Positions 1 to 64,000 of a DNA stretch of 64,000 bases are shown in pieces. How positions within the stretch are numbered: position 1 is the stretch's first letter; the number at the start of each line of letters is the position of its first letter. The notes beneath the pieces were generated by a model, which made no database searches, had not been told where the DNA came from, and saw only the letters and a program-made list of their open reading frames with translations. The position numbers and the translations under genes are program-made. Source of the stretch: Octopus vulgaris (taxonomy: Eukaryota); the NCBI GenBank assembly GCA_951406725.2, contig OX597820.1, positions 65,286,001 through 65,350,000 on the forward strand, read 5' to 3'.

Positions 1-331
1 TATCTATGCTTAACATACAAAGTAGAGAGACAGTGAGAGCAATCCAATCGATACTACTACTTGACTGATACTTGAGCAGCCGTCCTCAATTAATTATTGT
101 GTGTCCAGCATATCTTTCTAGACAATACTAACGATTTTGTGATGTAAATGTTATATTTTATGGGTGTCGCAAGTAACTTACTAAAGCCGACGACAGATTG
201 CGTAGATTTTATTATTTTCTATTAATTCTGATTTATATATAAACAATTTATAAATTTTAAGAGTTTAGCATATTATGACAGTCGATTTAAATATTTATAG
301 ATCGATGCATTATTTTTTTATATTTGTGTGT

Positions 332-380
<49 letters not shown>

Positions 381-429
381 TAATAATAATAATAATAATT
401 ATATATGTTTCTTTTCAAAATATAAATTT

Positions 430-850
430 TTTTTTTAATATTCCGTTGTTCCTGCGTTGAATATATTTCGGATGGTCGTTTCGTGTCTCGAAAATTTTAT
501 AGTTTAGTCAATATACTTTCCAGAGATAGATTTTCGGTGAGTGTTCTTCTTTATCGTGAGCTCAACTCCGGGAAGCGACCAAAAAATAAGCCCTGAAGGA
601 ACATCTGAAGAAGCTAGATATGAACAAAAGTGATTGGGAAACTGATGCTTTGGACCGGAATAAGTGGAGAGGTGCTGTTAGGACTGTTTGCAAATGATGA
701 GAGGAAAAGATTATTCAGTGCTCTGAGCTCAAAAGGGCCTGTCGGAAAAGAAGAATTGGAACCGAAATCAACAGTGAATACTGGAAATGTATTATGTTCG
801 ATCAAAGGCAGGATACCTGAATCGTATGAAGTCACATGAAAATCGAAATG
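430..850 (+). mobile_element. Decayed RTE/BovB-like LINE 3' fragment
   Basis: Manual translation across stops gives ...ELNSGKRP.. / LDMNKSDWETDALDRNKWRGAV..EEK..ELKRACRK..C..SKAGYLNRMKSH. This resembles the RTE ORF2 C-terminus (WE..A.DR..WR plus terminal zinc-finger remnant). Confidence 0.55.
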
Positions 851-1159
851 CCTAGGTAGGTAATAATTTTGAATCACCAACCGCTTCTATAAGACAATAT
901 CTGAATTTAAAAGACATATGTTCGTTCGCAAAAACATTCCTTCTGAATCAGATTCCAAAGGGTAAAGATGTAGAAGGAACTTGAATTTTAGACTCTGTCA
1001 GCAACAAGCTGGTTTTAAAAGTCGTCCGAGGGCTCATTAACGGAGGGATCGTAGTGTGTGATGGTGGGGGGTTGTATGTGTGTGTGTATTGACGGGACGG
1101 CTATCATCTGTCAAAATGAAGCAATCATCATATATACATACATATATATACACACACAC

Positions 1160-1941
1160 AGCCTTTGGAATTTCATCCTCGCTGTACGTGACCGAGTATT
1201 ATCCTGGTGGAATAACACCTTTCGTCTTGAAACCAAAGATGGTCGTTTTCTTCTAGCGCTGAGTAAAGCCGTTTAAGTTGCTCGCAGCAGATCTTTGTTA
1301 TCGTTGGGTTTGGGTTTAAATGTTCAAAATGGTCTAAACCTTTCATATCTCACCAAACAGATAACATCACACGTGGGTGATGACCTTCTTTACCCTGGGG
1401 TGCCGGTATTTCTCCTCTCCCTAGCCACTGTCTTCGGCGCTTGACATTTTTATAGAGAAACCATTTCTCGTTACTAATCACAATTCGATCCAAAAAAGGT
1501 GCATTCGTGAGACGTGACAACAAAAAAGAGTACACATTCACTCTACGTGTAGATTTGACCCAATTTGCTGACATTTCTGATGGCACACAGGTGTTGACGA
1601 ATGGTTGAACGACCAAATCCAAGCTTTTCCGCTAGTTCTTCAACAGTTACGATGGAATTTTGTTCCACCAGGTTTTGCAGGATCTTCTCGTCGAGCTCTA
1701 CAGATCTTCCAGAACGGGGCTTGTCTTCTACGCTGAATATGCTCCTTTGTCACTTCTATTATAGCTTTGTAAAAATAACTGTTAAAATCGAACTGCACTC
1801 TTCAAAATTTGCACTAAGAATAAGTACAAGGTAAAATTACTACATGACTTTATAGCAAGTTGATGCAGGTAGTTTATCCCGTCCCCCTCCCGCTTTTAGT
1901 TCTTGCAATTGAGAAAACAGCATTATTTATGGGATGACCCA

Positions 1942-1942
<1 letters not shown>
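1160..1942 (-). mobile_element. Decayed mariner (DD34D) transposon with one TIR
   Basis: ORF 1350-1622 reads FLDRIVISNEKWFLYKN..KRRRQW..HPRVMLSVW, continuing to KVLFHQDN. A mariner-type TIR (TA|TTGGGTCATCCCATAAATAATG) starts at ~1942 next to (TA)n. Confidence 0.8.
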
Positions 1943-2550
<608 letters not shown>

Positions 2551-3371
2551 AGCTAACAGCTGTCAATGTCTATTGGTATTTCGGGTCTTAATCCACCAGT
2601 GGAATTGGGGTAATTGATTGATACGATCATATTTGTAGGAAAAGCGTGGATAGAAAACTCAAGAGGATTACATTTCTAGAAGTATATTCTCTTCTGTCGC
2701 CCACTTCGTACTCAATGACCTTCAATTAGAGGATATGTTAATCACTGTCCCGTCGTTACTGGCTTGTGATACAAGGGGCTGCTGATCCTTTTACGTATGC
2801 AATGGCGGCAGTCGTTTCTCCGTCATCATTCCTTAAAGCGTGACCACTAAGTAAATCCATGTGGGATTTTCAATCTTTCCATCTTGTTTTAAGGGGCCTG
2901 TGATACGCTACAATCAGCTGATTAAATCGACGCCAGCATTTGACTTACAATTTATAATAGAATTAACATTAAACTAAGTTATAGATGAAAAACTTAGTAT
3001 CAAACAAGTCATCTAAATTAACCGAGGCTAGCTAAATAGAAATGCATGACCGCGTTGCATATTTAGTCATGCAATATGTATACTGAAACGATTATGTACG
3101 AGACAGAAGTCATTTCCACTAAATTGAGTCTGCTCTATTTTATTGACTAAGGAAGAATGAAAAGTAGTGCTGATTTTGGCAAAATATGAAGTCAGACATA
3201 AAACCAGAATTCAATACCACGTATCATTTCATCCGGCGCTCTAAAAGCTATGCGAATGGTTCACATATTCAGTAGGACGGACAGAGATAATTGCTTCATG
3301 CAGGCAGTTTGAATTGAAATTCAACAGAGATGGAGTAATAGAAATATAACTATTGGTCCTGGCGAATCTCT

Positions 3372-3779
3372 CTCTTTACTCTTTTACTCTTTTACTTGTT
3401 TCAGTCAGTTGACTGCGGCCATGCTGGAGCACCGCCTTTAGTCGAGCAAATCGACCCCGGGACTTATTCTTTGTAAGCCCAGTACTTATTCTATCGGTCT
3501 CTTTTGCCGAACCGCTAAGTGACGGGGACATAAACACACCAGCATCGGTTGTCAAGCAATGCGAGGGACAAACACAGACACACAAACATACACGCACATA
3601 TATATATATATATATATACATATATACGACGGGCTTCTTTTCAGTTTCCGTCTACCAAATCCACTCACAAGGCTTTGGTCGGCCCGAGGCTATAGTAGAA
3701 GACGACTTGCCCAAGATGCCACGTAGTGGGACTGAACCCGGAACCATGTGGTTGGTAGGCAAGCTACTTACCACACAGC
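3372..3779 (-). mobile_element. tRNA-derived SINE family A (octopus OR-type), near full length
   Basis: A box GGCTGTGTGG, B box GGTTCAGTCCC, CORE-like CTTGGGCAAG, internal (TA)n(TG)n, and 3' GGTGCTCCAGCATGGCCGCAGTC..GACTGAAACAAG(TAAAAGAG)n. Many copies occur in the window. Confidence 0.85.
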
Positions 3780-3845
3780 GCCTTTTGGAATGGGTACAGA
3801 ATTAACTTATTTTTTAATGTTGGAGTAAAAGCTGTTGCACTAGTA

Positions 3846-4096
3846 TAGGCAAAGACATGGCTGTGTGGTAAGTAACTTGCTTCCAAACCACATGGTTCCA
3901 TATTCAGTCCCATTGCGTAGCACCTTCCGCAAGTGTCTTCTATTATAGCTTTGGGCTGACTTAAGCCCTGTACGTGGATTTGGTAAAACGGAAATTGAAA
4001 GAAGCCCGTCGTATATGTGTATGTGGCTGTGTGGATGTGTGTACGGGTACGTATGTGTGTGCGTGTGCATGTGTGTGTGTCTGTGTGTGTGTGTGC

Positions 4097-4153
<57 letters not shown>

Positions 4154-4361
4154 TGTGTGTGTGTGTGTGTCTTTGTGTCGGTTTCTGTCCACCACAACGC
4201 ATGACAACCAGTTTTGGTGTGTTTACGTCCCTATAACTAAGAAATTCGGCAAAAGAGACGGATAGAATAAGTACCAGGCTTAACAAAAAAAAAGGAGTGG
4301 ATTCGATTCATTGTTCAAGGTTGTACCCCAGCATGGCCGCAGTCTAATGGCTGACAGATAG
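3846..4361 (+). mobile_element. SINE family A, diverged copy, head-to-head with the previous copy
   Basis: Same head, expanded internal (TG)n, same 3' CCAGCATGGCCGCAGTC. Confidence 0.8.
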
Positions 4362-5292
4362 TACAAACAGACACATAAATATGACAGTGCTAGCACACAC
4401 ACCTACGCACACGCACACACACAGAGGAAACATGGCGCCTTTGAGCCAGCAGCGTTGGCAATTGCTTCATAGCCAATCAATCGATTGGTGTTCGCTTTGA
4501 TTTGGTTAAAAAATGTATGTATGGTTGGCTGGACGATGATGTCTATATACATATATGCCTGTGTATGCAGACATCTGTATGTATATATATATATGTGTGC
4601 ACGTATGTTGAAAATTCTGAATGGTTGATGAAATACAAAAAAGAATATATTGTTTTAGAGAACAATTCTCCAAAAGCCGTTGTTTACCTAAACTAGGTTC
4701 ACCTGTAAACATGTGATTGTATTACGCCATTGAATTGCTTTCTCACTCTTACTTCCTGCCTTCCACTTCGCATTAAGCTTTCTCTTACTTCTTCCACAGA
4801 CTCTCCCTTTATTCATACTACTCTCTGTTGTCTCATGTTCTCGTTATTGTTATTAATCTCATCTTCCCTCTGACCTCTACTCTCTGCTTTCATTATTCAT
4901 TCGTCTTCATCCGCAAACAGACAATAATTGAGCGGCAATGCATACACACTCATGTATGCGTAACATATACATATACATCTATACTCACATGCACTCACAT
5001 AAATGTACACGGACACACACATACACACACACACACACACACATACACATACACACGCATAAAACCTGCCTACAGGTAGTTATACAGACATACATAAATA
5101 CATATTTATGTTTACATATATGTACGCATATATGTACACACACTCGCTCATACGAGCACGCACGCACATCCACATACATGCACACATACAAACATATACA
5201 GAGATACAATTATAGATACATACACATTAATACATAAGTAAATATGAGAGTGATAGTAACTATCAAATATCGAATACCAGGCGTACAGGCAA

Positions 5293-5329
<37 letters not shown>

Positions 5330-5376
5330 GCATGTATGTATGTATGTATGTATGTATGTATGTATGTATGTATGTA

Positions 5377-5576
5377 TATGAAGAAAAAATAGTCAAGATA
5401 GAAAATGCTGAAATAATTTTATAAAATACATTTCAGTACCGGTTTCAGTCATTGAGACTTTTTCAACTGTAAGTATGGAAAACAATTAAATTTTGGAAAA
5501 ATTAAAAATAAAAAGCTTTTTTAAAAAACTATTTGCAGGGTGTTCAAATACATGTGGCATTTTCTTTGTTACTGCC

Positions 5577-5652
<76 letters not shown>

Positions 5653-5994
5653 AGAAGTGGCATTTTACTTGTTTCTGCCTGTTTAATCTCTTTTGTTTAT
5701 TCTTGTGGGTTAGATCTGGAAACCACAAGAGTAAACAAGAGAGAGAGAGAGAAACAGGCAAAAACAAGGAAAATGCCACTTGTATTTGAACACTATACAA
5801 ATATTATTTTGAAAAAAACAACTTTTCTTTTAATTTTTCCAAAATTTAATTGTTTTCCATACTTACATTTGCAAAAATCTCAATCACTGAAACCGGTACT
5901 GAAATGTATTTTATAAAATTATTTTAGCATTTTCTATCTTGACTTTTTCCTTATATATCAACTCGTGTGTTCCTTTTCAACCTTCTACATATTG
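5377..5994. mobile_element. Fold-back non-autonomous PLE (Neptune-related) remnant with an HHR in each arm
   Basis: Imperfect inverted arms around AGATCT (~5712-5717). HHR at 5434-5469 (-): CAG-TTGAAAA-AGTC tcaat GACT-GAAA-CCGG-TA-CTG. A degenerate copy lies at ~5866-5901 (+). Right-only extension at 5958-5994. Flanked by (TATG)n and (TA)n. Confidence 0.75.
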
Positions 5995-6010
5995 TATATA
6001 TATATATATA

Positions 6011-6180
6011 TCAACAATTGAGGGTAAAATTAATTAATCAATTTCACCAAGTGTTCAGTATGTAAAAGGACCATTTAAGGCGAATTCAAAATATTACATT
6101 ATATAATTAGGGCTTAGTAAAATAAATTACTCTACTAAGTTCAGTATGTGGCAAAGTAATTTATTTTACTAAGCCCTAAT

Positions 6181-6188
<8 letters not shown>
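6011..6188. repeat. Small fold-back element in (TA)n with a perfect 34-bp inverted repeat
   Basis: 6098-6131 is the exact reverse complement of 6155-6188. Homologous to 58433-58775. Confidence 0.8.
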
Positions 6189-6219
<31 letters not shown>

Positions 6220-6868
6220 GTGGTAATACGTGAATACCTGTATCGCTCAAAAACAAAAGTCAAAAATACTTCATTGCCACGGAAAAGTCACAAAATTAAA
6301 ACAAGCATGATAGGAAAGAATTTCAGTGAGCAATATAATCGTCTTATCTCTGCTAAGTCAGCAAAGTAATGCTGGTTAGTTTGATAGCATAATTTCGAAT
6401 TTAGCGCCAAACCTGCCAGCCAACGTATATATGCATACGTTTATACATATATATATTTCATACATAATTACAGGCAGATAAATAAATTCAAACACGCTTC
6501 AAAAGAAATACCCATACATACAGACACAATAAACAGTGATATATTACCAGTAACATACATACATACATTCTCAGATCAACATTTGCACACATGCAGCCTT
6601 ATACTCACATATATACACCCATAGGCGTATGTATTTCTGTATGAAAGCATAGATATGCGGAGAATAAAAATATAACATTAATGGTTTCTCCGTCGCTTTC
6701 GGCGATATGTGATCCAGGTGCATCATTAATTAGCCTAATGATAATTTCTCAATCTAAACATAATCTTCTTGTGAAATAATGAGTGATGGAGTTTTTGAGG
6801 TATCCAGGCCGTTGAGTTACAGGTAGAATCCATTCGACTGGCTTACAGTATTCGTCTATCCAGCCGCA

Positions 6869-7197
6869 TAGTGAGGGCGCGTGGCTTAGTGGTTAGGGCA
6901 TTCGGTTCATGATCGTAAGGTTGTGAGTTCGATTTTCGGCGACGCGTTGTGTCCTTGAGCAAGACACTTTATTTCACGTTGCTCCAGTCCACTCAGCTGG
7001 CAAAAATGAGTTGTACTTGTATTTCAAAGGGTCAGCCTTGTCACTCTCTGTGTCACGCTGATTATCCCCCAGAACTACGTTAAGGGTACACGTGTCTGTG
7101 GAATGCTCAGCCATTTGCACGTTAATTTAACGACCAAGCTGTTCCGTTGATCGTATCAGCTGGGACCCTCGTCGTCGTAACCGGCGGAGTCTTTAAG
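6869..7197 (+). mobile_element. tRNA-derived SINE family C with an 11-bp target-site duplication
   Basis: A box TGGCTTAGTGG, B box GAGTTCGAT, then GTGTCCTTGAGCAAGACACTT. The TSD ATCCAGCCGCA is at 6858-6868 and 7198-7208. Confidence 0.8.
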
Positions 7198-7599
7198 ATC
7201 CAGCCGCAAAAAAGACCTGCGTTGGTTCGATACTCTGGTGAAAATTACATGTGCAAGATGCTATGCAGTAACATCGAACCTAGGATCTTATGATTACGAA
7301 GCGAACATCTTAACCATGTAGCCATACCTGCACTCTGTAAAAGGAAAGCATATATACATCATGCATGTATATACAGTCATGCATACAGATATACTCATAC
7401 ACAAATACATGCATACATATATATATAAACACTGCTCCTATTCTCAAGGCTCAGCATGTGTAAAATAGGGATTAAATAATTTAATCGTGGCTAACTACAC
7501 CTGTAGAAATACTAGCATGTGTCCCCTTAAACTATTATGCAATGATGTGTATAAAATAAAATTAAACAACGTTCATTCAAATATATTTCGCCTTTTATT

Positions 7600-9130
7600 C
7601 CAAACCGTGCATAGTGAGTCATGGTCAAGATCGCTTGGAAGGTCCATGATTTTTTACGAGAATTCAAACCTGTAATAGCAACAAAGATCGGAGGGCACAC
7701 TCATACAGTTAGTTTAAGAGGAGGTAAAAATAATATATTGGACAACTGACAGAGTATATCATAGAATCCATTCCTCTCGTTGCAGTACAACTGCCAAATG
7801 TAATGGTGAGGACGTACGAACGGTCGAATTTGTGAAGTACCAATAGAAATACATCAGCAGAATTACAAACCAAGTTTATGTTGAGTGAAAAGTCCACTTT
7901 TGTATTTATGGAATGTATTTAAATCGCTTAGTCTTTCTGGTGCATTTACTATTCTCTATTTCATGGTGTAAAGCCTTCACACGAAAAGCTGCCTTACCAC
8001 AAGCCTAGTGAGCACACTTTCTCTAGAACACGAAGTGTGATAAGTGCAGGAGAACAAGAATATGCGACAAAGCTGAATGTACGACATTTAGAGGTACAAT
8101 GTATTCTTTTCTCAGACATTTTCATGTACAATGTCTTGTCTGGATGTATAATGCATTATCGTAGCGAACAAGAACTGTTTGTGTGGGATTAACCCGGTCA
8201 CATCCGAAAATCTTACTTAGCCAGGATCAAATTGAGCTCCTCTACCTGGAAATGCTAATCATCACAAAACAGGTGCAACATTATATAAGGACTTCTCTAC
8301 CTTCAAAGGCCCTGATGATGCAGCGTTCTAAATAGTACACCTCAAAATGCGTCTCGTCGATAAAGATAACCAGAAAACATGGATTTGGAGAAAAAAGTAT
8401 CAATCAGCGTTTGTTCACAGTTTATATATAAAATATCAGCGTGATCTATTTTCACCGTACGTCAGTTGATATTCTAGGATCGCAGGGCAGTTGGAAATAG
8501 AAGCTGTTTTAACATGACTTGCACGGGAAAATTGGTACAGAAATGTCGGAACTCACAATGGACGTGGTTTTACTTATGATTGAAGGAAAGTTCTATTTGA
8601 TCGATGGAACCAAAGTAGTAGCAGCCACATCCTGATTTATAAATTGTTGAATTGGTAAAATAAGCAAGTACTCAGGAGGAACTGGTGCACTTCGATGAAA
8701 ATGGAATTTGGTGCTGCCATCCATGAATCCCGAATACTAGTTAGTTCTTGAAAAATGATCAACTTATTAAAAGAGGAACCAGGTAAAATATCCTGCTTTA
8801 ATGCATATGAAGGAATAGTATGTGTTGTTTCATCATCGTATTGTGTCACTATCTGCCATACCAGAAAAAGTTACCCTTACCACAGCAATCTTTGGGATAG
8901 CATACACACAGCAGAGCAAAGGGCGCACGCTATATTCCAAAAGCAAGGTACTTTTACACGTAATTTATGATTCAATGACTTGCTTCAACAACAAGTCTAA
9001 TGGTTAATTTGATGCGGCAAACTGATCTAAGGTTAACTCATTGAATTGTCACGCATCACAAGCACAATTTCCAACGCATTTATCATGGCCTTGCAAAAAC
9101 AACAGAAGCAGTCTGCACTTATTCGGAGAA
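7600..9130 (+). mobile_element. Heavily decayed Helitron Rep/helicase relic
   Basis: Frame-hopping peptides NPFLSLQYNC..EDVRTVEFVKY.KY, FHGVKPSHEKLPYHKP, GKFYLIDG and RAQFP..L match, in order, Helitron motifs (PYNP.L..KYNCHINVE..VKYL.KY, IH.R.P.V.RL.VHLP, FFIDG, RRQFP.RL). Confidence 0.55.
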
Positions 9131-11124
9131 TAAAAGTACCCCTGTTTGCTCTATAGATCTCCTTATTTTTAATCTCTATTTTTTGTTTAAAAAAATAACT
9201 TCTTTCGAAATCTTCAAAGCCTAAACGGTTCTACCATATTGGGATTTGTGCCTTTGCTCCCTAAGATGATGCCATCTTGATTAACTTTTTAACGAATATT
9301 TGTATAAATAAAAAATTTAAATAACAAAGAGCAATTTTTTTATTGTTATGTTTCGGGACGGTCATTTTTTTTAGCTAAACAAAGACAAGCACTAAATATT
9401 AGTTCTTCTCTTCTGGTTTATTACTTTAGTGTCCTTTGTTGAAATCTTTTGTCACATATCTTGTAACCTCTTCAGCAACTTTCATTCCCACTTGTCTCCT
9501 CCTGTTCGATCTCATTTTTTTTTCGCTCTAGGGTAAATGAACGGAAAACGCAGATGTTCTAAAACATTTATGGGTATAAATACTTTTTTTAAAAAATCTG
9601 TTCGAAAGAACATTGCGGTAAAAATCCTTCCTCTTCTTCTTCTCTATTTCCAACATGTTCAACCATTTCAACGAAAACGCAGCAATTACCGCCGCCACTA
9701 GCAACAACAACAAAAATGATATTACTACTATTACAGATATTGTTACTACTACTACTACTACAACTACTACTACTACTACCACCGATGCTGCTGATGAGAA
9801 CATCTACAACATCAATAATATTAACTACTACAACAGTAGCTGCAAGAGCGGCAGCAACAACAAAAATATCAACAACAACAACAATAATAATGATAATGAA
9901 TTAACTGGTAAGATTTTCAATGTAAATTGATATCAGACATTATAAGCACCAATTTGAAACAGAAAAGAGAAACAAGCCCACTAGGACAGTTGCCATAATG
10001 GTTTGTACGTATGCAGAGGGGGGGGCGTGAGAGAGAGAGAGAGAGAGAGAGAGAGTAAGAAAATAAGACGGTGTGTGTATCTGTGAAGAGAGAGAGAGAG
10101 AGAGAGAAAGAGATGGATAAATAGATTGTAGGAAATTATGGCAAATTGCTCAGTGAATAGCGGACACAGAACTAATCTAAAAGAATAGTAATTCTTATAT
10201 AGGATCAAGAACTCGTATTTAAAGATGAAAAGAAATGGCAAGTCTTGATATTTATTCCTTTCTTAGTCTCAGAGCTATGAGGAATGTAAGTGAAGTGAAG
10301 TGACTTCAAATGGAGATCAAATATGGTTGAGATCTCTGCTCGAAGCAAACATACACCCACTCTCTAACTCTCTTTCTCTCCCCTCTTTCTTTTTTCTTTC
10401 TTTCTTTCCCGATCTCTTTCTGTGTCTTTGTGTTCTGTAATAGAATATTAAAACTGTTGTACAGGAGGACTGACACTGTTAATTAAAATCTACACATCCC
10501 CACTCTTGTATGATTTAGTCCTGTCTCCTGCAAGCACTAACTAATTTCGCCCTATTTGGATGTTCAAACGCCTCACCTTATTCATTCGCTATTATTCCTA
10601 GCGTTCAAATACTTCTTTCTACCTTCTTTCTCTTTCCTGTATAATTAGAAACAAGTATATTTAGACCAGCATGTATAATCTAGTTGCTTCACCGTACTTA
10701 ATACACCTCGTGTATTGTGTTGGAATGGAAAGAAATATTCCCACCCTTCTCCCAACCGTTATGACTTATTTAATAATTATAAACATGCGCGTTTGAACTT
10801 GCATCCCACATTTTATAGCACAGCATCAATTCAAGCCAATATGGAATCCTCTGCGTAGTTACTCAGCTTAATTAGAAATAGCAACCTGTCGATGACATCA
10901 ACTCTCTTTAACAAGAGCAAGGACACATGTGTAAAGTAGTTCTAGATAGACTGCGCCAGAAACTAAAGTAGGAACAGATTGTCACAGCTAGAAAGTCTAT
11001 GATCATTGGTCTGCCTGCCCTATCAGGGCTGAACTAAAGTAAAAACAAAAATGATGTGGTCAACAAGAACAGAAACCGTAGCAAAATGTGTTGCTGTGGA
11101 ATGAAAGATATCCTGCATCCATCG

Positions 11125-11461
<337 letters not shown>

Positions 11462-11499
11462 TTATATATATATACACACACATATATATATATACACAC

Positions 11500-11552
<53 letters not shown>

Positions 11553-12487
11553 CACACATACATGATATATGTATATATATTGATTATCTAATAAGCTAGA
11601 GTACTTGTGTAGAGTCAAGCCGACTTCAAATCGAACAGACCTATGATCAAAAGCATTTATGACTTCATCATCTTGTTATATTTTTGTCCCCTTTTACTAA
11701 TCGTCGACATTTTCCAACTGTGTGAAATCCGGAATCTGAAGAAATTGATAGATTTTCGCTCCTCATCGCAATTGAAATTATCGATATTCTACAAACATAT
11801 TATCGAATGTTTGGGAGAGAGAGGGAGGAAGATTTGGTTTCTACTTGTGACGAGTCGAATATTCGCGTGCTCGCATTCTTGTGCTTTTTTTTTTATTATC
11901 CGTAATGAGTATTGCGCACGAGTTTGAAGTTACAGCTTACACATGCACATCAATAAGTTGTTGTATTAGTTGCTGTTACTGTTTTGAAATTCATACAGAC
12001 GCAATCATAGAAACTAGTGTTTCTCTACCATTTTTCGTTTTTTGCTATGTACCCATTTGATTCCGATTTTACACGGATGGACCTTCATAAGCATTCTGTT
12101 TTGAAACTATCATGCTGTATTTTTATGACGGAATTCTGATAGGAATCGTAGAAAATATGTTTTGTGTATAGTAGACGTATAACCAATTTATTGCATACAA
12201 ATTTTAACAACAAAATCTAATGCGAACTCCTAAAAGCCATGTGGACCACCGTTGAGAAAGAACCAATGGTGTAAACCAATGCGATAAGACATTCCAGCCT
12301 TGACCATCTCGTATTTCCTTTATTGTGTACCGTGTATATCTTACTGGTGAGCGAAAAAGTTATCTTACATAGCAATAGATATTTCGATCATGCCTGACGT
12401 GTAAAATTATGAACAAATCTTCCCACGTGTCAACTCCGTTCGATTCTCGTCTCTTCTGTATAGCATAAACTTCTCCTTCGTTTAATA

Positions 12488-12678
12488 CAGTTCTATATTT
12501 AACAAATGTGGAATTATGTACATTATTTACATTATTTACATTCCACGGATATTTGCCTCTCATCTTGATGGTTGTTATCACAACATTTCGGCTGATATAC
12601 CCTCCAGCCTTCTTCAGGTGTCTTGGGGAAATTTCGAATCTGGATTCTCATTCCTAAGGATTTTTTTCGATGTTATAA

Positions 12679-12739
<61 letters not shown>

Positions 12740-13067
12740 GTCGTTGTTATTGTTCAGGTCACTGCTTGGAATCGGACTTAGAATCTTGTGGTTAATAACG
12801 CGCGTTGTTAACTACTACGCCCACGGGTATATGGCGTAGTGGTTACGTGCGTGGACTACTAACCCCAAAATTCCGAGTTCGATACCAGGCAGTGACCTGA
12901 ACAATAATAATACTAATAACATCGAAAATACCCTAGGAATGAGGACCCACGTTCGAAATTTCCCCAAGACACCTGATGAAGGCTGGAGTGTATATCAGCC
13001 GAAACGTTTTGTTAACAACAGACAAGATGAGGACAAATATCCGTCGAATGTAAATAATGTAAATAAT
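12488..13067. mobile_element. Head-to-head fold-back of a tRNA-headed, hammerhead-containing SINE
   Basis: Right arm 12819-13067: A box TGGCGTAGTGG, B box GAGTTCGATACC, (AAT)n, HHR at 12969-13012, (AATGTAAAT)n. Left arm 12522-12821 is its reverse complement, with HHR at 12578-12621 (-). Left-only extension at 12488-12521. Confidence 0.85.
12969..13012 (+). ncRNA. Minimal type-I hammerhead ribozyme
   Basis: ACAC-CTGATGA-a-GGCTG gagtgtatat CAGCC-GAAA-CG-TT-TTGT. The left-arm copy reads CTGAAGA..GAAA-TG-TT-GTG. Confidence 0.75.
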
Positions 13068-13212
13068 TTTCGCTTTCGTTCCTAATTCTTCAGTGGCATT
13101 TTATTGATTCAATTTTTGAGAATTTATGAAATTTACATTTTTGAAATAGTTCAAACGATTAGAAATTTTTAGCTATTTTATTATGTAGCAGAAAGAAGGA
13201 ACATTGATATCA

Positions 13213-13603
13213 AATTTTGGCACAAGGCCAGCAATTTTGGAGGAGAAGGTGGGTCGTTCAAAACGATCCCAGGGTTCAACGGGTGCTTATTTGATCGATT
13301 CCTGAAAGGATAAAAGACAAAGTTGACCTCGGCGGAATCTGAACTCAGAAACTAAAGACGGATGAAATGCCACTAAGCATTTTACCTGAACTGGTAACGA
13401 TTCTGCCACCTTAAAGGGAGAACAAACATTGGCTTCAAAGTTTGGCACAAGGCCAGCAAGTTCGGAGGAGGAAAGTAAGTCGGTTACATCGACTCCAGTG
13501 CTCAACTGGTGCTCATTTCATCGATTCCTGAAAGGATAAAAGGTAAAGACGGACGAATACCGTTAAGCACTTTGTCCGGTGTGCTAACGATCCTGCCAGC
13601 TTG
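13213..13603 (-). mobile_element. Cluster of SINE family B fragments
   Basis: Repeated TTTGGCACAAGGCCAGCAA..ATCGATTCCTGAAAGGATAAAAG, the reverse complement of the family B body. Confidence 0.7.
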
Positions 13604-13605
13604 CA

Positions 13606-13959
13606 GCAGGAGTGGCTGTGTGGTAAGTTGTTTGCTTACCAACCACATGGTTCCAGGTTCAGTCCTACTGCGTGGCACCTTCGGCGAGTGTCTTCTACTA
13701 AAGCCTCAGGCCGACCAAAGCCTTGTGAGTGGACTTGGTAGACGGAAACTGAAAGAAGCCCGTCGTATATATGTATATGTATATGTATGTGTGTGTGTGT
13801 GTGTGTGTGTATGTGTGTGTGTGTGTTTGTCTCCCCAATATCACTTGACAACTGATGCTGGTGTGTTTACGTCTCCGTAACTTTGCAGTTCGGCAAAAGA
13901 GGCTGATAGAATAAGTACTAGGCTTACAAGGACTGAAACAAGTAAAAGAGTAAAAGAGT
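13606..13959 (+). mobile_element. SINE family A with an internal 3' deletion
   Basis: Head GCAGGAGTGGCTGTGTGG. GGCTTACAAG is joined directly to GACTGAAACAAG(TAAAAGAG)n. Confidence 0.8.
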
Positions 13960-14364
13960 ATATTCTGTGCACCTTCTTCATTACTCTTTGAATAATACAG
14001 AATAATATCCCGCACATCTTTAAATCCTAACTTATGCTATGAAGAAAGTTCTGTATGGAGCTTCCTGTATTTATTCCATAGTTTATTTGGTGGATCAAGG
14101 GAGAAATACCGGTTATCATGGAGGTTTTGTCCTTCAAACTGAAAAGTGCGCCGCTACCTTCCTCTCATATTATTCCAACTAAAGCTGGCAAGATAGTTAG
14201 GCATACAGAAGCAGAAGCTCAACGATGTGAGACACGAATGTATTTCTAATTTGCTTGTAAGTAACAGTGAAATAGTCAGTAGCATCCTGTCTGCTCATGG
14301 ATAATAAAAGATAACGGGTATGGCGGTTTTAGAGACCTCTACTTCCGACTCTGTCAGACGAAAT

Positions 14365-14555
14365 ACCTATTTCTTTATTACCCACAAGGACAGACAAAGG
14401 TATTAAGTCGATTACATTGACCCCAGGGCGTAACTGGTACTTAATTTATCGACCCCGAAAGGATGAAAAGCAAAGTCGACCTCGGCGGAATTTGAACTCA
14501 GAACGTAACGGCAGACAAAATACCACCGCGAACGATTCTTCCAGCTCACTACCTT
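14365..14555 (-). mobile_element. SINE family B copy
   Basis: Reverse complement of GAGTTCAAATTCCGCCGAGGTCGACTTTGC.TTTCATCCTTTCGGGGTCGATAAATTAAGTACCAG. Confidence 0.75.
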
Positions 14556-14789
14556 TCTCAAGGATAACATAGTAGTTCTATCTCTAAATATTACATGTGC
14601 GGATTTATGTAAAATTGAAATGGGAAAAGATTAAACCTAGAAACATTTGCAATTTTAACTACCCAGATATTATCTCTAACATTTCTCTATACTTCTCGTG
14701 TTATCAGTCTATCTATCAACCTATATACGCGACTCTAAACTTATTCATCTATACACTCAAACACGAACACACACACACACGCACACACA

Positions 14790-14831
<42 letters not shown>

Positions 14832-15087
14832 TATATCTTTATGTCTAGTTTCTTAAAACTCATCTCGTGTGAAAATGTTTGCGTTGTTAAAAGACATCCT
14901 TGTAATTATAACTTGCACTTGATATCGCCATCTCTGTTTATATTTCTTCTTCTCCTTCCTCTTCTTCTTCTTCTTCTTCTGCTTCTTTCTTGATTTATGT
15001 ATGCATATATGTCATTTTATATGCTTATATTCTCTCACACGACATACAAACCGGTATACAGACACACACACACAAACTCGCATACGC

Positions 15088-15163
<76 letters not shown>

Positions 15164-15247
15164 TATATATCACATGTGTATATCACATATATATGTGAGT
15201 ATGTGTGTAAATATATGTGGTGTATGTATATATATATATATATATAT

Positions 15248-15312
<65 letters not shown>

Positions 15313-15367
15313 GAAGTAGAGAGGTACACACATATGTAGACATAGACATGTGGATATATGCTTTCGC

Positions 15368-15402
<35 letters not shown>

Positions 15403-15414
15403 GAGCGTGTGAGC

Positions 15415-15459
<45 letters not shown>

Positions 15460-15778
15460 TTCGTGTTTGATTGTAAATACAGAATAAAATGTACAATATG
15501 TGTGAAATCATCGTACGAAAATAAGAACGGGCACTACATTTTATGGCCATTGTGCTTTTAGCACATTGCAATTTGTAGCATTAAAAATAAGACCCTAACA
15601 CAAACTGAACACAAACGCATACTCCTACACGCTTACACTCACCAACACAATGATAGATACTGGATAGATGTCTGTACGTTCATACACATGCATAAAAGCC
15701 TACAGAAAATCTCACTCTTTATCCCACAAGAACTCTTTCTCTCTCCTCTCTCTTTCTGTCTCTATCTATCTATCTCTA

Positions 15779-15831
<53 letters not shown>

Positions 15832-16071
15832 CTCGCGCTCCCATATTTGGCAGTAGAATTGGGTCGACGCCGTTCGATGATTTAATTTGAGTTGTAAGAC
15901 CGACCAATTTACCTATTCCTGAAATAATGTAACTGGAAATTCCACAGACATGTGTAACTTTCACGTAACTCACGGCCACAATCAGCGAGACACGTTGTTT
16001 CACAATCTTGCTGTTGTTACATCTGCATACACACTCACACACCTACATATATACACATCCACAAACACATT

Positions 16072-16113
<42 letters not shown>

Positions 16114-16207
16114 GATACATATATACATCCACATATCTATGCATACATATAGTTATATATGTTTGTATGTATGTACATATATATATGTACATATGTATAT
16201 ATATATA

Positions 16208-16403
16208 GTTAATCCAAACATGAAAACACAAAGATAAAAAAACACAGCAACGCGAGGACGTGGAACAAGTGTAGTGCTATTGGACGCTCAAGAAAGGGAA
16301 GAATGAAGAAGAATATAACGTTTCGAGCGGACCTCTTCGTCAGAAACATAGGAAAGGAAAGATCCAAGGAAGGGAAGACGGGGGAAAAAGAATCGACAAC
16401 GAT
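16208..16403 (-). mobile_element. HHR mini-element, copy 2, abutting a LINE 3' end
   Basis: Starts GTTAATCCAAACATGAAAAC, as at 11255. HHR at 16313-16347 (-): CTGACGA-a-GAG gtccg CTC-GAAA-CG-TT. Confidence 0.7.
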
Positions 16404-18378
16404 CAGCTGCGGCCATGCTGATGCACCGCCGTTTTGTGTTACACTGTTATTACTAAGAGCCTACTCTAATATGTGGCACTTGGTGAAGAATGGAGTTTGA
16501 TATAGCTACTCTCATTTGCACCTCTTGCCGTGAGGTAGGTTCATCTGGGACTCTCGATAAGAAGAGGTCCAGCTTTGATTAAAAAAACCCTACATCTGCT
16601 TTGTGCAAGTTCCTCAGACTGTTTGGGAGAATATTAATTAGCTGTGGACCCTTGAAACCCAGGATGTTGCAGTAACTTGTCCTGAAAGGTGATGGCATTG
16701 TTAGGATCTTTGGCACTATGCAGTGTCGTCCCGTTCTGGCATTGGTGTAGCTTTCAATGCCAAGAGTTGGCACAATTCCTTCCAGGATCTTCCAGATATA
16801 TATTACTGCATACCTCTCCCGTCTTCTCTCCAGGGAGTAGAGTTTTAGGTGTTTCAACCTTTCCCAGTAACTGAGCTGTTGCGAAGAGACGGTCTTCTTT
16901 GTGAATCTTCTCTGGATTGCCCCAAGGTCCGCTGTTAATTTCACACTGGTAGGTGACCATAGCTGTGAGCAGTAATCCAGGCGGCTGTGGACGAATGTCC
17001 GCCAGAGGACCATCATGGTTTCCTTATCTCTGGTTCTGAATGTTTTTAGGATTCATCCAGCCATCCTGGTAATGTGCACTTGGAAAGCGGTATCATCACT
17101 CATGTCGATACCCAGGTCCCTCACTGACTTAGGCTCTGGGATTGAAATTCCTTATGGACCGGTGTACCCTGTAAGTTTAATATGCAGTTTTGGATGCTGG
17201 TAGCACAGGGCCTGGAATTTTTCAGCATTAAACTGCATATTATTACCCTCAACCCACCTGTAAATTGAGTCCAACCCCTGCTGCAGGTGTGCAACATCGC
17301 TGGGGCTCCGTATTTTCTGTGAGACTTTCGTATCATCTGCACAGCATGCCAGAGTGGCTATTCGGGCATTTGGGGGCATATCTGAAAGGGCCACTATAAA
17401 AAGCAGTGGTCCCAAGACAGTGCCCTGTGGAACACCGCTCACTATTTGTGTGTACATAGAGGTGGCTCCATTAGCCACTACTGCCTTTCTCCTATCTTTC
17501 AGGAAGTCATGTAACCATTCTCCAAGTTTTCCAGTTATGCCAAGGTCACGCAGTTTGTGGCATATCATACTATGACCCACCTTGTCAAAAGCTTTTGCAA
17601 AATCAAGGTATATTACGTCCACAATTGATTTGTTGAGTAACTGCCTCAACACGCAGTCATAATGTTGTAAGAGCTGGGTCAGGCAGCTCCTACCTGGTCG
17701 AAAATCATGCTGGGTATCACTCAGCAAGTTATTTACTTCAAGGAATGCGATTAGTTTCCCTCTGACTATCCGTTCCATGTCTTTGCTGATGTGTGAAGTC
17801 AGAGAGATAGGCCTATAGTTTTGGGCATCTGCTCTACTTCCCCCTTTCTGTATTGGGCATATTATTCCCTCCTTCAGCTTGCTTGGCAGTTTGCTATTTG
17901 TAAGAAGGCTGGAAGAGAATCTTGAGGGGTTTTGCCAGGGCATGCTTACACGCTTTGAGGAAGATTACTGGGAAACCATCAAGACCAGCAGTTAAGTTTG
18001 TGTCCACTTCATTTATAGCTAGTAGTATATCTTCTTCGCTAATGTCAATGTATTCCATTGTAACTGCCTCGCTGGTTATAAGTGAGGCGGCAAAGAAGCT
18101 CACTGGTTCGTTCACTTGTCTGTGTTCCAACGGGGTGGTAAAGACACTTTTGAACTGGTCATTCAGTATCTCACTGATCTTAGTTGGACTGTCTGTGAGG
18201 GAGCCATCCTTTTGGAGAAGGGGTCTTCTCTTGTAGTGTACTGAGGCTGTTTCTTTCGCGTTATGAAAGAAGGCCTTTGGGTTTGTCTAATGTTTTTATA
18301 ACTCAGGCTTCTTTGTCTGCTTTCCTCCTCACATAGGATTGTTGCAGCCTTTTTTCGATTTCCATCAGTGTTGTTTTT
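16404..18378 (-). mobile_element. 5'-truncated, frameshifted CR1-like LINE (RT)
   Basis: ORFs 17152-17943 and 16579-17016 contain NYRPISLTS, QHDFRPGRSC, YLDFAKAFDKV, SGVPQGTVLGPLLF, CADD, RLDYCSQLWSP and LYSLERRRER. Confidence 0.9.
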
Positions 18379-18380
18379 AG

Positions 18381-18430
<50 letters not shown>

Positions 18431-18659
18431 TAAAGTTTTGACAGACTGAAATTGCGTTATGGGGCTATTTTTTATCACATACCAACTAGCCCTACTATAA
18501 TGTGAAGTCGACAAAAATAAACAAATGCGTATGCATAAAATTAATGGCAACACAGTGTGTATATGTGTATGTGTGTGTGTGTGTACATATATATTTGTAT
18601 ATATATATATGTGTATGTTTGTGTGTATGTGTGTGTATATATATATATATAGTATATAG

Positions 18660-18862
18660 ATAATTTTTAAAAAAAGCGAGAAAAGGTCAAGAAAAAAATC
18701 AACAACGCGAGGAAGTGGTACATGCAAAATATTAATAATACGCTCAGAGAAGGAAAGAAAGAGTGGTTGTGTTACGTTTCGAGCAAGGCTGTTCTTCGAA
18801 AGAAAGGAAAGTCCCAAGGAAAAGAATGAAGAAACGAAAATAGTCCACGAGTAGTCACAATT
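18660..18862 (-). mobile_element. HHR mini-element, copy 3 (degenerate)
   Basis: CAACAACGCGAGGA..ACGCTCAG..TTACGTTTCGAGC..GTCACA is homologous to 11255-11461. The core has decayed to TCGAAGA. Confidence 0.6.
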
Positions 18863-19063
18863 TTGATTGCAGTTTATCTTTTAGCTGCGGATATCCTATT
18901 TTATTTATTGATTGATTCATTGATTCATTTTTTTTTTTTAAGGATTATACTTATGTTATCGTTCTCATTTGCCAAACCTGTAAGTTTCCGGAAGGTTTGT
19001 TTCTACCCAAATGCACACACAAACGCACACACACACACACACACACTCCCCCTCTCTCTCTCT

Positions 19064-19475
19064 CTCTTACTCTTTTACTTGTTTCAGTCACTTGACTGCG
19101 GCCATGCTGGAGCACCGCCTTTAGTCAAGCAAATCGACCTTAGGACTTATTCTTTGCAAGCCTAGTACTTATCCCATCGTCTCTTTTTGCCGAACCGCTA
19201 AGTTACGGGGACGTAAACACACTAGCACCGGTTTTCAAGTAATTGTGGGGAGGGGACAAACACAGACACAAATATATGCACACACATATATATATGTGTG
19301 TGCGCATATATGCGACGGGCTTCTTTCAGTTTCCGTCTCCCAAACCACTCACAATGCTTTGGTCGGCCCGAGGCTACAGTAGACGACACTTGCCCAAGGT
19401 GCCACGCAGTGGGACTGAACCCGGAACCATGTGGTTAGTAAGCAAGCTACTTACCACACAGCCACTCCTGCGCCT
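19064..19475 (-). mobile_element. SINE family A, full length
   Basis: Head, internal repeat and tail all present. Confidence 0.85.
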
Positions 19476-19789
19476 ATTTATATGAGTGTAAAAGAAAGTC
19501 CTGTCATCTTTCGAGAGGAGAAATATACAAATGCCTCTTTTATTTTTGTTGTATTTAATGGTGACGATATTTTCCCTCATTATTGATGACATAATCGCAT
19601 CTATGAGACAAATTGTTCATTCTTCAAGTATAAAACTCTTCTGGTTTCGAAGCAAAGAAACAGTCAACCTCTTTTATCAACCTCTTTGCTGTTAATAAAC
19701 TATTTTCCCACTAATGTCGAAATGATCTGATGCGATAATAGACGGAGCAAAGTGATGAGAGTAAATAGGACGAGATAGAACTAGTTTTT

Positions 19790-20370
19790 GTGCGAATTCT
19801 TTTCCTGAGTAACCTATTTAAGATGTGGTCTTGCATTATTATGGATGACTAACACCCATTTACGTCTGACCAACGATGATCACTTTTCTGTAAATTTATG
19901 GGCAATGCTTCTAATTGATGACAATACTTGGTCGCATAAACTGTTTCGTTTCGGTACTTTTTACAACCCACCAAACTCAGAGTCCAACGTTTAAATTGTT
20001 GTCCTGGTTTCGGGATGGATTTCTCTTTTGCATTGTGCACTGACGTCTGTCGCTTTCGTTGTACCACAGAGAATCCTGTTTTCATCACTTGGATAACCCC
20101 CGTCGGTTATCCACTTGGATAAACGCCGTCGAGTCTACCCTTCTGTGACGTGCAGAGTACAAATCTTTGTTCAAACTGAGAAGCAGTTTCATGATCCGGG
20201 AACAACTGATAAATTTTGACGCTTTCGTCGTTCATCAGGGTGTTTTATGCTCGAAATGTGATTTGAATTGAACTGTTTTCAAAAACTTCTATTGCAGCTT
20301 CCTTTGAATTTTTCTTCAACTATGGTGTTCATAAGCTCGATATTGAGAGAATACGGTCTTTAGATTGGTG
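19790..20370 (-). mobile_element. Highly decayed mariner transposase relic
   Basis: Peptides RP.SL..ELM..IVEE, DENRIL, YCHQLEAL and VLVIHNNARPH. Confidence 0.6.
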
Positions 20371-20754
20371 GAAATCTGTAACAGAAAAACACAAGCGAAA
20401 CTGGCCGAGCTTTTGGTAGCAGATCCAGACATTCAACGCTTCATTTCTATAGAAAGACCGAATATTTCTTGCCGTTTCCATACAGCATGCGGGGCCTGAT
20501 CTAAACTAAATTTAAAAAAAGAAAAAACTCATAGGAATTTTAACCTCTATGTTATAAGATAATCAATAGAGAAAAAAAAAACAATGTAAAAGTTATTGCT
20601 CATTTTATATATATATGTGTGTGTGTGTGTGTTTGTCTGTTTGTGTATACAAGGTATGGGGAATAAACACAAAAATGAAAATAACATTGACATCTCATTT
20701 TAACAGAAATATTTACAAACATTACATAAAATTATCTTGAAATACGAAAGAGTA

Positions 20755-21080
20755 AATTTATTCCATAAAATTGACATTGGCTTCAACCACGGCCTCGAGA
20801 CGACTTCGGAATCTTCTGCACTCCTTCTGGACGGTCTCCTTTTTGAAGTTGGAGAATGCTGCCATAATCCTTGCCCTCAGTTCATCTTTGGTGTTATAAG
20901 GAGTTTTGTTGGTCTCTAGCTCAACTGCATCCTACACATGATAATCAAATGGATTGCAGTTTGGGGAGTTTGTAGGTGGCCATATGTTAGGGGTGATGTG
21001 GTCGCAGAAATTGTCCGACAGCCATGACTGGTTTCTCTTGCTCGTGTGGCATGGTGCAGAGGCTTGTTGCCAGATACATG
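20755..21080 (-). mobile_element. Tc1/mariner (maT/DD37D-like) transposase C-terminal relic
   Basis: WQQASAPCHTSKRNQSWL..IWPPTNSPNCNPFDYHV..TNKTPYNTKDELRARI..CRRFRSRLEAVVEAN. Confidence 0.75.
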
Positions 21081-21087
21081 CATCCAT

Positions 21088-21125
<38 letters not shown>

Positions 21126-21164
21126 ATACATACATACACACGCACACATGCATACATACATACA

Positions 21165-21198
<34 letters not shown>

Positions 21199-22427
21199 CA
21201 TATGTTGCTGTTGAAATTCCAATGATGGAGCCTTGGATCTAGGTTAGAAACCGGCTCTTTCTTGATTGGCAAGAAATCTTGAAACAAAAATTATAATGAC
21301 ATACATACATACAAGCATACAGTTCACTACATTGAATACAAACAGTTTCAAATAAATTTTTGGTAAACTTCGTATAAACAGCATAAATGTTGGAAACGTA
21401 AATGAAATCACTCTTGTTGCTTTGCGTAAAGCCTTGGCGTAATTTGAAATGCAAATTACAAAAGAATGAACGAAGACAATTGAGGCCCCAAGATAAAAAG
21501 CGAAGAACTTAATTAAAGCTCAGATTTAATTTCTCTGAAGGCTGAAAATGTGTGTTGCTTCTATTTTTTTAGGTGCTCATCAAAGTGTGAATATCTATCT
21601 TGTATTCGCTGTAACATTAGTATCGTAAATGCTGAGAGAAGGCAGACGGGAACTGAACTGGCTGTTATTAGTCGAATCAAGTTAAGAATTTGAATGACTG
21701 AGTAGAAGTACCTTTGCTGCTTCGTTTATAAAGTTGTTATACTAGTTGTTATTGTTGTTTTGCAATATTTCACATTGTTGGCTTTCCGGTCATATACATT
21801 TTTATCGAAACTATTCAAACGTCACGTATCCGAGTCCTTGCGTAAATGAGGTACGACCGATGATCAACAGTCCATTGTTTCTCGTAGTTAAGGAAGATCA
21901 ACTTGCAGATTTTATTTAATTGTGAGTATATGTGTGTGTGAGAGAGAGAAAGAGAAACACAGACCGACAGACAGAGTGAGAGAAAGAGTGCATGCGCCCG
22001 TGTGTTTGTGTGTTTGTGTGTGTGATATCAAAAGTTGTTATGATAAAACGGCGAAAACATTATTGATAGATGCTTCACCATTTTGTAAATTACTATTTGG
22101 TTTCATGTGCCACCTTTAGGTTCTGCATTTCAAACACTTAATCTAATCCGGTGTATCCATGATTCTTCTCTTTCCCAAAGTCTGTTTTAAATGTGCGTGC
22201 CGCCATTGGTTAGCTCAAAGCTAAGTATATCTTCCTTTATCAGACACAGCAATATATTTCTATCAGTCGCTTACATAGAGTTGAGCAACTTTTTTCGATT
22301 TCACTACGTTGTCATGAATATTCACCTTAGACCATTTATTTCCAAATCGTAACTCTCCATCGCATTTGAATTTGTTTTAAATGTGACACTATAGGCACAA
22401 ATCCATACTGTGAAGCATTTTCCGACA

Positions 22428-23200
22428 GCCGTGGCTGTGTGGTAAGAAACTAGCTTCTCAGCAACATCGTTCCGGGTTCAGTCCCACTGCGTGGCACCTT
22501 GGGCAAGTGTCTTCTACTATACCCTCGAATCAATCAAATTCTTGTGAGTGGGTTCAGTAGACGGAAACTGAAAAAGGCCGTCTGTTGTATTTGCGATATT
22601 TGTATAATTACTATAATTGTTTTTGTCGTGTTGTATATAGCCGTAAGGCTACGTGTTGCTATATATTCATAGTTCTTCGTCTGTTGTAGTTATATAATGT
22701 CTTGTTTGTTTCTGTTTTCAGAATACATTCACTAGCTTTTCCTCAGTAGTTTAATAACAGCACTGGCTCCCCCGGGATTGAGTAGTCTCAATGATAATGG
22801 CGCGAAACCACGATGGTATTTGGCTCAGTGAGCGACGAGGAAAACTCAGCTGCAAATATTCCGTGTCGTTGTCTATACTCCCCGTCTGTTAAGTTTTCGT
22901 CTACTTTCCCGTTTGCTCTGCTTTCGACTAACTTTTTCTCTTTGCTATTTTCTGTCCGTTCAACCCTTGATATATATCTGTGTTTGTGTGTGTGTGAGTG
23001 GGGGGGGGGCTGTTCACCGTCATCACTTAACAACCAATGTTGGTATATTTACACACCACGTAACTTAGCCGTTCGATAAAAGAAACCGATAGAATGAATA
23101 CTAGGCTTACAAAGAATAAGTCCCATCGTCGATTTCTTCGATTAGGCGGTGCTCCAGCATAGCAGCAGTCAAATGGCTGAAGCAAAAGAATAAGAGAATA
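22428..23200 (+). mobile_element. SINE family A split by a ~390-bp insertion
   Basis: The 5' half is at ~22428-22582 and the 3' half at ~22972-23200. Unrelated sequence occupies the internal microsatellite position. Confidence 0.65.
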
Positions 23201-24016
23201 CATACTTATCTCCCTACCAACCTACCTACCTACCGACATCCATACGAACGTACATACATACGTCATACATACATACATTCATACATATATGCATAGAAAT
23301 CAACAGAATGACTCACACATTGCAAATACAATATCTAAATGGAACAGTAAAAATATGCAAGACTTTGCTGAAGTTCAAAGTGTGTCCTAGTTTCAGTTAG
23401 CTACATTCCAACGATGGAGCTTTGTATTTTTGTTACAAACCGGTTCCTTCCACAGGGAAATAATTTAAATAATTAAAAACAAGAGGACGTACAAATACAT
23501 ACATATATGCATATATGCATACATACCTTCAAACATACATACATACATATGTACGTGCGTATGTAGGCCTAAACGTTGGCTGATAAAGGAGATATGCATG
23601 TTCATATAGAATATACATAAAAAATGGGGCCTTTGAAACTATTGAAGAATGCATAACATTTTTTTAAAATTATGTTGATCATACATATAAAAATTAATTT
23701 TGTTTGTTTTTACAAGGAATCGAAACCGAGCAGCAGCGTTTCAAACAGTACCGCAACTTTTAGCTGAAGAACAGTAATACCTAATATGCACACATATTCA
23801 CACGCGTTTTAACAAAGCCTTCGTCCAAAGCATGTGCTCGTGTGTGTGTGTGCACGCGTGCGGGTGTATTTATGTATATATAAATAAATGTATGCATGAA
23901 TGTATGTATAAGCACACATACATATATATATATATGGATATATATATATGTATGCGTATGTATATGTATTAATATATGTGTGTGCTGATTATATATATAT
24001 ATATATACACACACAC

Positions 24017-24055
<39 letters not shown>

Positions 24056-24112
24056 TCAGCATACACACACATATTCATACATATGCATACACACACATTT
24101 ATATATATATCC

Positions 24113-24146
<34 letters not shown>

Positions 24147-24605
24147 GTATATAAGTATTTGTATGTGTGCATATACATACATACTTACATACGTATACGC
24201 ATACATACACCGTCGTCCTACACACGCAAGAAAATACACAAAGTTTGCGTTCGGGCAAATCCGTTTTCAAAATTATTAGTACCAAATGATCTTTGTCTTA
24301 GAAAAACAAACCCTGAACAGAGCCCGTTGAAATAATAAACGCCTGTTCGAATTTCTCTTTCAATACAAACATGCGTAGGCGGATATTGTACAAAAATCGC
24401 CATAATGATATCAAACATTCGATGATATCATTAACACCCTTTTGTCTATGAGGGTATCAATTTAAGAAAACTACACAGCGGGTGGTTGGGTTTGGTTAGT
24501 GTAAGTTCACAGCTGAAACATCAGTCTTTATGCTTCTAACCTGATTGTTCCAACGGCGCCAAACATCACTGTAGATGGGTAGATACATGCATAAATACAT
24601 AATAC

Positions 24606-24636
<31 letters not shown>

Positions 24637-24790
24637 TGTATGTGTGTATGTATATGTCTATGTATGTGCGTCTGTATTTATGTATACATGTATGCATGTA
24701 TTTATGTATATATGTATGTATGTATTTATGTATGCTTACATAAACTTTCATAGAGGCATACACTCCTTAACCATGTCTTTCACATCTGCC

Positions 24791-24837
<47 letters not shown>

Positions 24838-24940
24838 ACATATATATATATATATACATACATACATATATATACATGTCTTTCACATCTGCCCTCATAT
24901 ATATATATATATATAAGATGTTGCGGCTATATACATATAC

Positions 24941-25007
<67 letters not shown>

Positions 25008-25223
25008 CACATATACAAACACGTGTGTGTATATGTGTGTGTGTGTGTGCATATATAACTCCCAAGGTTAAGGAACACGTGGGCCAGAGTCTCTTGGTAA
25101 GAACAGGGGATGTGATAATTCGGTCTCAACAACTCTGTTAGAACAATATCTCTTTCATACATTTCAGTATGTATAGAGATAGATAGATAGATAGATAGAT
25201 ACATACATACATACATACATACA

Positions 25224-25254
<31 letters not shown>

Positions 25255-25256
<2 letters not shown>

Positions 25257-25600
25257 TCTTTTACTTGTTTCATTCATTTAACTACGGTCATGCTGGAGCA
25301 CCGCCTTTAGTCGAACAAATCGACCTCACGACTTATCCTTTCTAAACTTAGTACGGGGACGTAAACAAACCAACATGGTATCAAGTGATGATGGGGATGC
25401 AAACACACACAAACACATACATATATATACATACACGACGGGCTTCTTTTAGTTTCTGTCTACCAAATCCACCCACAAGGCTTTGATTGGCCCGAGGCTG
25501 TAGTAGAAAGCACTTGCCCAAGGTGCCACGCAGTGATACTGAACCCGGAACCATGTGGTTGTTAAGCAAGCTACTTACGATACGACCATTCCTTCACCTA
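25255..25600 (-). mobile_element. SINE family A, diverged
   Basis: Same tail and head motifs. Confidence 0.75.
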
Positions 25601-26725
25601 TATATGTGTGTGTGTGTGTATGCCTTGTGAATGTATCTGGTATTCGTAAACCGTAAGAAGCCCATTTAATGTGTGCCTGTGTGTGTGTGTGTGTGGATAT
25701 GTGTGGATATGTGTGCGTGTGATTGTGTTTGTTTTGTTCTTGTTACCGCTTCCCAAGTGGGGTTGATTTGTTCGAGTAATTCCTTCAACGTTGTGCTAAA
25801 ATGGCTGTTGTCCAATGATCGCAGCAAGTAAAAGATAAATGAGGCTCAGGTTTTAGCCTTTCACCTGAACGCGAGCAATTAAAGAACACCGGAATATAAT
25901 GCGCACCTGATGTTTTTTTAATTTCTCAATAGTTAATTGAAGACTTTAAGAACATCGTCAGACATGTCTGTAGATAACAACTACAGATTGTAAGAGTTGA
26001 TTCATTACGATTTTCAGACTAGCAAATAGATTTAAGATCTTGCCACCATTACAGATGCCAATCGCTCAATCCTCATCTACGCTGGCCTCCTCGTGACTGC
26101 AATTCTATCAAATAGACGAGCTGCAAGGAAACGTATTTGACAAAGGGCTACTACACCTACTCACTGCATAGAAATATCTCTTCAGATGCCACCTTCCAAA
26201 AGCAATAATGTTATTTATTATCATCTATAGCGTAAAGAAGGTACATTGACAGAGTTGTTAGAGCGATGGAAAAATGCTTTAATCAATTTCTTCTGATGCA
26301 TTACTTTCTAAATTCAAGTAACACTAAGTTCGACTATGCCTTCCATCCTTTCTGGATCGATAAACTGAGATACTGGGGTTTATGTAATCGACTTACTCTT
26401 TTAACCTTTTACTTCTTTTTAGTTATTTGACTGTGGCCATGCTGGAGTACCACCTTTAGTCGAGCAAATCGACCCCAGGACTTATTCTTTGTAAGCCTAG
26501 TACTTATTTTATTGGTCTCTTTTGCCGATATAAATTTCTTTTATATTCGTGCTTAGACGCACATATACATACACAGATGCATATATATACATACGCACTT
26601 ATACATACGTGCTCATACACGCACATCCACGTATATGGGTATATACACGCAACTAGATACATGAGCATACTCATACGTGTGGACGAATACATATATATAC
26701 ATATGTATAGGAACTCATATACATA

Positions 26726-27137
26726 GGCGCAGGAGTGGCTGTGTGGTAAATAGCTTGTTTACCAACCACATGGTTCCGGGTTCAGTCCCACTGCGTGGCA
26801 CCTTGGGCAAGTGTCTTCTACTATAGCCTCGGGCCGACCAAAGCCTTGTGAGTGGATTTAGTAGACGGAAACTGAAAGAAGCCCGTTGTATATATACATA
26901 TATATATGTGTGTGTGTGTGTGCGCGTGTATGTTTGTGTATCTCTGTTTGTCCCCCTAGAATTGCTTGACAACCGATGCTGGTGTGTTTATGTCCCCATT
27001 ACCTAGCGGTTCGGCAAAAGAGAACGATTGAATAAGTACTGGGCTTACAAAGAATAAGTCCCGGGGTTGCTCGATTAAAGGCGGTGCTCCAGCATGGCCG
27101 CAGTCAAATGACTGAAACAAGTAAAAGAGTAAAGAGT
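26726..27137 (+). mobile_element. SINE family A, full length, young
   Basis: GGCGCAGGAGTGGCTGTGTGG...GCAGTCAAATGACTGAAACAAGTAAAAGAG. Confidence 0.9.
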
Positions 27138-27415
27138 GAGTATAGATAAAATCAGCCAGTGATGTTGCATGTCGTTTAAAGATATTTCGAAAGCTGGCTA
27201 TGTGGTTGCGGTATCGATTTTTGAAAAAAATCGGCTGATGGCCCGATATGTACGTAGGGGCTTCCTCGAGTGTTTATAGAGCACTTGTATACAACGTTCT
27301 TAGTCATACATTGGTTATCCATAGGTCAATTGGATCTATCTCTGTATGAGCATAACGGTTTGATTCTGGTGACTTGTGTACATCGAACGCTGGAGGGATT
27401 GGTTGTGTTCGGTAT

Positions 27416-27886
27416 TTAGGTTGTCACTGTTATCGATTTATCATCACTAGGTGTTCTCAGTTCATTTTTTGAATTGTTGCTGGTGTTGTTTTTAGGATGT
27501 TTACCATGGATATTGTAAGAACTGCTCTGTTGATTGGTAGTATAATTCGAGTTAAAAACGTTGTCTACAGGTTGGTCATAAGCCTTATGATTAACGTCAA
27601 CATGGTTATTTTGAGTGCTGGCTAATCTTCGCCTCAGTTTACGGTTGTTAATCCTATGAATATGGTGCTCTAAGTTTGAAGAATATGCATAGGATAGTTT
27701 TATAGTGTAACGATTAAATATTTTGCTGTACACTCCATTTTTAGGGAAGCAACGATCAAGTGCGAGGAAAAATTGTGTCGCGGTATGAGATGAGATGCTG
27801 GAGTTCCAGATTAGGTTATACCAAAATACGTCATGGTTTTTTATATTTTCGTTTAGGTGTGTTTGTCTGGGTGCTTCGAGCGGCAA
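27416..27886 (-). mobile_element. Decayed PLE ORF fragment (post-RT linker) of a second PLE lineage
   Basis: VFWYN..WNSSISSH.ATQFFLALDRCFPKNGVYSKIFNRYTIKLSYAYSSNL resembles the PLE motif WFNPP.S..V.T..G..FL.LID.HFP....L.KIFNRNT.KVSYSC..N. Confidence 0.6.
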
Positions 27887-28201
27887 TTGAATTTGGTGGT
27901 TGTAGTTGTTTAATTTGTCTATTATAAGTTTTCTTTAACTCATGGTTCATTCTAGTGTGTCTGGGTTTGGTTAGTCTTATCGTATGGTTTGGGATTCTAT
28001 TATCTAGGTTTCTGACATTATTTTTTTTTTGTAGTTATTGTGGTGTGGCAAGGTTTTTATGATGAATAGTATTATTATTAGTTGAGTTTTAAAAGTTATC
28101 ATTATTATTATATATACATGTGTGTGTGCTATTAAGTTAAATATGGCTTGGGTCAATACAGGCCGAAACCTATCAAAGTCCATATATATATACATATGCA
28201 T

Positions 28202-28306
<105 letters not shown>

Positions 28307-28547
28307 TACATATATATATATATATATAACAATAATAAATCTCTGAGCGAGGTATAAACAGTAACTGCTCTGTAATATAAGCGGGATCAGCCATCTGAAT
28401 GTGGCTAGGGACAGGGCGAGGTTGTGGGGGTGTTACTAATGAATTTAGCCTCAGGCGACTATAGACGACACCAGAAGAGCCGACACCATCACGGTGTCCT
28501 TGCTAGCCTGCAAAGGGAGATCAGCCTCCCCGAAGATACGGATGCTA

Positions 28548-28590
28548 CACACGGACCGGTTTCGAGGTAGTCGCCTCTCGTCAGCGCATG
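28548..28590 (-). ncRNA. Canonical type-I hammerhead ribozyme, monomer 1
   Basis: CAUGCG-CUGACGA-GAGG cgacua CCUC-GAAA-CCGG-UC|CGUGUG. All core nucleotides are canonical, with a GUC cleavage triplet. Confidence 0.9.
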
Positions 28591-28907
28591 GCAAGCACCG
28601 TTCTCCGTTGAGGGACTTCCTCTACAGGCTAGATATATATAGATTTTCACAGTAAACACAGTCACTGGCGTAGAAAATCTGTTCGATAACAATAATAAAT
28701 CTCTGAGCGAGGTATAAACAGTAACTGCTTTGTAATATAAGCGGGATCAGCCATCTGAATGTGGCTAGGGACAGGGCGGGGTTGTGGGGGTGTTACTGAT
28801 GCATTTAGCCCCAGGCGACTATAGGCGTCACCAGAAGAGCCGACACCATCACGGTGTCCTTGCTAGCCTGCAAAGGGAGATCAGCCTCTCTGAAGATACG
28901 GATGCTT

Positions 28908-28950
28908 CACACGGACCGGTTTCGAGGTAGTCGCCTCTAGTCAGCGCATG
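28908..28950 (-). ncRNA. Hammerhead, monomer 2 (G8U core mutation)
   Basis: Core reads CUGACUA. Confidence 0.75.
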
Positions 28951-29267
28951 GCAAGCACCGTTCTCCGTTGAGGGACCTCCTCTACAGGCTAGATATATAT
29001 AGATTTTCACAGTAAACACAGTCACTGGCGTAGAAAATCTGTTCGATAACAATAATAAATCTCTGAGCGAGGTATAAACAGTAACTGCTTTGTAATATAA
29101 GCGGGATCAGCCATCTGAATGTGGCTAGGGACAGGGCGGGGTTGTGGGGGTGTTACTGATGCATTTAGCCCCAGGCGACTATAGGCGTCACCAGAAGAGC
29201 CGACACCATCACGGTGTCCTTGCTAGCCTGCAAAGGGAGATCAGCCTCCCCGAAGATACGGATGCTA

Positions 29268-29310
29268 CACACGGACCAGTTTCGAGGTAGTCGCCTCTCG
29301 TCAGCGCATG
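29268..29310 (-). ncRNA. Hammerhead, monomer 3 (stem III palindrome changed to CUGG)
   Basis: CUGACGA..GAAA-CUGG-UC. Confidence 0.8.
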
Positions 29311-29627
29311 GCAAGCACCGTTCTCCGTTGAGGGACTTCCTCTACAGGCTAGATATATATAGATTTTCACAGTAAACACAGTCACTGGCGTAGAAAATCT
29401 GTTCGATAACAATAATAAATCTCTGAGCGAGGTATAAACAGTAACTGCTCTGTAATATAAGCGGAATCAGCCATCTGAATGTGGCTAGGGACAGGGCGGG
29501 GTTGTGGGGGTGTTACTGATGCATTTAGCCCCAGGCGACTATAGACGTCACCAGAAGAGCCGACACCATCACGGTGTCCTTGCTAGCCTGCAAAGGGAGA
29601 TCAGCCTCCCCGAAGATACGGATGCTA

Positions 29628-29670
29628 CACACGGACCGGTTTCGAGGTAGTCGCCTCTCGTCAGCGCATG
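29628..29670 (-). ncRNA. Canonical hammerhead, monomer 4
   Basis: Identical to the monomer 1 motif. Confidence 0.9.
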
Positions 29671-29835
29671 GCAAGCACTGTTCTCCGTTGAGGGACTTCC
29701 TCTTTGCAGGCTAGCAAGGACACCGTGATGGTGTCGGCTCTTCTGGTGACGTCTATAGTCGCCTGGGGCTAAATGCATCAGTAACACCCCCACAACCCCG
29801 CCCTGTCCCTAGCCACATTCAGATGGCTGATCCCG

Positions 29836-29881
<46 letters not shown>

Positions 29882-31841
29882 CATACGTATATATATATGG
29901 TGTGTGTATATGTGTATGTTTTAGTAGGTCAGGTCACAAAATATATACTATGTTTTTTTATATATATATAATAAACATAGCGTTGGTATTGTTAGTTGTG
30001 GTGATAGATCTATGTGTATATATTCTTTTCTACTCTAGGCACAAGGCCCAAAAATTTGTGGAGGGAGGCCAGTCGATTAGATCGCAACTGGTATCCCGAA
30101 AGGATGAAAGGCAAAGTCGACTTCGGGGGAGTTTGAACTCGGAATGTAAAATAACATAACCTAACAACATGACCTGTATTATTTCTACTGATTCTATCAC
30201 CGACCAGTCTTCGTAATGTTCCTAGGTGTGATATAAACAAAAGAGGAATATAATTCATTAATCCCGCCAAGATAACTTAATTGATAAATTAACTGCTTGG
30301 CTTGCCTTTGTATACATTCGTATGATTTCTCTATGGCTGACTGTTTATCCATCTTATCTATCATTTCCCTCATTCTCGCACCCACTTCCTCTTTCCACAC
30401 AGACAGACGTACGTACGCATACACACGCATGCACACTCATATACATTACATAGACAAAGACCTGCATACATATACAAACATATATAAATATGCTAATGAA
30501 TAAACAGGACAGCGAAGCCATTAAACTTCTAGGATTCGACTGCAAATGTCGATTATATCTTTTTTTTTTTTTTTAGTGTGTGAAGGAAATAATTAATGAA
30601 ATCAGTAGCTGCTGGAAAACGTAATCATTGCTCTACCTCCCACTGCGAAATAATGCTATTGCAAAAATTATACCCAACATCATCTAGAGATGAGACCTTG
30701 GATAAATATAAACAAAACCTGTTATTGAATAAATACATTCAGCACAAGGAATTTGGTGGAATATTCCCATCAGAATGTTTATACCAAGTGCAAACATAAC
30801 AAGCCTGATATAGTTATTTGGGACCCGGCTAATGTGAACAACTCGACCTGAAGCTACGAGAAGGAGAATATTTATCCTGCAACTCCTTAAACCCGATTAA
30901 TTAGTTCAGTTTTATACAAATACTTGTAAGTGCACTCGGTTATATTAATATAATTCTAAGCGAGATTCTTGAAAAGCTATGTACTAAATATATGCAAGAC
31001 TTTCCTAAAGTTCCACTTGTTGCGATTATCATCGTTGTTATCAAAATTACAATGTTGTAGATTTTATTTCTTACTTTGGAAACCAACTCTCTTCTCCTAT
31101 GAAGGATACTAATAAATATAAACTGTCGTTCTATGGTGTGTATAAGGATACATATTATAGACAGACGAAATAGCCTAAAGAGAACAGGAGACGCGAGGGA
31201 TGGAGAGTCGCAGAAGAGGTCACAGGACGTGTGAAGAAAGATTTCCAAGCAACAGACATAAATTAAGAACAATAAAAATAATACATATATATGTAAGGGA
31301 AAAACAACATACACGGACACATACACATGCGTAAATGTATGTACGCATAGCCAGGTGGTTTAAGACTTCGCTTCATATATACGAGGCCTCGGTTTCGATT
31401 CCATCCCGTAAATTCTGTATTATACCGAATGTTATTTCATATTCATGTGTTAAAGAAAGGAAGTGAACTGGCAGAATCGTTAACGCAGCCATCGAAATAT
31501 TTAACAACATTTCTTCGACTTTATAATTTCTAAATTTAAATTCCACCGCTATATCGAAATAAATTGGGAACAGTTCGATATTGCTGTCGATGTAATCAAC
31601 TAACCACCTCCCCCTAAGATTGTGCCAAAATTTGAAAGAAAATAATTATGGGTTACAGAAACACCACATATAGACAGCATAGCAAATATGATGTCGAAAT
31701 GTCCAACAGGATGCAAAGTTCAGAGAATCAGAGCTGTGAAAGAAACTATCTCTAATTAGGGCCCAAAGCGTACCGTATTCTTAAAATGTTGCTATTTTGC
31801 AATCCACAATACAGCACTCCTGGCCAGAAATCATGTGATTC

Positions 31842-31927
<86 letters not shown>

Positions 31928-32149
31928 AAGGCGGCGAGCTGGCAGAAACGTTAGCACGCCGGGCTAAATGCGTAGCCTTATTTCGTCTGCCGTTACGTTG
32001 TGAGTTCAAATTCCGCCGAGGTTGACTTTGCCTTTCATCCTTTCGGAGTCGATAAATTAAGTACCAGTTACGCACTGTGGTCGATGTAATCGACTTAATC
32101 TGTTCGTCTGTCCCCTCTATGTTTAGCCCCTTGTGGGTAATAAAGAAAT
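31928..32149 (+). mobile_element. SINE family B, full length, inside (TATC)n
   Basis: AAGGCGGCGAGCTGGCAGAAACGTTAG..GAGTTCAAATTCC (B box)..GCCTTTCATCCTTTCGGAGTCGATAAATTAAGTACCAG. Other copies lie at ~30030-30140, 31460-31630, 42641-42852 and 43888-44210. Confidence 0.85.
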
Positions 32150-32150
32150 A

Positions 32151-32205
<55 letters not shown>

Positions 32206-32310
32206 TTATTTATCTATCTTTGTATATGTATGTGTGCACGTACATATGTGTGTGTGTTCATATGAGCGCACACAAACACATATACAGAAATAGCTAGCTA
32301 GCTAGCTAGC

Positions 32311-32386
<76 letters not shown>

Positions 32387-33055
32387 CAGACAGAAAGATG
32401 GAGAAACGGACGTATGTGTGCAAGTGTGTGTGTGAGTGTGTGTGTGTACTTGACTGCATTTGTGTTTATTCTTCGAAAGTCAAATAATTTAAATCGTGTA
32501 CAAACATCATGTCACCATTACCGTATCTCCTAACCTGACCATTACTCAGATACATGTCTTGGAATCTAGTGTGGAAAATTCACTATTACAATGTCTGTCA
32601 TCGCTTTCATTCAGCCAAAGAGACAGCCTCAATACAGGAGTTTGATTGTCTGACGTTACCAGCTAAATCTCCTGTAAACAGTACCCAACCTTCTTAAGAT
32701 AACGTAAGCATAGATTACATTATGAATGAATAAAAGACATCACAGAAAGCGCTGCGGAACCAGTGCCTGACTGCTGACAAAATATCTTGATACTTATACC
32801 ACTGCCATCACCGTCATTAAATGCATGATCGTACCTTAGCTACGAGCTAAAAATACTAAAATACAATCACAATTAGCCGCCTCATCGCGCTTGTTCAGCC
32901 TGCAAGAAATAGAAGCCAAATAATAATCAAATCCCAATTCAACATTTTGATAAAGGACATAGTGGACAGCAGCATCAGCAAAATTATGAATACCAACGCG
33001 GCTATGATCCAACTGGGGAGATAGTAGACGATCGCGTGAATTGCTAGGAACACTT

Positions 33056-33263
33056 TCTATTATAGGCGCTAGGCCTGAAATTTTGGGAGAAGGGGGCCAG
33101 TCGATTACATCGACCCCAATACTCAACTGGTACTTAATTTATCGACCCCGAAAGGATGAAAGGCAAAATCGACCTCGGCGGAATTTGAACTCAGAACGTA
33201 GCGGTAGACGAAATGCCGCTAAGCATTTCGCCCGGCGTGCTAATGATTCTGCCAGCCCGCCGC
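33056..33263 (-). mobile_element. SINE family B
   Basis: Reverse complement of the family B head and body. Confidence 0.8.
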
Positions 33264-33923
33264 CTGAAAATTGCTAGAAATACCAACAGAATGCAGCCTC
33301 AAATCACTCCGCTAGTCAACAAATCGAAACCTATCCAGATGACCTAGAAATCAGCCTCTACAATTATAGGTTTTTATATAACTGTTAAAGAAATTAACTG
33401 TCTTCGTTCTTACCAGCAACAGAAGACGACAAATCCAAACATGCATAACAGCTCACTAAAATGAAGATTCCATATTTACAGGAGACAAAAAAATGGGAGT
33501 TAACCACTATACATCCACCTTATTCATTGTACACCTAGGAGAGTATATGAAACCTTATGGCGCAGCCGTTTTGGAGTTATTTTGACATCAGACGTTTTAA
33601 TGTCTCTCTCTCTCTATAAAATGGTTCTCTTGCTCTAGCTCTCCATTTCGCACATATATAAACATATTTCTCTAAGTGTATGATGAGCAGGGAAGTTTTA
33701 ATATTAAAAAATTGCAGCTTTACTCTCTCTCTCTCTCACTCTCTCTCTCTCTATTTATCTCTCTTTCTCTCTTTCCTTTTTTTCTCTCGAGTTCTCTCTC
33801 CCTCTAAGCATCTCTTTCGCATTGTGTGTGTACGTTTACCTCTAGTACTGTCACCAAAACAGATTGAAAACAACTAGCAGCGCCCAAACGTCTCACTCCA
33901 CCTAAAAGATATAATAAAAATAC

Positions 33924-34358
33924 ATAGGCGCAGGAGTGGCTGTGATAGGCGCAGGAGTGGCTGTGTGGTAAGTAGCTTGCTAACCAACCACATGGTTCCG
34001 GGTTCAGTCCCACTGCGTGGCATCTTGGGCAAGTGTCTTCTGCTATAGCCCGGGCCGACCAATGCCTTGTGAGTGGATTTGGTAGACGGAAACTGAAAGA
34101 AGCCTGTCGTGTATATGTATATAAATATATGTGTGTGTATTTGTGTGTCTGTGTTTGTCCCCCTAGCATTGCTTGACAACCGATGCTGGTGTGTTTACGT
34201 CCCCGTTACTTAGCGGTTCGGCCAAAGAGACCGACAGAATAAGTACTGGGTTTACAAAGAATAAGTCCCGGGGTCGATTTGCTCGACTAAAAGCGGTGCT
34301 CCAGCATGGCCACAGTCAAATGACTGAAACAAGTAAAAGAGTAAAGAGTAAAAGAGTA
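33924..34358 (+). mobile_element. SINE family A, full length, with a tandemly duplicated 21-nt head
   Basis: ATAGGCGCAGGAGTGGCTGTG occurs twice, followed by the normal body and (TAAAAGAG)n. Confidence 0.9.
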
Positions 34359-34924
34359 TATGTTGCATAAAAAGAATCCAAGTAATTATAGTTGCCAAAT
34401 TTGATTAAAACATATGAACAACAGTTGTGTACGAACGATAAATAAATTCCTGAAAGACAAACCTGGTCCTACTTCGGTCCCTCCATGAGGGAACACACAC
34501 CTGATACATACGTCACACTTAGACGTTAATTCTACAAGTAGGAATTCTGCTATATGAACAAATTGAATGCTCATCATAGAGACCGACGGAGAATCCATCC
34601 TTATCACCACGAACACGAACACCTCAACTGCTATCAATATCCCCACCACCATCACCACTAACAACAACGACAATTTTTAAGCGTACGGATACCCCGTTCA
34701 TTCCCCACCCCATGTGATAACATCAGAAAGTAATTGTCTTATCAGTTTCAACTAACTTTAATGTCTACAACGTAAACACTGTTAGATTAGATTCCACTAC
34801 AGTGTGATAAGGTGGGAGTGGATGTATATGCATGTATGCACGTATGTTTGCATGTATGTATGTATGTATGATTGCGTGCATGCATGTATTTATGTATATC
34901 TCTCTCTCTCTCCCCTCTTTCTCG

Positions 34925-35000
<76 letters not shown>

Positions 35001-35059
35001 TGTATGTGTATATATCAAACACGTGTGTGTGTGCACGCGTGGGTATTTGTATCTATATA

Positions 35060-35551
35060 CAGTTGCGGCCAAAATGTTCAGAACGGCATTGTTTTCGTCA
35101 GAAAAGTAAGTATAAGTTTTTATCAAAGTAGTTTTATATTCTATAATCTTCATAGACAATAAATACAATATTAATTGTTATTGTCTGAGATTCTGGTGTA
35201 ATTTGAGAGGATAATGCAAAAGTTATGGATGATTTAGTGATTTACTACAAAACCCATGGCGGCCAAAATGATCAGAACGGTTGCTTTTACTCCGTGTTTT
35301 AATATATTTAACCGGCGAACCCTAATGTTTTGAATTTGTTTACCTGAAGGTTCGTTTACTATACATTAGTAAGAATATTTGCAGTGTACTTTGTTAATAT
35401 CCTCTCAAATTACACCAAAATCTCAGGCAATAACAAATAATATCGTATTTATTCTCTGTGAAAATTATAGAATATAAAACAACTTTGATAAAAACTTATA
35501 CTTACTTTTCTGACGAAAACAATGCCGTTCTGCACATTTTGGCCGCCACTG
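35060..35551. mobile_element. Tc1/mariner-type MITE (IR/DR style), TA target
   Basis: TA|CAGTTGCGGCCAAAATG...CATTTTGGCCGCCACTG|TA, with ~150-bp imperfect TIRs and an internal direct repeat GGCGGCCAAAATGATCAGAACGG at ~35258. Confidence 0.85.
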
Positions 35552-35594
35552 TATATATATGTGTGTGTATGTGTGTGTGTGTGTATGTGTGTAA

Positions 35595-35638
<44 letters not shown>

Positions 35639-36194
35639 CCTTTTATTCTTTAACATGTTTCATCTATCAAATTCGCTCATAAGACTATGGTTGCAACGAG
35701 ACTGGAATACAAGACACTTGCCCAAGTTGCCATGCAGTGGAACTGAACATAAAATCATATGGTTGAGAAGCAAGCTTCTTACCACACACCCACGCCCGTA
35801 CGTGCATGCGTATGTTTTGGTATATATAAATTCAACAATATACAGAGCCAAATATTAATCCAGTAAGTAGACTGGTATTTCAAGTGGCATAGCACATTCA
35901 CTCGACGGTGCCAATAAAACGTAGAATAATATAGTGGGAAGGAGTCAATAGAAAAGTTAAAAGTAATTTTCTTAAATAGTTATCGCAGCTTTTCTCTTAA
36001 TCTTAATCTTTCCCTTATCAACAAACAAACAACGTTGTCCGTTGTTAATTTCTTTTCGTACTATTATGTCCCTGGTGGTTTAGTGATCTTCAAGTGCCGT
36101 GTTAAGATGACCTGCGCATAGTCCATAATTCATCAATATTTTAAATGCTACGTATAGGTCATAGTAACACGGCACTTTCAGATCAATATATCAA

Positions 36195-36266
<72 letters not shown>

Positions 36267-36429
36267 CATATATTTATACATACATATATATATACATACA
36301 TATATATACATGCATATATATACATATATATATACATATATATACATATATATATACATATATAGGTATACATATATATATATATATACATATATATACA
36401 TTCATATATGTACATATACATACATATTT

Positions 36430-37950
36430 ATCCTTAAATCCTTTAAAATGCTTCAGCCTGAAGGCTGCGGCCATGCTGGGGCACCACCGTTGAATGAGCT
36501 ACACTAGTATGTGAAACCACCTCTGAGACGTGGCACTTGATCAACAAGGGAGTTCGACGCCGCTGGCCGCATCTGTGTTTCCTGCCGAGAGGTAGGTTCA
36601 TCTGGAACCCCTGACAAGAAGAGATCCAGTTTACTTTTAAAGAAACCCACATCCACACCATGCAGGTCTCTCAGGCATTTAGGAAGGTTATTAAAGAGCT
36701 GTGGTTCCCTGAAACCCAAGCTGTTGTAGTATCTGGTCCTGTATTTTGATGGTGATGTTGGGATCTTTGGCATCATGCAGTGGCGCCCCGTTCTGCTGTT
36801 GGGGTAACTTTCAATGCCAACATTTGAGACAAGACCCTCTAGGATTTTCCAGATGTATATCACTGAATATCTCTCCCGCCTTCGCTCCAGGAAGAAGAGT
36901 TTTAATACTTTCAATCTTTCCCAGTAGCTGATATGTTGCATTGAGACGATCTTCTTGGTGCAGCTTCGTTGGATTGCTTCGAGTTCTGCTGTTAACTTAA
37001 TATTGTGTGATGACCATAGTTGGGCGCAGTAGTCCAAGTAAGTGGCTGAGGACGAATGTCTTCCAAAGGACCATCAATGTTTACTTCTCTCTTGTTCTGA
37101 AATTTCAGAGAATCCATCCAGCTAGCCGTCTGAATTTTATTACCAAATTAGTAATATGCACTTGGAAAGATGCTTCATTGCTCATGTCAATGCCCAGGTC
37201 ACGCACTGATTTTGACACAGGAATTAAATTCTTCCCGGGTCAGTGTATCCGGTCTGCATGTCGTTCACCTTTGTGTGCCGGTAGCGCTGGGCTTGGAACT
37301 TCCCTGCATTAAACTGCATGTTGTTGTCCTGAGCCCACCTGTATATTGTATCCAACTCTCGTTGCAGGTGTGCAACATTTCCAAGGTTTTGTATTGTGTG
37401 AGAGACTTTTGTGTCATCTGAATAGCTAGCAAGGGTGGCCATCTTAGCAACTGAGGGCATGTCTGAAAGGGCCACTATGAACAGCAGTGGCTCCAAGACA
37501 GTGCCCTATGAAACCCCGCTTGTTATTTGTGTTTTCTTGGAGGTGGCTCCATTGGCCACAACTGCCTGTCTTCTATCTTTTAGGAAGTTGTGCAGCCACT
37601 CTCCTGTTTTCCGCCTATGCCGAGATCACGCATTTGTGACAGATCATACCATGGTCGAATTTATCAACAGCTTTTGCAGAGTCGCGATATATTACATCAA
37701 CACTTGAGTCATTTAGTAGCAGTTTTAACACCCAGTCATAATGTTGCAGGAGCTGTGTTAGACAGCTTCTACCTGGTCGAAATCTATGCTGGGTGTCAGT
37801 CAGCAAATCATTTCCTTCAAGGAACATGATTAGTTTCTTGCGGACTATTCGTTCCATGACTTTGCTGATGTGTGAGGTCAGAGAGATAGGCCTATAATTT
37901 TTAGCATCTGCTCTGCTTCCTCCCTTATGGACAGGGTATATTATCGCTTC
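36430..37950 (-). mobile_element. 5'-truncated CR1-like LINE, same family as 16404-18378, with intact 3' tail
   Basis: NYRPISLTSH, QHRFRPGRSC, PLLFIVALSD, YSDD, DYCAQLWS and LERRRERY. The 3' end is GGTGCCCCAGCATGGCCGCAGCCTTCAGGCTGAAGCA(TTTAAGGA)n. Confidence 0.9.
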
Positions 37951-38525
37951 TTTCTTTTAATGTTTTGTTCTCACTGGCCTGGTTTTGTTACGACTATCAC
38001 CCTCCGCAAAAAATCTCAATTTTTAAAAAATTTGCTTTGCGGGAAGGATTGTTTTAACGAAGTCGCAGAATAGATAAAACAGGGGACAACTGATCAAGGC
38101 AATCTTGCCTATCTCATTTCTCTGTTTCTTTCTTTCTTTGTTCGAAAAAAAGTTCGTTTTCTAATTTTGCATACGTTTTTTTTTTATGTCCTGTACCCAT
38201 ATATATGCATGTATATATACATATATATATGTAGGTATATAAATATATGTATGTATATATGCATATATTTATATATATATATACTCTTTACTCTTTTACT
38301 CTTTTACTTGTTTCAGTCATTTGACTGCGGCCATGCTGGAGCACTGCCTTTAATCGAGCAACTCGACCCCGGGACTTATTCTTTTGTAAGCCCAGTACTT
38401 ATTCTATCGGTCTCTTTTGCTGAACCGTTAGGGGGGACAAACAGACACACAAAAACACACACGCATATATATATATATACGTATATATGACGGACTTCTT
38501 TCAGTTTCCGTCTACCAAATCCACT

Positions 38526-38561
<36 letters not shown>

Positions 38562-39880
38562 CGATTAAGGATACAGAAGATGGATTTGATGTTAGTGTTT
38601 ATTGTGTACGACGATCGTTTCTACCCAATCGATTATCATCTTAAATAACACCGCGAAATTCTTGAAGTAGATCTAACGGATATATATGCCAACTGCGAAT
38701 GACACCAGGTAGCCCGAACCGTGATAGTGTTTTACTCAACACATCAGCACACCAATTGACATATACCCATTAGTCTAAAGAATTGCACACACACGCGTGC
38801 GCACACAGACACACACAAGCACATACGCACTTAGCCATATACGCATTCACGCAGAGACACTCACGCTCAGATACATTGCTTGCTTTTATCGCACCCTGTT
38901 CTATGTGTTTCATTATCTCCCTTACGCACATGTACTCTTCATTATATATTTTTGTTTCCCCTCAATCACGCGGAAGCAAACTTCCTTTCTCGCTCTCACC
39001 GTAAACTCCTTAATCACGAAACCAAATCATTTTTTAACAATCTCTCAACCTTTAAATGTAACCACTCTCTCAGATCTTTTTGCTAAAACTATCGCTCTCA
39101 CTTATGTTTATCTCGACGCTTCAAACTCCTCTCTCGCTCAGATACTCTCCCCTTCACTCACTTTCACTTTCCACGCATAACCTCCGTCCTAACTCTCTCT
39201 CACTATCTTCCTCACACGTTCACACAGTCTACTTTTTCACCGCTACTCAATACAAAAAATTCGTTATCTTTGCAAATATCTGTGCGTGTCTCCTCCACTT
39301 GGTCTGAAGTAGATCAGATGACACTTCATAAAGGAGGAATGGACTGAGGCCCAAATGAATGTAGAAGAAGGGGAGGTAGTATGACTAGTGATAGTTGCTG
39401 TGTCGTTGTTGGTGGTGGTGTTGGTAACGAAGATGGCAGTAGCTGCAGTAATAGTATGTTTTTGGAGATGGTAGTCTCGATAGCAATAGGGGTAATAGAG
39501 GTGATGGTGCTATTGGCGCTGGTAGTGACACACACACACACATATATATATTTATATGAATAAATGAAAGAATGGAGTCGAACGATAACATAGGATAATT
39601 CATTCACCTACTTAAATATATATATTTATATGTATTTTTGGAAGCACTGATATTGAGAGTGGTGGTATAAGTATTGCTATAGCTTATGGGGGTGCTGCTA
39701 GGGTTGCCTTTGTCGTAGTAGTGCTCATTATGAATAAAATATGAGAAACATGGAAACAGGTGCATTCCTTGTGTACGGAAAGGTGTTTGAACTCTCTCTC
39801 ACACACACATACATACTCACGCACACAAACACTAAAAAACATACCTATGTATGTATGAATATATATATGTGTGTGTGTAG

Positions 39881-39913
<33 letters not shown>

Positions 39914-39992
39914 AATATATTGTATCTGTGTGTGTGTATATATATGATGGTCAATATACCTAATAGTAATTAATAATATGTTAGTACATTAC

Positions 39993-40092
<100 letters not shown>

Positions 40093-41379
40093 AATACACA
40101 CACAATAGTGCTGGAAGCAAATTTCTGACATATCTACACTTATTACTGTATAAGCACTCATGTAAAAAGTTTATATGTATATTCATATACCCACCTCGCC
40201 CACACATTCAGACATTTGTGTGTGTGCGTGTGTATACATAAATATACATAAATATACAAAGCTGCCTACGTTAATTATAAGTCTCAAAATACTAGAAAAG
40301 TATCCATATGTGTATTATAAGTATCTGTGTATTCATCTTATTATCTCAGAAGCCACACAGGTCGGTCATCGCCCTCACCGCAAATATAAACGTCTCTAAT
40401 GGTTACAAGATATTACTGATGATGTACCAATCATTTTCTTTCGATGTTATTATTCTATAGCGTATATCTATAGATTTTACCCATCTATCATATGTAGACA
40501 GATACCTGGCCCACTTTTGTTTTCCATGTAGAATATATTCGATGGTAGAATGAGAATAAGAATATCGCTTTGCAGTCACACGGTTTGAAGTTAAGTCTCA
40601 TTGCGTAGCTCTTTGGTCGAGTATCTTCTATAATAACTCTGAGTTGACCAAAGCCTTCTGAAGGAATTTGATTGACAGAAATTGCATGGAAGCCCACAGT
40701 ATGCGTGTGTGTGTGAGTGTCTGTGTGTCTGTGTGTGTGTGTCCATTTATATATGAGCGTGTGTGTATTTTTGAGTATGTGCTTGCCACACAGCGTCAAC
40801 GATTGACAACCAATTTTTGGTTTGTTCAAGCCGTCGTAGCATAGAATTTCGACAAAAGAAACTGATTATTAACAGACCATAAACAACCTAAGTTACTGGG
40901 GTCCACTTTTTCGAATAGAATGATTCACGGCAGTGCTCCAAAATGGTCGACATGTGAACGATATTTTGTATTCCTGTATAGCATTGAAGCAAAAAACTAC
41001 TACCTTACTAGTAGTTTATTTATTGGACTAACAGCGAGGAGTGCAGTAGGTTTGCTAATCGGTCAATGCGATATGCTTTATAGTCAGTTTATAATTAGCA
41101 TCTCTGTGGATAGTTATATTGGGTACACATTCGTAGACCAGCACAAGATTGACACTCTGTGGCATTAACTTAATCAACACAAAACGCAACGAGTCTAACA
41201 AAAACAACGTGGTTATAACGCAAACCTCTTGAACATTCAGCTTCTCATTCTTCTCATACTGTGAGAATTCTATGCTTGTGATTTCTAAAAGGAATGATAT
41301 AGTGCTATACATGATTACCACTGACTGAAAATTTAAGAATTTCGTAATAAACAAAAATTATTCAATATGTGAATTTTAT

Positions 41380-41765
41380 AAGGCGGCGAGGTGGCAGAAA
41401 CGTTAGCACGCCGCGCAAAATGCTTAGGGGTATTTCGTCTGTCTTTACGTTCTGAGTTCAAATTCTACCAAGGTCGACTTTGTCTTTTATCCTTTCGGAG
41501 TTGATAAATTAAGTACCTGTTGCGTACTGGGATCGATCTAATCGACTGGCTTCCTCCCCCAAAATGTCGGGCCTTGTGCTTAGAGTAGAAAATACTTAAA
41601 GCGGCAAGCTGGCAGAAACGTTAGCATGCCGCGCGAAATGCTTAGCTTTATTTCGTCTATCTTTGTGTTCTGAGTTCAAATTCTGCCGAGTTCGACCTTG
41701 CCCTTTCGGCGTCGATAAATTAAACACCAGTTGCGTACTAGAGTCCATCTAATCGACTGGGCCCC
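41380..41765 (+). mobile_element. Tandem pair of SINE family B copies
   Basis: Two consecutive heads at ~41380 and ~41598. Confidence 0.8.
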
Positions 41766-42189
41766 TCGCAAATAACTTACCAAAATATTACAAGACTTTT
41801 GTCTCAGAACAATCACTTAAAGTATATTTAGTTGCTATCTCTAGCAGCTAAAGTGAGTACGCAGTGTTTCCATTACTGGTTTCTTTACAGGGCATATGGG
41901 ATTAATATTGAGAAGATTAATTAGAAAAATTATTATAGGTTGAGAAGGGACTAATTTGATAATAAATATGTCATTGGTTATGTGATTCGAGATTAATTTG
42001 GTAATGGCAATTTATTTTAAGAAAAAATAATTTCTATGGAGATACAGTTAATTTCAATTCTACAATAATGTTATTAATATTTTTATCGCTTTATCTGATA
42101 TACGATCTCTTGCCCATGTGTTGCTTTCCACTCATAATATTGATAACAGGGACAGTTAGAAATGTGATTAGATTTATTATTATTATTAT

Positions 42190-42256
<67 letters not shown>

Positions 42257-42257
42257 T

Positions 42258-42354
42258 CAGTTTTATATTTAAGAGATGCTCATAGGCATATTGCGTAGTG
42301 GTTAAGAGCTTGGGCTACTAATCCCAAGATTCCGAGTTCGATTCCAAGCAGTGA

Positions 42355-42426
<72 letters not shown>

Positions 42427-42572
42427 CTACAACATCGAAAAATACCTTAGGAATGAGAACCCAGGTTCGAAATTTCCCCAAGGCACCTGATGAGGGCGGG
42501 ATGGTATTTCAGCCGAAACGTTGTGTTAGCAACAATCAAGATGAGGACAAATATCCGTCAAACGTAAATTAT

Positions 42573-42575
<3 letters not shown>
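42258..42575 (+). mobile_element. Second tRNA-headed hammerhead SINE, in (ATT)n
   Basis: Head TTGCGTAGTGGTTAAG..GAGTTCGATTCC, then (AAT)n, then HHR at 42483-42526: GCAC-CTGATGA-g-GGCGG..CAGCC-GAAA-CG-TT-GTGT. An inverted tail fragment lies at 42258-42278. Confidence 0.85.
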
Positions 42576-42610
<35 letters not shown>

Positions 42611-42851
42611 GTTATTAATATTATTATTATTATCATCATTAAGGCGGTGAGCTGGGGGAATCCTTTGCACTCCGGACAAAATGCTTAGCAGCATTTCGTC
42701 TGTCCTTAGGTTCTGAGATTAAATTCCGCTGTGGTGGACTTTGCGTTTCATCCTATCGGGGTCGATAAAATCAGTACTGAATACTGGGGTCGATGTAATC
42801 GACTTGTACACTCCCCCCAAATTCAGGCCACCATGTGCCTACAGCAAAAGA

Positions 42852-42892
<41 letters not shown>

Positions 42893-42918
42893 CATTATTA
42901 TTATTATTATCATTATTA

Positions 42919-42976
<58 letters not shown>

Positions 42977-42978
<2 letters not shown>

Positions 42979-43811
42979 TTTTAATCTGCATGTTTGTTAC
43001 AATCACTTGCCGAGACACAACCAGTGTCTTGGGGCGAGTGAAGGATAAGAGATGTTACAGCATGATTGAAAGCTTGAGGAATGCAATAGCTAAGTATCTT
43101 CATGTAATATAAAACAGACATTTAAATGGATAAGATTTTTTTCTTAGGTAATGGGTAGTACTTGTCAGCACAATCTTTTGGATTTCTCAGCGACATGGTT
43201 CTCCTGGGATCTTATCTAGATTTTTCTGACATCCCTTTTTATCATACTTAGTGAACCTACAATAACAGGAACAGTTTTGGGATGCCACATTTTTTGTATT
43301 TCAATTTCCATGTCCTTATATTTACATAATTTGTCAAATTCCCTTACGGATATATTTTTATCAGTGGGAACACTTGCATCAATTAGTCTACAAGTATTTA
43401 CTTCCCATCTTTAATAATAATGTCTGGTCGATTAGCTTGGATCGTTCTGTCTGTGTTGACTGGAAAATCCCCGAGGATAGTGACATTTTTACCTTCAACG
43501 ACTAGCTCAGGATAATGTTCATACCAGTAAGCAGGAGTGCTGATTTTATAATGTTTACATATTTCCAAATGTAAATATTGTCCTAGCCCATCGTGGAAAT
43601 TTTTTTTATTCGTTTGGTGTCAGCACAGGACATTTCGAGACGAGATGTTCTATTATTTCATCAAATCTATAGCAGAATTTGCATTTAGGGTCCGAAAGCT
43701 TTTGAAGAACGTTAGCCTGGTAGTTTTTTGATTTTGATTTTGTGCCGCCAATATGAAAGTTTCAGTCTCTGCTTTCAATCCTGAACTTAGTCCTGAACAC
43801 ATCAACCACGG

Positions 43812-43812
<1 letters not shown>
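42977..43812 (-). mobile_element. R4/Dong-clade non-LTR retrotransposon 3' fragment in (TAA)n
   Basis: GLKAETETFILAAQNQ, CCHC knuckle CKFC...EIIEHLVSKC, and restriction-like endonuclease DFPVNTDRTIQANRPDI..LIDASVP.D.N..KYKD. (TAA)n on both sides. Confidence 0.85.
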
Positions 43813-43862
<50 letters not shown>

Positions 43863-44221
43863 TAATTAATTAATTAATTAATTAATTAAGGCGATGAGCC
43901 AGCAAATTCGTTAACACGCCGGGTAAAATGTTTAAGAGCATTCCATCTATCTTTGCGTTCTGAAATCAAATTCCGTCGAGGTCGACTTTACCTTTCATCC
44001 ATAATATCATTATTATTATTATTATTAATTATGGTAGTGAACTGGCAGAATCATTAGCATGCGCCTGCACGTTATGAATTCAAATTACGCCGAGGTCGAC
44101 GTTGCCTTTCACTATTTCGGGGTCGATAATATATGTACCATTTGAATACTGGGGTCGATGTAATTGACTTATCCCCTCCCCCAAAATGGCAGCCTTGTGG
44201 AAAAACTTGATTCCATTATTA

Positions 44222-44258
<37 letters not shown>

Positions 44259-44260
44259 CA

Positions 44261-44318
<58 letters not shown>

Positions 44319-44886
44319 CATTGTTATTATTATTGTTATTATTATTATTGTTATTATTATTATTATTATTATTATTGTTATTATTATTGTTATTATTATT
44401 ATTATTATTAATATTATTATTATTATTATTGCAAATGTCAACAGTTTTCAAGACGTATTTCGCAGTCTCGGCCATCACATCCGTGCCGTGAACTGAGTTC
44501 GTACAAGTATGTTTTGCTGTAAAATCCATACATATAAAACAATAGAAATAATCTTAGTGCAGATGCTTTACAACGAAACTTGGCCCATGACGCCGTCGTG
44601 GAATTTCATAATCAGTATTATTAATATTAAATAAACAACTGTAACTCTTAAAGCATTTGCCACATGTATTAGCAGTTGACCTTAACGACAAGCGGCAAGA
44701 AATTAATTATTATGATATAAAGTGGCTGTGCTTCCTTGGTGACTTTATCTTGTGATATAATAATGTAAAAACCATGTCGTTGTTATGCTAAGATTTCGTC
44801 TCAAAATACTTGAGTCTGACTGCGCCATATTTGTTTTTATCACCAGGTGTGTGTGTATATATGTGTGTGTGTATCTGTCTGTGTGA

Positions 44887-44925
<39 letters not shown>

Positions 44926-46082
44926 AGAGAGAGAGAGCACGTGCATTCGTGCTTAAGTATGTATGTGTAGGTATGTGCTTATGTGTCGATACGTGTCGCT
45001 ATATATACGATTGCGCAAACGAAAGAGAAAAAGCGAAGTCAGTAGACAGAGCTTCCCCCTTGGCGATCAATCACATAACTTTTCATTACTTCGAAGTAGG
45101 TGACAACTTAAAGGTCAAGCTTAAAGTAAATAAGCTCACACACACACAGAGACACACACACACACACACACACAAACACACACATACACACACATGCATG
45201 AACATTTGTACGAACTCAAACGCAAACATACATACGTAGACAAATGTATGGCTGTGCGGTAAAGAATCTAGCTCTGCAACCACATGGTTTCGTGTTCAAC
45301 CTAGCTGCGCGGCAAGTGTTATCTGCTATAAGCAATGGCTTGGGAGTGAATTTGTTAGACGGAAACTGAATGGAAGCTCGTCATGTATGTGCGTGCGTGT
45401 GCCTATCTGCGTGTGTCTTTTTTTTCTGGATTTGTCATACACGCGAAAGAATGATAAAGGCATTGGTTGGCCAATCCCCTCCTTTTTAACCTAGTAAATC
45501 GGTAAAATAGACTGATACAATAAGTACCTGCTATATCGCACGTTCGGATGACCTCTACTCAAATCCTCGACGTCTAGACTTCTCCCTCTATACCTAGGTA
45601 TTGGGCTAGCCTGCTTCATCGTCTGGGGGCGTCGACACAACAGTACCAAATTTAAAACATTATAAACACCAGGGTCGAGTTCTTCCACTAAACGTTTCAG
45701 AGCAATGCTCCAGCATGGTCGCTGTCCAAATGTTCAAACAAAGAAGAGCTAGGAATAGTTTGATGGATGGATGGATGGATGGATAGATGGATAAATGGAC
45801 GGATGGATAGATGGATGGATGGAGGAATGGATGGATGTGATTATATTTATGTATGTTAATATAATGGGTTTAGCAGATAAAGTTCATTTGCATACCGATC
45901 CTTCGCCTGCTGAGGATAATCGAGAATAATATATGCATTTAAAATTCTGTTTTCCTGACTACCGACATTATTTATAGGTCTTATATTCACATATTAGATA
46001 ATAAATTTATTTAAGTGCAATTCATTTTATATTGTAATTTTCTGTTATTTAGCATTTCTGTGTAGGCAATGCAACAAAGAAT

Positions 46083-46115
<33 letters not shown>

Positions 46116-46703
46116 GTATATATATATATTGAATGTTAATGCGTATTTTATACGCAGTTCATGCACACAAGCAAACACATACACAAATGCATACACAGAT
46201 GCATCCGCGTGTATGGGCACGCTGTGTGTCTGTGTGTGTGTGTGTGCTTGCGCGCGCGTGCGCGTGTGTGTGTGTGTGTGTTATTTACATTTACTTGCTC
46301 AGAATGTAAAGATATGTCACAAAATATTGCAAAGCATTTTCATGAATGCTCACCGGGCGGTTTTCTGCTAGAATGTGTTAGACTGGATATCTTATGTGGA
46401 AACAAATAGCACAGTATACGTATTGTATGATATACAGTTGCGTATAACCAGTTGAAATTTGAAATATAAAATTTCTATGAAATTTTGATATGAAAACAAA
46501 TATATAGTGTAAAAATTTATTATAAATGCTGAACGAAGTATCATCAAGTAAAAATTTTGTAATAAATGTATTTTTAATGAAAACAATTGAATAGAGGCAG
46601 TATACATACATACAGACATATATACATGCATACAAAAGCGCAGGCGTATCTGTGTGGTAAGAAGCTTGCTTCCAAACCATATAATTCTAGGTTCAGTCCC
46701 ATG

Positions 46704-46740
<37 letters not shown>

Positions 46741-46789
46741 GTGTCCCAGCATGACTGCAGTCTAAGGACTGGAACAAGTAAAGGACAAA

Positions 46790-46926
46790 GCTTGCTTAAC
46801 GACCATATGGTTCCGAGTTCGGTCCCACTGTGTGGCACCTTGGGCGAGTGTCTTTTACTATAGCCTGGGGCCGACCAAAGCCTTGTGAGTGGATTTTGTA
46901 GCTGGAAACTAAAAGAAGTCATATAT

Positions 46927-46985
<59 letters not shown>

Positions 46986-47210
46986 TGCGTGTGTGTGTTT
47001 GTGTGTCTGTGTTTGTTCCCCCCAACATCACTTGACAACCGATGTTGCTGTGTTTACACCCCCGTAACGTAACGGTTCGGCAAAAGAGACCGATAGAATA
47101 AGTACTAGGCTTACAAAGAATAAGGCCTGGGGTTGATTTGCTCGACTAAAGGCGGTGCTCCAGCATGGCCGCAGTCAAATTACCGAAACAAGTAAAAGAG
47201 TAAAAGAGTA
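46790..47210 (+). mobile_element. SINE family A
   Basis: Body and tail intact. An additional head fragment lies at ~46638-46700. Confidence 0.8.
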
Positions 47211-47284
47211 TACAAACATACACACACATACATATATATACATACATACATACGAAAGTACGTACATACATAAACAAATTATAC

Positions 47285-47329
<45 letters not shown>

Positions 47330-48544
47330 TGTGTGTTTGTTTGTTCCCCCTATACCCTGCCGCCTGCTTTTGGTTGCTTTTCCATGTTAAATTGTTGGTT
47401 AGGAAAGAAAACTTTTATCCTTCAATTTTTTTTTACCATTAGCTTGTCTGAGTCATTAGAATACGGCCATACCGGGGCAACGCCTTCAAAAAATTATTGT
47501 TGAATAAATCAAGGTCAGTACTTCATTTTTTAAAGCCCGGTACATATTCTATCGATCTTTTTTGAGGAACCGCTGCTAAGTTACGGTTGTAGTGGGAGGG
47601 GACAAACACAGACACAACGACATCCAAGCTCGCAGGCATGCGCGCACACACACATACACACGTGTGTGCGTGTGAGTGACTGTCTTTTTTCGGGTCCCGT
47701 CCACCAAATTCCTTCATAAGGCTTTGGTCAACCCGAGGTTATGGAAGAAGACACTACATGAAGGTGATACACAGTGGGACTGAACCCGGAACCACGTGTT
47801 TGAGAAGCAAGCTTCTTAGCACGCGGCCAACACCTGCGCTTGATATAACCATATTTTTCGTTAAATAATAAATAGAAAAAATTTTCTTTCCCAATATCTG
47901 AACGAGAAACATTCAGTAACAATACACTAGAATAAAGATTATTAGCCAACATAATATGACAGTCCTGATTAGAACGAATGTTACTGTTATTTAACCCCAG
48001 GAATCATCGTTTCCAGCTGGCTATCGACGCATTATCTGCGTCTTTATATTTTCGAACAAGGGAGTTTAGTGTATCCAATCAGCTCTAAAGCAATATCTGT
48101 GTACCAATGGTTTCTGTGCTGATGAAGAGTAATAACCCAGAAACCATGTACCAACATGGCTGCAGTCATATAACTGAAAAAAGTAAAAGTATACACACAC
48201 ATACATACATACATACATACATACATACATACATACATACATACATACATACATACATACATACATACATACATACATACATACAAACAAACAATTGTGA
48301 ACGTGCTTCCCGAACAAACGACTTACCCTGAATCTTCCTAAACCTTAATCATTTAACTTTAAAATTTACTTGAATATATATATATATATATATAGTCGAA
48401 CAAATTGGCCCTGGGACTTATACTTTGTAATAGAACTTATTCTAGAGGACTCTTTTGCCGAATCGCTAACTTACGGGGACGTACACACCAACATTGTTTG
48501 TCAAATGATGGTGGAGGAGCAAACACAGACACACAAATACATAC

Positions 48545-48595
<51 letters not shown>

Positions 48596-48679
48596 TACAT
48601 ACATACATACACACATACATACATACATACATACATACATACATACATACATACATACATACATACATACATACATACA

Positions 48680-48715
<36 letters not shown>

Positions 48716-48806
48716 CATATGTATTGCAAAAGAGGGGAGCGTTTTTCTAGACAGGAAAAAATATAGGCAAATTTGCTATTGAAATTGCATCTAAAATTGA
48801 AAAACT

Positions 48807-49156
48807 TGTAATTGGTTAGAATAAATCTATGTCCATCTATACCAAACTAGTTTCAACAATATTTCTTTGTTTATCAATAGTAAACATTTTAAATTATGAA
48901 TTAGAACATATTTAAAAGTTTCAATGTTGACAAATTAAAATGGTCATAACAGGCAAATTTAGAATTATGAATTACAAAAGCGTGTTTAGAAATTTCGATG
49001 TTGACATGTTCATAACCGTCAAAAATATTAAAATAGAGCAACAATTTGTTTGAATGCTTAAAGTTCATTAGTGATAGTAGTGATCCATTGATAAATAAAA
49101 AATATTGTTGAAATTAGTTTGGTATATATGTAAATAAATTCATTTTAAACAATTAC
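48807..49156. repeat. Imperfect ~70-bp inverted repeat pair (possible old MITE or fold-back)
   Basis: TATACCAAACTAGTTTCAACAATATTT..TTTATCAAT versus ATTGATAAA..AAATATTGTTGAAATTAGTTTGGTATA. Confidence 0.55.
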
Positions 49157-49164
49157 AGAGTATT

Positions 49165-49570
49165 TGTGGGCCAGTTTATATGAGGGAGGTTAAAATCACC
49201 CACCACTAGTAAGTTTCCGGAGTTGTATTTTTTTGAAGGAAGGACTTGATTTTGTTGAGGCACTCTTCAAAACACTTTAGAGGTGCTTGGGGAGGCCTGT
49301 AAAAACCAACAATGATTATCTCTTTGGCCTTATTGAATAGTGATATAGATTCACAACAGCCATTGTAAAATACAATCTTGGCATCAACTGAAAAGGAGTC
49401 ATGGAGAAAGATGTCTGTCCCCACCCCCTTTATTTCGGTCTGTCCGATCTACACAGACGATGGTGAAATCTTTTATTTTCACTTCGGCATCCATATGTAT
49501 GCTCTTTAGGTGAGTTTTAGTAAGGATAAATAAAGGGAAGCAATGTGCCGTTTTGGCAAGCCAATTCTCT
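49165..49570 (-). mobile_element. LINE ORF2 APE-endonuclease fragment (CR1-like)
   Basis: FILTKTHL..DR..RNKGGG..CESI..IIVGFYRPP..GDFNLPHINW. Confidence 0.75.
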
Positions 49571-50189
49571 ATATATGGGATCTTTCATTTTTGGACAATG
49601 AATGATGGGTTATATATATATGATAAGGTGTACATCATTCCGTATCACCCCCAAATTCTTGGCCTTGCTTCTTTAAATACACGAGTTATATAACTAAAAA
49701 CCTGGCATGACTTTTGTCTGTTTGTTAAGCCATTTGCGTTTCCATCCAAACACACCAAAGGAAACTTAGCACACAAGTTTAGATAAATATTTGCCTGAAA
49801 ACTACAGCAAATATTCCCGTAAGCACTCCAAGAGGGATTGTGAAATCAATTCGAATTTCCCTAAAAACATACCCTTCTCAAGGTTTTTGAGAATCTCTAA
49901 CAACTACCGCTAGATTTTTATTTTTCGTACCCGACAAAAAGGAAATATCAAACAAGTCAGGGGTTTTTGCGTACGTAATTCACTGGAGCAAACCTTTAAT
50001 TTATTTATCATGCAATTGATCCACTTGAATTATGTTCCTCAGCTCAATGTATACTTTGCTAATACTTTGTTTATATACGGCTAATAAATTAGTCATTTTA
50101 CATATATGTGTGTATGTATGAGTGTATGTATGTACGTGTAAAGATATATATATATATATATGTAGATATATACAAGCATACATTACATA

Positions 50190-50237
<48 letters not shown>

Positions 50238-50434
50238 TTATTTATTTATATATATATATGCATACATATATATATATATATATATGTTTGTGTGTGTATA
50301 TATATATGCATATATTCATAGATATATGCATGTATAGGTATATGTGTGTATGTGTGTATGTATGTATTCATGTATATGCATAACGTATATATGTATATAT
50401 ACATGTATATATTTATATGTGTATGTATACGTAT

Positions 50435-50496
<62 letters not shown>

Positions 50497-51170
50497 ATAT
50501 ACTATATATACACATACATACAGACATGCACACGAGTAAGTATATGTGTTTAATGAACACAGAACTTCACAAGTCTCTTGAAGTCGATAGCGCCACTTTA
50601 TACGTACTAATGGCAAGAATATCAAATGACAAGGATTTTAAAATCAGTCCAGTGAAAGGTCAAACAAATATACAATTTCCTTGGTGCGAGCAAATATATA
50701 TATATTTATATATTTATATATATACGGGAGTTGGACACGTTTTGCTGTTAATTCGATCTGATGTCGTTTGTTGAAACGGAAAAAGAGGAGAGATTGAGGG
50801 GGAGTTGCGATAGTTATTTAAACACACGGTCATATACTGTTATATTCACATTTGTTTTATTATGTGATATCATTGTATAGTATAATGTGTCAAAATGTCT
50901 AGTTGTATATTTACGACCTGGTTACAGACGCAATTAGTCTGCATTTGTGGCGCAGGGGAATAGATTTACTTGTGCAACATGCACATACAAAATCACATGG
51001 GTGTGTTTATGTGTGACTATGAGAACGACACACAGATGCATATGTATACATAAATATAAAATTATACAAACCTCTCTCTCTTTCGATAGATAGATACATA
51101 CATACATACATACATACATACATACATACATACATACATACATACATACATACATACATACATACATTTA

Positions 51171-52371
51171 CGGGAGTTGATCAAAATAGTGGAAACAACA
51201 CTTTAATTATTTTTCTGTTGGCAATATGACAAATTCATAACAGTTCTAGTTTGCATATATATATATGTGTGTGTGTGTTAATATGCTTTATGATTGCCTT
51301 GCACTTCATGAGACAGACCTCTGTTTTTATTCTTTTTTTTTTTTTGGCAAATATTTATATTAAATAAGTTAAAATACCTAACCTATCTTGTTTCCAAAGA
51401 GTACGAATTGCTGGAGCGTAGATGTCTGGTGCTTTAGTTTCTAAATGTGTTCAATTTTTTAGTTTCTGTAAGTATAGTCTCTAAAATCATACTGACGTCC
51501 AAAACCAAGATAAAACCAGTTATGGTATGTATAATTCGGGGCCGTCGAGAAACTTCACCCAGAGGTACTACACAATAGTGAAATCTCGAACTGCTGTAAC
51601 AAAATTGACAGCAAAGCTAAGCTACTACCTTGTCAACCTAAACCGTTATGAGATCCATAAAACTGGATACCGTAAGAGGGCTACGACTGCAAAATTCCTC
51701 CTGTTCCCCAACAATGCATAAGCGAAAAAATAAATGGTGTCTAGACTATCAGAAGTGGTCAACGGCTCAATGAAACAACGCTGACTCTGATGTTTCAATA
51801 TTCACATTTTCTCCACTTCGAGGCGAGTTTATGTCTGGAGACAGCCAGAAGAAACTTTCAACCTTCAATGATCTGTGAGGATTTGGATCGTAATATCACA
51901 GGAATTTTGTTGGCTTTTTTTAGTTGTTCTACATAGTAGAGATATCACCAAGGATTATCTGAGTATTTTACCTGATTACGTCCATTCTATGGTGCATATA
52001 TTGCTCCCTGATGGCAGCGCAATCTTCTAGAACGATAATGCACCAACTCACGGCTAACAGTATTCAAAACCGGTTCGAAGAACACAAAATTAAAACAAAC
52101 CAGTTGGACTGGGCCTTCTATCACCGGATCGCAATATCGTCAAACATTTATGATGCCCTTTGGATTAGTAGTTGAGGGGCAGTTTTGTTGCTGAAAGAGG
52201 TTGAGTGGGTTTTAAATGAAGAAAATTTCGAAAATTTCCCCATCGACTGCTTAGAACCCGTACTGGTGAATTCCTCCATTATTAAAGACCTGATTGATGT
52301 GAAAGGTGGACCAATTCCATGTTAAATAGCACTTCTATTTAAGGTGTCTCCATTACTTTGTCCAATCACTG
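51171..52371 (+). mobile_element. Decayed Tc1 (DD34E) transposon with both TIRs
   Basis: Left TIR CGGGAGTTGATCAAAATAGTGGAAAC; right TIR (reverse complement) CAGTGATTGGACAAAGTAATGGAGAC. Peptides RVYVWRQPEE, AIF.NDNAPTH and W...SPDRNIVKHL. Confidence 0.7.
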
Positions 52372-53133
52372 TCAGTACACATATGCATATATACATAGTG
52401 TAAATACAATGAATACTGAAAACAGGACACACCAGAAAGAACACTTAACACATAAGATGTTTGTAACATACATTTCAGTTTTTAAACAAATCTCTTTTGT
52501 ACAAACATTTACGCACACACACAAACACACACATAGCCGTGGGTGTATTCATATATATGCATGGAGTATTCGATAATTATAATACATAACCTTGAGGTGG
52601 AGATAATTTTAATAAATCAATAGTTTATATTGTATGTTATTTGATATATATGCATTTGTCTATGTTGTTCAAATGCATGCCACTAGTCACACTGCGCTAT
52701 TGCTCTTAGCTCATCTTTATATATATAGTTGCGTGTATATGTGTATATATGTGCCTCTGTGTGTGTGTATGTGAGTATGTACGTATGTATGACAATTCAT
52801 ACGTACATATGACAATTCATAAATTAAATTTTAAATTTTATTTTTATTTTTTATTATTTCCAACTTATAATTATAATCACTATGATTTAATTTTTTTCTT
52901 GCATTTTGCATTGTTTTTCGAAACGTACGTATACATTGAATCCAGTTTACTAATAAATTCTGTTTCTGTTTCCCCATCTCTTCTCCATTGTTATACTTGT
53001 TTATGCTATATTCTTATACCTATAACGAATCTCCTATACATATAAATATATACATGAATATATATATATATATATAGATATATGTATATATATACATACA
53101 TATACATATATATATACATATACATATACATAT

Positions 53134-53167
<34 letters not shown>

Positions 53168-53953
53168 ATATATACATATATATGTATATAGTAAGGAAAA
53201 ATTTTTTAAAAATGCAGAATGCTCAAATGAAAGAAAATTTTAATAAAATGAGAAAATGATAAAATATATAAATATATATTTATTCAACCGGTTTTCGTCA
53301 TTGTATGACTTGTCAAGAATATTTATGTTTTAAGAAGTTTTTTTAAAAATTAGAAAGGGGAAAAAAAGAAAATTGCATTGTTTTTTGTAAAAGAATAATG
53401 ATAAAAATGTACAAAAATTGAAAAATAAGTTCTCCGATACATTGTGAGTTCGTTGTGTATCTTGAGTTTTATGGTTGTTTACCAAAAAATTACCTTGAGG
53501 TGTTAAGATCCAAAGGGATTAAGAGCATGTGATGTGTTGTGTTGTTAAATTCAGCATGTTGCAGGACAGGAAGTAGTAGTAATTGTGGTCCTGGTTCTTC
53601 AGTTCCTGTGTTGTGAGTAAGGGGAGACAACTCTTTTGAGTTCTTCAATAAAACCCAAATTATAAAACTATCATTTTAGCTTCATTTGCATTATCTTTTT
53701 TACATAATTGCTTGTTAACTTAACTTTCAGATTTTAACACTTTATTTATATTATTTTCTAATAATATAAATCTGCATAGACAATTGCATTTCAAATTGTC
53801 ATATCATTTATAATAAAAATGATAGTAATAACAACAATAGTAAAAATGATATTTAAAGAATATAAGTTTTAGCTTGAAGTGATGAATGCATGGTATCTTT
53901 ATATATTTGTGTTAGTCCATCCATGAAGAGTGAGGTAGAGAAAGGAAGTTTGA

Positions 53954-55243
53954 TCAACGAGGAGTTTGCATATTAAGTTGTGTTTGGAATTTTTCAATAA
54001 AGAGATTCTCCTTGTTAATTCTCTCTTGTGTGGTGATCCCGTCTTTACATTGGTAGAAGGGGAATATATAGAATTTGGGGTTTAAGTCTTTAGCACATGA
54101 GTCTAAGTGGTCACTCAGTGGAATTTGTCGGTATTCCGGGAGATTTATTTGTTCTTTATGCACCGTTACTCGTTTACGTAACGGGAGACTCGTTTGTCCA
54201 ACATAATTATGTTGGCAACCAGCGCATGTGAGAACGTAGATAAGGTTCTCGGAGGAACAGGAGAAGTTAGTCTTGATTTTAAACTTCGTACCTTGTTTGA
54301 AGGTAAATTCAGAGCCTTCAAGTAGAAAGGGGCAGGTACCACAGTTTGAGCGTGCACATTTTTTTACTGTTGGGGGTGGATGTGGTGTGTGAAGTTTGGC
54401 ATTTGTCAAGAGTTTTTTTAAAGATTTGTGTTGCCTTTTGCATTTGAGGATTTTGTGTGTATTTATAATGTTTTTCATTTTTGGGTCTGTTGACAGTAGA
54501 CTGAGGTTTTGTATGATTGTGGTGTATGCTTCGATATTTTTGGGGTTGTGGGTGGAAATGTATGGAAGTATTTTGAGGTTGTGTGTGGTGTTAGGTTGGG
54601 TGGTTTTCAGTGTAGTGTTGTCTAGTTCTTTGGCGCGTTTTATTCCATACTCTATAAGGGTGGAGGGATATTGACGTTGTAATAGTGTTTTTTTGAGGTC
54701 TTGAAGGCGTATTTCTCGTGTTTTTGGATCCGAGACAATGGTGCATACCCTTTTAGCTAAATTGAAAGGGATATTTGTCTTGGTGTGTTTTGGGTGGCAT
54801 GAACTAAAGAGGAGGTATTGTTGTGAGTCTGTAGGTTTGTGGTAGATGTCTGTTATGATTTGGTTCTTAGGTGTTTTTATAATTAGGAGGAATGGGAGAT
54901 GATGTTTGCTTAATTCCATAGTGAATTGGATGTTGGGATGTATGTTGTTTAGTATGGTTTTGAATTCCAGGAGTTTTTCATAAGGTTCTTTCCATATGAT
55001 GAAACAATCATCTAAATACCTTTTCCAGTTTTCCATTAGGTAGGTGTGGAAAACATGTCCAACTTTCTGGCTTGATATTTCATAGAGTGACAGTTCGAAG
55101 TAACCCATTATGAGGTTCGCAAGGACTGGTGCAGCCTTGGTACCCATCGCAATGCCACATTTTTGACGGTAGTGTGTGTCGTCGAAGAGAAAAAAATTGT
55201 TTGTCAGAATGAACTTAAGAGATTCTGTAATAAAAGACTTGTT
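53954..55243 (-). pseudogene. Inverted partial copy of the same PLE ORF (C-terminal RT + GIY-YIG)
   Basis: Protein identical to the + copy except a 6-nt deletion (LPFLLII vs LPFLDLLII) and CTIVS vs CTNVS. Confidence 0.9.
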
Positions 55244-57232
55244 CTCCCCTTTACCCCAAGCAAAACCAAGGTAAAATCCAATTTCAGTAAGGAAGAATGG
55301 GAAAACCTACGTGACATACAACTGGATAAAAACCTCACCATCAAAGAAGCGGACAAAGGGAGTGCTGTGGTCCTTATGGACACGGAATTTTATAAACACC
55401 TAGTTTTCTCCATGCTTAACAATAACATTTTCTATGAGGTTATTAACAACTACAAACAGCAAAAAACAATCAGAAACCTCACCACACTCATACGCCAACA
55501 CAGTCAGGGACTCACAGAAAAAGAAAGGGATTATATCACCATTTTCAAATGCAAGCCCAGCCTTTTTTATGGCCTTCCTAAAATCCATAAAAACAAATAC
55601 ATCACCGAAGCCTGCAAACTCTCCACTGACATCCACATCAACATCAAAGCACCGGAGGACCTAAAACTAAGGCCCATCGTGGCTGGGACCTCCTGTGAAA
55701 CACACCGCCTGAGTAACTTCCTAGACATCCTTTTGAAACCTTTCCTTACCCACATCAAAAGTTTCATTAGGGATGATCTGGACATGCTCAAACACCTCCC
55801 GAAAACAGTTAACGAGGAGGCACTCCTGGTATCCTTTGATGTCATCAACCTCTACACCAACATTCCACATGAGTATGGTATAGAGGCAATTGACTTCTGG
55901 CTAGAAAAACACCCAGAGACATTCCCTGACCGCATTAACAAGTCTTTTATTACAGAATCTCTTAAGTTCATTCTGACAAACAATTTTTTTCTCTTCGACG
56001 ACACACACTACCGTCAAAAATGTGGCATTGCGATGGGTACCAAGGCTGCACCAGTCCTTGCGAACCTCATAATGGGTTACTTCGAACTGTCACTCTATGA
56101 AATATCAAGCCAGAAAGTTGGACATGTTTTCCACACCTACCTAATGGAAAACTGGAAAAGGTATTTAGATGATTGTTTCATCATATGGAAAGAACCTTAT
56201 GAAAAACTCCTGGAATTCAAAACCATACTAAACAACATACATCCCAACATCCAATTCACTATGGAATTAAGCAAACATCATCTCCCATTCCTTGATCTCC
56301 TAATTATAAAAACACCTAAGAACCAAATCATAACAGACATCTACCACAAACCTACAGACTCACAACAATACCTCCTCTTTAGTTCATGCCACCCAAAACA
56401 CACCAAGACAAATATCCCTTTCAATTTAGCTAAAAGGGTATGCACCAATGTCTCGGATCCAAAAACACGAGAAATACGCCTTCAAGACCTCAAAAAAACA
56501 CTATTACAACGTCAATATCCCTCCACCCTTATAGAGTATGGAATAAAACGCGCCAAAGAACTAGACAACACTACACTGAAAACCACCCAACCTAACACCA
56601 CACACAACCTCAAAATACTTCCATACATTTCCACCCACAACCCCAAAAATATCGAAGCATACACCACAATCATACAAAACCTCAGTCTACTGTCAACAGA
56701 CCCAAAAATGAAAAACATTATAAATACACACAAAATCCTCAAATGCAAAAGGCAACACAAATCTTTAAAAAAACTCTTGACAAATGCCAAACTTCACACA
56801 CCACATCCACCCCCAACAGTAAAAAAATGTGCACGCTCAAACTGTGGTACCTGCCCCTTTCTACTTGAAGGCTCTGAATTTACCTTCAAACAAGGTACGA
56901 AGTTTAAAATCAAGACTAACTTCTCCTGTTCCTCCGAGAACCTTATCTACGTTCTCACATGCGCTGGTTGCCAACATAATTATGTTGGACAAACGAGTCT
57001 CCCGTTACGTAAACGAGTAACGGTGCATAAAGAACAAATAAATCTCCCGGAATACCGACAAATTCCACTGAGTGACCACTTAGACTCATGTGCTAAAGAC
57101 TTAAACCCCAAATTCTATATATTCCCCTTCTACCAATGTAAAGACGGGATCACCACACAAGAGAGAATTAACAAGGAGAATCTCTTTATTGAAAAATTCC
57201 AAACACAACTTAATATGCAAACTCCTCGTTGA
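55244..57232 (+). CDS. PLE reverse transcriptase + Cys linker + GIY-YIG endonuclease (5'-truncated, uninterrupted frame)
   Basis: RT motifs KEADKG, FYGLPKIHK, LRPIV, SFDVINLYTNI, GIAMGT..APVLANL, RYLDD, LPFLD and YHKPT. Linker CARSNCGTC is Neptune-like. Endonuclease: LIYVLTCAGCQHNYVGQT..R..H..E..LN. Confidence 0.92.
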   Translation, partial: LPFTPSKTKVKSNFSKEEWENLRDIQLDKNLTIKEADKGSAVVLMDTEFYKHLVFSMLNNNIFYEVINNYKQQKTIRNLTTLIRQHSQGLTEKERDYITIFKCKPSLFYGLPKIHKNKYITEACKLSTDIHINIKAPEDLKLRPIVAGTSCETHRLSNFLDILLKPFLTHIKSFIRDDLDMLKHLPKTVNEEALLVSFDVINLYTNIPHEYGIEAIDFWLEKHPETFPDRINKSFITESLKFILTNNFFLFDDTHYRQKCGIAMGTKAAPVLANLIMGYFELSLYEISSQKVGHVFHTYLMENWKRYLDDCFIIWKEPYEKLLEFKTILNNIHPNIQFTMELSKHHLPFLDLLIIKTPKNQIITDIYHKPTDSQQYLLFSSCHPKHTKTNIPFNLAKRVCTNVSDPKTREIRLQDLKKTLLQRQYPSTLIEYGIKRAKELDNTTLKTTQPNTTHNLKILPYISTHNPKNIEAYTTIIQNLSLLSTDPKMKNIINTHKILKCKRQHKSLKKLLTNAKLHTPHPPPTVKKCARSNCGTCPFLLEGSEFTFKQGTKFKIKTNFSCSSENLIYVLTCAGCQHNYVGQTSLPLRKRVTVHKEQINLPEYRQIPLSDHLDSCAKDLNPKFYIFPFYQCKDGITTQERINKENLFIEKFQTQLNMQTPR

Positions 57233-57864
57233 TCAAACTTCCTTTCTCTACCTCACTCTTCATGGATGGACTAACACAAATATATAAAGATACCATGCAT
57301 TCATCACTTCAAGCTAAAACTTATATTCTTTAAATATCATTTTTACTATTGTTGTTATTACTATCATTTTTATTATAAATGATATGACAATTTGAAATGC
57401 AATTGTCTATGCAGATTTATATTATTAGAAAATAATATAAATAAAGTGTTAAAATCTGAAAGTTAAGTTAACAAGCAATTATGTAAAAAAGATAATGCAA
57501 ATGAAGCTAAAATGATAGTTTTATAATTTGGGTTTTATTGAAGAACTCAAAAGAGTTGTCTCCCCTTACTCACAACACAGGAACTGAAGAACCAGGACCA
57601 CAATTACTACTACTTCCTGTCCTGCAACATGCTGAATTTAACAACACAACACATCACATGCTCTTAATCCCTTTGGATCTTAACACCTCAAGGTAATTTT
57701 TTGGTAAACAACCATAAAACTCAAGATACACAACGAACTCACAATGTATCGGAGAACTTATTTTTCAATTTTTGTACATTTTTATCATTATTCTTTTACA
57801 AAAAACAATGCAATTTTCTTTTTTTCCCCTTTCTAATTTTTAAAAAAACTTCTTAAAACATAAA

Positions 57865-57905
57865 TATTCTTGACAAGTCATACAATGACGAAAACCGGTT
57901 GAATA
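57865..57905 (+). ncRNA. Variant minimal hammerhead (U3-A8) in the PLE 3' region; mirror copy at 53281-53321 (-)
   Basis: TATTC-TTGACAA-GTCA tacaa TGAC-GAAA-ACCGGTT-GAATA. Confidence 0.7.
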
Positions 57906-58042
57906 AATATATATTTATATATTTTATCATTTTCTCATTTTATTAAAATTTTCTTTCATTTGAGCATTCTGCATTTTTAAAAAAATTTTTCCTTACTTAT
58001 CATTTCTCCACGTGCGGTCAACACAACCCCACCATTTATTGA

Positions 58043-58044
<2 letters not shown>

Positions 58045-58134
<90 letters not shown>

Positions 58135-58135
58135 C

Positions 58136-58174
<39 letters not shown>

Positions 58175-58183
58175 TATGTATAT

Positions 58184-58217
<34 letters not shown>

Positions 58218-58255
58218 GTATATATATATATATATATACATACATATACATACAT

Positions 58256-58302
<47 letters not shown>

Positions 58303-58359
58303 TATGTATACATGTGTATATATATAAATATATATATATATATACATATATATGTATAC

Positions 58360-58398
<39 letters not shown>

Positions 58399-58430
58399 TA
58401 TGTATGTATATATATATATATATAATTTAT
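58045..58430. repeat. (TA)n-rich microsatellite flanking the PLE
   Basis: Directly visible. Its counterpart lies at ~53040-53190. Confidence 0.95.
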
Positions 58431-58432
58431 AT

Positions 58433-58775
58433 AAGTAACGATAAGATAGTTAATTTAAAATAAAATAACGAACTTATCAGGTGGTCAGCATGGAAAAAAT
58501 AACCTTCAAAGGTAATAATTATTGAAATTATAAATTAGGGTGTCTACGAGATACCACCATGCTGAAAATAGCAGCCATGAACCGACTTTAAAATCACCGA
58601 CAGTTTTCTTATAGCAACATGGAGAAGATGAAACTAGTAATTTTTTACTAGTGTCATCTTGTCTCCTTGTCTTTTCTCCATGTTGCTATATGAAAACTTA
58701 AGGTGATTTTAAAGACGGTTCATGGCTGCTATTTTCAGCATGGTGGTATCTCGTAGATACCCTAATTTATAATTT
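58433..58775. repeat. Fold-back element with ~100-bp arms and a nested central hairpin
   Basis: Arms at 58525-58626 and 58674-58775; centre ACTAGTAA tttt TTACTAGT; left-only extension at 58433-58524. Confidence 0.8.
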
Positions 58776-58789
58776 ATATTTATATATTT

Positions 58790-58992
58790 GTGTGTGTTTG
58801 TCCCAACATCGCTTGACAACCGATGCTGCTGTGTTTATGTCCATGCAACTTAGCGGTTCGGCAATAAGAGACCGATAGAATAAGTACTAGGCTTACAAAG
58901 AATAAGTCCTGGGGTCGATTTGCTCGACTAAAGGCGGTGCTCCACCATGGCCACAGTCAAATGACGGAAACAAGTCAAAGAACAAAAGAGTA
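58790..58992 (+). mobile_element. SINE family A, 3' half
   Basis: GCTTGACAACCGATGCTG..GGCGGTGCTCCACCATGGCCACAGTC. Confidence 0.75.
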
Positions 58993-59329
58993 ACTCGATT
59001 ACCCAATCTCCGTTTCGAGTCGATATGAAGACGTATTGCCCTGAAGTTTGGGTTTTGCACTCACGATCGAAGGATCATCGTTTCGAAACCCCGTCGATAC
59101 GGTGCGTTGTGTTCTTGAGTAAAAAAAAATATATTAACGCACATCTTGTCCATTCAGCGATAAAGGAGTTCAGCATTATCAGGAAAGTTAACGCTGCAAC
59201 GGACATTTGGGAGCCAGGAGCTGGGTTGTAACCTCAGTCATTAATACACCGCGAAAATTGGCTTACGACCCTACCTTCTGAGTCATTGGGCTCGTGATTG
59301 ACTTACATCCACTTTCAAGCCGGTATTTC

Positions 59330-59993
59330 AAAAATTATGCGCGTTAATGAAGAAAACAGCGAACGTATTAAACTAGAAAACGGTGAACTAGAGGATGTAG
59401 CCGAATTTACGTATTTAGGTAGTAAGATAATGTTTTCAGGTGGCACCGACGAAGATATTAAGACGAGAATAAGTAAGGCAAGGACCGTTTCTCACCTGTT
59501 AAAAAGAGTATGGAGCGCAAGTGCAATTTCAATAAGGAACAAAATAAGAATTTCTAACACTAACGTAAAAGCGGTGTTATTGTATGGGGCTGAGACATGG
59601 CGAACAACAGTTAAGTCAAATAAGCAAATACAATCATTCATCAACAGATGCTTGAGTAGTATACTCAAAATTTTATGACCCGAACACATAAGCAATATGG
59701 AGCTATGGCAAATAACAAATCAAGTTTCGATTAGGGAGTAAATATAAAAGAAAAATTTGAAGTGGATTTGTAGCACAATTAGAAAAGACACACCAAATGT
59801 AGCGAAAAGTGCTTTACAGTGGAATCCGGATGGATATAGAAAGAAAGGTAGGCCTAAGATCTCGTGGCGTAGATCAACACAAAAGGAACTAAAGAAAGGG
59901 GGACATTCATGGCAGAGTATAAGTACAGAAGCGAAAAATTATGTGACATGGAATTCAATTATAAGTGACCTATATTCTGCGTTGGAGGGTTAA
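59330..59993 (+). mobile_element. RTE-clade LINE 3' fragment
   Basis: LEDVAEFTYLGS..DEDIKTRISKAR..VKAVLLYGAETW..FINRCL..ALQWNPDGYRKKGRPKISWRR. Confidence 0.85.
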
Positions 59994-62587
59994 AGGCAGA
60001 AAAAAAAAGGATATATTTCCAAGGATGTTTGGCAGCTATTTCTATCAGGCAGGTTACTACATAAAGTTTATTCACCTATGTCGAGATCACGTTTGTAGGT
60101 TACAGCTTATTACCTCATAATCAATGTGCTGAAACTCATTGTAAAGTACAGGCATACCTCAATACGTTTGACTGTTCCAGCAGCTGCTGTAGAAGCTGTG
60201 TGAGGCATCTTCTACCTGGACAGATGTCATGCAGAGTATCACTTAGGAAGCCATTCTCCTCTCAGAAAATATAGTATCTTTCTCTGATAATTCGTTCCAT
60301 GCCATTGTTGATACGTGAAGTAGACAAAGAGATAAGCCTCTAATTCTTAGCATCTGTTCTTCTCTGCTCTTTACGTTCATACAGTTTCGTCGTCACCATC
60401 GACGACGTTGTTATTCTTGTTGTTGTAGTTATTGTTGTTGTTATTTTGGTATTGGTGGGGGTGCGGGGTTGGTTGTAGTGGTGGTGGTGGTGGTGGTGGT
60501 GGTGGAGGTGAAGTTTATCGCTTTCAAGGAAGTTTTCGCAAAATATCTGAAGTAGTTTGACTTGACACTCTTTAAATGTTTTTACGAGAATTTGTTAGGG
60601 GAATTTACCAGGGGCTGTTGCTGAGTTCAACTTCATTTTATCTTAAGCAGATTTCTTCATTATGATCTTTATTTCTGGTTTTTTCTCCTGTTTTATTTTC
60701 ATTCATTGCAGCCATTTTCCTAAATGAAGATATAAACTTGAAGTATTCTTCCGGATCATTTATTTACATGTGTACAACGAATCAAGTGGGATACATTGAC
60801 TTCATAGAAATAGTAGCCCCCCCCCCATCAAACGAAGAAAAACCGTAACAGCGAGTGAGCTTCACGTAGTCGGTTGACGTGCGGGAAACAACACCAAAAT
60901 TACCCTAAAAACACACGTTAGGGTTTTATATAAGGACAGCACAGTTTAAGTTAATCCTACAACACACAAGTCATCTTCGTAGTCTACGACACATCACTGT
61001 TGGATGTCAACACCGACCCGAGAGCAAATTTATCTCCAAGCTGCGATAGATGATACTGTGCATACGAACTGAAAGACAAACACCTTTGAACTCATTTGCT
61101 CAAAGATCTGATCTTTCAGGGATGAGTTGAAGTAAGATAATTAAAGGACACATTGGATAACTATATTCTAAAAATGGCGAAAACATCGCATACTTTTCAT
61201 TAATAGTTTGCTCAATCAGATTTGATCTCGATCGAATCGACAAATTCGTCTTGAAATGATTTTTTAAAATTCAGTATTTCACTTAACTTTTGACGTTTTG
61301 TCACAACTTACTCAGGCACTTGAAACAAAGATCCTCTATTATGTAGTGTACTAAAAATTACTTGTTGCGCTATAATCATTTAAAAGTACTACAGTAACGA
61401 AAGGGGTTATTAGCCGAATAAATGTAATTATACTGTACACAATAGAAAGCACTTTTCTTCTTGTACATTATAAGCAACGTGTGTATATACGGATTCAAGC
61501 ATAGAAGTGTACTTAAGAGTAAATGGTCTTACACTAATGCTGTTCCGATTTCCTTTCTATTCTATGGCTCCTTAAACCAGATTATGTTACCATATCCTCA
61601 ACTTGAGCAATGCCTCGTGAGTGATATTTTACGATATAAATATCAGCGAAAAATGGAGACAACGACTATTGAAAAAATCAGTTAACCTCGTAGACTTTAA
61701 AACATCCGAGTTACACACTCATTCGGGTCACCGAGTGACTGAATAATTAGAATCTTTTACATGTTTGTTAGTGATTGTTTTAAGGATTTTCTCCTAAATT
61801 AGGATTTGGGGCACTGTTGCATAAAGGACAACAAAAAATTTGAAAGAAGGAACCTACAAATTCCAAAGATTCATATTGACCGAAAGGTTAATAGAGTGAA
61901 TATCATAGACCAGAGAGGAACGAAGCAATAGCAAGGAAATTCATAGAGGAGCAGTTCGAAGAAATAAGAGAATAAGGGAACTTCTGAATGACAGGAAGCT
62001 CAACAGTGAAAGGGTCCGCCTGGGAAACGAAGCTGACTCACTATTGAAAAAATTCAGTAAACGTAATACTAGGCTATCAATACAATTTAGCACCCACGCA
62101 TTTGAGAGCTTGCAGCTTACGCTGTCGACATTACGTATACACACGGAACAAAACTCTATGAGATATCAAACGGAATTTGTAGGTCCAAATACATATAGGC
62201 TATACACATCAATACATACATACATACATACAAACATTTATCCATATATACTAAACGTACATAATACTTGCACATACAGACATGCATACATACGTATGCA
62301 TGTATACATAGGCGTGCTTTTAATCTAGGGAAGATCATTTGTATCCATTTGGACACCTGCGTGAAACCATAGCATTAATCTAATTATATCGTTAACTACA
62401 CACGTTTACATACGCACACGCAGAACACAAATCCCCTTCTTTCTTGCGCACACACAGATACACAAAGGTACACACGTATGTATTCGTATGTGTGAGTGTA
62501 TACATACATCTCTCTCTCTCTACATATATATACACATCCATACAGAAGCAAACGTTTGCGTGTCGATGCACTTCCATGTGCATATCG

Positions 62588-62618
<31 letters not shown>

Positions 62619-62900
62619 TCTTGTGTGCGTCTATGTATATTTGTGCGTATATATATGTATATGTATATATGTAGGTATATATGTATATATATATATGTAT
62701 ATATATATATGTATGTATGGATGGATGTATGTATATATGTATATATATATATATACATATATATTCGTATATATATATTTACATATATATACATATATAT
62801 TTGTATATATATATTTACATATATATACGTATATTTATATACATATATGTATACATATATATATATGTATACATATATATATGTATACATATATATATGT

Positions 62901-62958
<58 letters not shown>

Positions 62959-63783
62959 GCATGGGCTTTGTATATCTACGATTGTATAAGAAGACTTAGT
63001 GTGCGAATGTGAAGTGTAGAGCGATTAGAGTTGTTGAAGTTTATGATTGCTAGAATTACTCAACGAACGCTCTTCCTCATCTTGCCTGTTGTCTTGCTTC
63101 ATTTTGTTTTGTTTGTTGTAATTTTATTTCTTTTCTTTTTGAAATTTTCTTGATCCCGGTTGTAATGAAGTTGCTTTGCCGCCATCTTTGTTAAAGCTAG
63201 TGTCAAGGAGAATTGAAATATTAATGGCCAGCTCTGAAGTGAATATTTACTTAATATGGGGAAGAAAATTAATAGTTCAATGGCAGGATGGTCACGAAGT
63301 AAAGGTGTGATTTGAGAGAGTTAATGACTTTCACCTAATATGTTTCAAAAGGGGTTTAGAATGATGCATTGTAAAGTTAATTTATATGTGTCTGCAGAAA
63401 GAGCTGGTTTTGGCTTCCCTTTCCAACTTTCGATTAAGTGATGAGCGTTAGAAGTAAATCTGTTTAACCGCAGAATTTAATTTACTTTTCGTATGTATCT
63501 AGTTGCGTGCTTCTATCTATATATATGTATATATCTTTCTATGTGTACATTTGTGTCTGCGTATTTGTGTGGGTTTGCATATGGTACGTATGTGTGTGTG
63601 TGTGTGTGTATGCTCGCGCGCAAATGTGTGTGATGTTTCGAATACATGTCTTCTTGGAAGATTGCAGAATAGGTAAAGAATCAGAATATACGTTATGAAT
63701 ATAATGGTTACGTACTCTTAGTACTCTCTCTCTCACTCTTTCTCTCACACACATATATATATATATATTTATATATATATGTA

Positions 63784-63947
63784 GGCGCAGGCGTGGCTGT
63801 GTGATAAGAAGCTTGCTTCCCAATCACGTGGTTCCGGGTTTAGTCCCACTCCGTGGCAACTTGGGCATGTTTCTTCTTCTATAGCCTCGGGCCGACCAAA
63901 AACCTTGTGAGTGAATTTGGTAGTCAGAAACTGAAAGAAGCCAGTTG
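63784..63947 (+). mobile_element. SINE family A, 5' half
   Basis: GGCGCAGGCGTGGCTGTGTG..CTTGGGCA..GAAACTGAAAGAAGCC. Confidence 0.8.
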
Positions 63948-63948
63948 T

Positions 63949-64000
<52 letters not shown>

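Follow-up and report, generated by a model that had tools for sequence, protein, structure and literature searches.

Two fold-back loci in a 64,000-nucleotide stretch of Octopus vulgaris DNA (the window) carry a conserved, covarying structured RNA element inside a known type of mobile unit, and this element is apparently undescribed. Judged by sequence, short non-coding elements of the retrozyme type, with a hammerhead motif, have inserted at both loci as head-to-head, 5'-truncated copies, and a Penelope-like enzyme likely mobilized them. The fold, which lies downstream of the hammerhead, is probably an RNA element that binds such an enzyme and determines the two internal positions where copying begins. 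No description of the motif was found in the full-text literature searched, whose coverage stops short of subscription journals and of Repbase and Dfam entries.

The fold is ~140 nt in size. Helix P1 encloses hairpins P2 and P3, and a further hairpin, P4, lies just 3' of P1. Insertion arms end at two sites: K, about 10-25 nt after P2, and E, between a few and some 20 nt past P4, both distances being taken from alignment ends and blurred by TA microhomology. Both loci are asymmetric fold-backs at microsatellites, locus 1 with TA runs on both sides and locus 2 with a TA array on the left and a short AT/GT tract on the right. At locus 1 the motif is split across the two arms. The composite sense reading that the earlier note had pieced together there does exist, being unbroken in other genomic copies (e.g. 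L049), which belong to a young 560-bp tandem element, family A. Locus 2 has the motif contiguous on the minus strand and belongs to a second family, B; the two compensatory changes reported in the outer helix between the loci are present. What had been described as a three-helix junction has four helices: P1, P2 and P3 indeed covary or fold, and P4 had been overlooked. The parts of the two loci are as follows.

6012..6131, minus strand: long arm of family A (L031), 5'-truncated within P2; ends at site E just past P4, abutting the TA run
6131..6188, plus strand: short inverted arm of family A; ends at site K just past P2, abutting the TA run
6140..6149, plus strand: 5' strand of P1, locus 1, from sequence and covariation
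6150..6175, plus strand: P2 hairpin, locus 1, from folding of single copies
6176..6188, plus strand: A/U-rich linker, locus 1; contains arm end K, the putative first reverse transcription start
6071..6080, minus strand: P3, small hairpin, locus 1, from folding
6054..6063, minus strand: 3' strand of P1, locus 1, from covariation
6023..6048, minus strand: P4 hairpin, locus 1, missed in the first reading; arm end E lies ~12 nt further 3'
about 58424..58641, minus strand: long arm of family B, locus 2, with the entire motif contiguous
58557-58564 with 58486-58493, minus strand: P1 of locus 2, within the family B long arm
58539-58555, minus strand: P2 of locus 2, within the same arm
58503-58512, minus strand: P3 of locus 2, within the same arm
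58440-58478, minus strand: P4 of locus 2, within the same arm
about 58636..58775, plus strand: short inverted arm of family B (L001), locus 2; ends at site K after P2

Directly left of locus 1, at 5375-5957, another inverted repeat surrounds a (TC)n run.

Covariation was assessed on a MAFFT alignment of 13 copies, built from sequence only and not fitted to structure, in which two families are represented twice. When every pair of columns was scanned, the top stems were P1 and P4, and RNAalifold recovers the same two helices. Paired cells make up 91.8% of 220, and 14 of 17 pairs show double-sided changes. None of 500 shuffles reached the observed covariation, a control that ignores kinship between families, and slid controls pair at 31-51%. 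The covariation first noticed between two loci is thus strong in the larger alignment. Compared with 200 shuffles, 7 of 10 copies have a better fold than all of them (z -3.5 to -5.6), and the remaining three, including the locus 2 copy of the window, reach z of only -1.4 to -1.8. As MAFFT misaligns P2, this hairpin was left out of the covariation counts and of the covariance model and rests on per-copy folding: with each copy folded singly, it directly follows P1 in 12 of the 13 training copies. Its closing pairs are GG/CC, or GA/UC, AG/CU or others in divergent copies; the loops of P3 have 3-4 nt. In most copies P2 and P4 are each trailed by CU and an A/U-rich run. The linker after P2, previously described as conserved, keeps CU at its start and stays rich in A/U, whereas its sequence is only loosely kept across families. 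An A/U-rich hairpin over site K in several families was not counted; its register shifts between families and it is missing from the family E centroid. In a tally over the RNAalifold columns, G-U pairs outnumber A-C mismatches by 9 to 1 on the sense strand in the core of P1 and the base of P4. This bias favors a sense-strand RNA and thereby disfavors a single-stranded DNA structure, which the earlier note had offered as an option.

The fold is common to at least 13 families in the 2.8-Gb genome, namely A-H and single copies with different helices. Between families the units can be aligned only at the motif, with the exception of B with D. Family A (locus 1) is very young, with a 560-bp tandem period and most scored copies 100% identical (40 scored among 881 first-look candidates). 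Family B (locus 2) is older, at about 90% identity, with 1563 candidates. Families C-H came to light when loci and genome stretches were searched with profiles and the same genome was then searched at the DNA level. With a covariance model of P1 and P4, a scan of 1.0 Mb yielded 13 matches at E<0.05, and another 0.4 Mb yielded six more. These 19 matches in 1.4 Mb scale to roughly 38,000 copies, a rough figure since 10 of the 140 scanned stretches lie next to the window and supplied three of the training copies. Locus 2 itself scores 72.7 bits against the model, which includes another family B copy. A search by spacing pattern returned 18 matches, chiefly variants of A and B. Tandem copies were seen in families A, B, F and H, and units are about 440-560 bp long. 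Assembled contigs of four presumed-RNA runs cover the family A unit and are mute on strand, ends and level; in contigs from four runs under four species labels, the two commonest family A variants beside P1 would, if linked, turn a U-A pair into C-G.

The motif was earlier thought to occupy the place that a hammerhead takes in other elements. It instead accompanies one: in six families (A, B, C, E, F and H), the same units contain a three-stem type I hammerhead core 80-150 nt upstream of the motif. A three-stem hammerhead was called within 330 nt upstream in 28/51 copies of A, 7/37 of B, 2/16 of C, 1/10 of E, 4/10 of F and 7/19 of H, against 6/2000 random windows, with at least one B and one C call belonging to adjacent elements. 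No calls were made in families D (0/15) and G (0/7). The window copies lost their hammerhead through 5' truncation, and the 5' ends of family A copies show no pile-up at the hammerhead cut. The motif itself is no hammerhead, as had been stated: it contains no hammerhead core and matches no Rfam model. Rfam searches over the whole A unit and six family loci recognized neither the hammerheads nor the new fold. Over the window, nothing relevant was found among the best 150 of 258 rows, all of them sub-threshold and mostly microsatellite miRNA models. Nor did the covariance model of any other self-cleaving ribozyme class in Rfam 15 match (for the window, again among the best 150 of 258 rows).

The units thus resemble retrozymes, with a type I hammerhead motif in six of eight families and short non-coding head-to-tail repeats. 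No PLE (Penelope-like element) protein match lies within them. Non-LTR retrozymes are likewise non-coding, low in GC, arranged head to tail and equipped with a type I hammerhead motif (PMC7229834; bioRxiv 10.64898/2026.07.22.740005). They measure roughly 300-390 bp, so the units here, at about 440-560 bp, are longer, and no second conserved structure is described for retrozymes in the available text of these two sources. The likeness lies in sequence and unit layout; self-cleavage and circular RNA are further traits that define non-LTR retrozymes. Three further observations concern hammerheads. A 360-bp tandem repeat at 28326-29842 of the window (3.8 copies) has a minus-strand hammerhead core and an inverted end; it is a separate retrozyme-like family without a covariance-model match. 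Hammerhead-bearing fold-backs in (TTA)n runs lie at 12522-13067 and 42487, and their ends match a Poseidon-like family (L083). The 3' ends of Naiad_Obim and Naiad_Ovul (PMC8557442 supplement, as available) show the two halves of a hammerhead core in swapped order around GC-rich stems, an arrangement that by eye may be a permuted hammerhead.

The ends of the insertions point to the role of the fold. The end of the short arm falls at K in each of the eight families examined, as had been noted for the linker of the two loci, and long arms end just beyond P4. Among 20 family A fold-backs (hand count, overlapping loci merged), 18 pair K with E, none pairs E with E and two end elsewhere. As the search guaranteed one E-containing arm, K+K pairs are under-sampled; 0 E+E against 18 K+E has a probability near 0.0007 if ends are independent with equal odds. 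Family B has three fold-backs whose inverted arm runs past E. The 5' ends of paired arms differ in 15 of 17 cases, neither arm containing the other. Such independent 5' truncation without nesting fits two cDNAs. Over 3229 nt, K and E arms of the same locus differ at 47 positions and arms of different loci at about 100. This agrees with a single source transcript or locus, although gene conversion within the palindrome could contribute. Since both insertion ends adjoin two of its hairpins, the fold likely directs the start of a borrowed reverse transcriptase (RT). Of the functions proposed earlier, an RT-recognition element is the best reading, given that the arm ends adjoin P2 and P4.

Helentron and DINE-like DNA transposons have sub-terminal inverted repeats and a 3' hairpin. 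The fold is similar to this layout in that a short inverted pair precedes a hairpin close to the 3' end, with P1 as the sub-terminal repeats and P4 as the hairpin. We consider such an origin highly improbable: the 5' strand of P1 does not lie at the element end, family A copies lack a fixed 5' end, and random 5' truncation, an inverted second arm, a one-sided tail, the hammerhead motif and (TA)n targeting are all Penelope-like traits. By the description of PLE insertions in PMC8557442, as far as its available text goes, the loci show 5' truncation, an inverted adjacent copy, a one-sided tail (85-110 bp here) and a microsatellite target.

The fold might also be a new self-cleaving ribozyme, as the earlier note had suggested, whose cut would supply an RNA 3' end for target priming. 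It is a multi-helix junction of ribozyme size without an Rfam match, and arms end there recurrently. We regard this as very unlikely, as the unit already has a hammerhead motif, two end sites are used rather than one, and the ends scatter by several bases. Moreover, arms from tandem copies read through both K and E before ending, and invariant unpaired positions are few.

The proposal that the fold positions an RT has a parallel in the anole Penelope-like protein of Frangieh et al. 2024 (PMC11167929), which cuts and extends both strands in vitro and is predicted to be a dimer. According to the text available, this protein begins copying at two positions within the RNA, both downstream of the hammerhead, and the stretch that separates them makes up the genomic tail. 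By analogy, K and E would be internal RT starts of this kind, with P2 and P4 positioning them. The enzyme, probably a dimer, would make a cut in each strand of a (TA)n target. A single source RNA would then be primed at K by one of the cut ends and at E by the other, and the two cDNAs would join head to head via short homology. The one-sided tail would then equal the K-to-E distance. PAc of Anolis has in common with the loci here that two sites follow the hammerhead and delimit a one-sided tail, that the target is AT-rich and that a 5'-truncated copy lies inverted (PMC11167929). Its tail is 30-40 bp, compared with 85-110 bp here, and its start sites lie in an AC-rich stem-loop inside the ORF, as opposed to a covarying four-helix fold, a distinction drawn from the text description. 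The elements here are non-coding, and their genomic fold-backs pair K with E, unlike PAc. The two starts of the anole protein show no strand preference in that account (PMC11167929), whereas the pairing of K with E here is strict, which implies coupling of the ends.

Two other readings bear on the same ends. In one, which we find rather unlikely, the helices act in DNA, and a GIY-YIG endonuclease recognizes hairpins or TA-like sites in the cDNA and trims at K to produce the short arm. Craig et al. 2021 (PMC8557442), in the part available, attribute the tail to resolution by the endonuclease; both K and E resemble the target in A/T richness, and an inverted repeat can pair in either strand. The G-U bias, however, points to sense RNA, arms with independent 5' ends and no nesting fit two cDNAs better than one trimmed hairpin, and the tail maps to RT starts in vitro (PMC11167929). 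In the other, which is unlikely, the fold serves the RNA outside reverse transcription, by stabilizing a circular retrozyme RNA or by promoting its circularization, export or packaging, and the nearby ends arise from A/U-TA annealing. The A/U richness of both ends would allow priming through short homology, and metazoan non-LTR retrozymes do form structured circular RNAs (PMC7229834). Yet other A/U-rich stretches exist in the units, while the ends cluster similarly after P2 and P4 across diverged families, and family E keeps its K end at the same distance despite a different linker sequence. We therefore favor positioning of the RT starts by the fold.

An autonomous partner that could supply the enzyme did not emerge. 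No motif-bearing autonomous element was found in 20 Neptune-like and 20 Poseidon-like loci, one chimera excepted, and the motif occurs in none of eight GIY-YIG loci examined (of 150 listed) and in none of 88 PLE loci from other organisms. Six short motif strings found no partner in the consensus files of Craig et al. (PMC8557442), as far as available. The motif is also missing from the RT-GIY-YIG element of the window and from the L110-type Neptune-like family; the chimera L110 aside, no RT plus GIY-YIG ORF was found in the same element as the motif. In this chimera (L110:474-1690), a decayed PLE RT fragment runs in sense into family C sequence, with the junction about 10 nt beyond the hammerhead cut of that family; it is a weak hint at template switching. 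The link to a retroelement ORF is accordingly partial: no intact retroelement ORF was found together with the motif, and a PLE ORF fragment adjoins directly, in sense, in only one of 223 upstream segments (that of L110). The autonomous elements seen have tails of about 40-50 bp and lack such a fold.

The element at 53197-57989 of the window is a young RT plus GIY-YIG Penelope-like element without the motif (ORF 55091-57232, plus strand), which we take to be Neptune-like by its linker motif. Its inverted arm is perfect over 2 kb, a variant hammerhead core lies near 57875, and its tail, present on one side, measures about 46-50 bp; homologues of its RT include mollusc proteins. A very young GIY-YIG family (L411, G000:C16:20838700-20840200), with many open frames of 781 aa, a TA target and CCAAT-like boxes repeated in its 3' region, is a candidate mobilizer. 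A likeness to the 3' end of Naiad_Omin, seen by eye, was dropped as the closing strand of P1 is missing; Hydra-1_Obim ends about 50 nt after its hammerhead and is therefore too short for the motif. In two foreign Neptune-like elements (L263:57-200 and L295:839-980), the stretch from hammerhead to start codon shows, by eye, an enclosing helix around a small hairpin; this helix differs by a change between the two and is a possible analogue of the fold.

The RTs of PLEs and telomerases are close relatives, and the fold resembles the ciliate-type telomerase RNA core (PMC4993307; cited beside it, PMC11206666 and PMC10886601) in its size of about 140 nt and, in the portions available, in part order: an enclosing helix, an adjacent hairpin, a single-stranded priming region, a small stem and a distal hairpin. 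The likeness is one of helix layout, and no similarity in sequence was seen. Telomerase RNA has a pseudoknot and a short template that is recopied up to a boundary, whereas the fold here shows no sign of a pseudoknot, has no repeat template, and arms copy through P2 into the remainder of the unit; a putative second start follows the distal hairpin here, unlike in telomerase RNA. A reading that we hold unlikely, though not negligibly so, is that the fold is a telomerase-RNA-like docking module kept by parasites of Penelope-like RTs, in which two equivalent hairpin-plus-template units load the halves of a dimer onto the two ends of a DNA break.

In the reading preferred here, in which the fold sets the two starts of a Penelope-like enzyme, it bears on how such enzymes pick their RNA and two internal starts, a question on which the literature found offers in vitro work for a single protein. 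The natural compensatory variants of at least 13 families, together with strict end-pairing, provide defined mutations and a defined read-out. Retrozymes would also be tied to Penelope-like enzymes by mechanism, beyond co-occurrence. If the docking-module reading were true, the fold would be a living model for the RNA ancestral to the telomerase RNA core and a compact signal for two-ended insertion; if the likeness exceeds topology, it would bear on the origin of telomerase RNA.

Follow-up and report, generated by a model that had tools for sequence, protein, structure and literature searches.

Metazoan non-LTR retrozymes, among them those of mussel and the axolotl/newt satellite 2, are described as tandem non-coding units of 150-450 bp, each carrying a single canonical type I hammerhead, with a structured monomer, target duplications of more than 4 bp and neither LTR, PBS nor PPT (PMC7229834; Cervera and de la Pena 2020). 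According to that paper, which defined them, the mussel units of 350-390 bp form circles, and the co-existing Penelope-like retrotransposons (PLEs), which bear minimal hammerheads, are candidate helpers. Vertebrate retrozymes, dispersed in the genome as monomers, dimers and multimers, have been interpreted as derivatives of PLEs that lack autonomy (Li, Clavereau and Pollet 2026, bioRxiv 10.64898/2026.07.22.740005). A PLE helper was therefore already proposed, from co-occurrence (PMC7229834) and from frog pLTR similarity (Li 2026 preprint). PLE insertions go to microsatellites and are marked by 5' truncation, partial tandems, a 5' copy in inverted orientation and a tail on one side (PMC8557442). 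This tail reaches from one internal RT start site to a second, both target strands being cut and extended, and has been called unique to PLEs (PMC11167929). In the giant squid genome, Hammerhead-1 matches were counted earlier (PMC6962438).

We analysed a 64,000-nt stretch of Octopus vulgaris DNA (the window) that contains an array of a 360-nt repeat within a (TA)n microsatellite. The repeat is very probably an animal non-LTR retrozyme, a non-coding and non-autonomous retroelement for which the RT-endonuclease of a PLE, most likely one of Neptune type, does the copying. The kind itself is already described (PMC7229834; bioRxiv 10.64898/2026.07.22.740005) and the octopus family is a further case of it: its units are tandem, non-coding and within 150-450 bp, two or more of them carry a complete hammerhead motif, copies are dispersed, no LTR is found, and visible target duplications (12-13 bp) exceed 4 bp. 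It differs from the retrozymes described in PMC7229834 in a G+C content of about 50%, which is above that there. What is added here is insertion-level evidence of mobilisation by a PLE, which is strongly supported. The insertion at the window locus consists of the following features.

28182..28328, no strand: (TA)n target tract, left (TRF)
28326..29842, no strand: whole insertion, in which two arms of the 360-nt element lie head to head and each 3' end continues into (TA)n
28326..29703, - strand: main arm of 3.8 units in tandem, with its 5' truncation at 29703; the 3' end is the distal site B, with tail
28326..28374, - strand: tail, about 48 nt, from one fixed 3' end to the other (putative RT start sites)
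28503..28632, - strand: 14-bp stem (28632-28619 paired with 28516-28503), ribozyme inside
28548..28590, - strand: type I hammerhead of unit 1, canonical, predicted cut 28554/28553
28908..28950, - strand: hammerhead of unit 2, core change G8U, probably inactive
29268..29310, - strand: hammerhead of unit 3, one change (CUGG) that breaks the stem III palindrome
29628..29670, - strand: hammerhead of unit 4, canonical
29702..29842, + strand: inverted arm, 5'-truncated, monomer positions 171-311; the 3' end is the proximal site A, without tail
29838..29898, no strand: (TA)n target tract, right (TRF)

The first-pass annotation of the window had described a head-to-tail 360-bp array inside (TA)n, and TRF reports a tandem of period 360 at 28326-29703 with 3.8 copies and 97% matches. 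The stretch 29702-29842, which had been counted as part of the tandem, is instead an inverted partial unit of 141 bp. The two arms meet 5' to 5' at a 2-nt microhomology (29702-29703) that lies within the element's own 14-bp stem. All hairpin words that had been named are present in the array, and the folding of the monomer has a z value of -3.3. Fold prediction suggests that the 14-bp stem would keep both ends of a cut monomer together. The longest ATG ORF within the units has 43 aa and one of 69 aa spans the inversion joint, in agreement with the earlier view that there is no credible ORF. The monomers had also been called GC-rich, which is correct relative to the window background and incorrect in absolute terms (G+C of the array 50%).

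On the - strand each unit contains a type I hammerhead, whose canonical form is CAUGCG-CUGACGA-GAGG(CGACUA)CCUC-GAAA-CCGG-UC|CGUGUG. The canonical units are 1 and 4, and the predicted cut lies between 28554 and 28553 and then every 360 nt, all as first annotated. The Rfam check that had been proposed gave no support, since no hammerhead model matched at the gathering score or up to E=10; the E-value matches were microsatellite-driven miRNA and similar models. A descriptor fitting the unit was matched by 2 of 20,000 dinucleotide shuffles of the monomer. Among 86 units at 40 loci of the family (family A), all 11 strict core bases are kept in 67, and intact consecutive hammerhead units occur at loci L025, L093 and L109. 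Ribozyme variants common to at least three of these 40 loci lie in loop II, except G8A (10 loci) and one palindrome change (3 loci).

The genome was searched for the exact ribozyme motif, which gave 132 matches with C3 and 24 with U3, 156 together, which puts the ribozyme copies of family A and its close relatives at no fewer than about 150. U3 is accompanied by A8 in 22 of the 24, the other two being U3-G8 in family C, a sister family; for C3, of which the first 100 listed among the 132 were counted by eye, 81 have G8. The U3-A8 pair is a known natural covariant (PMC4209133). In an alignment of 19 ribozymes from three families, 95.5% of the cells are paired and two-sided changes occur in 8 of 15 pairs, against 14-53% of cells paired in slid controls of the same alignment. 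Its rows were hand-picked among matches to the core pattern and represent about three lineages, so the covariation is to be read as structure conservation and not as a probability. Stem III is palindromic over 6 or 8 nt in the three families (ACCGGU, ACUAUAGU and ACUCGAGU/ACCCGGGU), and its inner pair needs a second ribozyme to form, in keeping with the dimer model of palindromic stem III hammerheads (PMC4209133). The first-pass reading of a type I hammerhead with a palindromic stem III is supported by the covariation of the stems and the 3-8 pair across the three families. Compensatory changes in stems I-III and in the 3-8 pair, in families 10-25% or more apart, support continued selection for the fold of what is predicted to be a dimer-type hammerhead. 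Dimeric PLE hammerheads are reportedly the subject of a paper by Lunse et al.

Some observations would argue against easy cleavage. The lowest-energy fold of the isolated ribozyme is an inactive alternative, and the double hammerhead is predicted at -25.9 kcal/mol vs -35.2 kcal/mol for two inactive folds, tertiary contacts being outside the energy model. In many copies of family B, the other sister family, the basal pair of stem II is a C-A mismatch, and 7 of 18 rows are unpaired there. In the preprint on vertebrate retrozymes, 8 of 9 predicted dimers stayed uncleaved in vitro (Li 2026, bioRxiv 10.64898/2026.07.22.740005).

A genome-wide search with the monomer found at least 134 matches on 19 contigs (40 of 1,973 first-look candidates were scored), and a 30-nt word of the tail occurs 357 times in the genome. 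The array is a member of a young dispersed family with two sister families. Family C is about 76% identical to family A, family B has a unit of 355-358 nt, and both have the tail and overall layout of family A, the distal 40 nt or so of the tail being common to all three. Contigs of four runs of conjectural RNA status span the monomer piecewise and do not show ends, strand, level or circles; their loose ends led to family B and to the U3-A8 variant, and both were verified in the genome. Family B is found at L063-L091 and family C at L163, L165, L167, L179 and L181, and in both the stem III palindrome has 8 nt and the insertions are two-ended as in family A. Elements also stack in the same microsatellites: at L017 (2737-2967) a two-armed family B insertion lies in (TA)n directly after a family A insertion, and at L233 a family B copy follows a Neptune.

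The head-to-tail layout and the Rfam result would suit a simple satellite confined to this locus or a hammerhead-like match arising by chance, but the copies on 19 contigs, the fixed 3' ends and target duplications described below, the rarity of the descriptor in shuffles and the covariation make that explanation exceedingly improbable. The local satellite was rejected on the dispersal and insertion data, and the single-locus case that the first-pass annotation had named as its own refutation fails. A plant LTR retrozyme, with LTRs, a type III hammerhead and a 4-bp duplication, was likewise rejected, as here the hammerhead is of type I, the units are tandem and the duplications are longer.

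We compared the insertions at 73 loci, 40 of them found by score, 14 through the U3-A8 motif and 19 through the word from the tail, which together have 122 arms longer than 45 nt. Arms were delimited with BLAST, which can overlook very short ones, and the choice of 40 of the 73 loci favoured long copies. In 117 of the 122 arms the 3' end falls at one of two fixed sites about 48 nt apart, site A at monomer positions 305-317 (50 arms) and site B at 350-360 (67 arms). (TA)4 is entered at 99 of the 122 arm ends. Two arms are present at 45 loci, and at 41 of these they lie head to head with one 3' end of each kind. Target duplications of 12-13 bp are visible at non-microsatellite sites (L023, L094, L109 and L209) and shorter ones at L028, L172 and L174; elsewhere they are hidden in (TA)n. 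The element has no poly-A or repeat tail of its own at its 3' ends.

The tail between fixed 3' ends, the inverted 5'-truncated arm and the AT-rich or (TA)n target are what a non-autonomous PLE would have, and the element lacks the RT and GIY-YIG ORF of an autonomous one. Since the two fixed ends, the inverted arm and the (TA)n target form the anatomy of PLE insertions, mobilisation by a PLE, as the first-pass annotation had supposed, is strongly supported. PLEs of the Neptune clade and PAc (PMC8557442; PMC11167929) and non-autonomous Chlamys elements such as MRC1 share 5' truncation, the inverted 5' copy, the tail at one end, partial tandems and (TA)n or AT-rich targets with the octopus element. 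The element differs from PLEs in having no ORF, in a canonical hammerhead with a full 6-bp stem I where PLEs have a minimal one, and in a tail of about 48 nt vs 30-40 bp in the PLEs of those two papers. Inverted arms and two fixed 3' ends are present here, whereas the main text of PMC7229834 contains the word "inverted" 0 times. Our literature search, of limited coverage, found no description of a tail-and-inversion footprint on retrozymes; with the repeat databases (Repbase, Dfam) outside its scope, it found none of the octopus 360-nt family either.

5' truncation and 5' inversion occur with LINEs too. A SINE-like element moved by a LINE would share these traits, and LINE-type RT fragments of RTE, CR1 or L2 type are present in the window. 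We regard this as very unlikely given the two fixed 3' ends, one per arm, the missing poly-A or repeat tail, the tail that is reserved for PLEs in PMC11167929, and an ARAGORN run that finds no tRNA gene in the window. The LINE-type RT fragments are broken and lie at 16579-18286, 36504-37956 and 59298-59678.

The footprint also constrains the template. If a ribozyme-cut linear monomer were copied, arms ending at site A would be capped at about 180 nt and 5' ends would pile up at position 133. Arms with their 5' end within 3 nt of the cut site number 2 of 122 (2.4 expected if uniform), and 41 of the 50 site-A arms run past the cut site (>185 nt), in a sample that leans to long copies. The ribozyme cut sets neither end of an inserted copy. 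As copy ends are not at the cleavage site, the template had intact sites, either as an uncleaved multimer or as a re-closed circle, with the multimer slightly the more probable of the two.

Units diverge by 1.0% within arms, 1.1% between arms and 3.4% between loci. The single haplotype of each locus, present in both arms, suits a circle or a uniform multimer. At the window locus, two private variants occur in all covering units and one of them also in the inverted arm. Such uniformity would be expected if cut monomers were ligated to 360-nt circles and the PLE RT lapped the circle from internal starts, giving tandem arms. The 14-bp stem, which would bring the ends of the cut monomer together, and the abundant circles of mussel, coral and axolotl retrozymes (PMC7229834) also speak for it. 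However, identical pairs of long units within a locus number only 4 of 78 and only 29 of 52 units have their nearest neighbour within their own locus, so that much of the similarity reflects subfamily membership. In L025 three variant sites repeat at a period of three units and in L093 one repeats at a period of two, which points to multimer templates or later duplication and would be impossible from a monomer circle without such duplication. The main substrate in PAc is uncut RNA (PMC11167929). Copying from circles formed in this way is thus a serious possibility, at somewhat less than an even chance.

The hammerhead could also be a passenger in a non-autonomous PLE derivative, with uncut read-through multimers as sole templates and little or no monomer or circle. 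Copy ends are not enriched at the cut site, the lowest-energy fold is inactive, and PAc insertion in vitro is unimpaired by ribozyme mutants (PMC11167929). A subfamily with a C3-A8 mismatch has spread to 10 of the 40 family A loci, which indicates that a perfect core is dispensable for jumping. The compensatory changes among the diverged families, on the other hand, require ongoing selection, and we consider the passenger explanation rather unlikely.

Returning to the PLE-copied retrozyme, its cycle may run as follows. The array would be transcribed from the - strand, and the hammerheads could cut the transcript into 360-nt monomers, probably paired via the ACCGGU palindrome. By analogy with published retrozymes, and given the covariation, the monomers may be ligated to circles. 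A PLE protein, suggested by the footprint, would cut (TA)n or AT-rich DNA and prime RT from both target strands at two internal RNA sites with about 48 nt between them; the next cleavage site lies roughly 130 nt downstream of one and 180 nt downstream of the other. Both cDNAs would traverse the ribozyme site, stop variably and join 5' to 5', leaving the head-to-head arms, one with the tail, that are seen in the insertions. A further proposal, which we make tentatively and hold to be doubtful, is that circular ribozyme RNAs are copied by a rolling Neptune-type RT-endonuclease from two internal starts, with recognition by the enzyme through the conserved 40-nt tail and not through pLTR descent. 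If true, this would be natural rolling-circle target-primed retrotransposition from defined starts, open to direct test in vitro.

The first-pass annotation had suggested a PLE such as the Neptune 24 kb away as the helper. We inspected this element and the other PLE-like sequences of the window.

26956..27934, - strand: old broken PLE-like frames directly left of the array
53193..58043: young Neptune-type PLE, two head-to-head 5'-truncated copies in (TA)n, 3' ends about 47 nt apart
53281..53316, - strand, and 57870..57905, + strand: minimal U3-A8 hammerhead-like motif with AACCGGUU palindrome, in the Neptune

The Neptune, assigned to its clade from the CX4CxxC linker ahead of the GIY-YIG domain, has many near-identical copies in the genome with open frames of about 750 aa. 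Among 34 uncut 3' ends of its family, 17 are long and 16 short. Its two-ended anatomy and (TA)n target, shared with the repeat, count for mobilisation of the repeat by a PLE. DNA similarity does not extend the link to this particular element: the window Neptune has none detectable with the A or B monomers (best match 11 nt), and these monomers found nothing at E<0.05 in 30 GIY-YIG loci, which by eye comprise about seven Neptune-like families and one non-PLE match. Aligned with 7 Neptune 3' ends, the tail scored no better than chance (P 0.42-0.97), and a likeness to the tail of a 781-aa Neptune, seen by eye, failed the shuffle test (P 0.42). Neptune ORF pieces are held by 3 of 79 tail-bearing loci. 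L233, considered as a tail-bearing Neptune, was rejected because the tail belongs to the family B copy, which lies in opposite orientation in (TA)n after the Neptune. No pLTR or 3'-end similarity to an autonomous PLE was found in the families sampled, a fraction of the PLE families of the genome. MRC1-type elements, by comparison, have a 3' end like that of their helper, a likeness not found here in the PLE families sampled. In Xenopus the link consists of co-occurrence and pLTR homology (Li 2026); here it is the insertion footprint, and pLTR homology was not found in the families sampled. Without DNA similarity to the retrozyme, the neighbouring Neptune is one candidate helper among several. 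The original retrozyme interpretation thus holds for the dispersed element, the selected hammerhead and PLE mobilisation.

Several other Neptune-like families (L116, L121, L113, L110, L125, L130 and L233) have AT-rich 3' regions, and some carry minimal U3-A8 hammerhead motifs. The ACCGGU palindrome of family A is also found in L125/L131, L130 and L233. Being common to several Neptune hammerheads of the genome, it might, speculatively, allow ribozymes of parasite and helper to pair in trans. An Atlas search supports a PLE-type protein family only. The old frames beside the array, which may be Hydra-like, have their best other copies at 67-73% protein identity. Many "Hyd2" matches among the tail-bearing loci were discarded, as residues about 40-105 of that frame read through a common short repeat. 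Across 19 loci of the old PLE-like fragment we found one 55-nt match to family B (E 0.004). A possible decayed hammerhead-like remnant was seen by eye at about 28140-28180 (+ strand).

These data place a PLE footprint on the retrozyme insertions themselves, with likely RT start sites fixed to within a few bases, and support the proposed, little-tested idea that retrozymes borrow the enzymes of Penelope-like retrotransposons. Young intact Neptune ORFs in the same genome turn the question of circle or multimer into a concrete in vitro experiment, and the natural core variants (C3-G8, C3-A8 and U3-A8) are a built-in test of the importance of cleavage for spread.

The window holds a further, separate and abundant element with a hammerhead.

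42285..42565, + strand: tRNA-like head (about 42291-42354) followed by (AAT)n and a body, in which a minimal type I hammerhead lies at about 42481-42520

The tRNA-like head is not called by ARAGORN. Our literature search found no paper plainly describing a tRNA-headed SINE with a PLE-type hammerhead, which is what this element looks like. Head and body are joined in 15 of the 20 best loci among 1,919 first-look candidates. In several copies 5' parts are inverted and the 3' extension varies, and the element may be PLE-mobilised.

Follow-up and report, generated by a model that had tools for sequence, protein, structure and literature searches.

Two truncated copies of a young Neptune-type PLE, set head to head in Octopus vulgaris DNA, and a likely −1 frameshift junction in the full-length copies of the family

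A window of 64,000 nucleotides of Octopus vulgaris DNA (contig OX597820.1; we use "window" for this whole stretch) contains a large palindrome set in (TA)n. The locus raises the question of what element formed the palindrome, how its two arms came to face each other, and what was lost on the way. The window feature consists of two copies of a young Penelope-like element (PLE) of Neptune type, both truncated at the 5' end and placed head to head. Our best joint explanation, to which we give a probability of roughly 0.7, is that this pair derives from a (TA)n-targeting element with a likely −1 frameshift at a conserved U UUU UUA.

We compared the two arms directly. The boundaries of the arms and of the 693-nt spacer given in a preliminary description were confirmed, and (TA)n tracts were seen at both ends, as it had stated (Table 1). 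It had also claimed that the coding parts of the arms differ by a 6-nt deletion and one substitution, which proved exact: the 6 nt at 56291-56296 are missing from the left arm (break 54889/54890), and the substitution lies at 54738 versus 56448. An extra difference of 1 nt was found in a homopolymer of the 3' UTR near 57979. There was no palindrome at the arm/spacer junction, only 1 nt of microhomology (T at 55243), and beyond the microsatellites the flanks were non-mirrored, with a best local match of 19 nt.

Table 1. Positions of the palindrome, its parts and its motifs within the window.
Feature	Position	Strand	Remarks
Left target microsatellite	53035..53189	.	(TA)n-rich
Left arm	53190..55243	-	Inverted, more deeply 5'-truncated copy without tail; private 6-nt deletion
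3' part of RT-EN frame (left arm)	53954..55243	-	Stop-free, from residue 231 of 661; first RT aspartate motif absent
Spacer	55244..55936	+	693 nt; main-copy part unreached by inverted copy
Native RT-GIY-YIG frame	55244..57232	+	662 aa, stop-free; without ORF1, slippery site and first 110 RT-frame codons
DKG motif	55352..55360	+	
Right arm	55937-57997		Mirrored portion of main copy
RT catalytic RYLDD	56159..56173	+	
C-x4-C-x2-C linker	56828..56854	+	Between RT and endonuclease; compared with published Fig. S2 rows
GIY-YIG core (LIYVLTC..YVGQT)	56942..57187	+	With CCHH residues; PF01541 E=0.0015, below Pfam's cut-off
3' UTR	57233..57997	+	3' part reappears as 5' pseudo-LTR of full-length copies
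Hammerhead-like motif	57865..57905	+	U3-A8 core variant, palindromic helix III, atypical cleavage position; mirrored in left arm; by eye
PLE tail	57998..58044	+	~47 nt, right end only
Right target microsatellite	58045..58433	.	(TA)n-rich

The RT and GIY-YIG frames of the main copy are stop-free, as first described; they lie in a 713-aa stop-to-stop frame whose first 51 codons are the left arm read in antisense, and the RT-EN frame of the left arm carries a 2-aa deletion. The accompanying statement that the native N-terminus is missing was incomplete, in that a separate ORF1 and a conserved frameshift-type junction have also been lost. The window copy, which has neither ORF1 nor the slippery site nor the first 110 codons of the RT frame, cannot be autonomous and would be dead on arrival.

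We searched the genome for near-identical and full-length copies of the window element's family (family A; its sister families are B, C, D and E). At least 33 other near-full copies were found at 98–100% identity (34 of the 51 matches listed, the window included, span nearly the whole 2.7-kb query). Eleven full-length copies diverged by 0.19–0.85% from the column majority, a twelfth (L045) being left out as its anchor was not found. These values support the earlier view that the family is young. The RT-EN frame was open over at least 680 codons in 25/30 loci. At least three other young sister PLE families are present in the genome. The assembly has homopolymer errors in family A.

Inverted copies recur in the family. 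Among the 24 loci with long context, 17 carried a 3'-anchored inverted copy, with differing breakpoints, and the count was 12/19 once five loci picked as inverted pairs were set aside; the original reading of an inverted partial PLE copy is supported. Of the 17 inverted loci, 15 had the tail at one end and lacked it at the other (binomial 0.0012 against an independent 50:50 chance). Pseudo-LTR or partial tandem, optional tail and inverted 5'-truncated copy were all found in the family, and the window palindrome alone is an ordinary, already published insertion shape. Three substitutions seen in none of 28 other copies occur in both of its arms, and a single private lesion is found in each arm (L009 was left out of this comparison).

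Nearly identical arms with common private variants are what a fold-back read would give, and homopolymer errors are known from this family in the assembly. However, the non-mirrored flanks, the spacer and the presence of the tail on one arm only are at odds with such an origin, as are the non-homopolymer deletion and the substitution that set the arms apart, and the same plan with other breakpoints was seen at 17 other loci. Because 17 of the 24 loci inspected carry the same inversion at other breakpoints, a read or assembly artefact appears very unlikely. We consider instead that the head-to-head pair likely came from one insertion event, because the three private substitutions are common to both arms. 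In such an event the endonuclease would cut both strands within (TA)n, and each cut end would prime reverse transcription, with a single source RNA as template for both, one start being at the tail site and the other ~47 nt inside it; both cDNAs would end early, and their truncated ends would then be joined. For a Poseidon PLE, cutting of both strands and two start sites of RT have been shown (PMC11167929), and the one-sided tail in 15/17 loci matches both. Alternatively, in place of two target-primed events, the first cDNA might have folded back and primed itself, or the template might have been switched to that cDNA or to antisense RNA. Self-priming has been proposed for inverted PLE junctions (PMC3846280), and it also accounts for the private substitutions common to both arms. 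A fold-back copy is nevertheless expected to reproduce the same end, and the ends differ: each outer end is an exact 3' end of the element within (TA)n, the two differ in the tail in those 15 loci, and the junction has its single nucleotide of microhomology in place of a palindrome. We lean slightly toward two-strand cutting with twin priming and joining, and regard fold-back self-priming as rather unlikely.

The interest of the locus lies in what the window copy lost, namely ORF1 and the frameshift-type junction. A helical ORF1 of 497 aa is present in full-length copies; at U UUU UUA it overlaps the RT-endonuclease frame, which has no ATG and lies in −1 phase. In one copy (L071) ORF1 is intact and stops 12 codons after T TTT TTA, the RT frame is at −1, and there is no ATG ahead of the RT N-terminal motifs. 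Most assembled copies show frame breaks at two C-runs. We rejected these breaks as real, since short-read contigs revealed homopolymer undercalls, with one additional C at each run (L033:6303, two covering runs; 6846, 4/4). The contigs came from four runs, whose RNA label is a guess, and showed neither an indel at the T6 run nor any joint; with the added Cs, ORF1 reached the heptamer in phase, which confirmed the −1 offset. This heptamer has the form X XXY YYZ in the ORF1 phase, with the second ORF at −1. An in-phase T6A was present in five octopus-type families of the genome, and the heptamer was mutated in 5 of 59 family-A site matches (redundant loci counted). A stimulatory structure would be expected 5–9 nt downstream of such a site, but simple folding and a crude pseudoknot search found neither a conserved hairpin nor a conserved pseudoknot there; the mean MFE z was −0.66, with values below −1.5 at 5/23 sites and of −0.6 to −1 in family A. 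Sister families C and D and several loci outside this genome have an in-frame ATG between the heptamer and the RT motifs, so that in these RT could be made without a shift.

We sought the same junction outside this genome. Of 82 loci fetched, 46 were left unscanned for the junction, mostly as they stop short of it, and 34 remained after two more were removed (L116, whose match was not N-terminal, and L155, which had no GLKF anchor). An in-phase T6 was found at 23 of these 34 loci, followed by AG at 15 and without AG at eight. In a tree of unnamed relatives only, which left out six rows under 200 aa, it was present in 24/26 rows of one 100/100 clade and in 0/7 outside that clade. Upstream, runs of six or more Ts were rare, with 3 in 19,003 nt; those inside RT were unphased (7/7/10). 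ORF1 stayed open through ~200 poorly conserved codons to the T-run and then stopped 6–33 codons on; the stop fell 12–14 codons from the heptamer at 13 of 23 sites, where 8% was expected. The ORF1 core was homologous across the outside loci, and all five database ORF1 homologs end with an xFL motif, none of them being fused to RT.

These data bear on whether the T-run is instead a 3' splice acceptor (TTTTTTAG), or whether translation of RT reinitiates or starts at an ATG of its own, with no ribosomal frameshift. The acceptor motif can be read in all five families of the genome, introns are known in PLEs (PMC8557442, PMC3846280), and the downstream ATG of families C and D and the failure to find a stimulatory structure at the junction point the same way. 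The splice-site reading is disfavoured, however, because eight in-phase outside sites lack AG, and these are spread over several separate branches. Also against these alternatives are the long open stretch of ORF1 up to the run with a stop soon beyond it, the lack in family A of any consensus-like splice donor in the needed phase, the lack of joints in contigs of four runs (from which rare splice forms drop out), and the absence in families A, B and E of an ATG ahead of the RT motifs. We consider such an origin of RT improbable. The frameshift reading is quite probable: most ribosomes would terminate within the overlap, after 12 codons, and yield ORF1p, and a minority would slip by −1 to give an ORF1-RT-EN fusion of ~1,255 aa, as in gag-pol. 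It is a speculative suggestion that the stimulator is no RNA structure and is instead the ORF1 stop itself, 12–14 codons from the heptamer, where a terminating ribosome would park the next one on the slippery site.

ORF1p has a helical core and a low-complexity P/H/Y/N/Q tail, and its AlphaFold model was confident (pLDDT 95, three long helices). ORF1 gave no Pfam family, no PDB sequence match and no usable Atlas match. With the model, Foldseek returned nothing at E<=0.001, and VIA-align returned generic helical bundles only (best Z 8.8, rmsd 6.5). The protein is probably an RNA-packaging scaffold.

The preliminary description had also proposed this family as the best candidate driver of the window's (TA)n-targeted hammerhead (HHR) elements. 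The pseudo-LTR of family A does hold a hammerhead-like motif in which, by eye, the U3-A8 core, stem II and the palindrome are present and the cleavage position is atypical; a U3-A8 core variant has been described (PMC4209133). An Rfam scan of the window showed no hammerhead among the 150 of 258 matches listed, which were microsatellite-driven and sub-threshold. In sister family C a clean U3-A8 minimal hammerhead motif was seen by eye. In favour of the proposal, a 360-bp tandem element and a (TA)n-flanked monomer both sit in (TA)n, the former makes PLE-like tandem plus inverted copies, and retrozymes have been proposed as PLE derivatives (bioRxiv 10.64898/2026.07.22.740005). However, the proposal is unsupported, for there was no common DNA: five window HHR pieces gave only chance-level matches of 11–19 nt to family A and three sister families. 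No PLE ORF lay within 1.5 kb at any of 32 HHR-element loci, the HHR cores are C3-G8 and not U3-A8, one HHR element type sits in (TTA)n, and the HHR elements look older (best matches 94–98% and 95–97%, versus 98–100% for family A). Several more young PLE families are found in this genome, and a preference for (TA)n is also seen in Octopus Naiads. Mobilisation of these repeats by family A is improbable. Two further matches in the window were set aside, a weak EN-like match at 44602-44907 as noise and a 1.5-kb repeat at 16406-17865 as an unrelated LINE-type RT fragment.

Family A offers very young copies of a Neptune-type element that targets (TA)n strictly and ends at either of two fixed 3' sites. 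Biochemical tests like those made for Poseidon can thus address how inverted PLE insertions arise, and whether the Cys linker is tied to the targeting of microsatellites, as has long been proposed. If the frameshift reading is true, ORF1 will be needed in any reconstitution, such elements have been cut short by gene callers, and enzyme rationing is common to PLEs and retroviruses. It is a tentative, broader possibility that a widespread, active EN+ Neptune subclade works in a retrovirus-like way, with excess helical ORF1p and RT-endonuclease only as a −1 fusion; the single-ORF picture would then be overturned, and the ~750-aa "complete" database ORFs would lack their first half.

Assignment to the Neptune type comes from motifs and by-eye comparison with published alignments rather than a tree of named references. 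Family A has the RT with C-terminal GIY-YIG of EN+ PLEs. As in the Neptune clade (Craig et al. 2021, PMC8557442), it combines this order with a CX2-5CxxC linker before GIY-YIG, CCHH and canonical DKG, and with a pLTR, a one-sided tail, an inverted 5'-truncated copy and a (TA)n target; the tail is ~47 nt, versus a quoted 30–40. The Cys-rich RT-EN linker noted at the outset is present (CARSNCGTC), unlike in Penelope/Poseidon. Nematis has this linker in common. By eye, the linker-to-GIY spacer of ~25 aa looks like that in the Neptune rows of Figs S1-S2 (PMC8557442), as does RT3/4; the spacer is under 10 in the Nematis rows of Fig. S2. The N-terminal endonuclease and DKA of Naiad were not seen, nor were the Hydra features (no CCHH, DKT, CxCX5C). 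In contrast, canonical EN+ PLEs (Penelope/Poseidon, Neptune, Nematis) are described as single-ORF (PMC8557442), and here a 430–500-aa ORF1 precedes an RT frame at −1. Because its full-length copies have two overlapping ORFs, we file family A as a Neptune-type variant, not a canonical member.

HIV-1 uses U UUU UUA for its gag-pol −1 frameshift, and family A is like this retroviral system in heptamer, in phase and in having a structural ORF before the enzyme ORF; it differs in that no strong downstream stem was found, and its ORF1 had no gag-like match in Pfam, PDB and fold searches. The PLE types with ORF1 and a frameshift are reportedly the Athena/Terminon elements, in which, as is likely for family A, a frameshift stands between a helical ORF1 and RT. 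Athena lacks an endonuclease and is telomeric, whereas family A has its own GIY-YIG, inserts in (TA)n, and gave no pseudoknot in our search. The Fig. 1 legend of PMC8557442 gives some PLE types an ORF1, coiled coil, frameshift and pseudoknot, and that figure may already show an ORF1 frameshift in Neptune. The killifish Neptune repeat.CL27 (PMC12602865) is also reported with two ORFs; by its description, in the part available, ORF1 is 420 nt and non-overlapping, and a frameshift goes unmentioned. Poseidon PAc of Anolis (PMC11167929) has a single ORF, no Cys linker and a tail inside the ORF start, whereas the family A tail ends ~30 nt before the ORF1 ATG. The two are nonetheless alike in their AT-rich target and in two 3' ends parted by the tail; PAc has a hammerhead in the pLTR, where family A has the hammerhead-like motif.

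The inverted repeat reported in the preliminary description was recovered, and its arms differed in the coding part as claimed there, with 6 nt missing from the left arm and one substitution; in the 3' UTR, a homopolymer was one base longer in one arm than in the other. Both outer ends lay at (TA)n, again as claimed, the right one after a tail and the left one directly, without a tail. The GIY-YIG match in the native frame (E=0.0015) was weaker than the RT match, and the left arm retained RT-endonuclease residues 231–661 only.

Features of the palindrome and other repeats in the window
Feature	Position	Description
Left arm	53190–55243	6-nt deletion; 54738 differs from 56448
Spacer		693 nt
Right arm	55937–57997	56448 corresponds to 54738
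PLE tail	ends 58044	~47 nt; right copy only; then (TA)n
Native RT-endonuclease frame	55244–57232	662 aa; RT PF00078, E=1.9e-7
Putative hammerhead-like motif	57865–57905	U3-A8 core, atypical cleavage position
MITE-like hairpin	~58541–58760	right of PLE; ~220 bp, near-perfect
Inverted pairs resembling this hairpin	5375–5957, 35051–35560, 48800–49165	
360-bp tandem	28326–29842	3.8 copies, 97%; hammerhead core, minus strand; between (TA)n tracts; 141-bp inverted partial copy
~190-bp monomer	11263–11450, 16216–16401, 18680–18810	flanked by (TA)n; minimal hammerhead-like core
Minimal hammerhead element	12545–12659, 12931–13045, 42445–42559	flanks (TTA)n, not (TA)n
Decayed LINE-type RT, two copies	16406–17865, 36464–37944	74%; presumably CR1/L2-like by motifs
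Abundant SINE-like repeat	3370–3779 and many others	~400 bp; we take it to resemble Octopus SINEs

A DNA search of the 2.8-Gb genome (227 contigs) gave 3767 first-look candidates, and scoring 40 of them yielded 51 matches. Among the matches listed, at least 34 (window included) spanned nearly the entire query at 98–100% identity; thus, the near-identical copies elsewhere on which the earlier account depended do exist. Divergence from the column majority was 0.19–0.85% in 11 full-length copies, which, with the Neptune motifs present, supported a young Neptune-type PLE. The RT-endonuclease frame was open for at least 680 codons in 25 of 30 loci. The full-length unit of this family (family A) is ~4.6 kb plus a 5' pseudo-LTR. 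Copies stopped at either of two fixed 3' positions, one including the tail and the other not, and TA repeats lay directly at, or a few bases from, these ends in 30/30 loci. The family is a new member among PLEs.

The RT precedes the endonuclease, and DKG, CCHH and a C-x4-C-x2-C linker are present, the last being a Cys-rich RT-EN linker of the kind noted earlier for Neptune elements. Under the definitions in the accessible text of PMC8557442, these features ruled out Naiad, Hydra and Penelope/Poseidon. In a by-eye comparison with Figs S1–S2 of that source, where Neptune is described as paraphyletic, both the RT3/4 region and the ~25-aa stretch that follows the linker were like the Neptune rows and unlike the Nematis rows. 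Motifs and this by-eye figure comparison, rather than a tree with named references, support a Neptune-type placement. A U3-A8 hammerhead core is known in Schistosoma PLEs, according to the available part of PMC4209133.

Several indirect observations favour a real insertion rather than an artefact. The flanks of the window palindrome were not mirrored, and a 3'-anchored inverted copy, with a different breakpoint each time, occurred in 17/24 loci with long context (12/19 once five loci picked as inverted pairs were excluded). Three substitutions common to both window arms were absent from all 28 other copies, indicating that both arms came from one source; each arm also carried one private lesion. 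A tail was found at exactly one end in 15 of the 17 inverted loci (binomial 0.0012), at both ends in one and at neither in one. In the portion of PMC11167929 available, a Poseidon PLE cuts and extends both strands in vitro, and two RT start sites define the tail. We infer that a single source RNA was reverse-transcribed in two separate target-primed reactions, and that the cDNAs were joined at their truncated ends, where the window junction shows 1 nt of microhomology. The inverted arm might instead have arisen by fold-back self-priming, as put forward in the accessible part of PMC3846280. The palindrome itself is known PLE behaviour, inverted 5'-truncated copies and one-sided tails being typical in the text seen of PMC8557442.

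Full-length copies contain a long ORF1 whose ATG lies ~30 nt past the pseudo-LTR tail, and the parts with ORF1 are what the window copy has lost. In copy L071, located elsewhere in the genome, ORF1 was intact (497 aa, ending NHFLD...KHHR-stop); the RT frame overlapped its end at −1, with no ATG ahead of the N-terminal PLE motifs, and the overlap held the heptamer T TTT TTA in ORF1 phase. Most assembled copies had two further frame breaks, at C-runs. Because short-read contigs on another copy, L033, corrected the C-runs, inserting one C at 6303 (runs X1, X4) and at 6846 (4/4 runs), and showed no T-run indel and no joints, we concluded that the −1 offset is not an assembly error. With the two added bases, ORF1 was open for 485 codons up to an in-phase heptamer, beyond which the RT frame continued at −1. 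The ORF1 core was modelled as three long helices (pLDDT 95), for which structure comparisons gave no specific fold match; the C-terminal 200 aa of ORF1 were low-complexity.

An ORF1 search of the same genome turned up sister PLE families. In families B, C and D, and in the older E, TTTTTTAG occurred in phase 66–75 nt ahead of the NLS/T motif, the site being mutated in one family-C copy (L080). Loci L073–L085 represent three young two-ORF families besides family A (ORF1 431, 466 and 447 aa; RT 57–59% identical to family A), and both frames were open in the assembly at L075, L077–L079 and L081–L084. Of 82 loci from outside this genome, 36 were scanned for the junction. Among the 34 of these with an anchor, 23 showed T6 in phase, followed by AG in 15 and by GT, GG, GC or AT in eight; two more had T5. 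An RT tree of 33 rows contained a 100/100 clade of 26 (24 with in-phase T6, one with T5, one without), and none of the seven rows outside it had in-phase T6. Upstream sequence rarely contained runs of at least six T (3 in 19,003 nt), and within the RT such runs showed no phase preference (7/7/10). The ORF1 core was common to upstream ORFs of the outside loci (domain E down to 4e-42). In a database search that is weak for long proteins, 5/5 ORF1 homologs (391–437 aa) ended near an xFL motif and 0/5 were fused to RT. One locus, L092, carried candidate in-phase heptamers T TTT TTG and A AAT TTA, 24 nt apart. PLE sequences also appeared in bacterial genome bins, from bivalve symbionts and others (P0036, P0049, P0060, L171, L172), and are probably host DNA.

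Splicing at the junction is argued against by the non-AG forms, which were spread over several branches of the tree and would be expected of a slippery site read as Phe-Leu. The RT could alternatively be made from its own ATG in several relatives, such as families C and D, where an ATG also follows TTTTTTAG. No conserved hairpin or pseudoknot was found 3' of the heptamer. The ORF1 stop lay 12–14 codons from it at 13/23 sites, against 8% expected, and exactly 12 at nine; this distance was kept although the intervening sequence had diverged. The sites compared, five from this genome and 18 of the 23 from outside it, are related and hence not independent. Speculatively, ribosomes queuing behind a terminating one might stimulate the shift. 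The best overall reading, to which we assign a probability of about 0.72, is a Neptune-type inverted PLE pair whose family has a putative ORF1/−1 frameshift layout.

The window contains three hammerhead-bearing repeat types, and the proposal that family A drives them was not supported; nothing singles out this family. These elements matched families A–D at chance level only, and no PLE ORF lay within 1.5 kb in 32 loci of two of the types. A (TA)n preference is also described, in accessible text, for Octopus Naiads, and some PLE probably moves the window elements (bioRxiv 10.64898/2026.07.22.740005, in the part available). The 360-bp tandem belongs to a non-LTR retrozyme-like family (1666 first-look candidates genome-wide), often tandem and inverted. 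The ~190-bp monomer gave 1906 first-look candidates, with no nearby PLE ORF in 20 loci.

An ORF1 frameshift is said to occur in Athena/Terminons. In PMC8557442 and its preprint, the legend to Fig. 1 describes an ORF1 separable by a frameshift with a pseudoknot, and Neptune may be among the PLE types so drawn. No description of an ORF1 frameshift in Neptune was found in the accessible literature, including PMC5408684, PMC5718144, PMC12602865 and supplements. That the frameshift plan is both real and undescribed is judged slightly less likely than not. Canonical EN+ PLEs have a single ORF in the text available (PMC8557442; PMC6431247; PMC6515669), and the two-ORF plan found here departs from that arrangement.
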